Positions 1-64,000 are shown, counted from the stretch's first letter. The stretch: DNA of 64,000 nt from an uncultured Candidatus Saccharibacteria bacterium (GCA_964529405.1 CAZGWE010000003.1:17192-81191), one strand, 5' to 3'. A program made the numbers and translations. The notes: generated by a model not told the origin, from the letters alone.

Positions 1-1395
1 AATTAAGTCCAGCTTATTGTTTTCTTCATCTTCTATCTTCGTTCGAGGCTCAATCGAGGAGAAGTAGAGATATCGGACACCTTGACTTTCCAGTGTCTGA
101 ATGCTGGGATATTCATACTCCTGCTTTATTTCCTTATAACTACCATAATTGACCCTTGCACCCTTTTCTATCAACCATCTGCCCCAAGCGCTGTTGCTGT
201 AAACCAGGGCATCTTTCGGCTCGATCAATCCGACCACGATATCCATCATCTGCCGGTCGTTTTTGGGCAAGGTGGAACCGGCGGCAAAATCCGTCAGCTG
301 CCATACCGTTAGTCTTTTGGTGATGCCCAGATTAACATTAACGATCATCAAAGCAATTGGGACAAAGATAATAATGGAATACTTTTCAAACGCCAATTTA
401 AGCATCTGGCTCAAGCCGAGAGCCGCCATAATTGCCACGGCGAATTCGAAGTAAAAATAGAAACGGCTGCCAAGAAAGATAATACCAAACCACTGCTTAA
501 AAGCTACCAATAAACTCAATACGGCAAATATTAGAAAAAGCCTTGATTTTTCGCTCTTTAGCCCCTGTTTCATTACAAAGACGGTACCGATGATTGCCAA
601 TAAATAAACTATTGACCGTCTCGGGTCAATGTCAAAGACATATCCTGGTAAAGATCTCTCCCCCTGCGACATTGAAGTCAATTTAAGTATGGTAAAAATT
701 CTCTGGAAAACGTCAGGGAAAAAACGCATCATGAGACCGAAGATAATTATTCCAAAAACACCCAAGCCCAGAGCGGCAATACGTTTTCTCCTGCTACCTG
801 TCGCCAACCAGTAAACCTCATAAATAGCAACCGTTAATCCCAGGATGCCGAACGGTATGGGATGGAAAAAAAGCAAAACTACGGCCAAAGGCAGCAGATA
901 GACCCACTTTTTTTTAATTAGAAGCAGATAGCAAAGTGAAAATATAACCCAACCAAAAGTTTCTGCCATAACGCCCATTCGCAAAGAATCATTAAGCCAC
1001 CGTGATGAAGCGGTCAGAAACATTGCCAGAATTGCTGCTCTATAATCTTTAAAAACCTCAAATGACAGGAGACCGGCTAATATAGCAACTAAAAACATAT
1101 TGAAACAGAGTGTAAATATAAATGTTCTCTCTAGCGAAAAATCAAACAAAAATTGCAGAACCCGATATTCAGCTACATAAGCGGCGGTAGAAAAGGGATA
1201 CAGGGAACTCTTAAAGTAATCGGCGAATCCATTTGTCATCAGACTTTTGGCCATCGAGGTATGGTTAACGACATCGTCTCCAATTGGAAAATCAGCCAAC
1301 CAGTAATATTGGAAAGCGGCATAAAATAAGTAAGCAACAAAAAAGATAAGGAGCAGTAAATAGATCTTCTTAGTCTGGCTAAAAGTGAACGGCAT
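1..1395 (-). CDS. polytopic integral membrane protein, 3' portion (gene runs off the left edge); possibly a GT-C-type glycosyltransferase
   Basis: Minus-strand ATG at 1393-1395 (MPFTFSQTKK...). I read every codon of this frame down to base 1 and found no stop (465 codons). It is absent from the ORF track only because it is truncated by the window edge. The translation is aromatic-rich hydrophobic helices throughout. Confidence 0.5.
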   Translation of the reverse strand, partial: MPFTFSQTKKIYLLLLIFFVAYLFYAAFQYYWLADFPIGDDVVNHTSMAKSLMTNGFADYFKSSLYPFSTAAYVAEYRVLQFLFDFSLERTFIFTLCFNMFLVAILAGLLSFEVFKDYRAAILAMFLTASSRWLNDSLRMGVMAETFGWVIFSLCYLLLIKKKWVYLLPLAVVLLFFHPIPFGILGLTVAIYEVYWLATGSRRKRIAALGLGVFGIIIFGLMMRFFPDVFQRIFTILKLTSMSQGERSLPGYVFDIDPRRSIVYLLAIIGTVFVMKQGLKSEKSRLFLIFAVLSLLVAFKQWFGIIFLGSRFYFYFEFAVAIMAALGLSQMLKLAFEKYSIIIFVPIALMIVNVNLGITKRLTVWQLTDFAAGSTLPKNDRQMMDIVVGLIEPKDALVYSNSAWGRWLIEKGARVNYGSYKEIKQEYEYPSIQTLESQGVRYLYFSSIEPRTKIEDEENNKLDLI

Positions 1396-1523
1396 ATTTC
1401 CCTCAAATAATAATAGTATTATAGCATTTCCTAAAGTTTATGAAAATCCCCGAACTCCAATAGGTTGACGACAGAAACACTTTTCTCTATATTTGGAAAA
1501 GACTAATCGATTGGGAGCACTCT

Positions 1524-2522
1524 ATGCTTAACGGTAAAACGATTTTAATCACCGGCGGTACCGGTTCTTTCGGTAAAAAATTTACCGAAAGAATCTTTGC
1601 CGAATATAAACCGAAAAAGATCATCATTTACTCCAGGGACGAGTATAAGCAGTACATAATGCGGCGCCAGTACGCCAAGTATGATGAGCGGTTGCGCTTT
1701 TTCATCGGCGATGTCCGGGACAAAGAAAGGCTTTGGCGGGCGCTCAACGGCGTTGACATTGTTATCCATGCCGCAGCGCTTAAACACGTGCCGGTGGCGG
1801 AGTATAATCCGCTCGAAGCAATTAAAACCAATATCCATGGCGCCGAGAATGTTATTGATGCCGCTCTGGATCGCAACGTCAAAAGGGTCGTTGCTCTCTC
1901 AACAGATAAGGCAGTTAATCCGATCAATCTTTATGGCGCCACCAAGCTGGTCTCCGATAAACTTTTTGTCTCGGCTAATGCTTACTCCGGCCGGAATGGC
2001 ACAGTCTTTTCAGTTGTCCGTTACGGCAATGTCGCCGGCAGCCGCGGTTCGGTTATTCCCTACTTTAAATCATTGATTGAGGCCGGCGAAAAAGTTATTC
2101 CCATTACCGATTTTAGGATGACCAGATTTTTAATTACTCTAAACCAGGGCGTTGATCTGGTTTTCCGGGCTTTAAGCGAAGCCAAGGGCGGCGAAATTTA
2201 TGTCGCTAAAATTCCCTCGATTAAAGTAGTAGATTTGGCCCGGGCCATGCATGAACAGGTCGAATTGAAAGAAATCGGTATCAGGGAAGGTGAAAAACTG
2301 CACGAAGTTATGATCACGGAAGAGGATTCCCGCTCCACCCACGACTATGGCGACCACTTTATTATCTACCCCAACCTGGATTGGTGGAAACCGGAAGCTC
2401 GCTGCAAGCCCGGCAGCCAAAAAGTTAAGGATGGTTTCCGCTACTCCTCCGATCTCAACGACCATTGGCTCGGCGTTGGTGGAATAGCCGAGTTCTTAAG
2501 AACCATTGAAATAGTCTATTGA
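1524..2522 (+). CDS. pseB: UDP-N-acetylglucosamine 4,6-dehydratase (inverting), PseB/FlaA1/CapD-like short-chain dehydratase
   Basis: N-terminal ILITGGTGSFGK Rossmann motif, ~330 aa, and the YGATK catalytic motif, typical of PseB/CapD-type polysaccharide biosynthesis dehydratases. The RBS-like GGGAGC lies upstream. Confidence 0.75.
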   Translation: MLNGKTILITGGTGSFGKKFTERIFAEYKPKKIIIYSRDEYKQYIMRRQYAKYDERLRFFIGDVRDKERLWRALNGVDIVIHAAALKHVPVAEYNPLEAIKTNIHGAENVIDAALDRNVKRVVALSTDKAVNPINLYGATKLVSDKLFVSANAYSGRNGTVFSVVRYGNVAGSRGSVIPYFKSLIEAGEKVIPITDFRMTRFLITLNQGVDLVFRALSEAKGGEIYVAKIPSIKVVDLARAMHEQVELKEIGIREGEKLHEVMITEEDSRSTHDYGDHFIIYPNLDWWKPEARCKPGSQKVKDGFRYSSDLNDHWLGVGGIAEFLRTIEIVY

Positions 2523-2531
2523 GGCATCGTT

Positions 2532-3692
2532 ATGTCTAATCTTATCCCTTATGGGAGACAGTGGATTGACCAGGACGATATTCAAGCCGTCACCACAGTT
2601 TTAAAAAGTGATTATCTGACCCAAGGTCCCAAAGTCGAAGAATTTGAAAAAGCTCTTTGCGACTACACGGGGGCAAAATTTTGCCTTGCTCTTTCTAACG
2701 GCACGGCCGCGCTGCATTTGGCTGTCGCTGCCATGAAGATCGAGAAAAGCATGGAGGGAATTACCTCGCCCATCACCTTCGCCGCCTCCGCCAACTGCCT
2801 GCTCTATAACGGTCTAAAACCGGTTTTTGCCGATATTGATCCTAAAACCTATACGATTAGCCCGGATGAAATTAAAAAGAAGATTACCGCAAAAACCAAG
2901 GTGATAATTCCGGTCGATTTTGCCGGCCAACCAGCCGAGATGGAACAGATCTCCAAGATTGCCAGAGAAAAGGATATCTGTGTCGTTGAAGATGCCGCCC
3001 ACGCCATTGGCTCGCGGTATAATGACGGAAATCATGTCGGTTCGTGTAAATATTCCGATATGACTATTTTTTCCTTCCATCCGGTTAAGACAATCACCAC
3101 CGGCGAGGGTGGAGCAATTACAACTAACAATAGAGAGCTATACAAACATTTGCTATTGTTACGTTCCCACGGTATTACTAAAGATCAGGCTAAACTTGAG
3201 CAAAATCCCGGCCCATGGTATTACGAAATGCAAACGCTCGGTTTTAACTATCGCCTAACCGACATCCAAGCCGCCCTGGGCATCAGCCAATTAAAAAGAC
3301 TTGATAAGTTTGTTGAAAAACGGCGGGAAATTATCCGAAAATACAACAAGGCTTTCAAAGACCTGCCCGATATGGTTGTCCCTTATGAAAAAGATGGCGT
3401 CTTCTCTGCTTTCCATCTCTATGTTTTGCAAATTGATTTTAAAAAAATCGGCACAAGCCGCGAAGAGATAATGGCCAAATTAAGAGAAAAAAATATCGGC
3501 ACGCAGGTTCACTATATCCCCGTTCACCTACAGCCATATTACAGAAACAACTTTGGCTACAAACCAGGCGATTATCCGATTGCTGAACAATATTATGAAA
3601 AAGCAATCAGCCTGCCGCTCTATCCAAAAATGTCTGACTCCGATGTCAAATACGTTATAGAAAATTTCAAACGCGTCTTAGGTGGAAAGTAA
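2532..3692 (+). CDS. pseC: DegT/DnrJ/EryC1-family PLP-dependent sugar aminotransferase (PseC-like)
   Basis: 386 aa. The N-terminus (IPYGRQWIDQDD...) and overall length fit UDP-4-keto-6-deoxy-sugar aminotransferases. It lies immediately downstream of the pseB-like gene with a 9-nt spacer. Confidence 0.75.
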   Translation: MSNLIPYGRQWIDQDDIQAVTTVLKSDYLTQGPKVEEFEKALCDYTGAKFCLALSNGTAALHLAVAAMKIEKSMEGITSPITFAASANCLLYNGLKPVFADIDPKTYTISPDEIKKKITAKTKVIIPVDFAGQPAEMEQISKIAREKDICVVEDAAHAIGSRYNDGNHVGSCKYSDMTIFSFHPVKTITTGEGGAITTNNRELYKHLLLLRSHGITKDQAKLEQNPGPWYYEMQTLGFNYRLTDIQAALGISQLKRLDKFVEKRREIIRKYNKAFKDLPDMVVPYEKDGVFSAFHLYVLQIDFKKIGTSREEIMAKLREKNIGTQVHYIPVHLQPYYRNNFGYKPGDYPIAEQYYEKAISLPLYPKMSDSDVKYVIENFKRVLGGK

Positions 3693-3717
3693 GGCATTAT
3701 CGCTTTAATAAAGGAAA

Positions 3718-4158
3718 GTGATGCCAACAATTTTTATCGGTGCCGACCATGGTGGCTATAAAATTAAAAAACAAGTCAAGCTGTGGCTAAACCAAAAGCT
3801 TATCCCGTTCAATGACCTCGGCGCTGATTCAGAAGATAGCTGCGACTATCCTATATTTGCCCAAAAGGTAGGGCGCGCGGTTGTTGAGAATCAGGGCAAG
3901 GGTATTTTGATCTGCCGAAGCGGCCAAGGCATGTCAATCGCCGCCAACAAGATTAAGGGAATTCGAGCATGCCTTGCTTGGAATCCGGAGGTCGCAATAA
4001 AATCCAGGGAGCACAATGATGCCAATGTTCTATGCTTGCCAGCCGACTATATTAGCAACGACGATAGCGTTAGTATTGTAAAGGCATGGCTTTCTACTCC
4101 ATTTTCTGATGAAATAAGACATATAAAGAGAATCCGGATGTTAGATGAAATAAATTAA
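3718..4158 (+). CDS. RpiB/LacA/LacB-family sugar-phosphate isomerase
   Basis: 146 aa; IGADHGGYKIK N-terminus and ICRSGQGMSIAANK motif characteristic of ribose-5-phosphate isomerase B family. Confidence 0.6.
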   Translation: MMPTIFIGADHGGYKIKKQVKLWLNQKLIPFNDLGADSEDSCDYPIFAQKVGRAVVENQGKGILICRSGQGMSIAANKIKGIRACLAWNPEVAIKSREHNDANVLCLPADYISNDDSVSIVKAWLSTPFSDEIRHIKRIRMLDEIN

Positions 4159-4203
4159 TTCAACTTTTTCTGACAAGCTCGTAAGCCCTGATCAAAAACA
4201 AAG

Positions 4204-5520
4204 ATGTTAAATTTAAAACAAAACGGCATTTTCTTTGCCCAAAAAAGCCATCAACGTTTTTTTGGACCGGCGATCGATCCGGAGATGAGATTGTTTTTGG
4301 TTAATCTTTTTTGGTCTTTTTTGGGCGGCGGCATTGCTTCAGCCGGCTTGCTTTTGGTTAATATTTTAGCCGGTCGCTACATGGGGCCGAGCGAATACGG
4401 TAAGTATAATCTGGTCTTCGTTTTAAGCCAGTTCTTTATCTTATTCGTTTTCTGGGGTTTGGATATTGCCAGTATTAAAGCGATCGCTGCGAGTAAAACC
4501 AGAGCCGAGAAGGGCAAAAATTTATCCAGTGCCTCTGTCTTTTTGGTCTTAACGCTTGGACTTCTTAGTTTGATCGCTTTTCTTGTTTATAAACCGGCGG
4601 CACAATACTTTGCCCTCGATCAGTCGCTTCTCTTCATTTTGCTCATTCTTTCAATCCCGTTGACTCTTAAAGCCATGTTCGATGGCTTTATTCGCGGCCT
4701 AAGACTATTCAAAGTCCAATTTGTCGCCAAAACTCTCGAGTGTTTTACCATCATCGCTCTCTTTGTTTTAATCTTTGTCGTTCTTGATAAAAGAACTTAC
4801 GAATTTTATATCTACGTGCTGATTGCCGGAGCTTTAGTCTCTGCTCTGATTAATTTCTCTAAAGTTAAAAAATACTTCGACGGCTTTGACAAAAAATGTT
4901 TGCAAGACCAGCTATCCCATGGTAAGTTTTACTTTATTGCTACCATTATCGGCACGCTCTTCACTTCACTTGATCGATTATTAGTTGCCAAATATTTAAG
5001 CTACTACGAGCTTGGCATCTATGGTGCCTATTATACTGCTTCTGTCACGCTCACCTACCAGCTAACCCAAATGTTTATCAATGTCTTCTTGCCCTCCATC
5101 GCTCATTTGGAAAACAAAACTTTTGTTAGAAAGATTGATAATATCTTTACTAGAGCCATAATCCCTATTTACTTGACTGTTTTAGTCCTTGTTTTTGTGG
5201 CGGTAAAACTGTTTGGCGCCAGGTTTGGCCTTATCTGGGGTTATGTGTTTGGTTTTAGCCTGCTCGCCACGCTTCAGCTAATACAGGGAATCTATAATAC
5301 AATTGTCCTAACACTGTCCAAAGATTTGTACAAACGATCATTGTTATTAGTAAACATCAGCAATGTCATAATTTTTTCTACTTATATTCCCCTTGTTTAC
5401 TTTAAGCTGATCTCCATCTCTTGGATTTTGGGCATTTTAATCTTAAGCATTACCTCCGCGATAACAATCCAGCGAACCTTTATTGGCATTTCAATCAACA
5501 GGTTTAACCAAAAAACCTGA
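4204..5520 (+). CDS. polysaccharide/oligosaccharide flippase (Wzx-like, MOP superfamily)
   Basis: 438 aa with ~12 predicted hydrophobic helices and no soluble domain; positioned inside a glycan biosynthesis cluster. Confidence 0.55.
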   Translation: MLNLKQNGIFFAQKSHQRFFGPAIDPEMRLFLVNLFWSFLGGGIASAGLLLVNILAGRYMGPSEYGKYNLVFVLSQFFILFVFWGLDIASIKAIAASKTRAEKGKNLSSASVFLVLTLGLLSLIAFLVYKPAAQYFALDQSLLFILLILSIPLTLKAMFDGFIRGLRLFKVQFVAKTLECFTIIALFVLIFVVLDKRTYEFYIYVLIAGALVSALINFSKVKKYFDGFDKKCLQDQLSHGKFYFIATIIGTLFTSLDRLLVAKYLSYYELGIYGAYYTASVTLTYQLTQMFINVFLPSIAHLENKTFVRKIDNIFTRAIIPIYLTVLVLVFVAVKLFGARFGLIWGYVFGFSLLATLQLIQGIYNTIVLTLSKDLYKRSLLLVNISNVIIFSTYIPLVYFKLISISWILGILILSITSAITIQRTFIGISINRFNQKT

Positions 5521-5549
5521 AACATTTGGACTTATCGTTCGCTCTCTAC

Positions 5550-6095
5550 TGAACCCACTCTATCGGCTGCAAGCCGATAGGTTCAGCACAGCGCTAAAGC
5601 ACCCTTGCTAATTGGCGTCGAGAATTGTAAAGGAATCACCGCGTTTGTCAGCATCTTCATCTTGATTCTCGATGTATTCCATGATCATTTCATCAGTAAT
5701 GTTTCCGGAGGATACGGCGCAGTAGCCTCTTCCCCACAGATGCTGTCCCCAAAACTGTTTGTTTAATTGAGGGAATTCCTGCAGTAGCTTTCTTGATGTT
5801 TTACCCTTGATATATTGTGAGATTTTGGAGATAGATATTTGCGGGGGATAAGAGATAAAGATGTGGATGTGATCCTTGCTTATATGACCGCGGATTATTT
5901 CAATGTTATGAGCGTCGCAGACTTCACGGATTAAATCCCTGACCCTGATGCCCACCTTATTGGTTAATATTGGTTTACGATATTTGGTCGCCCATATCAG
6001 ATGACACTTTATGTCAAATTGTGTATGAGAACCATTGCGATATATTTGCATAGCCAGAGTATACCATCTTGAAAGGATCGGCTAAAGCCGAGGGG
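5550..6095 (-). mobile_element. IS200-type (tnpA-only) insertion sequence with matching subterminal hairpins
   Basis: Imperfect palindrome TGAACC-CACT-CTATCGGCT-GCA-AGCCGATAG-GTTCA at 5550-5587 and a related hairpin GGATCGGCTAAAGCCGAGG at about 6074-6092 share the ATCGGCT/AGCCGA stem. They flank tnpA as expected for IS200/IS605 LE/RE. No tnpB is present. Confidence 0.6.
5608..6051 (-). CDS. tnpA: IS200/IS605-family transposase TnpA (Y1 HUH transposase)
   Basis: 147 aa; HIHIFISYPPQ HuH motif, KYRKPIL, and catalytic-Tyr-region SQYIKGKTSRKLL, typical of IS200 TnpA. Confidence 0.85.
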   Translation of the reverse strand: MQIYRNGSHTQFDIKCHLIWATKYRKPILTNKVGIRVRDLIREVCDAHNIEIIRGHISKDHIHIFISYPPQISISKISQYIKGKTSRKLLQEFPQLNKQFWGQHLWGRGYCAVSSGNITDEMIMEYIENQDEDADKRGDSFTILDAN

Positions 6096-6162
6096 TTTGT
6101 TCCCAAAGATTTGAAACCAACCATCACAGGTCGGTTCCAGCCCCTCTTTTATTTGGATTTTC

Positions 6163-7056
6163 TTGACAGCTAAAGGCCTTATCCGATTAAATGGTTCTAT
6201 GAACAAACTAGCCTTAGGCACGGTTCAATTTGGACTCGATTACGGCATCAACAACAAAGTCGGAAAAGTACCCGAGAGCGAGGTCTTTGCTATTTTGGAT
6301 TATGCCAAAAAAATTGGTATTAATACTTTGGATACTGCCTCGAGCTATGGCGAAAGCGAGAAAGTCCTTGGACAATACTTTGTCAAGAGAGGATCTGATA
6401 ATTTACAGATTGTCTCCAAATTCGCTGAAGCAGCGAATGTCTTATCTGACATTAAAACATCACTGCAAAACTTGAAGACAAACAGGCTTTACGCTTACCT
6501 GCTTCATCACTTTGAATCTCTGAAGCAACAACCCGACCTTTACAAAGAAATGGTTAAATTAAGAGAAGAAGGTTTAACGCAAAAGATTGGCTTCTCTCTC
6601 TATTATCCCCATGAACTACAATATTTACTGGATCGCTCCATCCCCTTTGATCTTGTTCAAGTGCCCTATAACATTTTCGATCAACGTTTCCTGCCCTACT
6701 TTGCCAAACTAAAAAAGGAAGGCAAAGAGATTCATGTCCGTTCAGCCTTTCTACAGGGATTAATTTTTAAAAATCCAAGCGATATACCCCCCTATCTGCA
6801 AGACATGAAGAAAAAACTTGAAAAACTACACCAACTTTCCTTGGAAAGTGAAATTCCTTTAGCAGCCATGGCTCTTAACTTCTGTACTAGCAACCCCTAT
6901 ATCGGCAAGGTAGTCATTGGCGTTGACAGCCTCAAGAATTTGCAGGATAATTTCTCTGATCTATCCCACCAGCAAGCCGTCGTCAACCTCATATCCGAAC
7001 TATTAGGACTTAGAGAAGATAATGAAGAACTAATTTTGCCAATCAACTGGAAATAG
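6163..7056 (+). CDS. aldo/keto reductase family oxidoreductase
   Basis: LALGTVQFGLDYG ... DTASSYGESE motifs of AKR superfamily; start uncertain (ATG 6163 or 6199). Confidence 0.7.
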   Translation: MTAKGLIRLNGSMNKLALGTVQFGLDYGINNKVGKVPESEVFAILDYAKKIGINTLDTASSYGESEKVLGQYFVKRGSDNLQIVSKFAEAANVLSDIKTSLQNLKTNRLYAYLLHHFESLKQQPDLYKEMVKLREEGLTQKIGFSLYYPHELQYLLDRSIPFDLVQVPYNIFDQRFLPYFAKLKKEGKEIHVRSAFLQGLIFKNPSDIPPYLQDMKKKLEKLHQLSLESEIPLAAMALNFCTSNPYIGKVVIGVDSLKNLQDNFSDLSHQQAVVNLISELLGLREDNEELILPINWK

Positions 7057-7072
7057 TCTTTGGATCTAAACT

Positions 7073-9157
7073 ATGGATATTATTGCAATTATTCAAGCCA
7101 GAGTCGGTTCGACCCGCTTACCTAATAAAGTTCTTTTACCATTGGGTGGCAAAACTGTACTCGAGCAGGTTGCGAGCCGAGTCGGCAGAAGCAAGCTTAT
7201 CAACAAGGTAATGGTCGCCACGACTACAAATAGTGACGATGACGCTATTGTTGAAATATTAGAAAAAGCTGGAATAGAGAGTTTCCGCGGCTCTGAAAAT
7301 GACCTTCTTGACCGCTATTACCAAGCAGCCAAACTTCATAAGCCAAAACATATAGTTAGAATCACGGCCGACTGTCCTCTAATTGATTCCGACGTCATTG
7401 ATGCAGTGATCAGTCTTCATCTTAAGGACAAAAATGATTATACTGCAAGCGCTTTCGTTGAAACCTTTCCGGATGGTCTTGATGTTGATGTAATGACCTT
7501 TAAGGCTCTTGAGGAAAGCTGGAAAAATGCCACCATTCCCTATCAAAGAGAGCACGTCACTCAATTCATCGCCAAAAATCCCCATCGGTTCAAAATAGGC
7601 AATCACTATCATACCGAGAACCTGTCTGATAAGCGATGGTGCATGGACGAACCCAATGATTATGCTTTCGTCGAGGCTGTTTACAGCGCGCTTGGGGCCG
7701 AGCGGGACTATTTCGGAATGGAAGATGTTTTGCGCTTCTTGTCGGCTAATCCAGATGTAGAAAAAATCAATCAAAACATCATCCGGAACGCCGGCATCTT
7801 AAAATCGACTGGCGCCGAGGCTGATTTGTTATTAGAAAGGAAAACGATGAGAACCGGACAAAATCTCTACAAGCGCGCCAAGGGCATTATTCCCGCCGGC
7901 ACGCAAATTCTTTCCAAGCGGCCGGAGCTGCACCTGCCAGGAGGCTGGCCCTCCTACTACAAGAAGGCCAAAGGCTGCGAAATCTGGGATATGGATGGCA
8001 AAAAATATGTTGATATGAGCTATATGGGTATTGGCGCCTGCGCTATCGGTTACGCCGACCCCGATATTGATAAAGCCGTTAAAAAAACTATCGACAACGG
8101 TATTGCCGCTACATTTAATTCACCAAAGGAACTCGAGCTGGCCGATATGCTTTTGGAGCTGCACCCATGGGCAGATATGGTTCGTTATGCTTGCGGCGGC
8201 GGCGAGATTATGGCTATTGCCATCAGAATTGCCCGGGCCAAATCCGGCAAGGACAAGGTGTTGTTTTGCGGCTATCACGGCTGGCACGATTGGTACTTAA
8301 GCTCCAACCTTGCTGACGATAAGGCGCTTGACGGCCACCTCTTACCCGGTCTGAAACCGCTCGGCGTACCACGCGCCTTAAAGGGTACGGCCATGCCATT
8401 TATGTACAACGATACCGAAGCTTTCTTGAAGTTAGCCAAGAAGCACAAAGGTGAAATCGGTGCTGTTGTCATTGAAGGTATGAGGAGTTATGAACCAGTA
8501 AAGGGTTTTTTGGAAACTATCAGAAAAGTAACCAAAGAGGAAAAAATTCCATTTATTATTGATGAAGTCTCATCAGGTTTTCGCTTGACCACCGGCGGCG
8601 CTCATATAAAGCTGGGCATTAAGCCAGATATGGCAGCCTTCGCTAAAGCTCTGGGTAACGGCTATCCAATTGCCGCCGTTATTGGCAAAAAAGAGGTCAT
8701 GGATGTGGTTGAGGACTGTTTTATTAGCTCAACCAACTGGTCAAATAATGTTGGCTTTGCTGCTGCTATCGCATCCTTGAAAAAGATGAAGGAGAAGCAC
8801 GTTGTCGACCATTTAATTAAGATGGGTAAAAAGGTGCAAGACGGCTGGGCAAAGATGGCTAAAAAAAACGGAGTTAATATTCACCTCTCCGGATTCTATG
8901 CCATTGGCCACTTTGATTTTGAATATGAAAATCCGCTAGTCTTAAAAACCCTCTTTACTCAAGAGATGTTAAAGCGAGGTTTCCTGGCAACCAACGCCTA
9001 CTACGCTTCGTATGCCCACAAAACCAAGCACATTAAAGCGTATTTAGAAAAGTGCGACGAGGTCTTTGCCATTGTTGCTGAAGCTATCAAATCAGGCAAG
9101 CCGGAAAGTTATTTAGAAGGGAATATCTGCCATGCCGGATTTAGAAGACTCACCTAG
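7073..9157 (+). CDS. bifunctional fusion: N-terminal acylneuraminate/CMP-sugar cytidylyltransferase-like (SpsF/PseF-like) domain + C-terminal class-III aminotransferase (glutamate-1-semialdehyde aminomutase-like)
   Basis: The N-terminus IIQARVGSTRLPNKVL ... ITADCPLID matches the CTP_transf_3 family. The C-terminal half (GWPSYYKKAKGCEIWDMDGKKYVDM ... GYHGWHDWY ... DEVSSGFR) matches HemL-like class-III PLP enzymes. Confidence 0.65.
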   Translation: MDIIAIIQARVGSTRLPNKVLLPLGGKTVLEQVASRVGRSKLINKVMVATTTNSDDDAIVEILEKAGIESFRGSENDLLDRYYQAAKLHKPKHIVRITADCPLIDSDVIDAVISLHLKDKNDYTASAFVETFPDGLDVDVMTFKALEESWKNATIPYQREHVTQFIAKNPHRFKIGNHYHTENLSDKRWCMDEPNDYAFVEAVYSALGAERDYFGMEDVLRFLSANPDVEKINQNIIRNAGILKSTGAEADLLLERKTMRTGQNLYKRAKGIIPAGTQILSKRPELHLPGGWPSYYKKAKGCEIWDMDGKKYVDMSYMGIGACAIGYADPDIDKAVKKTIDNGIAATFNSPKELELADMLLELHPWADMVRYACGGGEIMAIAIRIARAKSGKDKVLFCGYHGWHDWYLSSNLADDKALDGHLLPGLKPLGVPRALKGTAMPFMYNDTEAFLKLAKKHKGEIGAVVIEGMRSYEPVKGFLETIRKVTKEEKIPFIIDEVSSGFRLTTGGAHIKLGIKPDMAAFAKALGNGYPIAAVIGKKEVMDVVEDCFISSTNWSNNVGFAAAIASLKKMKEKHVVDHLIKMGKKVQDGWAKMAKKNGVNIHLSGFYAIGHFDFEYENPLVLKTLFTQEMLKRGFLATNAYYASYAHKTKHIKAYLEKCDEVFAIVAEAIKSGKPESYLEGNICHAGFRRLT

Positions 9158-9698
9158 CCAAATTAAAACCAAACTTAAGGCCGAATTTAAGACTGTTGGC
9201 ACTCGCCCAAAATCACCTCTCGAATCCTTTGACGGGATCGTTGTTCTGTCTGCCGAAGAGACAGATATCTCCGGCGAAAATAAGGAACGTCTTTTAGCCG
9301 GTCTTAACCTTATGGTCAAGATAAAAACGGGCGGCAATTTTATTTTCCTTGGCACCAAAATCCACAACGCCGGCGCAGAGAATTATATCTTGCAAAACCA
9401 CCCCGATATTGAGGCAAACTTTCCCGCTAAACGGAAAGAGGCCTCAACCAGAACGCAGATAAAGGACCTTTCAGCCTTTCTGCATAAAAAACCTCTCTCA
9501 AAGCTTTTGATAGTCTCGCAAGCCTATCACATACCGCGCATTGACCGTTACTGCCAAAGATATATGCCGGATCAATTATATGATGTCTCTCCGGTCGGCG
9601 ATATTAAATCATACGCCAAACAAGTTGAAGTCGAAATTAATAAGATCATCAAATACGCCGGCCAGGGGGACCTGGATCTTTTTCTAACGCACAATTAA
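9132..9698 (+). CDS. DUF218 (YdcF/SanA-like) domain protein
   Basis: 188 aa; IVVLSAEE ... SQAYHIPR resembles the DUF218 signature (xYHMxRA). Overlaps upstream gene by 26 nt. Confidence 0.35.
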   Translation: MPDLEDSPSQIKTKLKAEFKTVGTRPKSPLESFDGIVVLSAEETDISGENKERLLAGLNLMVKIKTGGNFIFLGTKIHNAGAENYILQNHPDIEANFPAKRKEASTRTQIKDLSAFLHKKPLSKLLIVSQAYHIPRIDRYCQRYMPDQLYDVSPVGDIKSYAKQVEVEINKIIKYAGQGDLDLFLTHN

Positions 9699-9713
9699 CT
9701 TGGAACGCAGCTT

Positions 9714-10628
9714 ATGGCAACAAAAAAACGCGGAACAAGGAGCGAACACAGAGGTCCGGTTATTGAAAATCATAAAGGGCATGAAATCATAGACTGCAAA
9801 GTGTGCAAATTCAAGCACGTCAATCCGATACCCACCGGCCAGGAGATCAATGATTTTTATGCCAGGTTCTACACCGACGAAAAGCCCAACTACTTCAAAG
9901 ATGCCGAGGAGGATCTGGAGTGGTGGCTGGCGGGATATAGGAACTATTACACTTTATTTGAAAAATATACCAAAGGTAGAAAGCTACTCGATATTGGTTC
10001 GGGGCCAGGCTACTTTCTAAAGTGCGGGGCTGATCGCGGCTGGGAGATTGTGGGCTTTGAACCTTCTAAACACGCTTACGATTATTCAACCAAGATGGGA
10101 CTCAAAGTCATCAATGATTATTTTAACATGGCTAAAGCCAAAGCGCTTGGTAAATTCGATGTTGTTTCATTAACCTTGGTTCTCGAACATCTGCCTAACC
10201 CTAAAAAATTGATCGAAGAAGCCAAGAGCATTTTAAACCCGGGGGGGTTACTTCTCATTCTATCGCCTAACGAATTTAACCCGCTTCAAAGGGCTGTAAT
10301 TAAGAGCAATAATTTAGAACCATGGTGGGTCTGCCCGCCGGAGCACATTAATTATTTTGATTTTCCATCTATCAAGAAATTAGTCAAATCCACCGGCCTT
10401 AAAATAGTAGATTCGCTGGCCACTTACCCCATGGAGCTCTTTCTGCTTAACGGCGAGATCTATATTAGCAACCGTGAGATAGGGCGAGGTTGCCATAAAA
10501 AACGAAAATCTTTTGAGATGAACCTCTACCAGCAAGACCCCGAGATCCTAAACAATCTCTACCGCAGCTTTGCCCGAAATAACATCGGCCGGGAATTTAT
10601 TATTATCGCCAAAAAAAATGAAAAATAA
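9714..10628 (+). CDS. class I SAM-dependent methyltransferase with N-terminal Cys-pair zinc-ribbon
   Basis: LLDIGSGPGYF (motif I), LEHLPNP, PGGLLLI motifs; CKVCKF Cys pair near N-terminus. Confidence 0.65.
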   Translation: MATKKRGTRSEHRGPVIENHKGHEIIDCKVCKFKHVNPIPTGQEINDFYARFYTDEKPNYFKDAEEDLEWWLAGYRNYYTLFEKYTKGRKLLDIGSGPGYFLKCGADRGWEIVGFEPSKHAYDYSTKMGLKVINDYFNMAKAKALGKFDVVSLTLVLEHLPNPKKLIEEAKSILNPGGLLLILSPNEFNPLQRAVIKSNNLEPWWVCPPEHINYFDFPSIKKLVKSTGLKIVDSLATYPMELFLLNGEIYISNREIGRGCHKKRKSFEMNLYQQDPEILNNLYRSFARNNIGREFIIIAKKNEK

Positions 10629-11820
10629 GAAGAACAAAATTCATGTCGCCGTGCAAACCAGCTCTATCAATTGGTCAGGTGGGAAGAATTTAGACGCGAA
10701 AATAATCAATGACCATCCGGTTGTATATTGGACAATTAAAAATATTATCGACCATATTCCAGATTCGTCGATCACTGTGGTTGCTCCAGAATTCGATAAA
10801 GACGGCTCCTTTAACACCCTGCCAACCGAGATCAACCACTCGATCTCCCTCTATTTCGGGTTTGACAATAGCCCGCTAGACAGGCTATTGTCAGCTTTTA
10901 ACCTTTTGGGGGACAATGACTATATCCTCCGTATCGACGGATTGAACTTTGGCTTTAATGGAAAAAAAGCTGTCGAGATGTATAAATACGCGCATGAACA
11001 TGAATTAGACTGCCTAAAATTTCCGGACGACTTCCCGATACACTTCACTTTAGATGTTTACCGGCTGGGAGCGCTAAGGCTTGTCAGGAAACTGCTTACA
11101 AAAAGTGATGACGTCTATAAGATCCATCCAAAGTATTATATGTTTATGCATCCGAATAAATTTAAAGTTGCGCATTATACAAATCTGCCGTCGTATCCAG
11201 ATATAAAATTACAAGAACTGCGACAGCTTTATCAATCGGTCTTTGAAATCCGGGAGGGAGATGTTGGCCGTCGAATCAAGACCGGAGATCAGCTTAACTT
11301 TCATTATGAATTAGCAAGTGAATATGTTGCTAAAAAGATGGATGTATTAGACATTGCCTGCGGAGAAGGTTATGGCACAGAAATATTGTCAAGGAGAGCA
11401 AAGCGCGTTATTGGCGCTGACTTAGATGATCCTGCCGTCAGGAAAGCCGCTAAGATACATCAGAATAAAAATCTGGAGTTCAGAATCGAAAATGCTCTCA
11501 GCACCTCATTTGATGACGAAAGCTTCGATATGATTACCAGTATGGAAACAATCGAACACATAAAAGAAGACATGAAGTACCTGAAAGAGATAAGGCGCAT
11601 CTTAAAGAAAGGCGGCTATTTCATCTTTAGCACTCCCCAAAACCGTCTCGGCCACGTTCCAATGAACAACGAGCACGTCCGCGAATACTCTTTGGAAAAA
11701 CTAAAAAAGATTGTCGGGCAGTATTTTACAATTGAAAAAATTATCGGCATCAAACAAGGACGGATTATTTTTTCCAATGACCCGCTTGGCACAAACACTA
11801 TTTTAGTCTGCCGAAAGTAA
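10618..11820 (+). CDS. bifunctional fusion: cytidylyltransferase-like (CMP-sugar synthetase-like) N-domain + class I SAM methyltransferase C-domain
   Basis: The N-terminus IHVAVQTSSINWSGGKNLDAKIINDHPVVYWTI fits the NeuA/CTP_transf_3 pattern. The C-terminus LDIACGEGYGTEIL ... METIEHI ... KKGGYFIFSTP is a Methyltransf_11-type domain. The start is taken at ATG 10618, 16 codons into the longer track ORF that begins at 10570. Confidence 0.55.
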   Translation: MKNKKNKIHVAVQTSSINWSGGKNLDAKIINDHPVVYWTIKNIIDHIPDSSITVVAPEFDKDGSFNTLPTEINHSISLYFGFDNSPLDRLLSAFNLLGDNDYILRIDGLNFGFNGKKAVEMYKYAHEHELDCLKFPDDFPIHFTLDVYRLGALRLVRKLLTKSDDVYKIHPKYYMFMHPNKFKVAHYTNLPSYPDIKLQELRQLYQSVFEIREGDVGRRIKTGDQLNFHYELASEYVAKKMDVLDIACGEGYGTEILSRRAKRVIGADLDDPAVRKAAKIHQNKNLEFRIENALSTSFDDESFDMITSMETIEHIKEDMKYLKEIRRILKKGGYFIFSTPQNRLGHVPMNNEHVREYSLEKLKKIVGQYFTIEKIIGIKQGRIIFSNDPLGTNTILVCRK

Positions 11821-11825
11821 AGTTA

Positions 11826-12953
11826 TTAATCCTCGAAATGACCGGTCGTTAATGGCTCTCGGGCTTTGATCGGTTTTCTAATCTTTCGACCTCGAAATAG
11901 ATGGAAGTTTTTTGGTTCGATTCCGCCCCAAGGACGCAAAGAGATAATTTTATCCTCTGTCACAATGTCGCCAGGCTTCATATCAGCAGCCGCATAAATA
12001 GAGCGTCTGGACCAACGGTCAAATATCTCATCACCTTTGTGCCCCGGCTTGGAAACCGGTTGTTTGATGCCGCCGCCGGAAAGCGCCGCTTCGGTGTTGC
12101 GAACCTCTTTAACAAAACGTTGAAATTCAGACACTTCCATTGAATTTGGGTCGTCATTACTACCACCCTCTCGCTCGTCGGTAATATGTTTTTCAATAAC
12201 GCATGCACCGAGCGCCACTGCCGCGATTGAAGCAGCGATATATGGGGGTTCGGAATGGTCAGAGTAGCCAACCGGTAATTTAAAAGCCTCTCTCAAAGTT
12301 GTGACGGCACGCAGGTTTAGATCAGAGAATTCCGGCGGATACATTGAAATGCAATGCATCAAAACGATCTGATTATTGCCAGCATCTCGGATAACTTTGA
12401 CAGCATGCGCCACCTCCTCCAAGTCAGCCATACCAGTAGAGAGAATAATCGGACGACCCTTCCCGGCAATATGAGTTAACAGAATATCATCAACGAGTTC
12501 ATAAGAACCAACTTTATAAGCACCGACATTAGCTTCGTCCAAGATATCAACCGCCTCTTTATCAAAGGGAGTCGAGAGGAAGATAATGCCAATCTTTTTG
12601 GCATAAACCGCAAGTTTATCTGTCCACTCGTACGGCATTTCAGCTGATTTAAAGAAACCGGAGAGCGTACCAACATTCTTGCCATTCCAATTATCAAAGA
12701 CTTCTACATCGGCGGCGATCTTATCGTGAGTTATGTGTTGAAATTTGACTACATCCGCACCTGCTTCTTTGGCTTTATCAATCAACTTGTAAGCATTGTT
12801 GATATCACCTCTATGGTTAGCGCCAACTTCCGCAATAATTAAAGTTGGCTGTCCATGACCGATAAGCCGGTCTCCAATTTTGATTGTCTCTAACGGTTCA
12901 AAATTCAGCTGTTTCGGTAAACTTTTATAAAATTTATCTCTTTCTTTGCCCAT
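11826..12953 (-). CDS. N-acetylneuraminate/pseudaminic acid synthase family (NeuB/PseI-like) with C-terminal SAF domain
   Basis: 375 aa; TLIIAEVGANHRGD, GADVVKFQ, ILSTGM, VGYSDHS motifs of NeuB TIM-barrel; C-terminal SAF-like tail. Confidence 0.8.
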   Translation of the reverse strand: MGKERDKFYKSLPKQLNFEPLETIKIGDRLIGHGQPTLIIAEVGANHRGDINNAYKLIDKAKEAGADVVKFQHITHDKIAADVEVFDNWNGKNVGTLSGFFKSAEMPYEWTDKLAVYAKKIGIIFLSTPFDKEAVDILDEANVGAYKVGSYELVDDILLTHIAGKGRPIILSTGMADLEEVAHAVKVIRDAGNNQIVLMHCISMYPPEFSDLNLRAVTTLREAFKLPVGYSDHSEPPYIAASIAAVALGACVIEKHITDEREGGSNDDPNSMEVSEFQRFVKEVRNTEAALSGGGIKQPVSKPGHKGDEIFDRWSRRSIYAAADMKPGDIVTEDKIISLRPWGGIEPKNFHLFRGRKIRKPIKAREPLTTGHFED

Positions 12954-13312
12954 ATTATCGAGCTCCCTTTTATCCGCTTATTCCCAATAATGATACTAAA
13001 TTTACTGATCATGGTCAATCTAATGTCAAATACCAATCGCGTACCGCGTAATGTGAAACTGCTCATACATTAGATAAACGTTTAACATTAATTGATACAA
13101 GCCGCGAGATATAGTTGTGCTGCGGCAATAAAAAAGGTATAGTTATCGCCAAGACTAGTACCGTAAGGAAGAGATCAATGGGTTCCGCCAACAGAAGAGT
13201 CGTAATCGAGTTGCAATGTTTGCAATTGTCCCGTTTTTGACTTAATATTAAGTACGTCCACCAGATTATTTATGGCACAAAGTTCTAACAAGTATCATTA
13301 GGCAATCTTATT

Positions 13313-14551
13313 ATGGGCAACACTAATAATAAAACCATACTTTTACTTGGCGCAGGAGCCGAACAACAGATCGCGATCGAGCTGGCAAAGGAGATGGGAT
13401 ATCGCGTGGTGGCTGCTGACGGCAATCCCAAAGCTCCCGGACTGGCTCTGGCCGATGTCGCCATTGCCGATGACATTAAAAATATTGAAAAGATGATTGA
13501 GGTCGGCAAAAAGCACAAAGTTGATGGGGTAATGACCCATGGGGTCGAAATCCCCCACATCATCTCTCGAATAGCCAAGGCCCTAAACTTACCGGGAATC
13601 GATCCGGAGATTGCCGACCGGACTACGTTTAAATCGGAGCGCATTAAGTATTTAAAAAGGGCCGGCATCAATGTCCCGGAATTTGTGGCTGTTAAGACCG
13701 TAAGCGAGGCTAAAAAGGCTGCTAAAAAGATCGGTTATCCGGTCGTAATCAAGCCGACGGATAACGCCGGTGCCAGGGGCGTAAAAGTTGTCAATAACGC
13801 CGCTGAACTCGAAAAGGCCTTTAACGAATCGCTTGGCTACTCCCATAACCGGGAGATTCTAATTGAACAACTGCTAAGCGGATTAGAGATCAGCACCGAG
13901 TCGTTGGTTTATAACGGCAAAATCTACACCACCGGCTTTGGGGATCGGAACTACTCAAGGAACATTGAATTTTATCCTTATTTTGTTGAGGATGGCCACA
14001 ATGTCCCCTCCGCCCTGCCGGCCGAAACCCAGAGAAAGATTATCTCCGAAGTCGAAAAGACAATCCGGGCCCTTGGTATTACCTGGGGCGTTGCTAAAGG
14101 CGATATCCTGGTAAACAAGAGCGATGACAAGGTTTATGTTCTTGAAATGGCCTCGCGGACCAGCGGAGGCTGGTTCTGCGCCGGCACCGTACCCCTGGCC
14201 ACCGGCGTCCACATTCTGAAACCCCTGATTAAAATGAGTGTTGGCGACCCTGTTGATGAAAACGACCTTAAACCAACCAAAGATCTGGCTGCCTGCCAAA
14301 GATATGTTATTCCAAGCCGTGACGGTACATTTATTAGAATTGAAGGTGTCAAAAAGGCCGGAAAGATGCCTGGAGTGGAGATGCTGGTGATATTCAAGCA
14401 ACCCAAGCGGGGCGAGTTAATCCACAAATCGACCAACCATTCGGAGAGGTTCGGCCAATTAATTGCTGTTGGCAAGGATGTGAAAGACGCCACCAAGAAG
14501 TGCGAAGAAGCCATCAGTTGTATCAGGGTGGTACTGGGTAAGGTTGAATAA
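13313..14551 (+). CDS. ATP-grasp domain enzyme (carboxylate-amine ligase-like)
   Basis: 412 aa; TILLLGAGAEQ pre-ATP-grasp, GYPVVIKPTDNAGARGV and LVLEMASR ATP-grasp motifs. Confidence 0.6.
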   Translation: MGNTNNKTILLLGAGAEQQIAIELAKEMGYRVVAADGNPKAPGLALADVAIADDIKNIEKMIEVGKKHKVDGVMTHGVEIPHIISRIAKALNLPGIDPEIADRTTFKSERIKYLKRAGINVPEFVAVKTVSEAKKAAKKIGYPVVIKPTDNAGARGVKVVNNAAELEKAFNESLGYSHNREILIEQLLSGLEISTESLVYNGKIYTTGFGDRNYSRNIEFYPYFVEDGHNVPSALPAETQRKIISEVEKTIRALGITWGVAKGDILVNKSDDKVYVLEMASRTSGGWFCAGTVPLATGVHILKPLIKMSVGDPVDENDLKPTKDLAACQRYVIPSRDGTFIRIEGVKKAGKMPGVEMLVIFKQPKRGELIHKSTNHSERFGQLIAVGKDVKDATKKCEEAISCIRVVLGKVE

Positions 14552-14573
14552 TATTACTTACAGGCTAGAATAA

Positions 14574-15458
14574 ATGGATTCAAGACAAAGAGAGAAGCTA
14601 AGAAAATATTTTGCCCAAGACCTTGGTTGGGGCTGGGCCAGAAATTATCAGGCGAAGAGAGTCTTTGATTTTCTGATTGAGGCTGCCGACTTCTGCCGAG
14701 GAGGAATTGTTCTCGATGCAGGCGCCGGACATCAACGTTACCGGCCATTTTTTGATCAATCACTCTATCTGTCCCAGGAACATGAAAGCGGTGTCAACTT
14801 TAAAGGCATGAACAATATCAACTACGACCTTATCAGTCCGGTTGATGTCAAAATACCACTTAAAGACAATTGTTTAGACGGAGTACTATCAACTTCTGTC
14901 ATTGAGCATATGGAGAATCCCCGAGAGTTCTGCAAGGAAGCTTATCGGGTGCTGAAACCGGGCGGCAAGCTGTTTATTAATGTGCCCTTCTCTATCATCG
15001 AGCACGAAAGACCATTCGATTTTACCCGGCCTACGCGCTACGCCTTGAAAAAATGGATGGAAGAGGCCGGTTTTAGTGATTTCCTGATTGAGCCATCGTC
15101 CTCCTGCACCGAAACAGTCTGCAATGTGCTGCCCATAACCGTTTACTGCGACTTTTTACAAACAGACCAGGGCTACAAAAAAAATTTGGCTGAAAATTTT
15201 GCCAGCTCTAAAAACATAATCGTAAAGCTATATTATACTTTCAGGGTTTTTGTGGCTGCTATCCTCTATCTAGCCACCAAAATACTAAGCTTTCTCTTAA
15301 AACTGTTAATTGACCGCGGACCATACGATAAGGCGCTGTTGCCGGTTGGCTGGATTGTTGTCGCCACTAAACAAGGCAAGATAACGCAAAATAGCAAAAC
15401 ACCGGATCGAAAAACTTTCTTGGCCAAGTTTGCCCTAGCCGATAAAAAGACAAGATGA
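14574..15458 (+). CDS. class I SAM-dependent methyltransferase with C-terminal membrane helix
   Basis: VLDAGAGHQ, IEHMENP, LKPGGKLFINVP motifs; hydrophobic C-terminal segment. Confidence 0.6.
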   Translation: MDSRQREKLRKYFAQDLGWGWARNYQAKRVFDFLIEAADFCRGGIVLDAGAGHQRYRPFFDQSLYLSQEHESGVNFKGMNNINYDLISPVDVKIPLKDNCLDGVLSTSVIEHMENPREFCKEAYRVLKPGGKLFINVPFSIIEHERPFDFTRPTRYALKKWMEEAGFSDFLIEPSSSCTETVCNVLPITVYCDFLQTDQGYKKNLAENFASSKNIIVKLYYTFRVFVAAILYLATKILSFLLKLLIDRGPYDKALLPVGWIVVATKQGKITQNSKTPDRKTFLAKFALADKKTR

Positions 15459-16438
15459 ATATTCAGAAACTCATCGAAAGCTATCTCGACATGGAGGCAT
15501 ATGGCAGCAATATTATTATCAAGGAATATTGCCGATTTCCCAAATGCCTTCCCTTGCCTTGCCATATGGAACATGGCTGGACTCCGATTCCCAATGCTCT
15601 GGTTACGGATTTAGTTATTGCCAGCAAGAAAAATATTATGCTGGTTTTCAGTGATCGGCGATTAAAATTTTGGCAAAAAGCCAGCAAGGTTCCGGTTTAT
15701 GTTATTGGCGCACCGTTCGTTCACTATCGCCGGATGGCCAACATTACCCCAAACCCAAAATCTCGAGGTACCATAGTTTTTCCAAGTCATTCAACGATCT
15801 TTTTGCAAAGCCAATACAATATCGATGAATACTGCAACAAACTGAAAAATCTACCCATGAAATTTCATCCAATTACTATCTGCTTACTCTACCCCGATAT
15901 CAAATTAGGTCGGGATAAGGAGTATCGAAAACGCGGCTTCAAGGTGGTCTCGGCTGGAAGAAAATTACGGGGCAGTAAAAAATTTCCGTTTAACTTTTAT
16001 AAAATTCTCGCCAACCACAAATATGCCACCTCAAACGAAATAGGCACATATACTTTTTATTCGATTGAGTTTGGCCTGCCATTCTTTCTGTCTGGCGATG
16101 AGCCAACAGTCGTTAACATTGGCGACAAAGATCCCAACAGCCATGGCAGTGGAAAAAATAGCGATTATGCCTTGGGCAAAAAGGTATTTGATTTATTCAA
16201 TGTTGGGACAAATGCCGTCATTACACCCGAGCAGCAGCAGCTAGTTAAAGACGAACTTGGCATAGAAAATCACATCGACCCCAAAAAGCTAAATAAGATA
16301 CTCTGGTCCAACACCAGAAATTTGCGTTATTGGCTAAAGTACGTACCAATGTACTGCCTGTTAACTTTTATTAAATTTGTCATCCCGCAAAATCTTGCTT
16401 ACTGGATTATTGAACGCAAGAACAAAAAGCCTGCTTGA
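15455..16438 (+). CDS. hypothetical protein (possible glycosyl/sialyl-transferase-like)
   Basis: 327-aa complete ORF with a 4-nt overlap with the upstream gene (operon-like). No motif I can name. Context only. Confidence 0.3.
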   Translation: MNIQKLIESYLDMEAYGSNIIIKEYCRFPKCLPLPCHMEHGWTPIPNALVTDLVIASKKNIMLVFSDRRLKFWQKASKVPVYVIGAPFVHYRRMANITPNPKSRGTIVFPSHSTIFLQSQYNIDEYCNKLKNLPMKFHPITICLLYPDIKLGRDKEYRKRGFKVVSAGRKLRGSKKFPFNFYKILANHKYATSNEIGTYTFYSIEFGLPFFLSGDEPTVVNIGDKDPNSHGSGKNSDYALGKKVFDLFNVGTNAVITPEQQQLVKDELGIENHIDPKKLNKILWSNTRNLRYWLKYVPMYCLLTFIKFVIPQNLAYWIIERKNKKPA

Positions 16439-16645
16439 CAGGAGTTAGCAAAAGCGCGATGTACTAAATCGGCTTGAACAATCTTATGGTTGTTGATTGC
16501 CGATTCGGCAATCAGTTCCCAACCCAAGCCGCCAGCAGATGCGCGATATTTGCATCACCGCTAATTAGATGGTATCTTGGGCAAAATAGATCAAAAAAAC
16601 AAAAACGTTTTATCAGCACATTAACCCAAGAGATAGAGATAAGAG

Positions 16646-19531
16646 ATGATGCCTTTCAGAGCGGAAAGTATCAAGCTGATATTTCGAGGAGGGGTTTTAG
16701 GATTATGGAGTTACTCTTCGTTTCTTTTTTTTTATGTTATTCTAAATCTTAATTACGTCCTGGCTGCCCTGTCCGGCCTGGTTGTTTATTGGCTCTTTGA
16801 CCTCCTGCTGTCGCAGCACGAACAACATTCTATCCAAAAGATTACATCTAAATTACTTTTAATACCGGCGGGTCTCTTTGTTGTCTGGGGGCTGGTCGGT
16901 CGTCTTAGCTTCTCCCCTGTTTTTGCCAACGCTCTGGTTGTCCTGCTGTTTTTAGCGGGCTATTTTGTCGGACCTGTTTATTACGAAGCCAGAAAAAAGG
17001 AAATCGACTTTCTGTTCTATCGTTACCGCTTTGTCTTAAACTACTGTCTGATTGGTTTTGGCTCAATTGTTTTAGAGTTAATAATCGCTACCACCCTAAA
17101 CCGATTTCTTAATCTCAACGTGATGCTTGGCAGCGTCATCGGCTTTATCTTTGGCGTTCTCTTCAGCTACATCCTTAATTCAAGGTTGAACTTTCAGGTA
17201 CCTAAGAAAAAGAGCGTCAAAACCTTTAAAATGTTTGCTCTCATCTCTCTTTTCAGTTATTCGCTTAGCATAATCCTGCTGCAATTGATCAGCAGCGTTA
17301 TGGACTTTGAATATTTCTATCTTCGCTTTTTAATTGCCGGTGTCCTCTTTGCCATCGGCTATACTTTACATCGCCGCTACACTTTTACCGACATTAAGTA
17401 TGTTGGCGTTGCCCTTTACCTCGACCCAAAAGAGAGCACCGACGATGTCTGGAACAAGATCCAGGATTACCCCGACTTCATCCACATCGACTTGGTTGAC
17501 CAGACCTATAACCCCAAATTCACGCCGGAGAACATTGATGTCAGCAAAGGTTACGACATCAAGTCTAAGTGGTTCGGCATCAAAACCATGACGCACGTTA
17601 TGTCCAAGTTCCCCTCCAAGTGGATCTCTGAAATTGCCGGCTTCTCCGACGTTATTATTGTCCACTATGAAATCGAAGAGAGTCTGAATGAGGTTATTGA
17701 AAGCATCAAAAAACTGAATAAGAAGGTTGGATTATCGATTCTCTACTCGACCGATATTGAATTAATCCGGCCATATCTCAAAGAAATGGACGTGGTTCAG
17801 GTCTTAGGTATTGCCCAACCGGGCATGTCCGGCCAGTTCTTGCAAAAAACCGCTCTGGAGCGATTGGTTAAACTCAATGCGATCAAGAAAGATTACAGTT
17901 TCGAGATTTGTTTTGACGGCGGTATCAAGCGCGAAAATATTGACAGCATCACCGCTAAATACGTCGTCTCGGCTTCCTCAATTTTGAACGCCAACGATCC
18001 GGTCAACGCCATCTTTGACTTAAAAACCAGCTCCCGCTACTTCTCGCAACGGGCATCGCTTAAAGATTTCCTCTCCAAGCGGATTTTAAACATAGGCGAG
18101 AACGAGCCTTCCATTGCCTCGATCAACATTGTCGGCTCATTTTCCGAAAAAGATGACCTCTCCGGCATCAGCGATATCGATATCGTTATCATTGCTGACG
18201 AACTCAACAAGGAAAAGTACGCCGATATCGTCAACCAGTTTAACCTGCTCAAGGAACAGATCGAGACCGACTACAGCTTGAGAGCCAAGATTAATGACAC
18301 CTTTGGCCCGCTCAAGTTTGACGACCGGTACGACGTCGTTCTGCACCTCATGATTTATGACACCAGGGGCCATCTTGACCACTGTGTCAAAAGCCCTTTC
18401 ACCGTCCTCGACTGGGAGAGAAGCCGGATGTATGCCAAGAAACCGATGAAAGAGATTATTGCCACCTTAAAACCCCAGCCCAACCAGCTGATGAGCTCGC
18501 GAAGAAGTCTTGACAGCTACTTGCGGGATCTGCGGCAGGGCAACATTACCTACCGCCAATATTCATTTAACGGATCAGAAAAAACACTGCAAGAGATTGC
18601 CAAGACCAAGAGAATGGCCGGCAAAGACAAGGTTGAATACGCCTTTCATATTATGAAGTTTATGATTTTGAATTTTATGAAGATCTACTCCGGCCAAAAT
18701 ATGCGCTTCTCCGAGGAGGTGATACAAAGTTTCTTCGGTCTGACCGATATGAACCGTAAATATCTGTCGCTTTTTAATGAATTGCACCGCAGAAAGTTGA
18801 ACAAAAGGACGGAGATCAGCGAGGAGGAGATCTGGCAATTACAGCTCTTCCTGCTGGAGTTTAAGATGGTTTTCGAAAAGGTCTTCCATCTGATGGGCAA
18901 AAGCGTCATTCTGATGCGCCACGCCCAAACCGAGTTAAACAAGAAAAAGGTCTTTCTGGGCCAACGGCATGATCCGGATATTATCACCGAGCCGATTAAG
19001 GACAAGATTGCCTCACTGTCCTCGTCTTTATCCGATATCGATATTGTTTACTCCTCTCCAATGCGGCGGGCACTGGAAACGGCCCGGCTGGTTAACAAAC
19101 CGCTCAAGCGCGAGATGGTGGTCAACTACGACATCAATGAGATAGACTATGGCGATATCGACGGCCAAGAGTTTGCTTATCTATTTAAAAATTATCCCGA
19201 TATTGTTAAAGCTTGGGAGAGGGGCGAGGATCCCAAGTTCCCCAACGGCGAAAATTACGCCGACCTTCTGGAGCGCCTGGACCGGTTCTGGCAATCGCTT
19301 CAAGAAAGAAATGACCGATGGTGCGGCAAGATCCTGGTTGTAACCCACAACGTCATCATGAGGGCAGTCGCCGGCCGGTCGCTGGGCATACCGCAGAAAT
19401 ATTGGCATAAAATCAACATTGACCATTTAGAAACCTTCGAACTTTTTATGGCCGGGAACGGTATTATACATTTGAATCTTGAGGGTGACCAGATCGCTAA
19501 AATATATTATAATATTTATACCAATGATTGA
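16646..19531 (+). CDS. four-part fusion: GtrA-like membrane N-domain + ribulose-phosphate-3-epimerase-like TIM barrel + Pol-beta-type nucleotidyltransferase + histidine phosphatase (PGM-family)
   Basis: N-terminal polytopic region; the RPE-like segment has IHIDLVDQTYNPKFT, QPGMSGQF and CFDGGIK; the NTase segment has GSFSEKDDLSGISDIDIVII; the histidine-phosphatase segment has ILMRHAQTELN (RHG motif) plus a conserved C-terminal His region. The exact start is uncertain. Confidence 0.5.
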   Translation: MMPFRAESIKLIFRGGVLGLWSYSSFLFFYVILNLNYVLAALSGLVVYWLFDLLLSQHEQHSIQKITSKLLLIPAGLFVVWGLVGRLSFSPVFANALVVLLFLAGYFVGPVYYEARKKEIDFLFYRYRFVLNYCLIGFGSIVLELIIATTLNRFLNLNVMLGSVIGFIFGVLFSYILNSRLNFQVPKKKSVKTFKMFALISLFSYSLSIILLQLISSVMDFEYFYLRFLIAGVLFAIGYTLHRRYTFTDIKYVGVALYLDPKESTDDVWNKIQDYPDFIHIDLVDQTYNPKFTPENIDVSKGYDIKSKWFGIKTMTHVMSKFPSKWISEIAGFSDVIIVHYEIEESLNEVIESIKKLNKKVGLSILYSTDIELIRPYLKEMDVVQVLGIAQPGMSGQFLQKTALERLVKLNAIKKDYSFEICFDGGIKRENIDSITAKYVVSASSILNANDPVNAIFDLKTSSRYFSQRASLKDFLSKRILNIGENEPSIASINIVGSFSEKDDLSGISDIDIVIIADELNKEKYADIVNQFNLLKEQIETDYSLRAKINDTFGPLKFDDRYDVVLHLMIYDTRGHLDHCVKSPFTVLDWERSRMYAKKPMKEIIATLKPQPNQLMSSRRSLDSYLRDLRQGNITYRQYSFNGSEKTLQEIAKTKRMAGKDKVEYAFHIMKFMILNFMKIYSGQNMRFSEEVIQSFFGLTDMNRKYLSLFNELHRRKLNKRTEISEEEIWQLQLFLLEFKMVFEKVFHLMGKSVILMRHAQTELNKKKVFLGQRHDPDIITEPIKDKIASLSSSLSDIDIVYSSPMRRALETARLVNKPLKREMVVNYDINEIDYGDIDGQEFAYLFKNYPDIVKAWERGEDPKFPNGENYADLLERLDRFWQSLQERNDRWCGKILVVTHNVIMRAVAGRSLGIPQKYWHKINIDHLETFELFMAGNGIIHLNLEGDQIAKIYYNIYTND

Positions 19532-20135
19532 GTATTTTATCGCCCTGACTCCCGAGCAACAGCTCTACAAAAAGATTGAATCGGTTAAGTCTTATGTTTT
19601 CGAGAACTTTGGCGACCAAGCTTATTTGCTTGACCCGCCCCACTCCACCCTCTGTGTCGGCACGACCGGTAATATCAAAGAAACTAACCGAGAGCTAGAA
19701 AAATTCACCGAGACAAACAAAAGGGTCGGTTTTGGAATAATCGATTGGCTCATCTTCGCCAATGACAAAGTGACAAAATCGTCATCACTGGTTTTGAGGT
19801 TTGATGAAAATTGCATCAAATCCCTTAGGCAGGTTCAAGCCGGAGTTCTGGATGCCGTCGCACCGTCGAGAAGCAAGGCGTGCGCAAAGAGGTATAAGAG
19901 CGTTAAATTTTCGCCAGTCGAGAAGCAAAATTTAATAAGCTTCGGCTTTCCCTATGCCGGCGAGATCTGGATCCCTCACATCGGCATCTGCGCTATGTCC
20001 GATGAACACATCGCCGATGTCAAGACAAAATTTGATATCAAAGACTTTAGCCAGCCAAGCTGTTTCGACCGGATTTCTTTATATAAACTTGAGAGCGAAA
20101 AACCAATATTAATTAATTCGTTTGATCTACTATGA
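19524..20135 (+). CDS. hypothetical protein, weak 2H-phosphoesterase-like features
   Basis: PHSTL and PHIGI resemble degenerate HxT/S motifs. The longer track ORF overlaps the upstream gene, so the start is taken at the internal MIEYF. Confidence 0.25.
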   Translation: MIEYFIALTPEQQLYKKIESVKSYVFENFGDQAYLLDPPHSTLCVGTTGNIKETNRELEKFTETNKRVGFGIIDWLIFANDKVTKSSSLVLRFDENCIKSLRQVQAGVLDAVAPSRSKACAKRYKSVKFSPVEKQNLISFGFPYAGEIWIPHIGICAMSDEHIADVKTKFDIKDFSQPSCFDRISLYKLESEKPILINSFDLL

Positions 20136-20836
20136 AACATCAATTGTTAAAAAAAATGGTCTGGCAAGCTAATCGGGCGCTATCTGGTTCCGGTTTGATT
20201 ATTTTAACCTGGGGCAATGCCAGCGCTTACGATCGTGAAGCGGGCGTAATTGCTATCAAACCAAGCGGTGTTTCTTACGCCGAGATGAAAGTTGACGATA
20301 TCGTCGTACTTGATATCGAGGGTAAAATTATTGATGGTAATAAAAAACCGAGCGTCGATACGCCAACGCATTTAGAAATTTACCGCAGCTTTCCAGCTAT
20401 TAACGGTATCGTCCACACCCACTCACTCCACGCCACCGCCTTCGCCCAGGCCGGCACACCGATTGAATGCCTCGGCACAACACACGCCGACCACTTTTAC
20501 GGCCGTATTCCGGTGGCCAGAAAGTTATTGAAAAGAGAAATGGACGCCTATGAAAAAAACACCGGCAAGGTCATCGTTGAATTATTCCGCCAAGAGCAAC
20601 TCGATCCGCTTCATGTTCCGGGCTGTCTGGTGGCCGGCCACGGCGTCTTTACCTGGGGCAAGAGTGCTGATGACGCAGTCAATAATGGGATTGTTGCCGA
20701 GTTTCTGGCTAAGGCGAATCTGGCAACTTGCACTATTAACAACAAGACAGTGAAACTGCCTAAGCACATTCTGGAAACCCATTTTTTAAGAAAACATGGT
20801 AAAAATAGCTATTATGGACAAGGAGAAAAGAAATGA
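20132..20836 (+). CDS. class II aldolase/adducin-family protein, L-ribulose-5-phosphate 4-epimerase (AraD)-like
   Basis: 234 aa; IKPSGV, VHTHS, GHGVFTWG motifs of AraD/FucA family; 4-nt overlaps on both sides (operon). Confidence 0.7.
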   Translation: MKHQLLKKMVWQANRALSGSGLIILTWGNASAYDREAGVIAIKPSGVSYAEMKVDDIVVLDIEGKIIDGNKKPSVDTPTHLEIYRSFPAINGIVHTHSLHATAFAQAGTPIECLGTTHADHFYGRIPVARKLLKREMDAYEKNTGKVIVELFRQEQLDPLHVPGCLVAGHGVFTWGKSADDAVNNGIVAEFLAKANLATCTINNKTVKLPKHILETHFLRKHGKNSYYGQGEKK

Positions 20837-21594
20837 TTAATTTGATTCCAATGGCCGGACTTGGCAACCGCTTTGCCGCCGCCGGCTATACCACCCCAAA
20901 AGCCTTAATTCCGATTTCCGGCAAACCGATGATTTTACGCGTAACTGAAATGATGCCCAAAGCCGATAAGTGGGTCTTTGTTTTGCGAAAGGAGCATGTC
21001 GACAAGTACCAAGTTGACGAGGCGATCAAGAAAGAGGTGCCCAACAGTGAATTTATTATTATCGATTACAACACCGAGGGCCAGCTTTCAACCTGCTTGT
21101 TAGCCGAAAAGTATATCAACAACGATGAGGAGCTGTTTATCGGCGCCTGCGACCACGGCTTTCTCTGGTCGGAGAAAAAGTTTAATTCGCTGCGCAAAAA
21201 ATATGACGTGGTACCCTGGGTTTTTACCAAACAGAAAACCCTCTCCGATAACCCGACCGCCTGGGGCTGGGTCAAAACCGATAAAGCGGACAACGTCTTA
21301 GGTGTCTCGGTCAAAACGCCTATCAGCGATACTCCCTTTGACGATTACGCTATCACCGCCGCTTTTTATTATCGCACCGGCAAGATTTTCCTTGATATCG
21401 CCAATAAAGTTATAGCCGATGATACCAGAATTAAAGGTGAATTTTATGCTGACACAACTATTGATTACGCCCCAAAGATGAATTACAAGACCAAAGCCTT
21501 TGTGGTTGATAAATATTTGAGTTGGGGCACCCCACGAGACTACGAAGAGTTCCTCTTCTGGCAAGAAGTATTTGGAAAAGTAAAGTTCATGTAA
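20833..21594 (+). CDS. sugar-phosphate nucleotidyltransferase (MobA/LicC-like NTP_transferase)
   Basis: The N-terminus LIPMAGLGNRFAAAGYTTPKALIPISGKPMI is a G-rich nucleotide-binding loop typical of sugar nucleotidyltransferases. Confidence 0.6.
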   Translation: MINLIPMAGLGNRFAAAGYTTPKALIPISGKPMILRVTEMMPKADKWVFVLRKEHVDKYQVDEAIKKEVPNSEFIIIDYNTEGQLSTCLLAEKYINNDEELFIGACDHGFLWSEKKFNSLRKKYDVVPWVFTKQKTLSDNPTAWGWVKTDKADNVLGVSVKTPISDTPFDDYAITAAFYYRTGKIFLDIANKVIADDTRIKGEFYADTTIDYAPKMNYKTKAFVVDKYLSWGTPRDYEEFLFWQEVFGKVKFM

Positions 21595-21648
21595 TCTTAT
21601 CTATCCCTCCCCTAGATTAGGGGAGGCTAGGTGAGGTAGAAGAGCCCT

Positions 21649-22059
21649 ATGAAACAGCTTTTTGTTAAGTATCGCCACTTTATCGTCTTCTCCCTGATCG
21701 GGGCATTTTGCGTTGTGATTGATTTTGTCTTTTACCTTCTCTTCCTAAAAATTTTTGACATCGTTGTTCTCTCTAAAATCTGCTCCTCAATCATCAGCGT
21801 CAGCGTAAACTACCTTTTAAACTCCCGCTTCAACTTTGACAATAAGCAAAAAGTCAGCACCAAATTCTATACTCAGTATTTAATTGTTTATGCTTTCCTG
21901 ATCGGCCTCAATGCCCTCTTTAATTCGGTTTTTCTTCAAACTACCGGCAGCATTAACCTCTCCTTCTGGCTAGCCGCCATAATCGCCGCTTTCACCAATT
22001 ACGCCGCCATCAAGATCTTCTTCAAGGTCATCAATAGATCATATCGCTTGCCAATCTGA
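21649..22059 (+). CDS. GtrA-family membrane protein
   Basis: 136 aa, 4 hydrophobic helices, YLLNSRFNF motif. Confidence 0.6.
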   Translation: MKQLFVKYRHFIVFSLIGAFCVVIDFVFYLLFLKIFDIVVLSKICSSIISVSVNYLLNSRFNFDNKQKVSTKFYTQYLIVYAFLIGLNALFNSVFLQTTGSINLSFWLAAIIAAFTNYAAIKIFFKVINRSYRLPI

Positions 22060-22243
22060 ATATATTTAGTCATTTGAGCAAAGTTCTAACCCGTTCGACA
22101 GACTCGGGACAACCTCCGCAAAGAATCCCTCGGCAAACTCAGGATAAGTTCTGTAGAGGGATTTTTTAGTAACCCAACAAAAAAGACGGCAACCCTAGCG
22201 GTCACCGCCCAACACACCCTCCCACTCTGGCTACTGAGGAACC

Positions 22244-23263
22244 TCAGTAGCTGATCGACAACAGGTCGCCGATCTCTGCGCGGAAGCGCAAAGCCGCGCC
22301 GACGAGCTTGCTCTCAATCTCACGGCTAGCCGTAAACACGGTGCCAGCTCGATGCCACATCTCTTTGGGCGAAACCGCGGCCGCGTTAGCCGTGAGCTGC
22401 TCGCCGAAGATATCAACCTCGAGTCGCACATTGCCGCCGGTCTGATCGAGCGCCCGGGCAATGGCTTGTGTGGGAGCAGTGTCCCACACCTTCCAGTCCG
22501 GTTGGCAGTTGAACGAGATATTCATCGGCTCAAGCGCCGTGAATGCCTCTAGCTTACCAACCGGCTCCACGAGAGAACGGAAGACTTGCAGCGCCTGCAA
22601 GCCCGCTCCACCTGTCGGTACCTGTACAGCGTCGATACCAAGCTCATACAGGAGTTCGGTGAAACGCTCATCGAAAAGGGACTGCGGGTAGTAGATCCGT
22701 CGGTTATACCGGATCTGTCCTTTCTGGCGGTCCCTGATCGGCCGCACACCCATGATGCGGACGCTACCTTCCTCTTCGGTGGCAAAGCACACCTGCCGCC
22801 CCTCGCTGATGAGAGCGAACTGGCCCAGCACGTGATATATCATACCCGCCACCGGAAGGAACGGCTCGTTAGGCGATTCCCGGCAAAGCTTGGTGATGAG
22901 AACGGTCGGCGATATGACCTGATCCGTTCTCACCGACTTCGCCAGGTCGCCACTCCCGTCGAGCGGATCGACCATGTAGATCTCCGTCGCCATCCGGCGA
23001 TCGGGCGAGTCCTGCTCCTCGGTGAAAGAGCCGGGGTAGCGCCCCGCGAGGCCTTCCACACCCGGAATGCCGCCATAGAGGAGGGCATGACTTGCGCTTA
23101 CGTCCACCTCTGTAACGACTTCGCCGAAGTTGGCTCCGGCAGTAACGAGCTTGATGCCCGTCTTCTTGCGCATCGCGGGCAGGATCACCGCCGCTACGAC
23201 GCGCGCGACCTGGGGGAACACCCATCTCTGCATCTCGTCAGTGTGAGATATACCTGCTAGCAT
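22244..23263 (-). CDS. inositol-monophosphatase/FBPase/CysQ-family (FIG superfamily) phosphatase
   Basis: MVDPLDGSGD (DPxDG metal site) and WDTAPTQAIA (WDxA) motifs; gene lies in a ~65% GC segment. Confidence 0.65.
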   Translation of the reverse strand: MLAGISHTDEMQRWVFPQVARVVAAVILPAMRKKTGIKLVTAGANFGEVVTEVDVSASHALLYGGIPGVEGLAGRYPGSFTEEQDSPDRRMATEIYMVDPLDGSGDLAKSVRTDQVISPTVLITKLCRESPNEPFLPVAGMIYHVLGQFALISEGRQVCFATEEEGSVRIMGVRPIRDRQKGQIRYNRRIYYPQSLFDERFTELLYELGIDAVQVPTGGAGLQALQVFRSLVEPVGKLEAFTALEPMNISFNCQPDWKVWDTAPTQAIARALDQTGGNVRLEVDIFGEQLTANAAAVSPKEMWHRAGTVFTASREIESKLVGAALRFRAEIGDLLSISY

Positions 23264-23420
23264 CTACTTTCCCTTCCACCGGCACGTTTGCCAGTCCTGC
23301 GTATTATACATTTATAGAATAATATGTCAACATCCCTTTCTTGATATACACAGTTAATTATGGTATGGTGGTGAGCTTAGCTAGACTATCAGACAGATAA
23401 GCTAAGCAGAGGGGGACAAC

Positions 23421-23921
23421 ATGCCGAAAACAATACAAATCCAGGACGTCACCGAGGAGAAGTTGAGATCCGGCAAACTGAGAAGACTGCTGCCGGAGAT
23501 CTACGATCTCAAGCGCGTAGTCGAGAACAACGTCTGGCATAAGAACCAGACGGTCTTCGACCACACCGTCGGAGTCTTCCAGGGCATGAGGGAGGTCTTG
23601 GACTTTCGCCTCAACGAAACTTTAAAGGCGCGGCTAGCCAGTACCCAGGTCGGCACGTTGTCTCGGTCTGAAGCCCTGCTTGCCGCCGCCCTGCTCCACG
23701 ACATTGCCAAACCGGTGACCTGGAAACGCGATGTCACCGGCATCACTTCGTGTCCCTGGCACGAGGAAATCGGTAGTACCATGGTACCCGCTTTCGCCGA
23801 TCGGCTCTGTCTCGATCTGATGGATGTGCAACACATCCAAAGCCTAATCAAGGGCCATGGCTTCGCCTATGGTACCTTCACCCTTATCTCCGACTTGCTT
23901 GACCTTTTAAAGGATTTTTGA
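23421..23921 (+). CDS. HD-domain phosphohydrolase
   Basis: H..H ... LLHDIAKP motif; ~55% GC. Confidence 0.55.
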   Translation: MPKTIQIQDVTEEKLRSGKLRRLLPEIYDLKRVVENNVWHKNQTVFDHTVGVFQGMREVLDFRLNETLKARLASTQVGTLSRSEALLAAALLHDIAKPVTWKRDVTGITSCPWHEEIGSTMVPAFADRLCLDLMDVQHIQSLIKGHGFAYGTFTLISDLLDLLKDF

Positions 23922-23933
23922 GAGAGTACCACT

Positions 23934-24920
23934 ATGATGTGGTTTAGCTTCATCGCACTCCTACTAATTGCTTCGTTTGCCTACTCTGCCATAGGCAAGA
24001 TTTTGGTCATTAAAAAAATCTTTACCTCAATAATGGTTGGCTTGAGCTTTTCGGGCTTGCTGGTCGGCACGCTGGCCAATTTTAACGCCGGCATCATCAG
24101 GCCGGTGGCTGTTACCGTCATTACTATCGGGCTAATTCTGGCTATAAGAAACATCAGAAAATCAGACAGCGCCAAAATTGATCCCTCTCTCTACGCTTTT
24201 CTGGCTGCGGTCGGCCTGACATTATTTATTCTCAATTATCCAACAAGAGTTTTTTTAGATAACAACACTTTGCTTTACAATATTCATTACTCCTACTTCT
24301 CCAATCTCTCCTCGGAAATGTTGACCGCTAACTATTTTAGCCGGTTAAGAGTGTCTGAGTTCGTACCTTACGAGTGGAGCATCTACCACTTTTTCAACTC
24401 CGGTGTGCAGGCATCAATCTCCGGCCTCATTCCCCGCCCCGGCCTCTTTTCTTATTTTTTCGCCCAGCTCTTCGTCGTTATTTTTATAATTTTAGCCCTG
24501 TTAGAAAACCTCTTCGATCTATTTGGTTTTAACGCAAGAACAGCGGCCGCCTCGGTCATCTGGTTAGCTTTTGGCTTTACCTTTTTTTCGAACGCCTTCG
24601 CCTGGAACCTGGCCACTACCGGCCCCCTCTCAGTCTTTGCGATGATCTTGCTCCTTATCTCGATTTACAAAAACAATACAAAAGAGTTCATTCTGTTTTC
24701 CTTAATACTGGGTGCCAGCGCCTTCCGCCTGCTGCCGCTAGCCATTGTTGCGTTTATCCTACTCTTTCTCTCCACTCTCCTGCCTGATTACAAGAAACCA
24801 AAAACAATATCGGCCACCTTTAAAAAACTTTTGCCCGATTACCCGACGCTGCTCTTCTATCTGCTCTTTCTAGCCTACAATGTCTCAACCATTATTTTTG
24901 GCTCTCTGCCGGCAAGGTAA
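23934..24920 (+). CDS. polytopic membrane protein, unknown function
   Basis: 328 aa, ~9 hydrophobic helices. Confidence 0.35.
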   Translation: MMWFSFIALLLIASFAYSAIGKILVIKKIFTSIMVGLSFSGLLVGTLANFNAGIIRPVAVTVITIGLILAIRNIRKSDSAKIDPSLYAFLAAVGLTLFILNYPTRVFLDNNTLLYNIHYSYFSNLSSEMLTANYFSRLRVSEFVPYEWSIYHFFNSGVQASISGLIPRPGLFSYFFAQLFVVIFIILALLENLFDLFGFNARTAAASVIWLAFGFTFFSNAFAWNLATTGPLSVFAMILLLISIYKNNTKEFILFSLILGASAFRLLPLAIVAFILLFLSTLLPDYKKPKTISATFKKLLPDYPTLLFYLLFLAYNVSTIIFGSLPAR

Positions 24921-24943
24921 GCTACCAAAAGGAACAAGACGCT

Positions 24944-25846
24944 ATGATCGACTTCCAATACAGCTTTCAAGATGATTGGTCATCGGGATTGGCCTTTTAC
25001 CGGACCATTGGTATCTTTATTCAGCGCTTTCTCCATCGGGGCGTCTTTTTGGAGGCCAACTTTAACAACTCAATGCATAAACCGATTGAAAATATACTCT
25101 CTAGCTGGTTTTTATTTATCTCGGCCATCTTTGCCTTCATCTTTCTTATCGATTGCCTGATCTGCTACTATAATAAAGCCGGACTAAAAAAAACCATCAA
25201 CATGGCTTCCCTCTTTCTGGTTGGCTTGTTAGGCTCTGCCGGCCTGGCCCGGATATTTCCCAAGATCGCAGTAGCCAAGCTGGTCCTGGTCACCGCACCC
25301 TATCTGCTCTTGAGCCTCGGCCTGCTTTATTTGGTCCAAAATCAGATAGCACCGAAATTTTTTTCCAATAAAGATGGCGCCGCCCGCCCATTGGTTAATC
25401 CCTTTATCTTCCTGATTCTGATGGTTTTGACAGGTTTTGCCATGCAGTTTCTAAGGTTGGGTCCGGCCGTTAAAATACCGGCGCTTTTTATACCCTACGA
25501 CATTCTGCTTTGGGGCATACTCGGTCTTTTTCTCTTTGTTCACTCGCACATTAAGATCAAACTTTTATACCAAACCCTCTTTGTTGTCATGCTGGTCTTT
25601 GTTTATGAAGTTCCTCTAAATTCGCTTTTAACGATCAAATCGCCGGCCCCGATTGATATTTCCCCGCTCCTAGCGTCTAACCTTAATCGTTCCGACTACC
25701 TTGACAGCCGGAGCGGCCTGTGCAAATTTGATTACGACGATCAGACTAAAACCGTTGTTTATGCGGCCGTTCTGGGTTGCGACCTCAAATACTCGGCGGC
25801 CAGGAAAGAATCTTTAAGCATTAACTTTTTGGCAAAAGACAAGTGA
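24944..25846 (+). CDS. polytopic membrane protein, unknown function
   Basis: 300 aa; hydrophobic helices; begins 23 nt after previous membrane ORF. Confidence 0.35.
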   Translation: MIDFQYSFQDDWSSGLAFYRTIGIFIQRFLHRGVFLEANFNNSMHKPIENILSSWFLFISAIFAFIFLIDCLICYYNKAGLKKTINMASLFLVGLLGSAGLARIFPKIAVAKLVLVTAPYLLLSLGLLYLVQNQIAPKFFSNKDGAARPLVNPFIFLILMVLTGFAMQFLRLGPAVKIPALFIPYDILLWGILGLFLFVHSHIKIKLLYQTLFVVMLVFVYEVPLNSLLTIKSPAPIDISPLLASNLNRSDYLDSRSGLCKFDYDDQTKTVVYAAVLGCDLKYSAARKESLSINFLAKDK

Positions 25847-26580
25847 ATATGAAAAAATACTCCATCATCGTTCCCTGTTACAATGAAGCCAAAAACATTC
25901 CCCTGATTTTAAAACGTTTCCAAACAGCTATCGGCAAACGCTCGGATACCGAACTTATTCTGGTCAACAATGGTTCTGTTGACGATTCAGACAAGGTCAT
26001 CTCTGCCAACCTGCCGCGCTTCACCTTTGCCAAATCGATCAAGGTGACCAAAAATATCGGCTACGGCCACGGTGTCCTGACCGGGCTCAAAGAGGCCAAT
26101 GGGCAGTTCCTTGGCTGGACCCATGCCGATATGCAAACCGACCCGGTTGATGTTTTGAAAGCGTTTGCAATTTTAGAGGGAGCCGACAAACCAGATAATA
26201 TTTTTATTAAAGGCAGAAGGGTCGGACGTCCGGTATTTGACCGCTTGTTTAGCCTTGGAATGGGTGTATACGCTTCATTAAAACTTAGAGTCAGATTTTA
26301 TGAGATCAACGCCCAACCGACCATCTTCTCAAAAAGATTTTTTAACTCCTGGCGCAACCCGCCCTCCGACTTTTCTCTCGACCTCTTTGCCTATTGGCAA
26401 GCCCAAAAAAACAATTTGCGAATTATCCGCTTTCCCGTCCTCTTTCCGGAAAGAAAGTTTGGCCAGTCGTCCTGGAACACCTCCTGGAAAAAACGAATAG
26501 CAATGATAAAAAGGTCAGCGGATTTTATCAAAAAGTTAAAAGAAAGGACAAAAAGTGAACTACATCGCCCACCGCGTTAA
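25843..26580 (+). CDS. GT2-family glycosyltransferase (polyprenyl-phosphate sugar synthase, DPM1/ArnC-like)
   Basis: YSIIVPCYNEAKNI, LVNNGSVDDS, GYGHGVLTG motifs. Confidence 0.7.
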   Translation: MNMKKYSIIVPCYNEAKNIPLILKRFQTAIGKRSDTELILVNNGSVDDSDKVISANLPRFTFAKSIKVTKNIGYGHGVLTGLKEANGQFLGWTHADMQTDPVDVLKAFAILEGADKPDNIFIKGRRVGRPVFDRLFSLGMGVYASLKLRVRFYEINAQPTIFSKRFFNSWRNPPSDFSLDLFAYWQAQKNNLRIIRFPVLFPERKFGQSSWNTSWKKRIAMIKRSADFIKKLKERTKSELHRPPR

Positions 26581-27148
26581 CACGATTGAAGAGTTAAAGA
26601 AAGTGCCCGGAGAGTATGGAGTCGAGATTGACCTGCGCGACCGCGACGACGGTAAAATCATTATGGTCCATGACCCCTTCACTCCGGGAGAGGATTTCGA
26701 GGAGTATCTTAAGCACTATCACCACGGTACCATGATTTTGAACATCAAGAGCGAGCGGATCGAGCACAAGGTTTTAGAACTTATCAAGAAAGCCGATGTT
26801 AAAGACTATTTCTTTTTGGACTCTTCATTTCCAATGATCTACCTCCTCTCCAACCAGGGTGAAAAAAATTTAGCCGTACGTTTTTCAGAATACGAAGGCT
26901 TGGATACTATATTAGCAGTCAAAGATCGAGTTAAGTGGATTTGGGTTGATTGCTTTACCAAACTACCCCTTGATGATAAAACGGTCAAAGCGCTCAAGGG
27001 AACCGGTCTGAAACTCTGCCTGGTCTCTCCGGAACTCCAGGGACGACCGGAAGATATCGAACCATACAAAAAGCAACTGAAAGACCTTGGCATCGCCTTT
27101 GACGCCATTTGCACTAAGATCTATAACATCGAAAAGTGGCAAGCCTGA
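26555..27148 (+). CDS. glycerophosphodiester phosphodiesterase-like (GDPD family) protein
   Basis: IAHRVN ... VEIDLRDRDDGKIIMVHD matches GDPD N-terminal signature. Confidence 0.5.
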   Translation: MNYIAHRVNTIEELKKVPGEYGVEIDLRDRDDGKIIMVHDPFTPGEDFEEYLKHYHHGTMILNIKSERIEHKVLELIKKADVKDYFFLDSSFPMIYLLSNQGEKNLAVRFSEYEGLDTILAVKDRVKWIWVDCFTKLPLDDKTVKALKGTGLKLCLVSPELQGRPEDIEPYKKQLKDLGIAFDAICTKIYNIEKWQA

Positions 27149-27162
27149 ACGAATATTTATTC

Positions 27163-28896
27163 TCACTTAACAGAAGCAATACTGTCTAAAGATAAATTTA
27201 ACGTGTCCGCTAACCGTTCTGTTGGAACTTGGCAAACTCCAATCATTTTGCTTCTTAGTTTTTCAGTAACGGACAGGTTGTTGCCAGGGCAAGATAATTG
27301 GCTCGGATTATAAGCAATATAAACATAGCCGAACTGGGTCACCTTTGACATGCTAAACTCTTTCTTGTGCGACATTAACGTCAACCCCTCTTCCGGTGAA
27401 TAAAGTAAAATGGGCCGCAAAAGATTAGCCGAGGCAAAGGGAAAGCTGATAGGAATTTTGTTCTCTTCCGGACTAATAAAAATAATCGGGGCTCGATCGC
27501 GAGGTAAAACAGAGTCCAATTCCGAATAAATTGCGGACGGCATTGTTTTTGATTCATTTAGATAGCCGTATTTATATTCAGCGAACAACTTCATGTTCTC
27601 ATTCGTTAATCCGTAAGTTGCAAGAATAATGATTAATCCGATTTTCCATTTTGCCAACTCGAATGGTTTTTGGCTGCAAATAACAGTTAGGGATAGAAGG
27701 AAAAAACCAAAGACTAGAGATAAATATACCGCCCAAGTGGCAGAAAACCAGTAGTGAATATAGACGAGATTCCTAAAAACGAAATGATATATAAAAGAAG
27801 GAACAAAAGCCAGCCAGATGGCCGCCATAACCGGACCAGATTTGTCATTGGTTGGCACTCTCCGATTTAATATGATCGCTAAAAAGAACAAGACCGCAGC
27901 AATGGCGCTTGCCGACACAGTAGCATATAAAATAGGCATAGACCAGCCTGCCAGAAATTGCCTTGCGGTGACAACTAAAAACGTGTCGGCAAGCGGTACC
28001 GAAGTTCTATCCTTACCCCTTAATAAAAAAATTTCCAGAAAGTAAGAATATCCTCGTAGGTTTGAGTACAAAGCAAACATAGCCAACACGGCCAGAACAC
28101 AACCAGCGATTAAAGATATAATATGTTTAAGTAGATATTTTGCAATAAGTATTTTTTCACGAAAATATGTACCCAGAACAACAGACAATAATACAATCGA
28201 AGCTATGCCAACACCTATTACGCTTAAATATTCAGAGAAACCGGCCAGAAAACCGATGACGGCAGTAATTACAAAACTTCCTTTACCGGCGAGGTAATTT
28301 GTTGCGCCACTCTTCTCTTTCAAGGCCATGGATATAACATATAGCCGGTTTAGACACCAGGCGGTAAGCACCAGAAAAACAACAAGAGACAGGGTTGGAG
28401 GAAAATAGCCGTCAATATTCCAAATCAATACCGGTTTGCTTGTCATAAAAAATAGGAGAACCAGATGAGTGATCCAAAATCCAAAAACAGGAAGCATCAT
28501 AAACGCCGATACTAACACAGCCAGCAAAATCACAACGTGGCCAATCACCTTTCCTAAAACAATCGGGTGCACCGATGATCCAAAGACGCGCTCTGCGCCA
28601 TAATGAAGCAAAAAAGCAAGCGGAGGCATAGAGAAATAATCCTGGTCTGATGCACTCCATTCCGGGACTTCCTGATCAATTGATCTGGATGGCACAACCG
28701 ATCTCGTAATAATACCTTCTCTTTGCCAATTCTCACTCGATATTACAACTTGCCCAAGCTGGTACTCAAAATGAGTAAATATTGGAGCTTTTGTAATTGG
28801 CAACCGTTGATATGTCAAAAAAGCAAACTCTACTGTCAACAACACTGCCAGGACAAGGTATCGGTTAAGCACAATCAATGATTTTAGTCGTTTCAT
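27163..28896 (-). CDS. large polytopic membrane protein, possible GT-C-type glycosyltransferase
   Basis: 577 aa, >12 hydrophobic helices, adjacent to a polyprenyl-P-sugar synthase-type GT2. Confidence 0.35.
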   Translation of the reverse strand: MKRLKSLIVLNRYLVLAVLLTVEFAFLTYQRLPITKAPIFTHFEYQLGQVVISSENWQREGIITRSVVPSRSIDQEVPEWSASDQDYFSMPPLAFLLHYGAERVFGSSVHPIVLGKVIGHVVILLAVLVSAFMMLPVFGFWITHLVLLFFMTSKPVLIWNIDGYFPPTLSLVVFLVLTAWCLNRLYVISMALKEKSGATNYLAGKGSFVITAVIGFLAGFSEYLSVIGVGIASIVLLSVVLGTYFREKILIAKYLLKHIISLIAGCVLAVLAMFALYSNLRGYSYFLEIFLLRGKDRTSVPLADTFLVVTARQFLAGWSMPILYATVSASAIAAVLFFLAIILNRRVPTNDKSGPVMAAIWLAFVPSFIYHFVFRNLVYIHYWFSATWAVYLSLVFGFFLLSLTVICSQKPFELAKWKIGLIIILATYGLTNENMKLFAEYKYGYLNESKTMPSAIYSELDSVLPRDRAPIIFISPEENKIPISFPFASANLLRPILLYSPEEGLTLMSHKKEFSMSKVTQFGYVYIAYNPSQLSCPGNNLSVTEKLRSKMIGVCQVPTERLADTLNLSLDSIASVK

Positions 28897-29069
28897 GCTT
28901 TAAGTTCCATGATTAATAGCTCATCTCATCGGTCAACGATAGCTTATCGGTATTATTACCGTTGTGCAAGGTTTGCCAGAGCTCAAAAATATAGCCAAAA
29001 TTGCTAATTATATTCGTAACGCCAAAACGGACACCACCTCCCGCCAATGCCCTTCGGTTGAAATCAACT

Positions 29070-31232
29070 TTACTTTATCTTGATAAGAATACTGTACGGA
29101 TCTTTATAAACCACGCCGCCGCCGCTATACTGCTTCATTAGGCCTAGATTTTGATAATCGTTATTATTAACCCACCAATCCCGCCTGGCTAAAACACCGC
29201 TAAACTTGGCGTAAGAGTACAAAAAGTACGCGGGTCTCTGAGCAACCTCATTGGCGCTATCTATCTCATCCTGAATTGACTGGTAAAGAATCGGATCATA
29301 TTTTTTTACCAGAACCATCTTTTCTTCCGGCTCCTTGATTACCTTTTTTTCCAAATTAAACACGGAAACCTTTGTCCCGCGAGTAATTACTAAATTTTTG
29401 TCTTCATCAATTTTTAACGTAGAAAGAATATTGTCCTCAACCTGCGACGGGTAATCGTTCACGATTTTACTAATCTCCTTCGAAAACTCTGCCTGGTTGT
29501 TAAATTTTGTCTTCTTATATATCGGGATAAAAGTTTTGTTTCCGCCATAGATGTAAGAGATATTGTGGTTGACCTGAGTTGAAAAGATAATACTGTCAGA
29601 TGGAAGTTCCTTTATTTTCTTGATCACGCCTTTTTCGGCCGGGACAACCTGGCCGCCCATAAAGACCGTTCCGATCATAGTCCCGGTGATACCGACCAGG
29701 AGCCCCAGCCAGAGGAGAGCAATAAATATTTTTGAATTAACGATAGACTTACCCCGCTCCTCCGTCTTGGCCAACAATACAATTATTATGAATATCATCG
29801 CCAGCATAATATGCGGCCAGGTCCGGTTTGGAAAGAGGTTTATCCCTATTCGCGGAAATATTTCGGCAATAAAGAGATAAACAAACAGGAAAACAGATGT
29901 TGGCAGCAGCAGCAAGAAAATACTTTTTTCGCCGTTCGGATTAGCCAAGAAACGCCTTTTACTGCAATAGAATAATCCCAAAACAATTATTAAGGCCGCT
30001 ATCATGTTAAGACCGTTATAGAGATAGTAGAGGACAGCGCTCAAGCCCGGCCACCGGATCACACCGTCATCGATATTTGTAAAACTATCCAGAAACCACC
30101 ATTTCCAATAAGGTCCCGCGATAAAATCCAGTATTTTAGCGTAAGACAGCTGAAAGATCTGCGCCGAAACAGCCGACCGTAATGCGTCTAAAAATTGGTT
30201 CATTAGCAATAGATAGGGTAAAATGATGACAAAAGACAGCTTTAGATTTGACCGGACAAACTTAATTGCCTCCCCCTTCCGGCTGATAATCCCCAAAATA
30301 AAAGCCACCAGTGAAGCAAGAAATAAGAATATGCCGAATTCATGAAATCTAAACGAAACGTACGAATAGATTAGGGCGATTGCGGTCAGAAGTATGCTTG
30401 ATTGTTTCACCGAAAGGTAGAGCAAATAAAATACCGGGAGACTGAAAAAGATAACAAATGTTTCCGGTCTGACGTTCTCGCTCATAATTACCAATATAGG
30501 CGAAGCAATAATCAGGTTATATGTTAAAAATGCCAGATGCCTGTTTTTAATTGTTTTGATCAAATCGAAAAGCACAATAGCAGTAAAATAATAAAGCAGC
30601 GGTATTAAGAATTTAGTGAAACCGACGTAATCAATCCCGGCAATGAACTTTGAGTAAACCATAAAGAGGGCAAATCCATTTCGCTGTCCAACTAGCCAGC
30701 TGCTGTCAAAACCTTTGTCTATTATATGACGATAGATATTATAGTACTGGAAGGCATCGATCTCATAAATATATGGATTGAATAACAACCTAATGCCAAA
30801 CAAAACAATCGGAACCAGTGCGAACAAGACCAACCTTTTGTTTTCAGAAGTTAATTTGAATGGCAAAAATTGTTCATTTTGACGGTTCTTTAAGGATGTC
30901 AGGAAGTTCAAACAGAACAATCCCAAGTTTAGACCAATCATAAATATATGGCTTTTGTACTCAGAATAATTTACAACCCCCCGAAAAGCCGTGTAGAAAA
31001 TATAAACTGTGGCAATAGAACTTGTTATATCCAGTGCAAATTTCGTACTCCAGCTAATTTGCTTTGCGCTCTTTCTTAGCAAAACGTCATTTAAGTTATT
31101 TCCCGGCAAGTAGTAGAGTAGCAACACTCCCGGAATGAATTTTAGAAACTCTATACCCGGGTAACGGCCAATAAAGATGACAATTATAAAGACCCCTAAG
31201 ACCAATAAATTTATTACTGTTTTTAGTTTCAC
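29070..31232 (-). CDS. large polytopic membrane protein with C-terminal soluble domain, possible GT-C-type glycosyltransferase
   Basis: 720 aa; N-terminal ~500 aa hydrophobic, C-terminal ~200 aa hydrophilic. Confidence 0.35.
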   Translation of the reverse strand: MKLKTVINLLVLGVFIIVIFIGRYPGIEFLKFIPGVLLLYYLPGNNLNDVLLRKSAKQISWSTKFALDITSSIATVYIFYTAFRGVVNYSEYKSHIFMIGLNLGLFCLNFLTSLKNRQNEQFLPFKLTSENKRLVLFALVPIVLFGIRLLFNPYIYEIDAFQYYNIYRHIIDKGFDSSWLVGQRNGFALFMVYSKFIAGIDYVGFTKFLIPLLYYFTAIVLFDLIKTIKNRHLAFLTYNLIIASPILVIMSENVRPETFVIFFSLPVFYLLYLSVKQSSILLTAIALIYSYVSFRFHEFGIFLFLASLVAFILGIISRKGEAIKFVRSNLKLSFVIILPYLLLMNQFLDALRSAVSAQIFQLSYAKILDFIAGPYWKWWFLDSFTNIDDGVIRWPGLSAVLYYLYNGLNMIAALIIVLGLFYCSKRRFLANPNGEKSIFLLLLPTSVFLFVYLFIAEIFPRIGINLFPNRTWPHIMLAMIFIIIVLLAKTEERGKSIVNSKIFIALLWLGLLVGITGTMIGTVFMGGQVVPAEKGVIKKIKELPSDSIIFSTQVNHNISYIYGGNKTFIPIYKKTKFNNQAEFSKEISKIVNDYPSQVEDNILSTLKIDEDKNLVITRGTKVSVFNLEKKVIKEPEEKMVLVKKYDPILYQSIQDEIDSANEVAQRPAYFLYSYAKFSGVLARRDWWVNNNDYQNLGLMKQYSGGGVVYKDPYSILIKIK

Positions 31233-31237
31233 AACTT

Positions 31238-32260
31238 TTAGAGAACCTTTCTAATTACTTGCCAATACAAATTGTTTATAGCATTAAACCAGTTTAGGGC
31301 TGGAATATCCATTTCTGAGAATTTTAAAGCAGTTGACCCGTATCGATCCATTAAAACCCGATCGGTAACTTTACGCCCCTTTTGGATTCTCCTCCGGCAA
31401 GCAACAAGGTGGGGCAGCAACTTAAGATAACCGAAGTAACTGCTAAGCTTCTTGGAGAACCACCCCTCTTTTAAAGAATATGCAATCATCGCCAATTCGG
31501 TAATAAGCCCAAGGGGTAGCAATAGTAAAAGCGTTCTACATTGAAAGTTTTTTGTCATAAAGGCCAAACGATTACGCTCAGCTAAGTACATTTTTTTCAT
31601 ATTGCGGGAAAAGCTGTATTTGTGCCAAACCAATGCGGCCGGTTCCAGTTTGATGTCATATCCAGCCATCCTGGCCCGCCAGAACAGGTCAACGTCTTCG
31701 TGATACATGAAGAATTCGCTGTCGAACAATCCGATCCGGTCGAGAATTGGCATCGGAATAAAAGCAGCTGCGCCGCTAGCCAATGCGATCGGTTTTTCTT
31801 TTGACAAGTTTGCCTGATAACCCTGGCGGTAACTACCGCAATAACTAAATCCCAGAATATGAACAACATTGCCGGCAGTGTTAATTAAATTGGTTTTCTG
31901 CCCATCGTGCAACAGAACTAAAGGCTGCAATATCTCCTTATCGTTTACTTTCTCCGACAATATCCGCAAGCACTTTAAGTCAATAACGGTGTCGGGATTT
32001 AAGAGCATTATATATTTAGCCCCAATCTTTTTTGCCTGCCTAATTCCAATATTATTCGCTTCAGCAAAACCGTAATTGCCCTTATTTTTAATCGCCAGTA
32101 CTTCCGGAAAATTTGATTCGATATATTCCAGCGAATCGTCAGTTGAGCAGTTATCCACAAATATCACCTTAAATTTCCCGCATTCAGACCTAAAAATGCT
32201 CCCTAAGCAGTCCGGGAGAAAGTTCCGACTATTAAAACCAACGATAATAATTGCGGTCAT
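31238..32260 (-). CDS. GT2-family glycosyltransferase (rhamnosyltransferase/WbbL-like)
   Basis: IIVGFNSRNFL, VDNCSTDDS, GNYGFAEANN, DxD-like HEDVD motifs. Confidence 0.7.
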   Translation of the reverse strand: MTAIIIVGFNSRNFLPDCLGSIFRSECGKFKVIFVDNCSTDDSLEYIESNFPEVLAIKNKGNYGFAEANNIGIRQAKKIGAKYIMLLNPDTVIDLKCLRILSEKVNDKEILQPLVLLHDGQKTNLINTAGNVVHILGFSYCGSYRQGYQANLSKEKPIALASGAAAFIPMPILDRIGLFDSEFFMYHEDVDLFWRARMAGYDIKLEPAALVWHKYSFSRNMKKMYLAERNRLAFMTKNFQCRTLLLLLPLGLITELAMIAYSLKEGWFSKKLSSYFGYLKLLPHLVACRRRIQKGRKVTDRVLMDRYGSTALKFSEMDIPALNWFNAINNLYWQVIRKVL

Positions 32261-32279
32261 AGTCGTTAGGCGTTAAGGG

Positions 32280-32621
32280 CTAGCTCTTTTCTTTTTTGTT
32301 GTGAAGAAGCTTGGAAATATTAACGGATAAATCTGTCAGCTCTTTATCAACGCTGTCAATTTTAACGTAAAGCCGAAAAGTAAGATAAAAAATTAAAATT
32401 AAGGCCAGAAAAAAAATGGTATCAATACCGCGCGATAAGCCCAAGAAACCGGCAATCTTGTCCGAGATTTTCGGATTGAGGACAAGAATAAGGGTTGCTG
32501 CCCATATTAACAACCAAAAAACAGCGGAGCTAGAGCTAATAGTTCTTTCCCTAAATCTAAGCATCGCCCGTGAAGATGCGAAAGCAATGAAAATTATCGT
32601 TAAAACTTTAATTACCGTCAC
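32280..32621 (-). CDS. small membrane protein (DUF2304-like)
   Basis: 113 aa, 3 helices, 4-nt overlap with upstream GT2; such proteins typically accompany GT2 genes. Confidence 0.35.
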   Translation of the reverse strand: MTVIKVLTIIFIAFASSRAMLRFRERTISSSSAVFWLLIWAATLILVLNPKISDKIAGFLGLSRGIDTIFFLALILIFYLTFRLYVKIDSVDKELTDLSVNISKLLHNKKEKS

Positions 32622-33310
32622 GACGCCAATTTCCTGATTAAGACTTTAAGACCGATCTTCCAGAAGTTCGAACTGCGCTGTCCCTTTTTCAACGAATATT
32701 CGGAGTAGATTAATTTCACTGCCACTTCCTGATAACAAAGATTATGCCGCTGAATTTCATCTATTATCTCCGAAGCATGCTCCATACCTCTTTGGCGAAT
32801 ATTTATCTTGTCCAGTGCTTTCAGGCCAATTGCACGCAAACCGTTATGAGTATCAGTTAGGGAGGTTTTGGAAACAATATTTGTAAACAGAACGCCTGCC
32901 TTTAATATCGCTTTCCTGAAAGCAGGCAGGGCTGTTTCGTTGGTTAAGAACCGCGACCCCAGGGCAATATCGCACTTTTCCTCAAGAACCGGTTCCATCA
33001 ACATTACCAGGTCTTTGGCTTGATGCTGCCCGTCTGCATCGAAAGTCGCCACGACTTGCGGCCGCACATTTTCCCTTAAATATTCAATTCCCGTCCTTAA
33101 AGCAGCCCCCTGTCCACGGTTTATGACATGGTTTATCACTTCAGCGCCAGCTCTGGCCGCAACTGCGGCCGTTTTGTCGGAACTACCATCATTTACAACC
33201 AGGATGTCGTTATAGCCCTCCGCTTGCAAAGATCTTATAACTCGGCCAATATGTTTTTCTTCATTGAAAGCCGGTATTAAGATGTAAATTTTTTTCCCTC
33301 GATGTTTCAT
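32618..33310 (-). CDS. GT2-family glycosyltransferase (dolichyl/polyprenyl-phosphate mannose synthase-like)
   Basis: IYILIPAFNEEKHI, VVNDGSSDKT, FDADGQH motifs. Confidence 0.75.
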   Translation of the reverse strand: MKHRGKKIYILIPAFNEEKHIGRVIRSLQAEGYNDILVVNDGSSDKTAAVAARAGAEVINHVINRGQGAALRTGIEYLRENVRPQVVATFDADGQHQAKDLVMLMEPVLEEKCDIALGSRFLTNETALPAFRKAILKAGVLFTNIVSKTSLTDTHNGLRAIGLKALDKINIRQRGMEHASEIIDEIQRHNLCYQEVAVKLIYSEYSLKKGQRSSNFWKIGLKVLIRKLAS

Positions 33311-33493
33311 ATAATCGTAAAGATCAACTGCCCTTAGGTAAGGATTAACATATACTATTGCAAAACCTCAATCGAACTAGTGTTAGCATTATTATAACCA
33401 GCAAAGTTTAATTTTGCAAAGAGCCGGTCGTTTAGCGTGTAACTCGTAATAATTAATACCTCTAACACACGCTTAAAATCAGGCGCTAAATAT

Positions 33494-34435
33494 TTAACGA
33501 TTGTCCAGGTATTCGCCCAGCATCTTCTGCCAAGATCTGACTTTAATAGCCAAGGCTTGTTCAATTTTTGATTTGTCTAAATATGAATAAGCCGGGCGCT
33601 TGGCTTTTTGGGGATACTGATTACTGGTAATCGGCTTGACTTCGATTTTGATATTAGATTGCTTAAATATTTCAACTGCAAAGTCATACCAGGAACAGGC
33701 ACCCGTGCCGGAGAAATGGTAAGTGCCGTAGGGTAACGTCGGACGTTGATCGGTTGCGAGGCCCGTTTCGGTTTTCGGTAACGTTAGACGTGGCCTCTCG
33801 ATGATACGGGCATCGTTACCGTAACCGCTAGACGCAATCCGATCTATCACTTCAACTAAATCCCCCGTGTAAGTTGGCGATCCGATTTGGTCATTGACAA
33901 CCGATAATTCATTACGCTCTTTGGCCAGGCGCAACATTGTCTCAACAAAATTTGTTCCCGGGTGGCCTTCCGGCAGTTCGCCAAACAACCAGGCAATGCG
34001 CAGAATGTAATATTTATCGCAGATTTTAGCCACGGCTTTTTCACCCTCATACTTTGTCATACCATAGACCGAGAGAGGGTTAGGCGTTTGGCGTTCGGAG
34101 TAGGGCGTATTTTGTTTGCCATCAAAAACATAATCGGTTGAGATGTAGATTAATGTTGCATCATTCGCCTTGGCTGCTTTGGCCACATTCTCCGTCCCGT
34201 AAACATTTATTCTGCGGCATAGCTCCTCGTTTTCTTCCGCCGCGTCAACTTTTGTATAAGCCGCACCATGGATGATAAATTTAGGTTCTTCTCGGCCAAT
34301 AACTTCATTGACAATCCCTGGATTAGTAATATCCATATCGTCGGAATCGGTCAGAATTAGTTTGCAGTTGGCGGATAGCAGTTGGCGGATTTTATAACCA
34401 AGCTGGCCCTTGGCACCAGTCACCAATATTTTCAT
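33494..34435 (-). CDS. rmlD: dTDP-4-dehydrorhamnose reductase (RmlD) carrying an in-frame ~30-aa insertion derived from a repeat element
   Basis: MKILVTGAKGQLG ... YISTDYVF ... YGMTKYEGE motifs of RmlD. There is an extra segment GNDARIIERPRLTLPKTETGLATDQRPTLPY immediately before the conserved GTYHFSG block. The start is taken at ATG 34435; the track ORF extends to a TTG at 34507. Confidence 0.75.
   Translation of the reverse strand: MKILVTGAKGQLGYKIRQLLSANCKLILTDSDDMDITNPGIVNEVIGREEPKFIIHGAAYTKVDAAEENEELCRRINVYGTENVAKAAKANDATLIYISTDYVFDGKQNTPYSERQTPNPLSVYGMTKYEGEKAVAKICDKYYILRIAWLFGELPEGHPGTNFVETMLRLAKERNELSVVNDQIGSPTYTGDLVEVIDRIASSGYGNDARIIERPRLTLPKTETGLATDQRPTLPYGTYHFSGTGACSWYDFAVEIFKQSNIKIEVKPITSNQYPQKAKRPAYSYLDKSKIEQALAIKVRSWQKMLGEYLDNR
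33752..33826. repeat. MITE-like repeat, copy A (inside rmlD coding sequence, in frame)
   Basis: GGTTGCGAGGCCCGTTTCG ... GATACGGGCATCGTTACCGTAACC; shares both ends with copies B and C. Confidence 0.7.
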
Positions 34436-34462
34436 AAAATTCCTCTTCGTCTTATGTTTAAG

Positions 34463-34553
34463 GGTTGCGAAGCCCGTTTCGTTTAGCGTTATTCGGCTAC
34501 GGTTCAAGATGAACGACGTAACCGCCTAACGATACGGGCATTGTTACCGTAGC
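34463..34553. repeat. MITE-like repeat, copy B (rmlD-rmlB intergenic)
   Basis: GGTTGCGAAGCCCGTTTCG ... GATACGGGCATTGTTACCGTAGCC. Confidence 0.7.
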
Positions 34554-34562
34554 CCATTGATA

Positions 34563-35609
34563 TTAGATCCCTATTTTTGCTTTGGAATCTTGGCTTTTGG
34601 CTTTATTAGCTGCTGCCCTTTGGCTGTCTAAATACTCTTTTGAAATAATTCGTTCCCACCATTCTCGATTGTCTTGATACCATTCGATTGTCTTCTTGAT
34701 CCCCTCATCAAAGGTCACAGAGGGCTGCCAGCCGAGCTCACGGCTTATTTTTGAGTGATCCATAGCATAACGCATATCGTGACCCTTGCGATCCTCAACA
34801 AAGGTTTTTAAGGAATCCGGTTTGTTTAATGCCTCGAGAATGGCGTCAGCCATATCAATGCCGTTTTTCTCTGCGTCTCCTCCAATACAGTAAGTTTCAC
34901 CGTCTTTGCCCTCATGTAATATCGCATCGATTGCGCCGGTATGGTCTGTTACAAACAAATAATCGCGAACGGCTTTTCCGGAGCCATAGATCGGCAGCGG
35001 TTTGTCTTGCATGGCGTTTGTAATAAACAGCGGGACCACCTTCTCGGGAAAATGATACGGACCATAGTTGTTGGTGCAGTTTGAGATTGTGACAGGCAAA
35101 GCATAAGTCTCGCTATAGGCCCTTACCAGATGGTCTGAGCTTGCTTTTGAGGCTGAATACGGAGACCTGGGTGAATAAGGAGTATTTTCGGTAAACTTTT
35201 CTTCCGGCTTGTCTAGTCTTAATGCGCCAAATACCTCATCGGTCGAGACATGATGAAACCGCTTAATGTTTTTGGCTCTTGCGGCATCTAGCAACACCTG
35301 CGTCCCGATTACATTGGTCTCGACAAAGATGGCTGGAGCGCTGATTGATCGGTCAACGTGCGACTCGGCCGCAAAGTGGACTACCCAATCGCAGCCCTCC
35401 ATAGCCTTTTCAACGATATCGCGGTCGCAAATATCGCCTTGAATAAAAGAGTAATTCGGATTGTCCTCGACGGATTTTAGATTCTCAAGATTCCCAGCGT
35501 ATGTTAGCTTGTCCAAATTAACAATCTTATAATCCGGATACTTCTCCATCATATAAAGTATGAAGTTCGAGCCGATAAAGCCGGCCCCGCCGGTGACTAA
35601 TAGTTTCAT
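34563..35609 (-). CDS. rmlB: dTDP-glucose 4,6-dehydratase
   Basis: MKLLVTGGAGFIGSNF, full-length match to RfbB/RmlB pattern (YSASKASSD, NNYGPYHFPEK). Confidence 0.9.
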   Translation of the reverse strand: MKLLVTGGAGFIGSNFILYMMEKYPDYKIVNLDKLTYAGNLENLKSVEDNPNYSFIQGDICDRDIVEKAMEGCDWVVHFAAESHVDRSISAPAIFVETNVIGTQVLLDAARAKNIKRFHHVSTDEVFGALRLDKPEEKFTENTPYSPRSPYSASKASSDHLVRAYSETYALPVTISNCTNNYGPYHFPEKVVPLFITNAMQDKPLPIYGSGKAVRDYLFVTDHTGAIDAILHEGKDGETYCIGGDAEKNGIDMADAILEALNKPDSLKTFVEDRKGHDMRYAMDHSKISRELGWQPSVTFDEGIKKTIEWYQDNREWWERIISKEYLDSQRAAANKAKSQDSKAKIGI

Positions 35610-35624
35610 ATGACCACCAGATTT

Positions 35625-36176
35625 TTAATATTCAAAATTTACATCACTGTCTTTAAGCAGCGGGGCGTTTCTGTCTTTATCCGATAGTATTGGTTCGGAA
35701 ACGCCCCAGTCAACACCGATCTCCGAATCATCAAAGCGAATGCCGCGGTCATGCTCGGCTGAATAATATTCGTCAACTTTGTATTGGAATTCAGTATCTG
35801 GCTCAAGCGTTAAGAAACCATGAGCAAAACCTTTGGGAATAAAGAATTGTTTTTTATTCTCTGCCGACAACTCAACAGATACCCATTTCTTGTATGTCGG
35901 AGAGTTCTTGCGCAGATCGACAGCCACATCCAGAACCGCGCCCTTGGTACAGCGAATCAATTTGGCTTGAGCCTTTGGCGCAAGCTGAAAGTGCAAACCT
36001 CGCAAGATTCCTCTGGCCGCGCTCATCGAGTGGTTGTCCTGGACGAAGTCAACCTCAATGCCAAGTTCGGCCAACTTCTTCTTGCTATAAGACTCAAAAA
36101 ACCAACCCCGCTCATCGCCAAAAACATCCGGTTCGATAATTTTAACGTCTTCAATTTTGGTTGAAACAATCTTCAT
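35625..36176 (-). CDS. rmlC: dTDP-4-dehydrorhamnose 3,5-epimerase
   Basis: 183 aa; FGDERGWFFE, RGLHFQ, HGF cupin motifs of RmlC. Confidence 0.85.
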   Translation of the reverse strand: MKIVSTKIEDVKIIEPDVFGDERGWFFESYSKKKLAELGIEVDFVQDNHSMSAARGILRGLHFQLAPKAQAKLIRCTKGAVLDVAVDLRKNSPTYKKWVSVELSAENKKQFFIPKGFAHGFLTLEPDTEFQYKVDEYYSAEHDRGIRFDDSEIGVDWGVSEPILSDKDRNAPLLKDSDVNFEY

Positions 36177-36198
36177 AACTCCCCTGACGAAATTATCA

Positions 36199-36282
36199 CC
36201 CCCTCACTAAATTACGAATTAGCAGTCCGAGTTTGATTCGTACTTTCGCGTTTTCGTGCAAATTCGCAATTTAGTGAGGGGG
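36199..36282. repeat. long imperfect palindrome (stem-loop) in rmlA-rmlC spacer
   Basis: CCCCCTCACTAAATT (36199-36213) is the reverse complement of AATTTAGTGAGGGGG (36268-36282); inner TACGAATT / AATTCGCA arms. Confidence 0.8.
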
Positions 36283-36291
36283 GCGAAGTTA

Positions 36292-37017
36292 TTATACTTG
36301 CGCCCTGGCTTTCTCTGCCATAATCTGGTTGGCCCGCAGCAGACTATCGAACGTGCCGGCATCTTCCCAAACACCCTCGATAATATTAACCTTCAGCTCT
36401 CGTTTTTTGAGATAAACATTATTTAGGTCGGTAATCTCGATCTCGCCCCTGGCAGAGGGCTTCAAATTTTTAGCGTATTCAATAACCCGATTGTCATAAG
36501 TATAAATGCCGACTACGGCATAATCGCTTTTTGGTGTGGACGGTTTCTCCTCGATTGATAAAACTTTCATGTTTTTGTCGAATTCGGCCACACCAAACCG
36601 TTCCGGATCATGGACTTTTTTAGCAAAAACCATGGCGCCTTTTTCGAAAGATTTGACATCGCGCGAAAAATCATGGTCAAAGATATTGTCGCCGAGAATC
36701 ATAGTAACACTATCTTTGCCGATAAAATCCTCCCCGACGATAAAAGCGTCAGCTAAACCGCGCGGCTCTTCCTGGATGACATAGCTGAATCTAGCCCCAA
36801 ACTCCTTGCCGGTTCCCAGCAAATTCAAGAAGTGGCCGGAGTAATCGGGGGCAATGATGATCAAAATATCTTTGATGCCGGCGTTAATCAATGTCTCGAT
36901 CGGATAATAGATCATCGGTTTATTGTAAACCGGCAACAACTGTTTAGAAGTGATCTTAGTCAAAGGCCTAAGCCTTGTCGCACGCCCCCCCGCCAGAACG
37001 ATACCTTTCATCTTCAT
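36292..37017 (-). CDS. rmlA: glucose-1-phosphate thymidylyltransferase (short form)
   Basis: GIVLAGGRATRLRPLT, EEPRGLADA motifs; 241 aa short-type RmlA. Confidence 0.85.
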   Translation of the reverse strand: MKMKGIVLAGGRATRLRPLTKITSKQLLPVYNKPMIYYPIETLINAGIKDILIIIAPDYSGHFLNLLGTGKEFGARFSYVIQEEPRGLADAFIVGEDFIGKDSVTMILGDNIFDHDFSRDVKSFEKGAMVFAKKVHDPERFGVAEFDKNMKVLSIEEKPSTPKSDYAVVGIYTYDNRVIEYAKNLKPSARGEIEITDLNNVYLKKRELKVNIIEGVWEDAGTFDSLLRANQIMAEKARAQV

Positions 37018-37080
37018 AACAACTCCTGTTATTACGATGCTAATCTACGAACAACATCCGAATGCCGCAAATGGGATCGA

Positions 37081-37122
37081 GCAATCAATATTCGCAGCAT
37101 TCGCATGTTAATTCGCAGCATT
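37081..37122. repeat. 21-bp direct tandem repeat x2 (ATTCGCAGCATTCGCATGTTA / ATTCGCAGCATTCGCATCGCT) between gtrA-like and rmlA
   Basis: Read directly; 19/21 identical; each unit contains ATTCGCA twice; same heptamer also in the 36199-36282 hairpin. Confidence 0.8.
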
Positions 37123-37566
37123 CGCATCGCTTGCGTTCGTTTTAAATGTCCACAATTTATTGGCGCCAAAATTCCAAAAGAAAACCAAAAACACGGCAAT
37201 CAGTTTGCCCACATTATAAGCAGATATCTCCCTTCCGGCAAGAGCCAGGCTCCGGTCTATCGCAGCAACATAAAAGTTAACGATTAACTCCGTTAACAAT
37301 AAACCGATGACGGAGACTATCGCGAATTGGCTGAATTTCTTGGCCTCCTGGCCCTCCGTATCATAACTGAAAGTCCAGCGCGAGTTCATATAGTAGCCGT
37401 TAACAGTCCCACCGATAAAACCGACCGCCACGGCTATCCACAATAGCCAACCCAACCACGTTTTAAGGATGTTTAGTAAGACCATATCAATCGCCGTACT
37501 GACGGCACCGACAACCCCGTATTTAACAATTTGGTTAATGATTGGCTGCTCTTGCTTCTTTACCAT
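37108..37566 (-). CDS. GtrA-family membrane protein
   Basis: VKYGVVGAVSTAIDM ... NSRWTF ... NKLWTFK GtrA pattern; 4 helices. Confidence 0.6.
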   Translation of the reverse strand: MVKKQEQPIINQIVKYGVVGAVSTAIDMVLLNILKTWLGWLLWIAVAVGFIGGTVNGYYMNSRWTFSYDTEGQEAKKFSQFAIVSVIGLLLTELIVNFYVAAIDRSLALAGREISAYNVGKLIAVFLVFFWNFGANKLWTFKTNASDANAAN

Positions 37567-37716
37567 AGAACCTCGCTCGGTTAAAAATATATTGTCTTGA
37601 TTATACAATAAAAATCACTTTTTTTATATCCGTGTTGACGATGTGCCAAGTCATCTTGTAGAATGAGTGGGAAATTAGGATTTAGACATTCCCCGTCTTA
37701 CGGGGCAGGAGGCATC

Positions 37717-38364
37717 ATGCTGAACGTAGATATCGAAAAGATTTTACCCGTGACGGAGGCAAGAGATTCGCTCAACAAGATTGTTGAAGAGGTCAGCAGT
37801 AGCGACGAAATGTATGTTCTAACCGTCAACGGCAAACCGAATGCCGTTGTGGTAGGCGTACAACACTTGGAAAAGCTGACTGGCAACTCCCGTGATGATC
37901 TTATGGCTAAAGCCGGCATCGCCGCCGCAACCGGTAGCCAGACCGATGATGCAACTAACGCCAAAATAGGAAACACATCCGCAGATGATACCGCTAACAA
38001 TCTCAACACTAAGCCGGTTGAATCCTTGCCGACCGATTCAACGCCAAGCCAACCTCTGGTTGGCCAAGACGCAAGCGGCACCGAATCCCCTCTGCCGACT
38101 ATGCCGGCGGGCGAAAATGCCGCTCCGACCGATACGGCCCAAACAACCCAACCGGGACAGCAGCAAGACCCCGAGGCGGCAGTGCCTCTGAACGGTGAAC
38201 CGGCGGACGCCTCTCCGATGACAACCGGCCAAAGCATTACTCCGGAGACAGATCCGTTTGCCACTCCCGGCCCCAACGATATTTTTGAACAAACCAATTC
38301 CCAAAGTCAAAATCCGCCTCAAAGTAACGGAAACCAGCCAACCAGCAATCCCCCGGCTGTCTAA
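37717..38364 (+). CDS. Phd/YefM-type antitoxin-like domain fused to a long low-complexity P/T/Q/S-rich tail
   Basis: The N-terminus ILPVTEARDSLNKIVEEVSSSDEMYVLTVNGKPNAVVVGVQHLEKL fits the Phd/YefM fold signature. About 150 further residues are compositionally biased (55% GC DNA). Confidence 0.45.
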   Translation: MLNVDIEKILPVTEARDSLNKIVEEVSSSDEMYVLTVNGKPNAVVVGVQHLEKLTGNSRDDLMAKAGIAAATGSQTDDATNAKIGNTSADDTANNLNTKPVESLPTDSTPSQPLVGQDASGTESPLPTMPAGENAAPTDTAQTTQPGQQQDPEAAVPLNGEPADASPMTTGQSITPETDPFATPGPNDIFEQTNSQSQNPPQSNGNQPTSNPPAV

Positions 38365-38382
38365 TTATGGAGTAAGTGGAAC

Positions 38383-38652
38383 ATGCTAAATATGACCAGC
38401 AGAGAAAGCGAAGAGACAACCAAAAAAGATAACGCCCGATGGCTGGTCAAGGTTGACCAGGAGTTGTGCGCCGGATGCGGAACTTGCACTTATTATGCCA
38501 AAAAAATCTTCGGCCTCAGCGACGACGGAGTAGCGACAGTTAAAAAAAACACCCAGGCAAACGACTTGCAAGCAGTCATTAAAGCAGCCGAGAACTGTCC
38601 CAACGGCGCTATCATCATCGAGGATACCCAAACCGGTAAGAGCTATTCATAA
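38383..38652 (+). CDS. small single-cluster [Fe-S] ferredoxin
   Basis: CAGCGTC ... CP motif; 89 aa. Confidence 0.6.
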   Translation: MLNMTSRESEETTKKDNARWLVKVDQELCAGCGTCTYYAKKIFGLSDDGVATVKKNTQANDLQAVIKAAENCPNGAIIIEDTQTGKSYS

Positions 38653-38680
38653 AGCATAAAGCAAAAGATAGCTACCAAAC

Positions 38681-38722
38681 AAAAGAATAGCCCTGCCAAA
38701 CGGCGGGCTATTCTTTTTTAAT
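38681..38722. terminator. bidirectional rho-independent terminator between convergent ferredoxin and sod genes
   Basis: GAATAGCCCTGCC-AAAC-GGCGGGCTATTC stem-loop followed by TTTTTT on + strand and A-run on the other side. Confidence 0.6.
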
Positions 38723-38740
38723 TTTTGTTTTGTTGAAGAG

Positions 38741-39388
38741 TTACTCCTCGTACAGTTTTTCAACCTGTGGCCAGTTGACCACATTCCAGAAATTCTTGAT
38801 ATATTCGGCTCTGCGGTTTTGATATTTTAGGTAGTAGGCGTGCTCCCAAACGTCAATCAATAGTAACGGCGTGTCTCCTTGCGAAAGCGGACTATCCTGG
38901 TTGGGCAGAGAGTAAACTTTGAGTTTTCCATTTCTATCCTTAACAAACCAGGCCCAACCGCTACCAAAGTGATCGACGGCTTTTTGGCTCATCTCTTCCT
39001 TAAACTGGTCAAACCCGCCAAATGTTTCGCGGATCGCTTCTAAAAGTTTTCCGCCCGGTTCTCCCCCGCCGGTGCTTCCTTTTACTGTTGTCATGATCGG
39101 CCAAAACACGGAGTGGTTTAGATGTCCTCCGCCCTGGTTCTTTACAGAATCACGGATATCTTCCGGAACCTGCCGAAGGTCCTTCAACAGTTCCTCGACC
39201 GGTTTTTTATAAAGCTCAGGATATTTTTCCAAGGCGGCATTCAGTTTATCAACGTAAGCCTTGTGATGCTTATCATGGTGAACCCTCATCGTTTCTTCGT
39301 CGATATAGGGTAATAGTGCATCATAAGGATAGGGCAAATCTGGTAGCTTGTGTTCGTTCCGCTTTGCAGCGGAGTCGATTTGATTCAT
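38741..39388 (-). CDS. sod: Fe/Mn superoxide dismutase
   Basis: LPYPYDAL, HHDKHH, DVWEHAYYL motifs. Confidence 0.9.
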   Translation of the reverse strand: MNQIDSAAKRNEHKLPDLPYPYDALLPYIDEETMRVHHDKHHKAYVDKLNAALEKYPELYKKPVEELLKDLRQVPEDIRDSVKNQGGGHLNHSVFWPIMTTVKGSTGGGEPGGKLLEAIRETFGGFDQFKEEMSQKAVDHFGSGWAWFVKDRNGKLKVYSLPNQDSPLSQGDTPLLLIDVWEHAYYLKYQNRRAEYIKNFWNVVNWPQVEKLYEE

Positions 39389-39524
39389 ACATCCTCCTCT
39401 CCTCCTTGGTTAATTTAAGGTTTGCGCCTTAGATATCCTGCAGCTTAACAAAGGCAATCGGTTGCCAATCATGCAGTTTTCGACTTAGCATTTATCAGTG
39501 ATCGAGATTCAATCACTGATAGAG

Positions 39525-40136
39525 CTAGATTTTCCCGACCAAATCCATTCCCGTCTTCAAAGCGTCCTCTCCCGGATGCCAGTTGGCCGGACAGGCTTCC
39601 GCGCCGCCGTGCTCCCGCACAAATTTGGCCGCTTGGAGCTTGCGCAATAATTCTGAGGTATTCCGGCCAATGTTGTTGTCATTGACTTCATAAGACCGGA
39701 TAATGCCCTCCGGGTCAACAATAAAGCTACCACGCAAATCAATGCCCTCACCATCAAGATAAACGCCCAATTTTCTGGATAACGCGGCAGCAGGATCGGC
39801 AACCATGGGAAATTCAATTTTTTTAATTGCCGGAGAAGCGTCATGCCAGGCTTTATGAACATAAACCGTATCGGTACTGATGCTCAAAATCTCTGCTCCC
39901 TCTTTTTTAAATTTGTCGTAGTGCGCGGCTGCGTCTGTAAGTTCCGTTGGGCAAACAAAAGTGAAATCGGCGGGATAAAAAACTAAAACCAGCCATTTGC
40001 CCTTATAACTGGAAAGTTTGATCCTTCGTTGCTTCCCGGCCTGATAGGCCTCCAATTCGATGTCGGGAATTTTTTTACCGACCAGCGGAACCGGCTGTTC
40101 GTTAAATTCCTCAAAGCCGTAATCCTCTTCTGCCAT
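39525..40136 (-). CDS. peroxiredoxin (AhpC/TSA family)
   Basis: FYPADFTFVCPTE peroxidatic Cys motif; start taken at MAEEDY. Confidence 0.85.
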   Translation of the reverse strand: MAEEDYGFEEFNEQPVPLVGKKIPDIELEAYQAGKQRRIKLSSYKGKWLVLVFYPADFTFVCPTELTDAAAHYDKFKKEGAEILSISTDTVYVHKAWHDASPAIKKIEFPMVADPAAALSRKLGVYLDGEGIDLRGSFIVDPEGIIRSYEVNDNNIGRNTSELLRKLQAAKFVREHGGAEACPANWHPGEDALKTGMDLVGKI

Positions 40137-40236
40137 CGTGACCTCCCGTTTCATTTTAGAAAGAAATGTTTCAAGCGTACTTATTTATTTCACCTACAAA
40201 TTAACACTTTTAATATTAATAAACATTGTGATTTTT

Positions 40237-40455
40237 TTAATGGGCAAAAACCATCTCTGCGTCTGCAAAGCCGCTTAAAAGTTCAAACTCGGCCCGATCG
40301 GTGCCGCACACGGGACACGACCAGCCTTTATGAATTCCGTCAAAGGGAGTACCGGGAAAAACAAAGTTTTTAGGGTCCCCGTCCCTTGGATCATAAATAT
40401 AACCGCAAGGCCCGCAAATATACTCGGGAAAACCCGCTCGCTTTAAAACTTCCAT
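40237..40455 (-). CDS. rubredoxin
   Basis: CGPCGYIYDP ... WSCPVCG two CxxCG knuckles. Confidence 0.8.
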   Translation of the reverse strand: MEVLKRAGFPEYICGPCGYIYDPRDGDPKNFVFPGTPFDGIHKGWSCPVCGTDRAEFELLSGFADAEMVFAH

Positions 40456-40582
40456 AATCTCCTTTCTTGGGACCTGCACCCCCCGCACACATAAATTCCC
40501 GAATTTGGGCTGTGCTCCAGAAAGGCATCCAGCACCACGATTCCCCGCCCGGGGAATTTACGGCGCTTTTTCCGCAATCCTG

Positions 40583-41041
40583 TCATTGGGATTTAACGGT
40601 ACTGCCAGCTTGGGTCTTTTTGCTAATCTTTTTTTTCTTATTCTCTACGCACTTCTGGCACAAACCATAAACATTGCATTCGATCTGGTCAATCTGTCCC
40701 AGATAACCAAGCTGTTCGGCAATCGCTCCGCCAACTTGCCAGATGTCATGGACAAAAGAACAATGACGGCAAATAAAGTGGTAGTGGCATTTATTATTTC
40801 CATCAAAACGACACTTGCCTTCACCCATATTCAATTGGATAATAAAACCGTTGGCAACCAAATACTTAAGATTGCGATAGACCGTGCCCAAACTGATAGT
40901 CGGCAGGCTTTTTTTGATTTTGTCGTAAACCTCTTCTGCCGTAGGGTGGTGGTCCGCGCCGCGCAAATGTTCAAGTATTAACAAGCGCTGGCTGGTCAAA
41001 CGGTCACCTTGTGCTTTGATCTTTGCTTTTATTTTGTCCAT
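40583..41041 (-). CDS. Fur-family metalloregulator (PerR-like by context)
   Basis: LTSQRLLILEHL, HPTAEEVY, HYHFICRHC ... CQKC motifs. Confidence 0.75.
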   Translation of the reverse strand: MDKIKAKIKAQGDRLTSQRLLILEHLRGADHHPTAEEVYDKIKKSLPTISLGTVYRNLKYLVANGFIIQLNMGEGKCRFDGNNKCHYHFICRHCSFVHDIWQVGGAIAEQLGYLGQIDQIECNVYGLCQKCVENKKKKISKKTQAGSTVKSQ

Positions 41042-41158
41042 CTCGATTAACCAAATTAATGTTACCTCTCCGAACTATTAACTCCCGTCCTAATATTTAG
41101 CGCCTAACAATAACCGATGCGTAATAATAATGAATGGGTATTGATAGTCAGAAACTAA

Positions 41159-41181
41159 TGATAAGATAGCGCTATCAATAA
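41159..41181. promoter_or_regulatory. candidate Fur/PerR-type operator upstream of the first fur-family gene
   Basis: TGATAAGATAGCGCTATCAATAA has a perfect 12-nt palindromic core GATAGCGCTATC (41165-41176) with flanking TGATA/AATAA arms. It lies ~120 nt upstream of the minus-strand start at 41041. Confidence 0.3.
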
Positions 41182-41263
41182 CAACTGTCAATAACCCGCT
41201 GTGGATAAGTCATTTTTTTGGAAGAAATGGCAATATCGGGACATTCCTCGCAATCTGTCAGGC

Positions 41264-41303
41264 AACAAAAAAACGGGGAAACCGGTATATGCCGTGCCCG
41301 TTT
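41264..41303 (-). terminator. rho-independent terminator downstream of second rubredoxin
   Basis: Minus-strand AAACGGG-loop-CCCGTTT stem followed by TTTTTGTT. Confidence 0.5.
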
Positions 41304-41345
41304 ATGGCTATCGAATGTAGTTATTAGACAGGCTCTAAGAGAATG

Positions 41346-41579
41346 CTATCCTTCCACTTTTGATCCCTCTAAACCGGTAGTGTTTTGATAGTACTCGTTT
41401 TCAGGCTCAAATTCTGCTTTTGTCACGCCGCACAACGGACACAACCAGTCGTCTGGAATATCCTCGAATGCTGTGCCAGCTGGAATGCCGCCCTCCGGGT
41501 CCCCCTCGGCCGGATCATAAACATAACCGCAGGGCGGACATAAATAACGCTTTGAAGTTTTGTCCTTAGATATAATCAT
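41346..41579 (-). CDS. rubredoxin (with C-terminal extension)
   Basis: [10 protein letters not shown] ... WLCPLCG motifs. Confidence 0.8.
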
Positions 41580-41773
41580 TCTCTCTAAAAAGTTAAGCTG
41601 ATTAATTACAGTTTAAAATCCTAATTGCTAATTTCTAAATCTCTTCGAGAGCCTGAGGACTCCTCAGAGCCTCGAACGGCCTAAACAGATTCTAATGTTC
41701 AAATGTCAAAACGTTTTGAGATTATTTTTTGCATTTTGATATTCTTTAGGATTTAGGATTTCGTGCTTAGGAT

Positions 41774-41813
41774 TTATTGGTATTTGCAACACATGTGTTG
41801 CAAATACCAATAA
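41774..41813. repeat. perfect 40-bp palindrome TTATTGGTATTTGCAACACATGTGTTGCAAATACCAATAA
   Basis: Read directly; centre between 41793/41794. It extends to 42 bp with one flanking pair and overlaps the stop codon and last 13 codons of the Fur paralogue. Confidence 0.9.
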
Positions 41814-42223
41814 ACATAGTACTCAACCTGCTTGATTTTGCCCATACTTTTCAGATCTTTGGCAATGCGGCGGCTGGCCTGCCAGATGTCGTAAATCTTA
41901 ACGCACTCAGTGCAGATGAAGTGCCCGTGATACTGAGTGTTGGCATCATATCGGCTCTTGCCGTCATTTGCCACCACTTGGATAATAAAGCCATTATCAA
42001 CCGAATATTTTAAATTGCGATAGACGGTTGAAATATTGATTTTAGGTAAATCCTTTTTAACTGCCTCGAATATGTCCTCTGCCGTCGGATGGTTGCTAAC
42101 ACTCCGCAGATATTGAAGTATCAAGGTACGCTGTTTGGTCAAACGATTTCCGGTATTGTTGACGATCTCTTTGATATCCAAGACATCGTCTGCACACATT
42201 TCTTCCACCATATTTACCCTCAC
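41774..42223 (-). CDS. Fur-family metalloregulator paralogue (PerR/Fur-like), atypical C-terminus
   Basis: LTKQRTLILQYL, HPTAEDIF, HGHFICTEC motifs. The last 13 codons are encoded by a perfect palindrome, and the second CxxC pair is replaced by MCC. Confidence 0.7.
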   Translation of the reverse strand: MRVNMVEEMCADDVLDIKEIVNNTGNRLTKQRTLILQYLRSVSNHPTAEDIFEAVKKDLPKINISTVYRNLKYSVDNGFIIQVVANDGKSRYDANTQYHGHFICTECVKIYDIWQASRRIAKDLKSMGKIKQVEYYVYWYLQHMCCKYQ

Positions 42224-42615
42224 TATTGCTATTAAGTTGCATTAACAATGCACCGCTTATTGCAAATTAGTGTCAATAATTAATCAGTGGATAACTTACT
42301 TACCAGACAGAACGTAAACCTGGACAGTATTTTTTTCAAAATAATGGTTAGTATGGAAAAGTTGTCTCTTGGCTGGAGCTTGCGCTGTCCTCGCCCCCGT
42401 TCTGATTAGCTATGGCAAAGTAGTAAATTAAAGCATAAATCAACCCGCCGATGATTACATAAAGCAGAATCCACTGCCAAAGCGGACGCTTCCCATAGCC
42501 TCGATTTTTATTGTCTTCTTCTTGATAATTTTCAGATATTTGTACTCCTTTTGCCTTTTATAGCTCAAATGCAAATACAATCAAATGCCGCTAATCAATG
42601 ATTAACAGCAATTCT

Positions 42616-42705
42616 TGGCGGAGAGGGTGGGATTTGAACCCACGAGGAGCTTGCACCCCTGGCTGTTTTCAAGACAGCTGCACTAGACCGCTATGCGACC
42701 TCTCC
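42616..42705 (-). tRNA. tRNA-Ser (anticodon UGA)
   Basis: On the minus strand this folds as a cloverleaf. The acceptor stem is GGAGAGG/CCUCUCC, the D-stem has 3 bp, and the anticodon stem GCUGU/ACAGC carries the loop CUUGAAA. There is a long variable arm, a T-arm GUGGG-UUCAAAU-CCCAC, and the 3' CCA is encoded. Confidence 0.85.
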
Positions 42706-43112
42706 AGATCTATCAAATTCTAACATTTTTGAGCTCATTTTACAACCTTGAAGCGCATAGTAAAACATAATATGATGGAGAAGAAAATGAAGTTAACCAG
42801 CTAACAACTTGATCGATTGTCAGATATTTTAAGTAACCTTAGTTTGATTTTCTTTGCTTCGTTAGTTGTACCACTTCTCATTGATTCTGGTGATAAAATT
42901 TCGATTATTAAATTTTTGTTTGGACTACTAATTAGTATCTACTTCTGGACAATAAGCCTGATCTTTGTCAAAAGGAGTAAAAATGGATAATTTAATTCTT
43001 TTCTATTTAACCGGCGCCATCCTTTTGCTGATAACAATATTATTATTTTGGCCATATATTCACGGCCGAAGCGAAGATTCAAAAAAAAACAGATAAAAAG
43101 AAAAAGAGATAG

Positions 43113-43862
43113 ATGCCCATTCCACAGTTCAATGAAAAATTTAATTCAGAGAACTCGATAAAAGCCTTGGAGATGTTACTCAATAACAACAAAGTCTCCG
43201 ATATTTCTGAACTGCCAAAAGCACCAACAAACTGTATTTTTAGTCCTCTAACCAAGATTAGGCCAGCTATCGAAGAAAAAGTTGGGCTTAAAAGAGGTCC
43301 GGGCATTATCGAACCAATTCTAATTTCGGATAATATCGCTACCTACTGCAACTTTGTCGGTTTTGGGGCGCCAATGTGGTCTTGGATCTTTGAGCAACTA
43401 ATCGCTTATGGCATCAAAAATTTTATCTATGTTGGCGTCTTCGGCAAAGTTAATTCAAAATACGACAATGAATCGATTTACGTTGTAGAAAAAGCCTTGA
43501 GAGACGAGGGTGTCTCTTATCACTATTTGAAAGATGATGATAAGTGGTCGTACCCAAATAATGAACTAACCCAAAAACTGATCAATAATGGAGCCAAGCC
43601 AATTTCAATATGGACCACTGACTGCATGTTTAGGCAGACCTTTGCTGAAATTGATTATGCTTGCCAAAATGATATTGCCGGCTTTGAGATGGAGTGCTCC
43701 GCCCTCTTCGCTGTCGCCAAGGAAAAAGGCGTCAAAATCGCTTCTCTGCAAGTTGTCAGCGATTACTATTTGGATGACAAACACACTTCGATTTTTAACA
43801 CAGAACCATGCATTAACAATCTCAACAAAGCAATCGAATTAGCTCTCAAAGTATTGCGATAG
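43113..43862 (+). CDS. PNP/UDP-family (phosphorylase family 1) nucleoside phosphorylase/nucleosidase-like protein with atypical N-terminus
   Basis: The C-terminal GFEMECSALFAVAKEKGVKIASLQVVSDYY block matches the EME...SD motif region of the PNP/UDP/MTAN family. The N-terminal ~100 aa do not show the usual phosphate-binding start. Confidence 0.5.
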   Translation: MPIPQFNEKFNSENSIKALEMLLNNNKVSDISELPKAPTNCIFSPLTKIRPAIEEKVGLKRGPGIIEPILISDNIATYCNFVGFGAPMWSWIFEQLIAYGIKNFIYVGVFGKVNSKYDNESIYVVEKALRDEGVSYHYLKDDDKWSYPNNELTQKLINNGAKPISIWTTDCMFRQTFAEIDYACQNDIAGFEMECSALFAVAKEKGVKIASLQVVSDYYLDDKHTSIFNTEPCINNLNKAIELALKVLR

Positions 43863-44012
43863 TTTGGTCTCTAACTTTCGGAAGAATGTGTCGATCGACG
43901 TAAATCTCCGAAACAAAAAATATTTTTTGTCAGATTCTTTGTTTAATTTAAGATTTATAGGCTTGCCATCGCCAACATTGACAGCCAGTAACCGTAGCAG
44001 TACCATTGAATC

Positions 44013-44462
44013 ATGAAGAAAGAAATAACAAACAATGACATAATTGCGGCAATAGAAAAAATCGATCACAAGGTTGATCAAGTTAAGGGCGAGCTAAAAA
44101 GTGACATAATTGCGGCAACAAAAAAGACGGATGACAAAGTCGATCAGGTTAGAGGTGAGCTCAAACAGGACATCACTGATATCAAAGCGTCGCTAGCGAG
44201 TTCAACCGATACTCTCAAGTTGGACATTACCGATATTAAAAAGGGATTTACAGATCTGGCTCAAACTGCCATCAACAGTTTTACTCACATTGAAAGACGG
44301 CTTGAAAAAGTAGAAACCAACACGACATGGATGCGAAATATCTTAGAGCAAAACACCGGAACATTACTGCGCTTGGACCAAGAGCGTCTTTTTACCATCA
44401 ACCATGTCAATCGGTTGGAAAACGAAATTAAACAAATCAAAGCCCAATTAAAGATCTCTTAG
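44013..44462 (+). CDS. coiled-coil protein with internal tandem 22-23-aa repeats
   Basis: DIIAAIEKIDHKVDQVKGELKSD / DIIAATKKTDDKVDQVRGELKQD / DITDIKASL... heptad-like repeats; corresponding ~66-bp DNA tandem repeat at 44037-44171. Confidence 0.4.
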   Translation: MKKEITNNDIIAAIEKIDHKVDQVKGELKSDIIAATKKTDDKVDQVRGELKQDITDIKASLASSTDTLKLDITDIKKGFTDLAQTAINSFTHIERRLEKVETNTTWMRNILEQNTGTLLRLDQERLFTINHVNRLENEIKQIKAQLKIS

Positions 44463-44464
44463 AG

Positions 44465-44935
44465 ATGAAACGTTTTGAAATCTATGGCTTTGCTTTTCAG
44501 AAAAGCAATATTAGTTCAATTACTCTCTATCAATTAAAGAACATTGATTGTTGCTATCTGGTTTGGGGCACGAGTTCGATCGAGACTTATCTCGATTTTT
44601 TGTTGCAGCATCAACCTGCGCATATCTTAGGGCTCGGAGCTTATACCGGCAAAGATCAAGACAAAATTCGCATCGAGCAAACTTGCACCAATAAGTTTCG
44701 TAATGGTTTTATCGAGGGTAATTCACTCGAGACCATTCAAATTAATCCCTATCTTAAATCCAATCCGACATCAAAGTTTGCCAAAGGCATCGGCAACTCT
44801 TACTGCAACTATATATCTTATCGAATCACAAAATTGATCGAGACCGGTGAACTAAAATCTCGATACACTTTCTTGCACCTGCCAAAATCTTTCAACCTGT
44901 ATCTAGCAGTTCAAAGCATTGATCAAATGATCTAG
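44465..44935 (+). CDS. pyrrolidone-carboxylate peptidase-like (peptidase C15-like) protein
   Basis: GIGNSYCNYISY resembles the catalytic-Cys block (G.S.xAGxYxCN) of Pcp; 156 aa is short for the family. Confidence 0.4.
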   Translation: MKRFEIYGFAFQKSNISSITLYQLKNIDCCYLVWGTSSIETYLDFLLQHQPAHILGLGAYTGKDQDKIRIEQTCTNKFRNGFIEGNSLETIQINPYLKSNPTSKFAKGIGNSYCNYISYRITKLIETGELKSRYTFLHLPKSFNLYLAVQSIDQMI

Positions 44936-44968
44936 AATTTCGTCGATCGACGAGAATCGGTGAATAAA

Positions 44969-45682
44969 TTATCCCCTAGCTACCACCACTCCCCAAACCT
45001 TCTTAGCACCCGCTTCTTTTAACACCTTGGCGCACTCGTTTAGAGTCGAAAGAGTTGTAGCCACGTCGTCAACCAATAAAATCGTTTTGCCTTCAATAGA
45101 TTCAGCATCGGCAATTCTAAAAGCATCAGTGATGTTGGTCCGGCGTTTGGTACCAGAGAGCTTGGCCTGTGGATCAGTATATCTGGTTCTCTCCAGCGCC
45201 AGACTGCCATGAAGCTCCAGTTCATTCGAAAGATAGCGAGCCAGTAATTCAGCTTGGTTAAAGCCTCTCTCCTTCTCCTTTCGGGGATGCAGCGGCACCG
45301 GCACAACCCACAACAGATCGCCCCGGGGTAGTTTGTATCTTAATCTCTGACAAATTAATTCACCCAGCATCGGCGCCAGTTCCGCTAATCCGCCATACTT
45401 GAGTTCGTGAATCATCTCCTTGGTCGGACCCTGATCATAACGGGCTGAGACGATTAATCCGTCGAGCGATAAATTAAGGCGGCGCTTGCAATTTTGGCAA
45501 AATTCACCATAGCGGTTTATTCGTCCGCACTCCGGACAGGTTGGTGTTTGGATCCTTTCGATCCGGCCGGCGCAATCAAAACAGAGATAAACTCCCTCCA
45601 AGCCGCAACCGACACAGACTTTAGGAAAAAAGATGTCGAGAAAAAGATCCTTGGTTTGTGTTAATAAAGTCTTGGATTGCAT
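44969..45682 (-). CDS. comF: ComF-family protein (phosphoribosyltransferase domain with N-terminal Cys4 zinc finger)
   Basis: CVGCG ... CFDC ... CPECG Cys clusters plus C-terminal ILLVDDVATTLSTL PRTase motif. Confidence 0.75.
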   Translation of the reverse strand: MQSKTLLTQTKDLFLDIFFPKVCVGCGLEGVYLCFDCAGRIERIQTPTCPECGRINRYGEFCQNCKRRLNLSLDGLIVSARYDQGPTKEMIHELKYGGLAELAPMLGELICQRLRYKLPRGDLLWVVPVPLHPRKEKERGFNQAELLARYLSNELELHGSLALERTRYTDPQAKLSGTKRRTNITDAFRIADAESIEGKTILLVDDVATTLSTLNECAKVLKEAGAKKVWGVVVARG

Positions 45683-45708
45683 AATAATCTATTCGTTCAT
45701 CGTTTAAT

Positions 45709-45802
45709 GGTTACGAAGCCAGTATCGTCAAAAGTCTGTCGGTCACGGCCTAAGAAACCAAAAGACATAACCGCTCAACGATACCGGCTTCGTTACCGTA
45801 AC
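45709..45802. repeat. MITE-like repeat, copy C (comF-hsp20 intergenic)
   Basis: GGTTACGAAGCC ... GATACCGGCTTCGTTACCGTAACC. The 3' end is an inverted copy of the 5' end (TIR GGTTACGAAGCC / GGCTTCG-TTACC-GTAACC). Confidence 0.65.
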
Positions 45803-45878
45803 CGTTTTACATTGTACTTCCAATTCTTTATTGACTATTATCCAGTAATTTAACTATAATGGATATAGTACACAAAGC

Positions 45879-46346
45879 ATGAAGCGCAGAACAACGCGAC
45901 AGGTATCCGAATGTTTCATGTTCCATGAATATAAAGGAGGGACGGTGCAAGAGGGAAATTTGCACGACGACTGGCTCTCTGAGACATCAGAGGGTGAACT
46001 TGCTATAGATGTTTGCCATGATGCGCACAACATCTATATTCTTGCACCTGTCGCTGGTGTCAAGGCTTCTGATGTTGACGTTTCCATTACCGACGAAGTT
46101 GTTACTATTCGCGGCCAACGCAAACCAAACCATGACGTCCCGGAGGAAAAGCACTTCACTCAAGAGTGCTACTGGGGACTTTTTTCTCGCTCCTATGTTT
46201 TGCCCATGGCCGTTAACTCCGAGGAAGCTAAGGCAACCCTTAAGGATGGCCTATTAAAAATTGTCATTCCAAAAGATGCCAAGGTTAAAACAAAAGTTCT
46301 AGAGATCATGGAAGAAGAACCAACATCCCTAATCAAAGAAAAATAA
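45879..46346 (+). CDS. Hsp20/alpha-crystallin family small heat-shock protein
   Basis: AIDVCHDAHNIYILAPVAGV ... VSITDEVVTIRGQRK ... LKDGLLKIVIPK alpha-crystallin domain; start may be internal Met at 45921. Confidence 0.7.
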   Translation: MKRRTTRQVSECFMFHEYKGGTVQEGNLHDDWLSETSEGELAIDVCHDAHNIYILAPVAGVKASDVDVSITDEVVTIRGQRKPNHDVPEEKHFTQECYWGLFSRSYVLPMAVNSEEAKATLKDGLLKIVIPKDAKVKTKVLEIMEEEPTSLIKEK

Positions 46347-46364
46347 TTGTTATGGAATTTTGCA

Positions 46365-47246
46365 ATGAAAAAAATACGTAAAGCCGTCGTTCCTGCTGCG
46401 GGGTACGGAACAAGATTTTTGCCCGCTTCAAAAGCTATGCCGAAAGAAATGCTGCCAATTGTTGACAAACCGGTTATCCAATATGTCGTCGAGGAGCTGG
46501 CTGAGGCTGGGATAGAGCAGATTATCATTGTTACCGGTTGGCACAAGAGAGCGATTGAAGACCATTTTGACCGCCATCTGGAGCTTGAGCACAAACTCGA
46601 GACAGCCGGAAAAGAAGCGCAGTTAAAAACGATCCGCGACTTATCGAACCTGGCAGAATTTGTTTATGTCAGGCAGAAAGAAGCGCGCGGCAACGGCGAC
46701 GCGATTTTAACGGCCAAGAATATCATCGGCAACGAGCCTTTTGTTGTGCTTTGGGGCGATGACTTTATTGTGGCTGAACCGTCCCGCACCAGACAGCTGA
46801 TCGAGGCTTACAACAAATACGGCACGACCATCGCCGCCGGCATCCGGACCAGCAAACCCGAAGATTATAAACGTTACGGCTACGTCAAGGGCGAAGAGAT
46901 CGAACCCGGCATCATCAAAATCTCCGAATTGGTCGAAAAACCGGGACCGAAAAATCCCCCCTCCAATCTGGCCGTCGTCTCCGGTTTTGTTTTCCCGCCG
47001 GAGATCTTTAATGCCCTGGAATACTATGAAACCGAAATCGGCCAGGAACTGGTCTGGGTTGACGGCGTCAATGTGCTTCGAGATCAGGGCCAGGATGCTT
47101 ATGCCACTGAAATCAAGAGCGGCAAATATTATGACTGCGGCAACATTACAGAGTATTTGAAAACCAATGTTGAGATGGCTTTGCGCCGCGACGATATTAA
47201 TGGCGAATTCAAAAAATTCATCAAAGAAACAGCACGGGGATTGTAA
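46365..47246 (+). CDS. galU: UTP--glucose-1-phosphate uridylyltransferase
   Basis: KAVVPAAGYGTRFLPASKAMPKEMLPIVDKPVIQY and VVLWGDD motifs. Confidence 0.85.
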   Translation: MKKIRKAVVPAAGYGTRFLPASKAMPKEMLPIVDKPVIQYVVEELAEAGIEQIIIVTGWHKRAIEDHFDRHLELEHKLETAGKEAQLKTIRDLSNLAEFVYVRQKEARGNGDAILTAKNIIGNEPFVVLWGDDFIVAEPSRTRQLIEAYNKYGTTIAAGIRTSKPEDYKRYGYVKGEEIEPGIIKISELVEKPGPKNPPSNLAVVSGFVFPPEIFNALEYYETEIGQELVWVDGVNVLRDQGQDAYATEIKSGKYYDCGNITEYLKTNVEMALRRDDINGEFKKFIKETARGL

Positions 47247-47339
47247 GTTTATAAAGTTATTAAAGTTTGTAAGGTTTATAAAGTTCGTAAAGTAAAACAG
47301 TAATTACCATTGAACTTTATAAACTTAAGGCGGAGGGAC

Positions 47340-48722
47340 ATGTCCTCTTTTAAACAGGTTTGGAAAATCAGTAAATATATCGCCTGCGCGATTATTTTTT
47401 CGATTGCCCTCTCCGGTTGCACCCTGACGGGCAAAAAGCAGACAACCGATGCCGATGCCAAAAAAATCGTCGTCTGGAGTTTTGAAGAGGAGGACGTCTG
47501 GAAGCAGGTTATTAAAGATTTTCAGAACCAGGCCAAAGATTACGCCATCACCTATGAAAAGCAAACTTTTGATGCCAATTATGAAAACCGGGTTTTGAAT
47601 TCTATGCTGGCCGGCCAGGGTCCCGATGTCTGGGCTATGCCGAATGACTGGGTTTATCGCCACAAAGAAAAGCTCTATCCGATGCCAGACTCCCTAGCCA
47701 AAACGGTCAATTTGGACAACCAATACGTGCCCTCGGTCAAACAATCAGTTTTATTTGATAACAAAATTTATGCCCTAACTCCCTCGGTTGAACCACTGAT
47801 GGTTTTTTACAATTATAAAATGTTTGATTCCCGGCTGGCCGAACTGAAAAAATCAACCAAAGACAAGACGGAAACCGACAAATACAATTCGCTGCTTAAA
47901 GAAGTACCAAAAACCTGGACCGATTTTGCCGAAGCGGCTAATTTCCTGACGATTAAAAACGGCGAGAACATAACCACTTCGGGGGTCGTCCTGGGCACGG
48001 CCAATATTGCCAACGCCAGCGACATTCTCTATTTTCTGATGGCACAGAACGAAACCGACATCCTGACCGCGGATTATTCTCTGGCCACCTTTAACCTGCC
48101 CAAAAACACCGCCACCGGAGAAAACGATACTCCCGGACAAAGGGCGCTGGAGTTTTACGCCTCCTTTGCCGATCCTAATTCCCAAAATTACACCTGGAGC
48201 GATTCGCTCGGCAACGATCTGGAAGCGTTTGGCGCCGGCAAGGCTGCTATGATCCTGGGTTACTCCAGCCTTCAAAATTACCTGGCGCAAAAGTATCCGA
48301 ATTTGCAATACAAAAAAGCCTTTATGCCCCAGGTTGACCAGGATTCGGAAAAAATTACCGATTTTGCCCGTTTCACCGCTTTCGGCGTTAACCGGCTGTC
48401 CAAAAATCCGGGGGCGGCATGGACATTAGTCAATACGCTCGGCACAAAAAGCTCCAACGCTTTCAGTTCTGCCACCAAAACATATACCTCCAAAAAACAG
48501 CAGGGTATCAACACGTCCATCACCAAAAGAACTGGCAACAGTCCGGAGAAGACGGCCGTGGCCATTGCCAAAACGCTAGTCAAAGGCCGTTATCCGATCG
48601 AATTCGACCGTTACATCAGAGCAGCCGCCGAAAATGTTAACGATGGCAACCAAGACCCGAAGTCGGCTCTCGACCTTGCCGCCAGCACCATTACTGAATT
48701 ACTAAGAAAGAAGGACTGGTAA
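47340..48722 (+). CDS. extracellular solute-binding lipoprotein (ABC-type SBP family 1-like) without adjacent permease genes
   Basis: Signal peptide with lipobox IALSGC and a ~440-aa periplasmic-binding-protein-like body (WSFEEEDVWKQVIKDF...). The RBS GGAGGGA lies upstream. Confidence 0.6.
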   Translation: MSSFKQVWKISKYIACAIIFSIALSGCTLTGKKQTTDADAKKIVVWSFEEEDVWKQVIKDFQNQAKDYAITYEKQTFDANYENRVLNSMLAGQGPDVWAMPNDWVYRHKEKLYPMPDSLAKTVNLDNQYVPSVKQSVLFDNKIYALTPSVEPLMVFYNYKMFDSRLAELKKSTKDKTETDKYNSLLKEVPKTWTDFAEAANFLTIKNGENITTSGVVLGTANIANASDILYFLMAQNETDILTADYSLATFNLPKNTATGENDTPGQRALEFYASFADPNSQNYTWSDSLGNDLEAFGAGKAAMILGYSSLQNYLAQKYPNLQYKKAFMPQVDQDSEKITDFARFTAFGVNRLSKNPGAAWTLVNTLGTKSSNAFSSATKTYTSKKQQGINTSITKRTGNSPEKTAVAIAKTLVKGRYPIEFDRYIRAAAENVNDGNQDPKSALDLAASTITELLRKKDW

Positions 48723-48742
48723 AGTTAGCCAAAGATATTTTT

Positions 48743-49096
48743 ATGCTCAATAATCAACGCTACGCAATAATATTTCCAAAAGCCCTGGCTGCCGACGACA
48801 AGCTTAAGGTCGGCGTGCCGGTCAAAAACGGCCAGGAAACTTACACCGGTTCCAAGAGCAACCCCATTTATCAGCAATATATGTCCGACCTCTACTCCTT
48901 TGCCATTATTCTCGGCGCCTCTTTAGCCACCCTAATGATTGTTTACGCCGGATATAAATATATGACCTCGCAGGGTAATCAAACCGCTCTCAATGATGCC
49001 AAAGAGGTCCTGACCGGAGCACTGCTCGGTTTAGCCATACTTCTGCTGATTCGAGTCATTTTAAATTTTCTAGCCATGCCCGATGTGACGAGTTAA
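48743..49096 (+). CDS. small two-helix membrane protein, VirB2/TrbC-like (T4SS-pilin-like) candidate
   Basis: 117 aa with the pattern helix1 (AIILGASLATLMIVYAGYKYMT), short polar loop (SQGNQTALNDAKEV), helix2 (LTGALLGLAILLLIRVIL). It has the same architecture as three other modules in this locus. Confidence 0.4.
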   Translation: MLNNQRYAIIFPKALAADDKLKVGVPVKNGQETYTGSKSNPIYQQYMSDLYSFAIILGASLATLMIVYAGYKYMTSQGNQTALNDAKEVLTGALLGLAILLLIRVILNFLAMPDVTS

Positions 49097-49100
49097 TACT

Positions 49101-52100
49101 ATGTTCCACCTAAAGAACCTTCGGAAATTTACCCGCCTCTCCGTCTTTGCCGGAGCATCTTTGCTGCTGTTTTTTATTGTTGCCTTCAGTTATAATAATT
49201 TTTTTGCCGGCGCCGATACGGAAATTTCAGTCTATTGCCGCAACAACACCGTCATTAACCCCAATTGCGACGAAGACCACTTCGTTGTTTTTAATATTCA
49301 AAAATATTTGACCGACCCCGAGGCAATCAAAAAAGTCGCGGCCTTGGACGGATACCTTTTAGACAACGGCAGAGACGCCAAAATGCCGGTCGGGCTAGAA
49401 CCCGATGAAATTGACGACATTTACGATCAGAACGGCAAACAGGTCGGCGACGGCTACAAGGCCTGGTCGGCTGTCAAAAGGCTCTACCAGACAGTTGCTT
49501 CAGCCGCTGCCCGGGACAAAAACTCGGTCAACCAGGGTTTGGCCAACCGTTCCATCCAGGAGATAGACCGCCGGATAAGCACGAGCTTGGCCAGCTACCA
49601 GCAAAGCGGTGACAAATTTGTCGTTTACAATGTCTCTAAACACATTAGAAAAAAGGCTGACCGGGAAGCTTTGGCCGCTTTTCTGAAGGCAAACGACATT
49701 GGTTTTATCAGCTATGACACAAACGCCGATATTGCCAATCTCTATCCGACTATCAGCGATTCCATTATTGGTGATATTAAGCTCGACAGCCTCAATCTGG
49801 CTGTTTGGAAAAATATTGCCACCCTTTACAAAGCGGTTAACGCCAGCGCCAAAACGCGGCCCGCTGAAGCCGAAAACGATATCGGCCAATCCCGCATGTC
49901 TTACGACGCAATCAACGCCAAAACCGCCGGGTACAAGCCTTCGACCAGCGGCTACGAACGCGTCACCGAAAACGGCCAAGAATATTTCCTCATCGGCAAC
50001 TATTCAAAGTGGCTCTCAAAAGATGATTTGAAACAAATCCAGGAAAATGATGCTCTCTTTGCCGGCAAAACGATCCGCAACGCCTTTACCGGCCAATTTA
50101 TCAAGCTGCCCGTTAGTATCAACCCCGAAAGCGACATTTCATCCGGGCATACGCCACTGACAAATTCTATCGCCGGAAAGGTCGTTTCAATTTACCAGGT
50201 CGTCTTCAATGCCGGCGAAGCCACCGATAAGGATGTTGACGACTCGAAGGCCTCTATCGAGAGTTTGGGCCGGTTTATCAGCGATTACTATGCGCAGAGG
50301 GGATGCGATAACGCCAACTACTCTTTCGGCCTTAGCGGCAGCAATGTTATGATTTGCGACTTTTCCAAGAAACTTAGCAAGAGCTCTTACATGGCAATCA
50401 ACCAGCTGGTTGTCCATATCAAACAGGTTGCAGGCAAAGAACTGCCGATTGTCGCCGTCAACGATAATTCAATCAAATCCGATTCTGTCACCATCCCCAG
50501 GGTCTATGGCGCCGGCAACGTCGTCATTTACGACAACAACGACAAGAAGGGTTGGCAAGCGGTCGTTGAACTTTACCGCTATATTTTCAACAATGCCCGC
50601 GACGATCAGGCAGAATTGAAAAGCGATGTCGCTGCCTCCATTAACACTATTGAAGATAGTGCAAAAAACCCGCCGGTTTATGTTCTTCTCGGCACCGGCA
50701 AAGGCAATAAATGCGAACAGGGAGACAGCCACTGCCAGCTCCAGGTTTTTAAGAGTTTCGCTTCATGCAAAAATTTAAAACAGGGCGATGACCAAAATAT
50801 AACGGTTGATGATATGTCATGTATCATTAGTAATCCTGGCGACAACAATGGCGAGTATTTTGAACCGAAAGAAAATTCCAAAGCCCGCAACCTACTCAAA
50901 GCCGTTCTGGCAGCAACCACAAATGCCGATGATAAAGTAATAATCCAAGCGTTTCTTGACGATTATGAGTCGCAGTTTCTTGGCGAGAGTAGCGACGGCA
51001 ATGTTAGACTCGCTGCACCGAAGCTATTGAAACAAACTAGCCCTGACGGGCTGAGCGGATTCCAGAATTACGGCGCTAATGTACCGCTCAAATATAATAT
51101 CGATATAAATGAATCTCTCACTAGAAAATTGGCTGCGTCTGGGAATGATTATAAACTCGGAATATCTGCCTATGTCAGCAATGGCTCAAATGCTGACGGC
51201 AGGCTCATTGGAGTATCAGAAGCAAAAAACAGTGGAGAAATTATTTGGAATGCAAACGCCTCGAGTGACCCTGATCTTAAATCTTACGTTGAAATTGGCA
51301 AGCATAAATTTACAACAGTACTTTTTGCTTATGATCAGACGGTAGGACTACCGTCTTCCGGCGATCAAGCCGTAGAACCCGACAATGTATATAGTAAGCT
51401 CGGGTATGACTTCGAAATTGTCGGTCCCAATGGTGAACGCGACCCCTCGCAGGTACTCAGCGACAATCCAGATTCATGTACCGGCGGGAAGATTTCTATC
51501 GTTGCTCCCAGTATTGTCAAGCCGGCAAACACCGCCAACATTACCGCAAATGTAACGCCGCCAAAAGTCAGCCGATCAGACGGAGCTACAGACATCTTTG
51601 AAATCTCTATCTCTATTAACAAGTCTCCTCTCGGCACAAAACCGGAAGATTTGCCAAAACCGGAGACAGTTACTAACTGGTCTCTAAAAACCAGGGGCGA
51701 TTTCAGCAATAGTACACAAACTCCTCAAAAAGTCTCAATAGACGACGCTCACGCCTGGCCCAATCCAACGTCTGATGAGGGTATCCATTACATTAAAGTT
51801 CAAACATTTACGGTTATAGACGGAGCAAAATATTGTACTGGCGTCGCCTACAAAGCAATCACCTTAGACAAAGCAGCTCCAGAAGATAAGTGTAGATTAG
51901 TTGGCGGCAAAAAGGTCTGCGATGGCGATGAAGAAGCCGGGGCGCCCTCCCGACCGGCTTTGCCGGCTGGCGAGGGTTCATCCATTGGAACGCTCCCTGA
52001 TTTAGTTAACCGGATTATCGATATTTTCTTCTCTGTCATCGGAGCCCTGGCCGTGCTTGGTAATGTCATTGGTGGTATTATGTACCTGACAGCCGGAGGA

Positions 52101-52235
52101 GATAGCGGCAAGGCCGAGAAGGCCAAAAAAGCGGTTCTTTACTCCTCCATCGCAGTCATTATCGCCGTTACGGCCTACGTCATCTTGCATGCGTCCGTCG
52201 GAACCATTAATCAGATTATTACCGGGAGAAAATGA
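49101..52235 (+). CDS. large secreted/surface protein (1044 aa) with N-terminal signal-anchor and C-terminal VirB2/TrbC-like pilin-like two-helix module
   Basis: The N-terminus LSVFAGASLLLFFIVAF is hydrophobic. About 930 aa are hydrophilic with several Cys pairs. The C-terminus IIDIFFSVIGALAVLGNVIGGIMYLTAGGDSGKAEKAKKAVLYSSIAVIIAVTAYVIL aligns by eye with the flanking small proteins (shared YLTAAG / G-D/N-x-x-K-A-E/A-K-K core). Confidence 0.55.
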   Translation: MFHLKNLRKFTRLSVFAGASLLLFFIVAFSYNNFFAGADTEISVYCRNNTVINPNCDEDHFVVFNIQKYLTDPEAIKKVAALDGYLLDNGRDAKMPVGLEPDEIDDIYDQNGKQVGDGYKAWSAVKRLYQTVASAAARDKNSVNQGLANRSIQEIDRRISTSLASYQQSGDKFVVYNVSKHIRKKADREALAAFLKANDIGFISYDTNADIANLYPTISDSIIGDIKLDSLNLAVWKNIATLYKAVNASAKTRPAEAENDIGQSRMSYDAINAKTAGYKPSTSGYERVTENGQEYFLIGNYSKWLSKDDLKQIQENDALFAGKTIRNAFTGQFIKLPVSINPESDISSGHTPLTNSIAGKVVSIYQVVFNAGEATDKDVDDSKASIESLGRFISDYYAQRGCDNANYSFGLSGSNVMICDFSKKLSKSSYMAINQLVVHIKQVAGKELPIVAVNDNSIKSDSVTIPRVYGAGNVVIYDNNDKKGWQAVVELYRYIFNNARDDQAELKSDVAASINTIEDSAKNPPVYVLLGTGKGNKCEQGDSHCQLQVFKSFASCKNLKQGDDQNITVDDMSCIISNPGDNNGEYFEPKENSKARNLLKAVLAATTNADDKVIIQAFLDDYESQFLGESSDGNVRLAAPKLLKQTSPDGLSGFQNYGANVPLKYNIDINESLTRKLAASGNDYKLGISAYVSNGSNADGRLIGVSEAKNSGEIIWNANASSDPDLKSYVEIGKHKFTTVLFAYDQTVGLPSSGDQAVEPDNVYSKLGYDFEIVGPNGERDPSQVLSDNPDSCTGGKISIVAPSIVKPANTANITANVTPPKVSRSDGATDIFEISISINKSPLGTKPEDLPKPETVTNWSLKTRGDFSNSTQTPQKVSIDDAHAWPNPTSDEGIHYIKVQTFTVIDGAKYCTGVAYKAITLDKAAPEDKCRLVGGKKVCDGDEEAGAPSRPALPAGEGSSIGTLPDLVNRIIDIFFSVIGALAVLGNVIGGIMYLTAGGDSGKAEKAKKAVLYSSIAVIIAVTAYVILHASVGTINQIITGRK

Positions 52236-52558
52236 GCAGCCGTTTAATCGAAAAAATATTTGCAGCCAAAACACCGACAACAATCTGGAATGGTGGTTCC
52301 TTTAACGGTGCCGATCCCAACAAAGGCTTGGGCGATATCAAGAACTTTATTGACGACACTGTAACAGTTGCGTTAAATGCTGCCATTGTGGTAGCATTGT
52401 TAATGATATTATATGCATCATTTCAATATGCGATGTCCTACGGGGACGAGAACAAGGCAGAGACTGCTAAAAAAACTCTCATCTGGTCGATCGTAGGATT
52501 AGCTGTCGTTGCCGTAGCTCGAACTGCAGTTAGCCTGCTTAAAAAAGAATTGAGCTAG
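52232..52558 (+). CDS. small two-helix membrane protein, VirB2/TrbC-like (T4SS-pilin-like) candidate
   Basis: 108 aa; VALNAAIVVALLMILYASFQYAMSYGDENKAETAKKTLIWSIVGLAVVAVA; 4-nt overlap with upstream large gene. Confidence 0.4.
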   Translation: MSSRLIEKIFAAKTPTTIWNGGSFNGADPNKGLGDIKNFIDDTVTVALNAAIVVALLMILYASFQYAMSYGDENKAETAKKTLIWSIVGLAVVAVARTAVSLLKKELS

Positions 52559-52641
52559 AGCTGGGGCAATCTTCGAACGAAGCGAGAACTTCGCGGGTTT
52601 TTCACTATCGTTCGAAGAAACAACTTAAAAGAGGAGGAGAA

Positions 52642-52968
52642 ATGAACTTAGTAGAAAGAGCGTTCGCAGAATTGTCCGGCAGCGGTACTAGTATTTCAAT
52701 AAACCCTGATACTGACACTGCCCCAACAAGCATTCAAGATTTCATTTTCAGTGCGATAAGTAATGTTATCATTCCAATCGCAGGCGCAATTGCCGTCCTT
52801 TATTTAATCTACTCAGGCATTCTTTATCTTACTGCCGCTGGTAATCCGGACGCAGCTAAGAAGGGACAGCAGGGTGTTGTTAATGCTATTATCGGTATAA
52901 TAATTATTGCTCTATCTTATGTAATCATTAAAGCAGTTTCTGGCACAGTCGGCGGAACAACAATTTAA
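52642..52968 (+). CDS. small two-helix membrane protein, VirB2/TrbC-like (T4SS-pilin-like) candidate
   Basis: 108 aa; IPIAGAIAVLYLIYSGILYLTAAGNPDAAKKGQQGVVNAIIGIIIIALSYVII; RBS AAGAGGAGGAG upstream. Confidence 0.4.
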   Translation: MNLVERAFAELSGSGTSISINPDTDTAPTSIQDFIFSAISNVIIPIAGAIAVLYLIYSGILYLTAAGNPDAAKKGQQGVVNAIIGIIIIALSYVIIKAVSGTVGGTTI

Positions 52969-52978
52969 ATATAAATCA

Positions 52979-53025
52979 AAGCCGCCTTATTTCTAGAAAT
53001 AGATTTAGGAGCGGCTTTTTTTGTT
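52979..53025. terminator. rho-independent terminator (likely bidirectional) between pilin-like operon and pilB
   Basis: AAAGCCGCC ... GGAGCGGCTTTTTTTGTTTG; stem GCCGC/GCGGC with T-run. Confidence 0.5.
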
Positions 53026-53035
53026 TGACATGACT

Positions 53036-54700
53036 TTAGCTCTTCGTTACTCGCCAGACCTCTTCAACCGTCGTTTCGCCCTTGAGGGCCTTAATCAGGC
53101 CGTCCTGCTCCATCGTCACTATACCCTGGGCTACGGCCGCTCTTTCAAATTCCGTAATAGAGGCTGTTTTGGCCAGCAAACCCTCGATCGAGCTGTCGGG
53201 CACCAAAACTTCGATCACCACCTCGCGGCCGGAGTAGCCGGACTTGGTGCACTTGTCGCAACCCTTGCCGCGGTGCAAAAGAGGAGCGGCGCTATCAAGC
53301 AATTTAATAACATCCGGGCTAAGCCTCTTCTTGATCGGTTCCATTAACCGCTTTACCTCCTGCCAGATCTCCGGCCTCGGCGCGTATTGCTCTCTGCAGT
53401 TGGCGCAAACTTTTCTAACCAGGCGCTGGGCCATAACCAGATTAATCGAACCGGAAAGAAGATAAGGTTTGACGCCCATCTCCAGCAAACGGGCAAAGAC
53501 AGCCGGGGCCGAGTTGGCGTGGATGGTCGAAACAAGCAGGTGGCCCGTCAGAGCCGCCTGTACCGCTATTTCGGCCGTCTCGACATCGCGTATCTCGCCA
53601 ACCATTAAAACATCGGGGTCTTGGCGCAGGGAGGCTCTAAGGCCATCGGCAAACTTGTACCCGGCGGCGTTATCCACTTGGCTCTGTTCAATACCCTCAA
53701 TCCGGTATTCAACCGGGTCTTCTAAAGTGATGATTTTAATGCCCGGCTTATTTAGCGCCATTAAAATAGCATAAAGAGTCGATGATTTGCCGCTGCCGGT
53801 CGGACCGGAAGTCAAAATCATACCGTGGGGCTTGGAGATTGCTTCTCTGATCGCTGCCAAGGCTTCGTCCCGGAAGCCCAATTTATCGAGGGCCAAAATT
53901 GATTTAGCCTGGCCCAAAATCCGAATGACGATTGACTCGCCGAAAGAAGACGGCATAATCGATATGCGCAAATCAATCGTTTCATTATCAAGCTCTTTAA
54001 CTGAAAAGCGGCCGTCCTGGGGCTGGCTGGCGATATCCATACGCAGCTTTGCCAAGTATTTAATTCTGGAAATCAGCTGCTTATATCGGGGTAGAGGCAG
54101 CTTGACCACATCCTGTAAAACGCCGTCAACCCGGTATCGAACCAAAAACTCCTTCTCCTCCGGTTCCAGGTGGATATCGGAGGCTTTTGTCTTAAGAGCG
54201 CCGATAATTATGACGTCCAAAAGCTGGGTGACGCTCACTTTTTTGGCCGCGATACCGACCGAACCCAAATCGCTGATATTAATATCAAAATCTTCCTCTT
54301 TCGGCGCCACATCGCTGTTATCCTGCATTTTGGCCGCTTCCCTTTTTAACGTCTCGTAAAAAGTGATGCCGTAGAGAAAACTTGTCTGGGAAATAACGGA
54401 GATAACAAACTCCACACCCACGGTCTGGCTGTGGCGCTTCAAAAAGTCCATCGTGGCCGGGTCGGCGGGATGGACCACTCCCACCCGGACCGAGCGGCCA
54501 AGTTTGAGGTAAGGAATAACCCGGAATTGGATCGCCAAATTTTCCGGAATAGCGTCAATCACTTCTTTGGTTATGGGATAAGAGGTCAGATTGATATAGG
54601 GTAGGTTGAGCTTGTTTGCCAGCTCCCGGGTGTGATGCTCCTCCTGCTCCCGATTCAAGTGGTAAATTGTTTTTGTGATATCGGTCATAATAATTAGCAC
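53036..54700 (-). CDS. pilB: type II secretion/type IV pilus assembly ATPase (GspE/PilB family)
   Basis: Walker A LTSGPTGSGKSSTLYA, Asp box, Walker B LMVGEIRD, His box, tetracysteine CANC ... CDKC; two N-terminal T2SSE_N-like domains; 554 aa. Confidence 0.85.
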   Translation of the reverse strand: MLIIMTDITKTIYHLNREQEEHHTRELANKLNLPYINLTSYPITKEVIDAIPENLAIQFRVIPYLKLGRSVRVGVVHPADPATMDFLKRHSQTVGVEFVISVISQTSFLYGITFYETLKREAAKMQDNSDVAPKEEDFDINISDLGSVGIAAKKVSVTQLLDVIIIGALKTKASDIHLEPEEKEFLVRYRVDGVLQDVVKLPLPRYKQLISRIKYLAKLRMDIASQPQDGRFSVKELDNETIDLRISIMPSSFGESIVIRILGQAKSILALDKLGFRDEALAAIREAISKPHGMILTSGPTGSGKSSTLYAILMALNKPGIKIITLEDPVEYRIEGIEQSQVDNAAGYKFADGLRASLRQDPDVLMVGEIRDVETAEIAVQAALTGHLLVSTIHANSAPAVFARLLEMGVKPYLLSGSINLVMAQRLVRKVCANCREQYAPRPEIWQEVKRLMEPIKKRLSPDVIKLLDSAAPLLHRGKGCDKCTKSGYSGREVVIEVLVPDSSIEGLLAKTASITEFERAAVAQGIVTMEQDGLIKALKGETTVEEVWRVTKS

Positions 54701-54709
54701 TTAATTGAT

Positions 54710-54799
54710 TGGCGGAAGCGAGAGGATTCGAACCTCTGAGCCGATTGCTCGACTAACGGTTTTCGAGACCGCCACATTCGACCGCTCTGTCACGCTTCC
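54710..54799 (-). tRNA. tRNA-Ser (anticodon CGA)
   Basis: Minus-strand cloverleaf with acceptor stem GGAAGCG/CGCUUCC, anticodon stem GCGGU/ACCGU and loop CUCGAAA. It has a long variable arm, a T-arm AGAGG-UUCGAAU-CCUCU, and an encoded CCA. Confidence 0.75.
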
Positions 54800-54828
54800 C
54801 CTATTCTATCACATTCGTCCCGACCGCA

Positions 54829-55704
54829 TTAACCACCTTTTTTTCTGATGGTAATGTTTACCCCGCTTTTCTTCTCCTGTTTTTTTAGGCGCCTGTCCAT
54901 AATACGGGAGACAAAATCTTTCTTTCCAGGTTTTTCCGCCTCAACTTCATGGACAATTTCTTCGACATCAACTTTGGCCACTTCTTTTGATTCCTCTTTG
55001 CGAATTTTAATATTTTTATTGACATACCATTGCTGGGAGATAATAAACAAATTGGTCACAATCCAGTAGAGAGCAAGCGCCGCCGGCACGGTCCGGCCGA
55101 TAAAAAGCGTCATAACCGGAAAGATATAAGTCATCTGTTTCATCATCATAGCAGTCATGTCCTGCTCGCCTGCTTTGCCAGTGTTAATCTGGGGCGGCAT
55201 CATCAATAGGGAAAGAACCAGCTGGGTCAGACCGGCGATAATCGGCAAAACCCACAAATCCGGCTTGGAGAGGTCGATACCCCATAAAAAGGTATTAACG
55301 CTCTCCGGATGGGGCACGAAAGAGTAAAGCAAAGAAAAACGCGAAGTATCCAGGCCGTTACGAAAGACCTGGTATAAAACAAGAATGATCGGCAGCTGGA
55401 TCAATTGGGGCAGGCAGGAACCGAAGGGCGAGACGCCTTCCTCTTTGTACAGGTTCATTAGAGCTTTGGCCTGCTCCTGCTGGTCTTTGATTTCGGCCCG
55501 GAGTTTATTGATTTTCGGCTGCAATAATTGAAGACGCATTTGAGCCCTGGCCGCTTTGAGCGAGCTGGGCAAAAGAATAATTCTGATTAAGACGGTTAGA
55601 AGAATTATCGCCCAGCCAATCGAGTGGCCCGGCACCAGCCAAGCCAAAAAAATCAATAGGTTATAGAGAGGCTGATATAAAAGCACTTTTAAAAGGTTCT
55701 TCAT
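54829..55704 (-). CDS. yidC: membrane protein insertase YidC (short form)
   Basis: 291 aa; VLIRIILLPSSLK, PFGSCLPQLIQLPI YidC/Oxa1 motifs. Confidence 0.85.
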   Translation of the reverse strand: MKNLLKVLLYQPLYNLLIFLAWLVPGHSIGWAIILLTVLIRIILLPSSLKAARAQMRLQLLQPKINKLRAEIKDQQEQAKALMNLYKEEGVSPFGSCLPQLIQLPIILVLYQVFRNGLDTSRFSLLYSFVPHPESVNTFLWGIDLSKPDLWVLPIIAGLTQLVLSLLMMPPQINTGKAGEQDMTAMMMKQMTYIFPVMTLFIGRTVPAALALYWIVTNLFIISQQWYVNKNIKIRKEESKEVAKVDVEEIVHEVEAEKPGKKDFVSRIMDRRLKKQEKKSGVNITIRKKGG

Positions 55705-55747
55705 AGGATATCCAGATTAATTTTTTATGTTTTGTCCGCAACAAATG

Positions 55748-55842
55748 TCAGATAACGCAATTGATAATAGACAGTGGAAGATAGAAGCCGGATATTGAAA
55801 TTGGAAGATTTAATTATTTGAAATTTGGATTTGAGATTTATT
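55748..55842. repeat. origin-proximal repeat family, copy 1 (yidC-yidD spacer)
   Basis: TCAGATAACGCAATTGATAATAGACAGTGGAAGATAGAAGCCGGATATTGAAATTGGAAG ... ATTTGGATTTGAGATTTAT; ~93% identical to copy 2. Confidence 0.8.
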
Positions 55843-56065
55843 TAACAGGATCCATTCCCCCTTTTGAAAAAGGGTTGCACCGCAAGACTCGCCAAAACGC
55901 TAACCAGCCTCCATAAATCAGACCGTGCTTTATAATGGCTTGCCGGCCATACTCGGAGCAGTGGGGTTGATACCTGCAATAGCCACCCCGACGTTCGAAC
56001 CAACCCGAGTCCAAAGACAACGTCCGCTGATAAATTTCTATTAGTTTAATGACCAACTGTTTCAT
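55838..56065 (-). CDS. yidD: membrane protein insertion efficiency factor YidD
   Basis: 75 aa; CRYQPHCSEYGRQAIIKHG ... LRCNPFS. Confidence 0.8.
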   Translation of the reverse strand: MKQLVIKLIEIYQRTLSLDSGWFERRGGYCRYQPHCSEYGRQAIIKHGLIYGGWLAFWRVLRCNPFSKGGMDPVK

Positions 56066-56074
56066 TATTTATTT

Positions 56075-56185
56075 TTGATGATAGACAGTAGAAGATGGAA
56101 GATAGAATTTGAGGTTGGATGATGGAAATTGGAGTCTAGCTTCTAATCTCCAGTTTCTATTGTCTATCATCAATTATCTGAAGGC
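56075..56185. repeat. origin-proximal repeat family, rearranged hairpin-forming copy 3 (yidD-rnpA spacer)
   Basis: TGATGATAGACAGTAGAAGATGGAAGATAGAA ... GGAAATTGGAG resembles the core. The right end CTATTGTCTATCATCAATTATCTGAA is the inverted start of the element, so the two ends form a 16-bp stem. Confidence 0.6.
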
Positions 56186-56524
56186 CTTGGCTCTTGTAAG
56201 TGCTTCTCGAAGCTGTTCTTTGATCTCATCAAGTTGATATGGATATTTGAAATTACTCTTTACAATAACAACAATATCCAAGCCCGGTTTGACTAATGGC
56301 AGTATTTCCCGCGTTACCACTCTCAATCTCCTCTTAAGCGCATTTCTGCGGGTTGAGCGTTTATCAACCTTGTTGCTGATGACAAAACCAAACCGGGCCG
56401 GTGAAAGTGCCCCGGGTTTTTGGCTTACCCGCACGGACAAATTATTAACAAAAACGGGACGGGAGTTCTTGAAGACTTTCTGAAAATCCCGGCCTTTCTG
56501 CAATCTGTTTTCTCTCCTAAGCAT
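56174..56524 (-). CDS. rnpA: ribonuclease P protein component
   Basis: RLQKGRDFQKVF ... FGFVISNKVDKRSTRRNALKRRLR motifs; start taken at ATG 56522-56524 (track ORF extends to 56605). Confidence 0.8.
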   Translation of the reverse strand: MLRRENRLQKGRDFQKVFKNSRPVFVNNLSVRVSQKPGALSPARFGFVISNKVDKRSTRRNALKRRLRVVTREILPLVKPGLDIVVIVKSNFKYPYQLDEIKEQLREALTRAKAFR

Positions 56525-56647
56525 ATCGTCTCTCCCTACGTTCAATAGTAACACATGGTCTCTTCGATTACTATCCAACTTAAGCTGCTTAAGCCATAAT
56601 AACAAAAAAGAGCCGGGTAGCTCAGATTTTATTTAAACCAAGCAAAA

Positions 56648-56782
56648 TCAGGCCGCGATGACTTTTCGTCCCTTGGTCCGGCGCCGTCTTAAAACATTTC
56701 GGCCATCCAAGGTCAGCATTCTCTTTAGAAAACCGTGGATTCTTTGCCGTCTTCGCTTGTTAGGTTGAAAAGTTCTCTTCAT
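56648..56782 (-). CDS. rpmH: 50S ribosomal protein L34
   Basis: 44 aa [44 protein letters not shown], found by hand-translating the minus strand; it is below the ORF-track size cutoff. Confidence 0.9.
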
Positions 56783-56888
56783 TTCTAAGCTAGAATACAC
56801 TAATTTCGCGCTTGCGTCAAGCTGCTGATTTAAGTGATTTAGGTTATCTCATAGCGAATGCCCCGTCCAACGCCCCATTGACGTACCC

Positions 56889-56897
56889 TGTGGATAA
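56889..56897. promoter_or_regulatory. consensus DnaA box TGTGGATAA in dnaA promoter region
   Basis: Exact 9-mer match ~45 nt upstream of dnaA start. Confidence 0.5.
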
Positions 56898-56942
56898 CTT
56901 GGTATATTTTTGGTACAACTATTGCAGGGAGAACAAACGCCA

Positions 56943-58343
56943 ATGGATAAAAACGAAATATGGAAAAACGTCTTAGGCGAGCTGGAGGTCAGCATCTCTA
57001 AGCCGAACTTCGAAACCTGGTTTAGAAACACATTTCTGATTGATTACAAGAAAGGCTATTTTACAATCGGAGTGCCAACAATATTTATAGAAGACTGGCT
57101 TAGAAAGAAGCATTTGCGCGAGATACTACAAGCCTTACAGAAACAGGTTGACGACCAGGTACTGGGCATTAAATTCAAAATAGCTTCGCCTTCTCCCGAA
57201 CAAAGAATCTCTCTTGATAAAACTAAAGTTATCCACAAGCCTGTGGATAAACCCGCCGGACAAACAGCCTCAACCGGTGTCCAATTATTGCCTAAAAACA
57301 TCACCTTGAATGACGATTATAAATTTACCAATTTTATCGTCGGCCAATCAAACCAACTGGCCCATGCGGCTTCCCTGGCTGTTGCCAGCAAACCCGGCAC
57401 TATGTATAATCCGCTTTATATCTACGGCAACTCCGGATTGGGTAAAACCCATCTGATGCAAGCCATCGGCCACTCATACCTCGAAAATTATCCGGGCAAA
57501 AATGTTCTTTACGTGACGTCTGAAACATTCATTAACGAATTTATCAACGCTGTCGAAGCTGGACACGGCAAGGCCAAGAATTTCAAAGACCATTACCGCA
57601 ATGTTGATATCCTATTAATAGACGACATCCAGTTTCTCTCCAATAAAGAATCAACGCAGGAAGAATTCTTCCACACTTTTAACCATCTTCATCAAAATAA
57701 GAAGCAAGTAGTGCTTACCTCCGACCGGCCGCCCAAAGACATTAAGGGCTTGGAAGTCAGGCTAAAAACCCGTTTTGAAGGCGGCATGGTAGCCGATGTT
57801 ACCACACCGGATTTTGAAACAAGGGTGGCTATACTCAAACAAAAAGCCAAAAAGCTGAATATTGTTTTTAAAGAAGAAAAAATTGACGAAGTCCTGCATT
57901 TGATCGCCGAAAATATCCAATCTTCAATCAGGGAACTTGAGGGAACATTTACCAAAATTATTGCCACTTGCAACCTTGAGGGGAGTACGATCAACAAAGA
58001 CCGGGTTGCCTCCATTCTAAGCGGTATAATCCAAAAGAAAAAACAGGTTGTCACTCCGGAGTTAATTCTGCGGGAAGTCCATAAATTTTATCAGATTCCG
58101 CTCGAAGACATCCTGGGCAAAAAACGTACCAAGGAGATAGTTCTGCCGAGACAAATCACGATGTACCTGCTGCGCCATGAAGCTAATATGTCCTATCCGG
58201 AGATCGGCAAAAAAATCGGCGGCAAGGACCATTCAACCATTATCCACGGCTGCGAAAAGATTGAAGCCGATATTTCGGACAACCAGAGGATAAAAGAAGA
58301 CCTGGCTGTTTTGAAAGAAAAGATATACGCCATGGTACGATAA
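56943..58343 (+). CDS. dnaA: chromosomal replication initiator protein DnaA
   Basis: EIWKNVLGELEVSISKPNFETWF N-domain, GNSGLGKTHL Walker A, LLIDDIQF Walker B, C-terminal DNA-binding helix-turn-helix; start at ATG 56943. Confidence 0.95.
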   Translation: MDKNEIWKNVLGELEVSISKPNFETWFRNTFLIDYKKGYFTIGVPTIFIEDWLRKKHLREILQALQKQVDDQVLGIKFKIASPSPEQRISLDKTKVIHKPVDKPAGQTASTGVQLLPKNITLNDDYKFTNFIVGQSNQLAHAASLAVASKPGTMYNPLYIYGNSGLGKTHLMQAIGHSYLENYPGKNVLYVTSETFINEFINAVEAGHGKAKNFKDHYRNVDILLIDDIQFLSNKESTQEEFFHTFNHLHQNKKQVVLTSDRPPKDIKGLEVRLKTRFEGGMVADVTTPDFETRVAILKQKAKKLNIVFKEEKIDEVLHLIAENIQSSIRELEGTFTKIIATCNLEGSTINKDRVASILSGIIQKKKQVVTPELILREVHKFYQIPLEDILGKKRTKEIVLPRQITMYLLRHEANMSYPEIGKKIGGKDHSTIIHGCEKIEADISDNQRIKEDLAVLKEKIYAMVR

Positions 58344-58973
58344 ATCATAAAGCGTGAGATACTATTCATAGGCCGTTAGATATTTCACCTTAAAAATTAT
58401 ATGGCTTACTTATCCCCAACTTTTCAAGGCTAAATCGGGAATTAAACAAGTTAATATATTTAGTAATACTAATAGTAAGCGCTGTGGATTATGGGGAAAA
58501 GTTAAATTAAGTAATTTGAAACTTGAAATTTGAAACTTTTATTTGGGGATAAGATGGTGGATGAAGCGGTGATAAGGTGTGGATGAAACGGGGATAAGTT
58601 AAAAAATGCCAAAATCCGAATGCCAAATATCAGATAACGCAATTGATAATAGACAGTGGAAGATAGAAGCCGGATCTTGAAATTGGAAGTTTGAATTATT
58701 TGCCATTTGGATTTGGGATTTATAAATAATTTATCCACAACCAAAACGGCCTAAACGCCTTTTTTCCCCGGCTAAAATATCGCAAATAAAAATTATAATC
58801 CCAAATACAACAATTTAGCTAAATTTTTTCCCCGTTATCCACAGGTAACAAAAAAGATGGGGATAAATATTGTTTAATTGCTAAATTGTTTGCATAGCTA
58901 AAGATAAGCTTTGTTTCAAGAATGCTATTATCTTAAGATAACAATTTAACAATTGGTCGACGAAAGGAGACTC
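58344..58973. promoter_or_regulatory. candidate chromosomal replication origin (oriC) with DnaA-box cluster
   Basis: Two perfect TTATCCACA boxes (58731-58739, 58826-58834). Near-consensus boxes: TGTGGATTA 58483, GGGGATAAG x3, GTGGATGAA x2, GTGATAAGG. Position is dnaA-dnaN. AT-rich tracts present. Confidence 0.6.
58630..58723. repeat. origin-proximal repeat family, copy 2 (inside dnaA-dnaN oriC region)
   Basis: Near-identical to copy 1; ends 8 nt before a perfect DnaA box. Confidence 0.8.
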
Positions 58974-60080
58974 GTGAAAGTAACAATCCTACAATCGAAT
59001 TTTGCCAAAGGCTTAAACCAGGTTTCGCGCGTTGTTGGAAACAGGACAACCCTGCCGGTTCTGTCCAATATTTTAATTTCAGCCAAAAAAGGCCATATCA
59101 CGCTCTCCGCCACCGATCTGGAAATCGGAGTAACGACAAAAATACCTGGCAAGGTTGACAAGGAGGGCGACCTGACCGTCCCCGCCCGTCTTCTTTCGGA
59201 CTTTGTCTTAAATAACAGCGATGAAACAATCGAAGTTACGGCCGAAGAAACCAAGATGAAACTCAAATCGGAGAGGTTTGAGGCCAATATCGGCGGCATC
59301 TCGGCCGAGGAGTTTCCAACTATACCGAACACAAATCAGGAGTCGTTTTGTTCAATCAAGAAGGAAGACTTTATTGAAGCGCTTAAAAAGGTGGCAATCG
59401 CCCCGGCTCACGACGAGACAAGGCCGGTCTTGGCCGGTATTTATTTTCAGTTTGAGGCTAAAAATCTGGTTTTAGCCGCGACTGATTCGTATCGCCTGGC
59501 TGAAAATAGGCTGGAGTTGGAAAAGGAGGCCGGCGAAAAGAAGATGATCGTTCCCACCAAGACCGTGACCGAAGTTTTGCGTCTGGCCGGCGGGGCGGAG
59601 GGTTTATCCGAAATTAAGCTGTCTTCGACTGAAAATCAGGTCTCGTTCATCATCGGCGAAACAGAAGTAGTCTCGCGCGTCATTGAAGGCGCTTTTCCCA
59701 ATTATAGCCAAATTATTCCCGCTTCATCCAAAATTACAGCTGTCGCCAGCCGGGCCGAACTTGTCTCGGCAGTTAAAATGGCCTCCCTTTTTGCTAAAGA
59801 CGCCGCCAATAATATTAAGATTACGGTGGCGCCAAAAGAGCTTTTAATCAGTTCGGCCATGGCCCAGGCCGGCGGCGCTTCGGCCAAAGTCAAAGCTTCG
59901 GTTAAAGGCGAGGAAGTCTCTATCTCATTTAACGCCCGCTACATCCTCGAGATGCTGCAGGTTGTTTCTTCCGATGAAATCACTTTAAAATTTAACGACA
60001 GCGCCTCCTCCGGCTTGATCGAATCGGCCAAGGACAAAGGCTTTATCTACCTGGTTATGCCGTTGAGGATGGAGAATTAA
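58974..60080 (+). CDS. dnaN: DNA polymerase III beta sliding clamp
   Basis: Three-domain clamp pattern. GTG start at 58974 is preceded by RBS AAAGGAG; the track uses TTG at 58953. Confidence 0.9.
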   Translation: MKVTILQSNFAKGLNQVSRVVGNRTTLPVLSNILISAKKGHITLSATDLEIGVTTKIPGKVDKEGDLTVPARLLSDFVLNNSDETIEVTAEETKMKLKSERFEANIGGISAEEFPTIPNTNQESFCSIKKEDFIEALKKVAIAPAHDETRPVLAGIYFQFEAKNLVLAATDSYRLAENRLELEKEAGEKKMIVPTKTVTEVLRLAGGAEGLSEIKLSSTENQVSFIIGETEVVSRVIEGAFPNYSQIIPASSKITAVASRAELVSAVKMASLFAKDAANNIKITVAPKELLISSAMAQAGGASAKVKASVKGEEVSISFNARYILEMLQVVSSDEITLKFNDSASSGLIESAKDKGFIYLVMPLRMEN

Positions 60081-60108
60081 GTAGCTTAGGTTACCCGGGT
60101 CGCTTAGA

Positions 60109-61143
60109 ATGCTTAAAAATCTGTCACTTGAAAACTTTCGCAGCCACCAACATTTTGAACTTGAATTGGAACCAAACACGGTTCTAGTAGGCAGGAATGG
60201 CGCCGGCAAAAGCAATATCTTAGAATCAATTGTCCTCTTGTCGCACTGCCGGTCTTACCGCGAAGACCGCAAGGCCAACCTGATTAACAACGGTTCCGAA
60301 TTTGCCCGGGTAACCGGAGACGACCTTGAGCTTTTCCTGTCCAAAAATCCCCAATTCTATATGAAAGCGAGAAAGGGCGGCGTCTTTAAACGCTTGACGG
60401 AATTCGTGGGCATTTTGCCGTCGGTTGTCTTCTCGCCGGAAACTCTGGCCATTATCACCGGTTCGCCCAAAGAGAGAAGGAGGCTTCTTGATATTCTGAT
60501 CAGTCAAACCAGCCGGGAATATCTTAGGGCGCTGGTGGAATACGAAAAAATCAGGCGCCAGCGCAACAGCTTGCTTAAAGCAATCAGGGAGAAGCGCGGC
60601 GCTGTTACGGAGCTTGGTTACTGGAACGGCCAGCTTGTGGAATCAGGCGGCAAAATCATCATGGAGCGGGAAAAAGCCGTTGCTTTTATTAATAATTCCC
60701 TGCCTGAATTTTATCAAAAAATTGCCGGGGACGAATCCAGCCGGTTGAAGCTGGTTTATTTAAAGAGCAGCGATAATCTGGAAAAAGATCTGGAAAGAAT
60801 CGTTACCAGGGAGATCTGCGAAGAGAGGACGCTGATCGGTCCGCACAAAGACGATTTGCGTTTTGATTTGAATGGCTTTAATATGCAAAACTTTGCTTCC
60901 CGGGGTGAAATCAAGTCGGCTGTCCTGGCCCTTAAACTTTCGGAGGTTGGTTATCTCGAAGTGGCCGGAGCTGGCGTCAAACCTATCCTCTTAGTTGACG
61001 ATGTCTTTTCCGAGTTTGATCCTGTTCGCCGCGGACATCTGGGCGATTTGATCTTAAATTATCAGACTTTAATCACCACCGCAGAGAAGGAGCAGCTGTC
61101 AAAGGAGCTGCTCAAAAAGGCGAAGGTGGTGGAACTTAAATAA
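60109..61143 (+). CDS. recF: DNA replication and repair protein RecF
   Basis: LENFRSHQ ... GRNGAGKSNILESI Walker A, LLVDDVFSEFD Walker B/signature. Confidence 0.9.
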   Translation: MLKNLSLENFRSHQHFELELEPNTVLVGRNGAGKSNILESIVLLSHCRSYREDRKANLINNGSEFARVTGDDLELFLSKNPQFYMKARKGGVFKRLTEFVGILPSVVFSPETLAIITGSPKERRRLLDILISQTSREYLRALVEYEKIRRQRNSLLKAIREKRGAVTELGYWNGQLVESGGKIIMEREKAVAFINNSLPEFYQKIAGDESSRLKLVYLKSSDNLEKDLERIVTREICEERTLIGPHKDDLRFDLNGFNMQNFASRGEIKSAVLALKLSEVGYLEVAGAGVKPILLVDDVFSEFDPVRRGHLGDLILNYQTLITTAEKEQLSKELLKKAKVVELK

Positions 61144-61174
61144 CTTGGGCTGCTTACGTTGCTCGGAGGTCATT

Positions 61175-61444
61175 ATGAAACAATTAAACGAATTTTTATG
61201 GTCAAGCCTTGGCAAGAAGGGCCTCCGCAAGGAAGCAGAAGCCTCTTACGTTTGCTTTGTAGCAGCCGAGTGGGGCAAGGGCCGTTTTGGCGCCACATCT
61301 TTTTCCAGAGGGATTTTGAAGCTTTCCGTCGGCTCCTCTGCCGCCGCCCAGGAGGTGCAGATGGAGACGGAAAAACTGACCGATTTTGTCAACTCGAAAA
61401 TCGGCAAAAAAATAGTCAAAAGAGTACGGATACTTGTCGGTTAA
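61175..61444 (+). CDS. DUF721-like small protein (possible DciA-type helicase-loader homologue)
   Basis: ~90 aa, basic, immediately after recF where DUF721 genes characteristically sit. No strong motif was read, so the call rests on context and size. Confidence 0.3.
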   Translation: MKQLNEFLWSSLGKKGLRKEAEASYVCFVAAEWGKGRFGATSFSRGILKLSVGSSAAAQEVQMETEKLTDFVNSKIGKKIVKRVRILVG

Positions 61445-63996
61445 AATCCGATGTGCGTGAATGATACGGTTTGGGGATTGTCCCACAATCCGGCCCGAGT
61501 GCCGGCCGGGTTATCCGGCGATCCGGAAGCGCAGATGCCGTTGGCGGCAAAGTATCCCTCCCCCATTTTCTTACAAACGTTATCGTCAACCAGCTGGTTC
61601 CAGTAGGCCACATCTTCGGCCCGGCCGGTCATAATTTGGTTGGGGATGACATCGCGGTAGAGCGGGTTGTACTGCATTTGTAATAAGTCGCCGATAAGCT
61701 GGCGGGCACGGGTTTGGGCCGCCAAAATTGTATTTTGTTGATGGGTAACAATGTTCAGGCCGTCCCAGGTCGGGATGCCGGTCGAATTGACAGCATCCCT
61801 GGCCTTTTGGTCATCGGAGGCGTTATTACCGGTCGAGTAAAAACCGTCGGCCGTGCATCTGACGTCAGTCCGGTAAACCCCAAACAGATTCATATAGAGA
61901 ATCATGCCCAATTGGACATAAATCATCCAGGGCTGGATACCCGTTTTGGCGATCATGCCGAGGGCTTTCATTGCCATGGGCACGCCGACGCTGATGGCAA
62001 TACCGGCCATCATTTGGGTTGTGCCCGGTGCCAGATTGAGGGAGTCGTCAACGGAAGCAAATGATTTACTGAAAAGCTTGTCGATAATGGTCGTGACGGC
62101 AAAGGTAACGACGGCGACTTTAGCCGTGTCAAGATTGCTTTCAAGTTTCTGCTGCTGGTCAGATGCTTGCTGCAGGCCCAATCCGTTGGCATCGATTGAT
62201 TTACCGGTCTCAATATTTTTAAACGTGCCGTCGGCTTGTTTGATATAAGTGCCGGTACTGACGGTCACCTTTCCGCCGGTTTTGACGACGCCGTTTAGGT
62301 TTTGGACATTATCCCAGGCAGCCCGAATGGCGCCGGCATTAAATGCGTCTCGGGCGGCTTGGGCTTTCCGCATTTGGTCGTATAAACTGTAAGCCTGATA
62401 AATGGTACCGGCCGGAATGTGAAGTTGTTTGTCGGCCCAATTAAAGACAAGACGTTTTAATTCGTTGGTGGCTGCTCTTTGGAGTGTCGGCGCATGAAGT
62501 TTGCCCTTGGCACCGGCGTAGTAGCCATCGGTGATATTATTTCCACTCATACCCCAGTTGCCCGTGCTAACACCGACAAGTATAGCGTCGATCGTGCCCT
62601 CCGGCAATTTGAAGTCGATGGCGTTGGATACAAATTCGCTAAATTTAGTCTTAAAGAAAGCAAACGATTTGTCGCGATTGGAGAGAAAATCATCCAGCTC
62701 GCCCGGCCGGTTAAGATTGACAATGTGGTCGATTGCCAATGCCCACTCGGCGGCATCGCTGATTTTGTGAATATCGGTGCCAAAGAGTTTGCCGTTTTCG
62801 GCGCCGTTTAAGAGATATGTGCCAAGCGCCTTTAGTTTAGTCTCGCCATTACCCTTGATCAGATCCCAGGCAAAGCCCGGGTAAACATTTTTATCCATTT
62901 TCCAGAGGGTGGCATCCATCAGGCGGTATTCGAGCGCTTCGCGAAAATTGGCCCGGGTTTCCTTTTTGCCCTGTTCCTCCGCCTGGCGCATGGCTTTTAA
63001 TTGCGCCTGGTCGTAAACGGCCTGCTCACAGGCGGTTTGCTCGGCCGTCGGGGTTGCTGTTGTTTCAGCTGCCGGATCATAACTCTGACAAGCCCGGCTG
63101 GCAATAATGCCCCTGTTGGTTGCTTCTTTTGACTCTAACTGCACCCTTTGAGCTTGGACTTTGGCAACCATTTCGGCATCGGAAACCTGGATGCCCGTGT
63201 TATGTCTCATCGCATAGCGCTCTCCGGCAGCGATATTATCCGGGGTGCGGGCGGCGCCGGTACCGGCGTTGTGATTGCGGACAATTTGCTGTATCGGATC
63301 ATCGCTGCCGGCAACCGGCCCATGAATTGTACTGCCAAAAGGCCGGGCCTGTTCGCCGGGGACAGTCACGGCGGCATCGGTGACGAGAGGATATTGGGCC
63401 GCAACCGCGCCGTAACTTTCCGAATCGGCGTCACCGACAATGGCGAACTTAATGTCGGCATAAGAAACCTGCAATCCGGACGGCAGCTGATCCTCCTGTC
63501 CTGTCTCATTAATGAAGCGGTTCATCGCATAGGAGAGTCCGGCGATTTCGAGATAACGCAAATCGCCGTTAAAGACAAGCTCGTTGATATCGCCGGCCGG
63601 CATAATGAGCGTCCCGTGCGTCGCCGTACTAATAGCCGAACCGATACGGTTTGAAATGATTGTTTTAACCGAGCCAAGCTGGCTTAGGGCTTGTTTGATC
63701 TTGGACTCATTGCTGCCGCCGTCGTTACGGCGATTGCTTTCGCAATTTTCTATTGCCCGGCTTATATTTTGGTCCATGTTGGCACTTTGGCCGTTCATAA
63801 AAGGTTGATAATTGTCAGGATCGGCGCAAAAGAGCTTGCGTTCCTCGACTTTTTGGTCGATGCAATTGTTGATCGCTCTTTCTCTGAGCATCGATCTTAA
63901 AGTCTCGTTTTTGGATTGGTTGTACTGCAATTTGTCTTTGTCGCTCATAGAATCAAGAAAGTTAGCCGAGCAGCCGGCTCTAAAATCTGCCCGCAT
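61441..63996 (-). CDS. large (>850 aa) unknown protein with C-proximal transmembrane helix pair; may start beyond right edge
   Basis: Complete ORF in the track with its first ATG at 63994-63996, and the frame is still open at the window edge. It is mostly hydrophilic, Ala/Gly/Asn/Gln-rich. Hydrophobic segments VAVVTFAVTTII and MMAGIAISVGVPMAMKALGMI ... WMIYVQLGMILYMNLFGVY lie about 250 aa before the C-terminus. Confidence 0.45.
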   Translation of the reverse strand: MRADFRAGCSANFLDSMSDKDKLQYNQSKNETLRSMLRERAINNCIDQKVEERKLFCADPDNYQPFMNGQSANMDQNISRAIENCESNRRNDGGSNESKIKQALSQLGSVKTIISNRIGSAISTATHGTLIMPAGDINELVFNGDLRYLEIAGLSYAMNRFINETGQEDQLPSGLQVSYADIKFAIVGDADSESYGAVAAQYPLVTDAAVTVPGEQARPFGSTIHGPVAGSDDPIQQIVRNHNAGTGAARTPDNIAAGERYAMRHNTGIQVSDAEMVAKVQAQRVQLESKEATNRGIIASRACQSYDPAAETTATPTAEQTACEQAVYDQAQLKAMRQAEEQGKKETRANFREALEYRLMDATLWKMDKNVYPGFAWDLIKGNGETKLKALGTYLLNGAENGKLFGTDIHKISDAAEWALAIDHIVNLNRPGELDDFLSNRDKSFAFFKTKFSEFVSNAIDFKLPEGTIDAILVGVSTGNWGMSGNNITDGYYAGAKGKLHAPTLQRAATNELKRLVFNWADKQLHIPAGTIYQAYSLYDQMRKAQAARDAFNAGAIRAAWDNVQNLNGVVKTGGKVTVSTGTYIKQADGTFKNIETGKSIDANGLGLQQASDQQQKLESNLDTAKVAVVTFAVTTIIDKLFSKSFASVDDSLNLAPGTTQMMAGIAISVGVPMAMKALGMIAKTGIQPWMIYVQLGMILYMNLFGVYRTDVRCTADGFYSTGNNASDDQKARDAVNSTGIPTWDGLNIVTHQQNTILAAQTRARQLIGDLLQMQYNPLYRDVIPNQIMTGRAEDVAYWNQLVDDNVCKKMGEGYFAANGICASGSPDNPAGTRAGLWDNPQTVSFTHIGF

Positions 63997-64000
63997 AGCA

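Follow-up and report, generated by a model that had tools for sequence, protein, structure and literature searches.

The intervening sequence (IVS) of the Coxiella burnetii 23S rRNA gene is a selfish hairpin element that is excised by RNase III, carries a PF05635 ORF and has tandem heptamers (GACAGAT) in its 5′ arm (PMC4990558). In the Patescibacteria (CPR), the rRNA genes contain many short inserts without an ORF as well as inserts that encode an IVP (PMC11270868). Intergenic arrays with a 7-nt period, such as the cyanobacterial STRR and the TAACTGA repeats of Beggiatoaceae and cyanobacteria, often lie directly upstream of starts, and their patchy distribution suggests horizontal spread (PMC4679880). 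That paper cites heptanucleotide repeats as the commonest long bacterial SSRs, attributed to polymerase slippage (Mrazek 2007), and cites CspB as a protein that binds heptamer arrays with one protein per unit. A TIGR array is built of 36-nt units that have UG/CCA boxes and dual spacers, and it neighbors a Tas gene with a Nop domain (PMC12045711). Here, we compare these systems with a family of heptad repeats that has three copies near the replication origin in a 64-kb stretch of DNA, referred to as the window, and further members in other Patescibacteria.

Copies of the repeat in the window

The three copies lie in spacers between genes whose identities (yidC, yidD, rnpA, dnaA and dnaN) were confirmed by Pfam. 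Copy 1 (c1; 55742–55841, plus strand, 100 nt) fills the yidC-yidD spacer, copy 2 (c2; 58624–58723, plus strand, 100 nt) lies within the dnaA-dnaN spacer, that is, in oriC, and copy 3 (c3; 56075–56173, no strand assigned) is found in the yidD-rnpA spacer. c1 and c2 point the same way despite flanking genes that lie on opposite strands, and they are 93% identical across 100 nt (BLAST E 6e-37), in agreement with the original prediction for a slightly shorter unit of 95 bp. One mismatch lies in the first 52 nt and six lie in the last 48 nt. c1 is made up of a 19-nt leader (CAAATGTCAGATAACGCAA), a 45-nt family arm (55761–55805) and then more degenerate heptads that reach the yidD stop codon (55838–55840). 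The family arm of c2 spans 58643–58687, and the 100-nt unit of both copies runs 19 nt past the family boundary. When RNA folds were compared with those of shuffled sequences, c1 and c2 had no structure on either strand (z −0.8 to +1.35).

The third copy had been described as rearranged, with inverted termini forming a 16-bp stem. The inverted termini do form a stem, and its basal part measures 19–20 bp when G.T pairs are counted. The copy is not rearranged; c3 is the canonical two-armed form, and c1 and c2 are the atypical one-armed copies. Over 33 nt, the left arm (56075–56119) and the right arm (56134–56173) of c3 are 82% complementary and so make up an imperfect palindrome, and the predicted RNA fold has an energy of −43.5 kcal/mol on the plus strand (z −7.0) and −31.4 kcal/mol on the minus strand (z −6.4). 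Over 53 nt, c3 is 75% identical to c1 and c2. It adjoins the rnpA stop codon (56174–56176) and ends 9 nt ahead of the yidD start codon. The wide spacers that had been pointed out measure 133 nt (yidC-yidD) and 108 nt (yidD-rnpA).

No fourth family copy was found in the other ~60 kb of the window. Rfam gave no match on the repeats at E values up to 10, and no promoter or terminator signal at the copies rose above shuffled expectation. The sole ORF overlapping a copy (58502–58744) had no Pfam match and was not common to the other copies.

All three copies have in common a purine-rich 45-nt arm of degenerate heptads (TRGAnnn). In the family, the purine-rich arm unit is about 45–60 nt long, with the consensus TTGATGA TAGACAA TAGAAAC TGGAAGC TAGAAYT TGAAGTT GGA. 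Lag-7 identity across the copies was 0.51–0.59 (z 3.8–5.1), with values of 0.51 for c1 (z 3.8), 0.54 for c2 (z 5.0) and 0.59 in each arm of c3. TRF found a period of 7 at 55816–55839, 56080–56107 and 58516–58538, where the units are degenerate (75–87% matches). The three family copies and two further heptad tracts lie at 55.7–58.7 kb, where five of the six best lag-7 tracts of the window are found. The third-best tract is a short array in oriC (58516–58538, plus strand; TTGAAAC repeated 3.3 times, 87% matches), which is absent from relatives and belongs to the same sequence class as the family arm with a different unit. We also observed a strong purine/pyrimidine asymmetry of the family arms, which are internally heptad-periodic.

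A second long hairpin (41600–41785, no strand assigned) lies between a fur-family and a rubredoxin gene (Pfam). Its predicted RNA fold has an energy of −51.1 kcal/mol (z −4.15), a lag-7 tract is found at 41727–41789, the heptads are of the AAATCCT/AATTTCT type, and the loop holds a GC-rich insert. It is of the same architecture class as c3 and of another sequence family. This hairpin resembles the hairpin of the yidC-yidD spacer in the relative L048.

Family members and empty sites in other Patescibacteria

The 45-nt arm was found in about seven unrelated metagenome loci of other Patescibacteria, in spacers that are not orthologous. The arm profile matched both hairpin arms in L043/L006/L033, L021, L022, L037/L024/L027/L032 and L029, the left arm in L031 and L010, and, in the window, c1 (E 1.7e-9), c2 and both arms of c3. 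A second profile was built from metagenome right arms only, which had never been used as search bait, and its top four window matches were the left arm of c3, c2 (E 2.8e-6), c1 (E 1.3e-4) and the right arm of c3 (E 1e-6 to 1e-3 overall). A complete element consists of an arm and its inverted complement, which form a 100–135-nt hairpin, and c3 is one such element. The other sites include the rplB-rpsS spacer, a position ahead of nusG and positions downstream of rplL and of a TPR gene, and related hairpins with weak matches fill the spacers of a tRNA-Ala cluster. In highly expressed operons, the elements abut stop codons and stand 8–12 nt before start codons; their orientation relative to transcription is inconsistent among loci. 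The element of L043 separates a promoter-like site from the ribosome-binding site that serves a small HTH gene. The hosts differ, the window being Berkelbacteria-like and L037 Microgenomates-like. The region of the three copies and eight family loci contained no rRNA, and the only Rfam matches in the family loci were tRNAs. Many heptad hairpins with unrelated unit sequences occupy equivalent CPR spacers.

The L010 locus has a family left arm that pairs with a distant right arm along 65 nt (−46.9 kcal/mol), and the two arms enclose a PF05635 23S_rRNA_IVP gene (E 1.9e-24). A search of the window with tblastn found no PF05635 gene. L010 also holds tight local clusters of copies, away from any origin.

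Conservation across hosts is heptad-periodic, with 1.5–1.8 bits at the phases T, G and A versus 0.6–1.0 bits at the three linker phases, the latter figure being taken outside the bait region. The heptads within an arm differ from one another, yet each is conserved from element to element. Left arms from distant hosts showed a conservation of ~0.83, and the arms of different CPR lineages were as alike as the arms inside the window. Changes confined to a single arm numbered 69 against 3 that were compensated, which amounts to an absence of compensatory evolution. Nor did the two arms of an element pair better with each other (0.71) than with those from other elements (0.75). Thus, the stem is not visibly under structural selection. 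A G.U strand bias was likewise absent (24 versus 19).

The junctions that hold an element are nearly closed in relatives. The rplB-rpsS junction measures 155 nt with an element versus 2 nt in L185, 8 nt in L186 and an overlap in L187, and the rnpA-yidD junction measures 108 nt in the window versus 5 nt in L048. Strains with RplB at least 90% identical differ in whether they have a sister heptad hairpin at rpsS-rplV. The filled junction of L172 has 13 + 133 + 9 new nucleotides compared to the empty one of L185. This pair, the only filled/empty pair compared for target-site duplication in this family, had no flanking direct repeat, although a 2-nt duplication could have escaped notice in such diverged sequences. 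The sister family at rpsS-rplV likewise had no target-site duplication. The elements are lineage-specific insertions and not conserved parts of the origin; in related genomes, the intergenic spacers that they occupy hold hardly any sequence. The empty sites, together with the arm in non-orthologous spacers, supported the earlier suggestion of a small repetitive or mobile element.

Origin context and possible explanations

The GC-skew minimum confirmed the origin at ~58–60 kb. The dnaA-dnaN spacer holds an unwinding core (58461–58491, plus strand) with six NAN trios (TAG TAA TAC TAA TAG TAA), a GCGC spacer and a DnaA box with one mismatch (TGTGGATTA), which fits published rules for the basal unwinding system (PMC8287927) and is conserved in L047, L048 and L050. 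The core lies ~130 nt left of c2 and is untouched. Directly left of c2, a forward DnaA-box array (58544–58605, listed on the minus strand; TRF period 22, 2.4 copies) has the 22-nt period GGGGATAAG..GGTGGATGA.. with boxes at 58544 and 58578, and it aligns with relatives. On the other side, a perfect DnaA box in the opposite orientation (TTATCCACA; 58731–58739, plus strand) starts 8 nt past the last base of c2 at 58723, just as predicted. The original prediction had called for a check of conservation at oriC in relatives, and the dnaA-dnaN spacers of the three nearest DnaA relatives contained no c2-like sequence while the trio-box core and the forward array were kept. The family arm has no DnaA box inside. 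With a period of 7 nt and not 3 nt, no internal box and no counterpart in relatives, c2 does not belong to the DnaA-trio or basal unwinding system.

The copies belong to a dispersed non-coding repeat family of the Patescibacteria. We consider it probable that this family consists of hairpin elements, either selfish or neutral, of the IVS, MITE or ERIC kind, which would have no dedicated role in replication initiation. Transcribed as part of an operon, the long stem would fold on itself and would probably be cut or removed by RNase III, which would explain why essential operons with tight packing and tRNA clusters can accommodate the element. In principle, stems of 19–45 bp would suffice for RNase III. 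The lack of a target-site duplication would fit single-strand or HUH-type transposition, or template switching. c1 and c2 are one-armed derivatives and copies of each other, for which local duplication of one arm is the most likely source, and c2 would occupy a permissive gap of oriC. Several observations weigh against this explanation. Its RNA-level part is something we infer. The elements here are located outside rRNA genes, their arms lack compensatory evolution, and the left-arm conservation is high for neutral DNA and could mean a sequence-specific function. The tolerance argument does not apply to c1 and c2 because they form no hairpin, and their unit extends beyond the family boundary. 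All copies in the window lie within 3 kb of oriC. Finally, no transposase is tied to the family, and the nearby Y1/RAYT-like genes vary independently of the element.

The conservation pattern may also suggest that an oligomeric DNA- or RNA-binding protein recognizes the heptad arm (TRGAnnn, 6–8 times) as a functional array, which would make the element a cis-regulatory module kept by selection, for example for intercistronic processing, stability or attenuation. The heptad-periodic columns, the similarity of arms across CPR lineages and the defined sites next to stop and start codons in highly expressed operons all point this way, and in the absence of compensatory evolution, what is conserved is the sequence and not the structure. 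The L010 member holds between its arms the gene of a PF05635 protein, which is of a pentameric nucleic-acid-binding type, and CspB, as cited in PMC4679880, provides a precedent for one protein per heptamer unit. We nevertheless find such an array rather unlikely, given that no candidate binder is encoded beside the window copies, that presence is sporadic among close relatives, which fare well with 2–5-nt spacers, that orientation relative to transcription is inconsistent without a G.U strand bias, and that heptad hairpins with unrelated units fill equivalent spacers. A more specific version, in which the binder is a PF05635 protein (S23p/Avd-type) and the arms belong to an IVS-type system outside rRNA genes, seems improbable to us. 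If true, the system would act in operon spacers and tRNA clusters of the CPR and even inside oriC; one-armed copies such as c1 and c2 would either recruit the protein or engage in other long-range pairings, for example one between c1 and the right arm of c3 that encloses yidD in the way that the L010 arms enclose a gene. That the copies encode or belong to a structured small RNA, or to a riboswitch-like leader whose function is strand-specific, would agree with the fold of c3, which is far better than shuffled, and with the position of the L043 element. It is hardly credible, however, for repeats with no Rfam match, no covariation, no promoter or terminator signal and inconsistent orientation to flanking genes, two of which are unstructured and lie in the same orientation between genes on opposite strands.

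A purely local origin by slippage of a heptanucleotide SSR and inverted duplication, neither mobile nor functional, would make the similarity between genomes a convergence of low complexity. The abundance of heptanucleotide SSRs in bacteria, as cited from Mrazek 2007 in PMC4679880, and the many different heptad units in CPR spacers are in line with this, and the 19 nt outside the family boundary suggest that c1 and c2 arose by segmental duplication and not by clean transposition. Local slippage is nonetheless doubtful, since the 45–60-nt arm is homologous position by position across loci and hosts (independent profile E to 1e-6), the differing heptads of one arm are each conserved across elements, and whole inserts of 133–155 nt occupy junctions that otherwise measure 2 nt. 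The original prediction had raised an origin-associated protein-binding module. In such a module, the arms would bind an initiation or origin-organising factor, and their placement on either side of dnaA would be functional, for example through looping or insulation of oriC. The position of the best lag-7 tracts, the DnaA boxes that flank c2, the GC-skew minimum and the c1/c2 direct repeats that bracket yidD-rnpA-rpmH-dnaA are what it would predict, and the copies take up 3 of ~65 gene junctions in the window, all in five consecutive junctions (roughly P 0.01). Outside the window, however, the preference for the origin region was not upheld. No dnaA, dnaN, yidC or rnpA was found in the other family loci, which include ribosomal-protein operons; related hairpins fill tRNA-cluster spacers; the tight clusters in L010 are away from any origin; and the origins of three relatives lack the family while keeping the core. 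A dedicated origin module is thus very unlikely, and the dispersed hairpin element is the explanation that we favor.

Comparison with known systems

TIGR arrays (TIGR-Tas) were ruled out by the 7-nt period and by the neighbors yidC, yidD, rnpA, dnaA and dnaN. The REP/REPIN-RAYT system is closer, as a REPIN consists of two inverted units in a ~100-nt hairpin, REP singlets parallel the one-armed copies, and neither system has a target-site duplication. In addition, distant RAYT-like Y1_Tnp genes lie 0.3–2.3 kb from two family members (L043 and L029). In contrast to REP sequences, the family arms are not palindromic, single arms are unstructured, and GTAG is not conserved (GTAG or ATAG). Membership in this system was rejected. 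The Y1_Tnp genes have GC-rich flanking hairpins of their own that are unrelated to the family, the RAYT-like gene is missing in L182 where the element persists, and the protein scored 38 bits versus a curated RAYT cut-off of 80 bits. Neither the RAYT-like gene nor its GC-rich hairpin is present in the window.

MITE-like palindromes, such as ERIC/IRU of enterobacteria, Correia elements of Neisseria and RPEs of Rickettsia, are non-coding imperfect palindromes of 100–150 nt that lie in transcribed operon spacers, are conserved in sequence across species and vary in presence between relatives. The family shares these properties and has terminal inverted repeats, a small size and no coding capacity. 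It differs in lacking a target-site duplication at the single filled/empty pair compared and in the heptad periodicity and strong purine/pyrimidine asymmetry of its arms. In the window and in ~190 loci, no autonomous element that has matching termini and encodes a transposase was seen.

The tandem 7-nt period in non-coding DNA, the position ahead of starts and the patchy distribution are shared with the heptanucleotide arrays (PMC4679880). In those arrays, a single unit is repeated directly and almost without change, whereas the family units are degenerate and distinct, individually conserved across loci and usually paired with an inverted complement to give a hairpin.

The rRNA IVS with its S23p/PF05635 ORF differs from the family in its location, since family copies lie between protein genes and in oriC, and related hairpins lie between tRNA genes. 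RNase III excision, a trait of the IVS, is only predicted for the family; the window copies have no ORF, and two of the three are one-armed. The terminal inverted repeats that form a long stem in the IVS were found in c3 and the metagenome members and not in c1 and c2. Both are non-coding or ORF-carrying elements with a sporadic, apparently horizontal spread, typically in reduced genomes, and such inserts abound in CPR genomes (PMC11270868). Tandem heptamers occur in the purine-rich 5′ arm of the Coxiella IVS (PMC4990558), much as heptads do in the family arms, and the L010 member encloses a PF05635 gene between its arms.

Heptad-armed repeats in the yidC-dnaN region

The three copies around oriC are real repeats of a wider heptad-periodic hairpin family of Patescibacteria (CPR). 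Pfam placed yidC (54829-55704), yidD (55838-56065), rnpA (56174 to about 56524) and rpmH (56648-56782) on the minus strand, and dnaA (56943-58343), dnaN (58975-60080) and recF on the plus strand. The near-identity of two copies in the original prediction was confirmed, since copy 1 (55742-55841) and copy 2 (58624-58723), both 100 nt long and in the same orientation, were 93% identical over 100 nt (E 6e-37). Copy 3 (56075-56173) was an imperfect palindrome with arms of 33 nt each that showed 82% complementarity, and its RNA fold reached -43.5 kcal/mol on the plus strand (z -7.0) and -31.4 kcal/mol on the minus strand (z -6.4). Copies 1 and 2 gave no RNA structure on either strand. No further family copies were found in the other ~60 kb of the window. 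Copy 3 directly adjoined the rnpA stop codon, with its other end 9 nt from the yidD ATG, and copy 1 overlapped the yidD stop codon. TCAGATAA lay beside copies 1 and 2 and also beside the right end of copy 3, where it forms the rnpA C-terminus and stop codon.

All four window arms (copy 1, copy 2, the left arm of copy 3 and the reverse complement of its right arm) contained a 45-nt purine-rich sequence with the consensus TTGATGA TAGACAA TAGAAAC TGGAAGC TAGAAYT TGAAGTT GGA. The arm of copy 1 was closer to the left arm of copy 3 than to the right one. Identity at an offset of 7 nt (lag-7) was 0.51-0.59 for the individual arms (z 3.8-5.1) and 0.58 when the arms were pooled, compared to about 0.22 at other lags, and TRF independently called a period of 7. 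When the whole window was scanned for lag-7 identity without bias, the first four ranks went to copy 2, copy 3, an oriC tract (58476-58538) and copy 1, and just one of the top six tracts lay elsewhere (41727-41789).

Other structures were also seen in the window. A second long hairpin (41600-41785, z -4.15), belonging to a different heptad family, was located between a fur-family and a rubredoxin gene; adjoining it was a perfect 21+21-nt palindrome (41773-41814, TTTATTGGTATTTGCAACACA/TGTGTTGCAAATACCAATAAA) that overlapped the 3' end of the fur-family gene. An 84-nt hairpin (36199-36282) with 26-nt arms that were 92% complementary (CCCCCTCACTAAATT...) and had no sequence relationship to the heptad family was found between the genes for a dTDP-sugar epimerase and a nucleotidyl-transferase. 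Within a predicted 149-aa ORF, a 66-nt segment was directly duplicated in tandem (44030-44161, 79% identical). The window carried tRNA-Ser(cga) (54701-54828) in the stretch from the T2SSE ATPase gene to yidC, where two of the nearest DnaA relatives (L048 and L050) had a jag/R3H gene.

Copy 2 and the initiation machinery of oriC

The origin assignment is sound because the cumulative GC skew had its minimum at ~58-60 kb, DnaA boxes clustered in the dnaA-dnaN spacer and gene orientation diverged at rpmH/dnaA. The window and its relatives had a common module, TAGTAAnAnTAATAGTAAG-GC-TGTGGAT, followed by a forward DnaA-box array. In the window, the DnaA-trio module (58461-58491) consisted of six NAN trios (58461-58478), a GCGC spacer and the DnaA box TGTGGATTA (58483-58491). 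This module was conserved in three relatives, conformed to the published rules for basal unwinding systems (PMC8287927), and probably marks where this CPR oriC unwinds. The forward array (58544-58605) was built of paired weak boxes (58545-58598) with a 22-nt period.

Copy 2 lay about 130 nt to the right of the trio-box module and was flanked by the forward array and by a reverse perfect DnaA box at 58731. It had been proposed that the repeat could be an origin-associated module, but this found no support when conservation at oriC was checked: the relatives had no copy-2-like sequence, and the corresponding position held only ~20-40 nt. Their dnaA-dnaN spacers were 395-452 nt long compared to 631 nt in the window. 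A reading of the GAAGATAGAAG core as DnaA trios was ruled out because its period is 7, not 3. Copy 2 is in a permissive gap of oriC, outside the conserved initiation machinery, and repeat fillers of this kind should not be annotated as origin elements.

Two perfect inverted DnaA boxes (TTATCCACA-AGCC-TGTGGATAA) were also found within the dnaA coding sequence (57229-57250), about 286 nt past the start codon. The same pair was present at the same dnaA offset in the relatives L047 (487-508) and L050 (10287-10308), where the proteins were only 68-70% identical. This suggests a candidate conserved intragenic DnaA-binding or autoregulatory site.

Distribution and insertion sites among CPR contigs

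The window organism is a Patescibacterium near Berkelbacteria, with 70% identity to its best DnaA homolog, and an exact look-up of its YidD gave no match. When metagenomes were scanned with a degenerate 20-nt pattern taken from the arm, 45 loci came up, mostly chance matches, and about seven independent loci contained complete hairpins of the window family, in which an arm is followed by its inverted complement. When a profile was built from the metagenome right arms only, its four best matches in the window were the left arm of copy 3, copy 2, copy 1 and the right arm of copy 3 (E 1.4e-6 to 1.1e-3), and thus the homology is not a bait artefact. A scan of genome contigs with a 22-mer gave one chance match, inside an ORF, and two profile scans of viral contigs found no family member.

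The family hairpins occupied the rplB/rpsS spacer in the S10 operon of the L037 group and lay immediately upstream of nusG in L021. In the L043 group the hairpin came after rplL, with a promoter-like site on one side and the ribosome-binding site of a small HTH gene on the other, and in L029/L181 it followed directly on the stop codon of a TPR gene; in L022 and L031 a family member adjoined cohesin-domain genes. In a tRNA cluster containing tRNA-Ala(ggc) and tRNA-Ala(cgc) (L181 3016-3490, equivalent to L182 4730-5200), every ~100-nt spacer was a family-related hairpin with heptad periodicity and gave only weak arm-profile matches. None of the other family loci encoded DnaA, DnaN, YidC or RnpA. 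The host of L037 is Microgenomates-like, which means that distinct CPR lineages carry the family. No paper on these elements in CPR was found in the literature and, as far as could be found, the family is previously undescribed.

Many further arrays and hairpins, with the unrelated heptad units AACTTTG, TCAGAWA, ATTAGAA, GTTATTA and AAATCCT, took up spacers in ribosomal-protein and origin-region operons of CPR contigs (L037 2927-2999, 4150-4219, 6654-6713 and 7869-7947; L043 1232-1330 and 9025-9104; L047 1-63; L048 8659-8895). The heptad hairpin architecture is general in CPR contigs, and its sequence families are many. One compared contig ended in an Illumina adapter (L183 3418-3440, AGATCGGAAGAGCACACGTCTGA), and this stretch of the public record is an assembly artefact.

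Filled and empty sites were then compared. The 155-nt rplB/rpsS spacer of the L037 clade consisted of 13 nt, a 133-nt element and 9 nt, whereas contigs without the element had a spacer of 2 nt (L185, RplB 86% identical) or 8 nt (L186), or overlapping genes (L187); no flanking duplication was seen at the insert in this comparison. A sister hairpin of GTTCAAA-type heptads at rpsS/rplV was present in L172-L178 and absent from L179 and L180, where the spacer was 3 nt and RplB at least 90% identical. The rnpA/yidD spacer was 108 nt in the window compared to 5 nt in the syntenic relative L048, and the yidC/yidD spacer of L050 was about 36 nt. The three window copies are lineage-specific insertions. 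For annotation, such ~100-nt fillers account for the unusual length of spacers in CPR operons, which are otherwise compact.

Conservation, partner genes and nature of the element

Among six elements compared, 69 changes affected a single arm and only 3 were compensated, and conservation across elements was heptad-periodic: outside the bait region, the T, G and A phases of TRGAnnn held 1.5-1.8 bits and the linker phases 0.6-1.0 bits. It is therefore the sequence that is conserved, not the pairing. Arms were no more alike within one element (0.71) than between different elements (0.75), G.U pairs had no strand bias (24 vs 19) and fold energies did not consistently favour the sense strand; together with the compensation count, these comparisons gave no evidence of selection on the hairpin structure. 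Covariation between arms was absent. The signal from G.U versus A.C asymmetry and from fold energy by gene direction was inconsistent and did not speak for a sense-strand RNA. Stop codons in all three frames, considered as a design feature, were a weak tendency on one strand only. Conserved sequence without conserved pairing is what either a recent expansion of conserved master copies or a recognition unit in repeated form would give. Should a binder lie behind the periodic conservation, these reduced genomes would have an unknown system for binding RNA or DNA.

Two kinds of partner gene were considered. Y1_Tnp (IS200/RAYT-like) genes of 228-230 aa were located 0.3 kb (L043 2727-3413) and 2.3 kb (L029 2791-3483) from an element, and their sole curated match, below cut-off, was the model of the REP-associated tyrosine transposase (RAYT). 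The gene had its own GC-rich hairpin, CTGCAAGGTCTCTCCCTGCAG, on both sides, unrelated to the family; it was present in L029 and L181 and precisely absent from the otherwise collinear L182 (1715-1925), where the element persists. The gene therefore appears to be a mobile unit in these CPR genomes. The window had neither the gene nor the GC-rich hairpin. As a mobiliser of the family this transposase was rejected, since its presence varies independently of the element and its flanking hairpins are its own, and it was kept only as a lead. The more telling lead was L010 (5242-5945), where a family left arm (5242-5306) pairs over 65 nt (-46.9 kcal/mol) with a right arm (5730-5800) ~420 nt away. These arms enclose an inner left arm and a gene for the 23S rRNA intervening sequence (IVS) protein, PF05635. 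A second complete hairpin lies directly downstream, and no rRNA was found in the locus. The window has the same layout of arm, small gene and hairpin, namely the left arm of copy 1, yidD (minus strand) and the left and right arms of copy 3. On the mRNA-sense strand, the purine arm of copy 3 was predicted to pair with copy 1 at -30.7 kcal/mol and with its local partner at -33.7 kcal/mol, compared to -18.3 +/- 3.6 kcal/mol for shuffled sequences.

On balance, we consider it likely that the family belongs to the selfish or neutral elements of an IVS-like or MITE-like kind, with a predicted transcript hairpin that would make it tolerable inside operons. Rfam gave no family match. A TIGR array was excluded on the published definition, and an integron attC was rejected on inspection, as the family sits in conserved operons and not in cassettes, and no GTTRRRY core sites were present at the ends. 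The family resembles ERIC- and Correia-type MITEs, but showed no target-site duplication, a defining trait of that class. It also resembles REPINs, but without a cognate RAYT and without a palindromic REP unit with GTAG. Bacteria are known to carry heptanucleotide tandem repeats (PMC4679880), and in that class they form near-perfect direct arrays. The Coxiella 23S IVS has been described as a selfish 428-nt element with terminal inverted repeats, a PF05635 ORF, tandem heptamers (GACAGAT) in its 5' arm and excision by RNase III (PMC4990558); many short ORF-less inserts and IVP-encoding inserts, that is, inserts with the IVS protein, occur in CPR rRNA genes (PMC11270868). The window family is like an IVS in its architecture, its heptad arms and its occasional PF05635 cargo, but differs in lying outside rRNA genes. 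A heptad-armed hairpin family common to distant CPR lineages, inserted without target duplication and once enclosing a 23S-IVS-protein gene, would connect rRNA intervening sequences, long a puzzle, with a broader class of elements for which protein and tRNA operons are further sites of colonisation.
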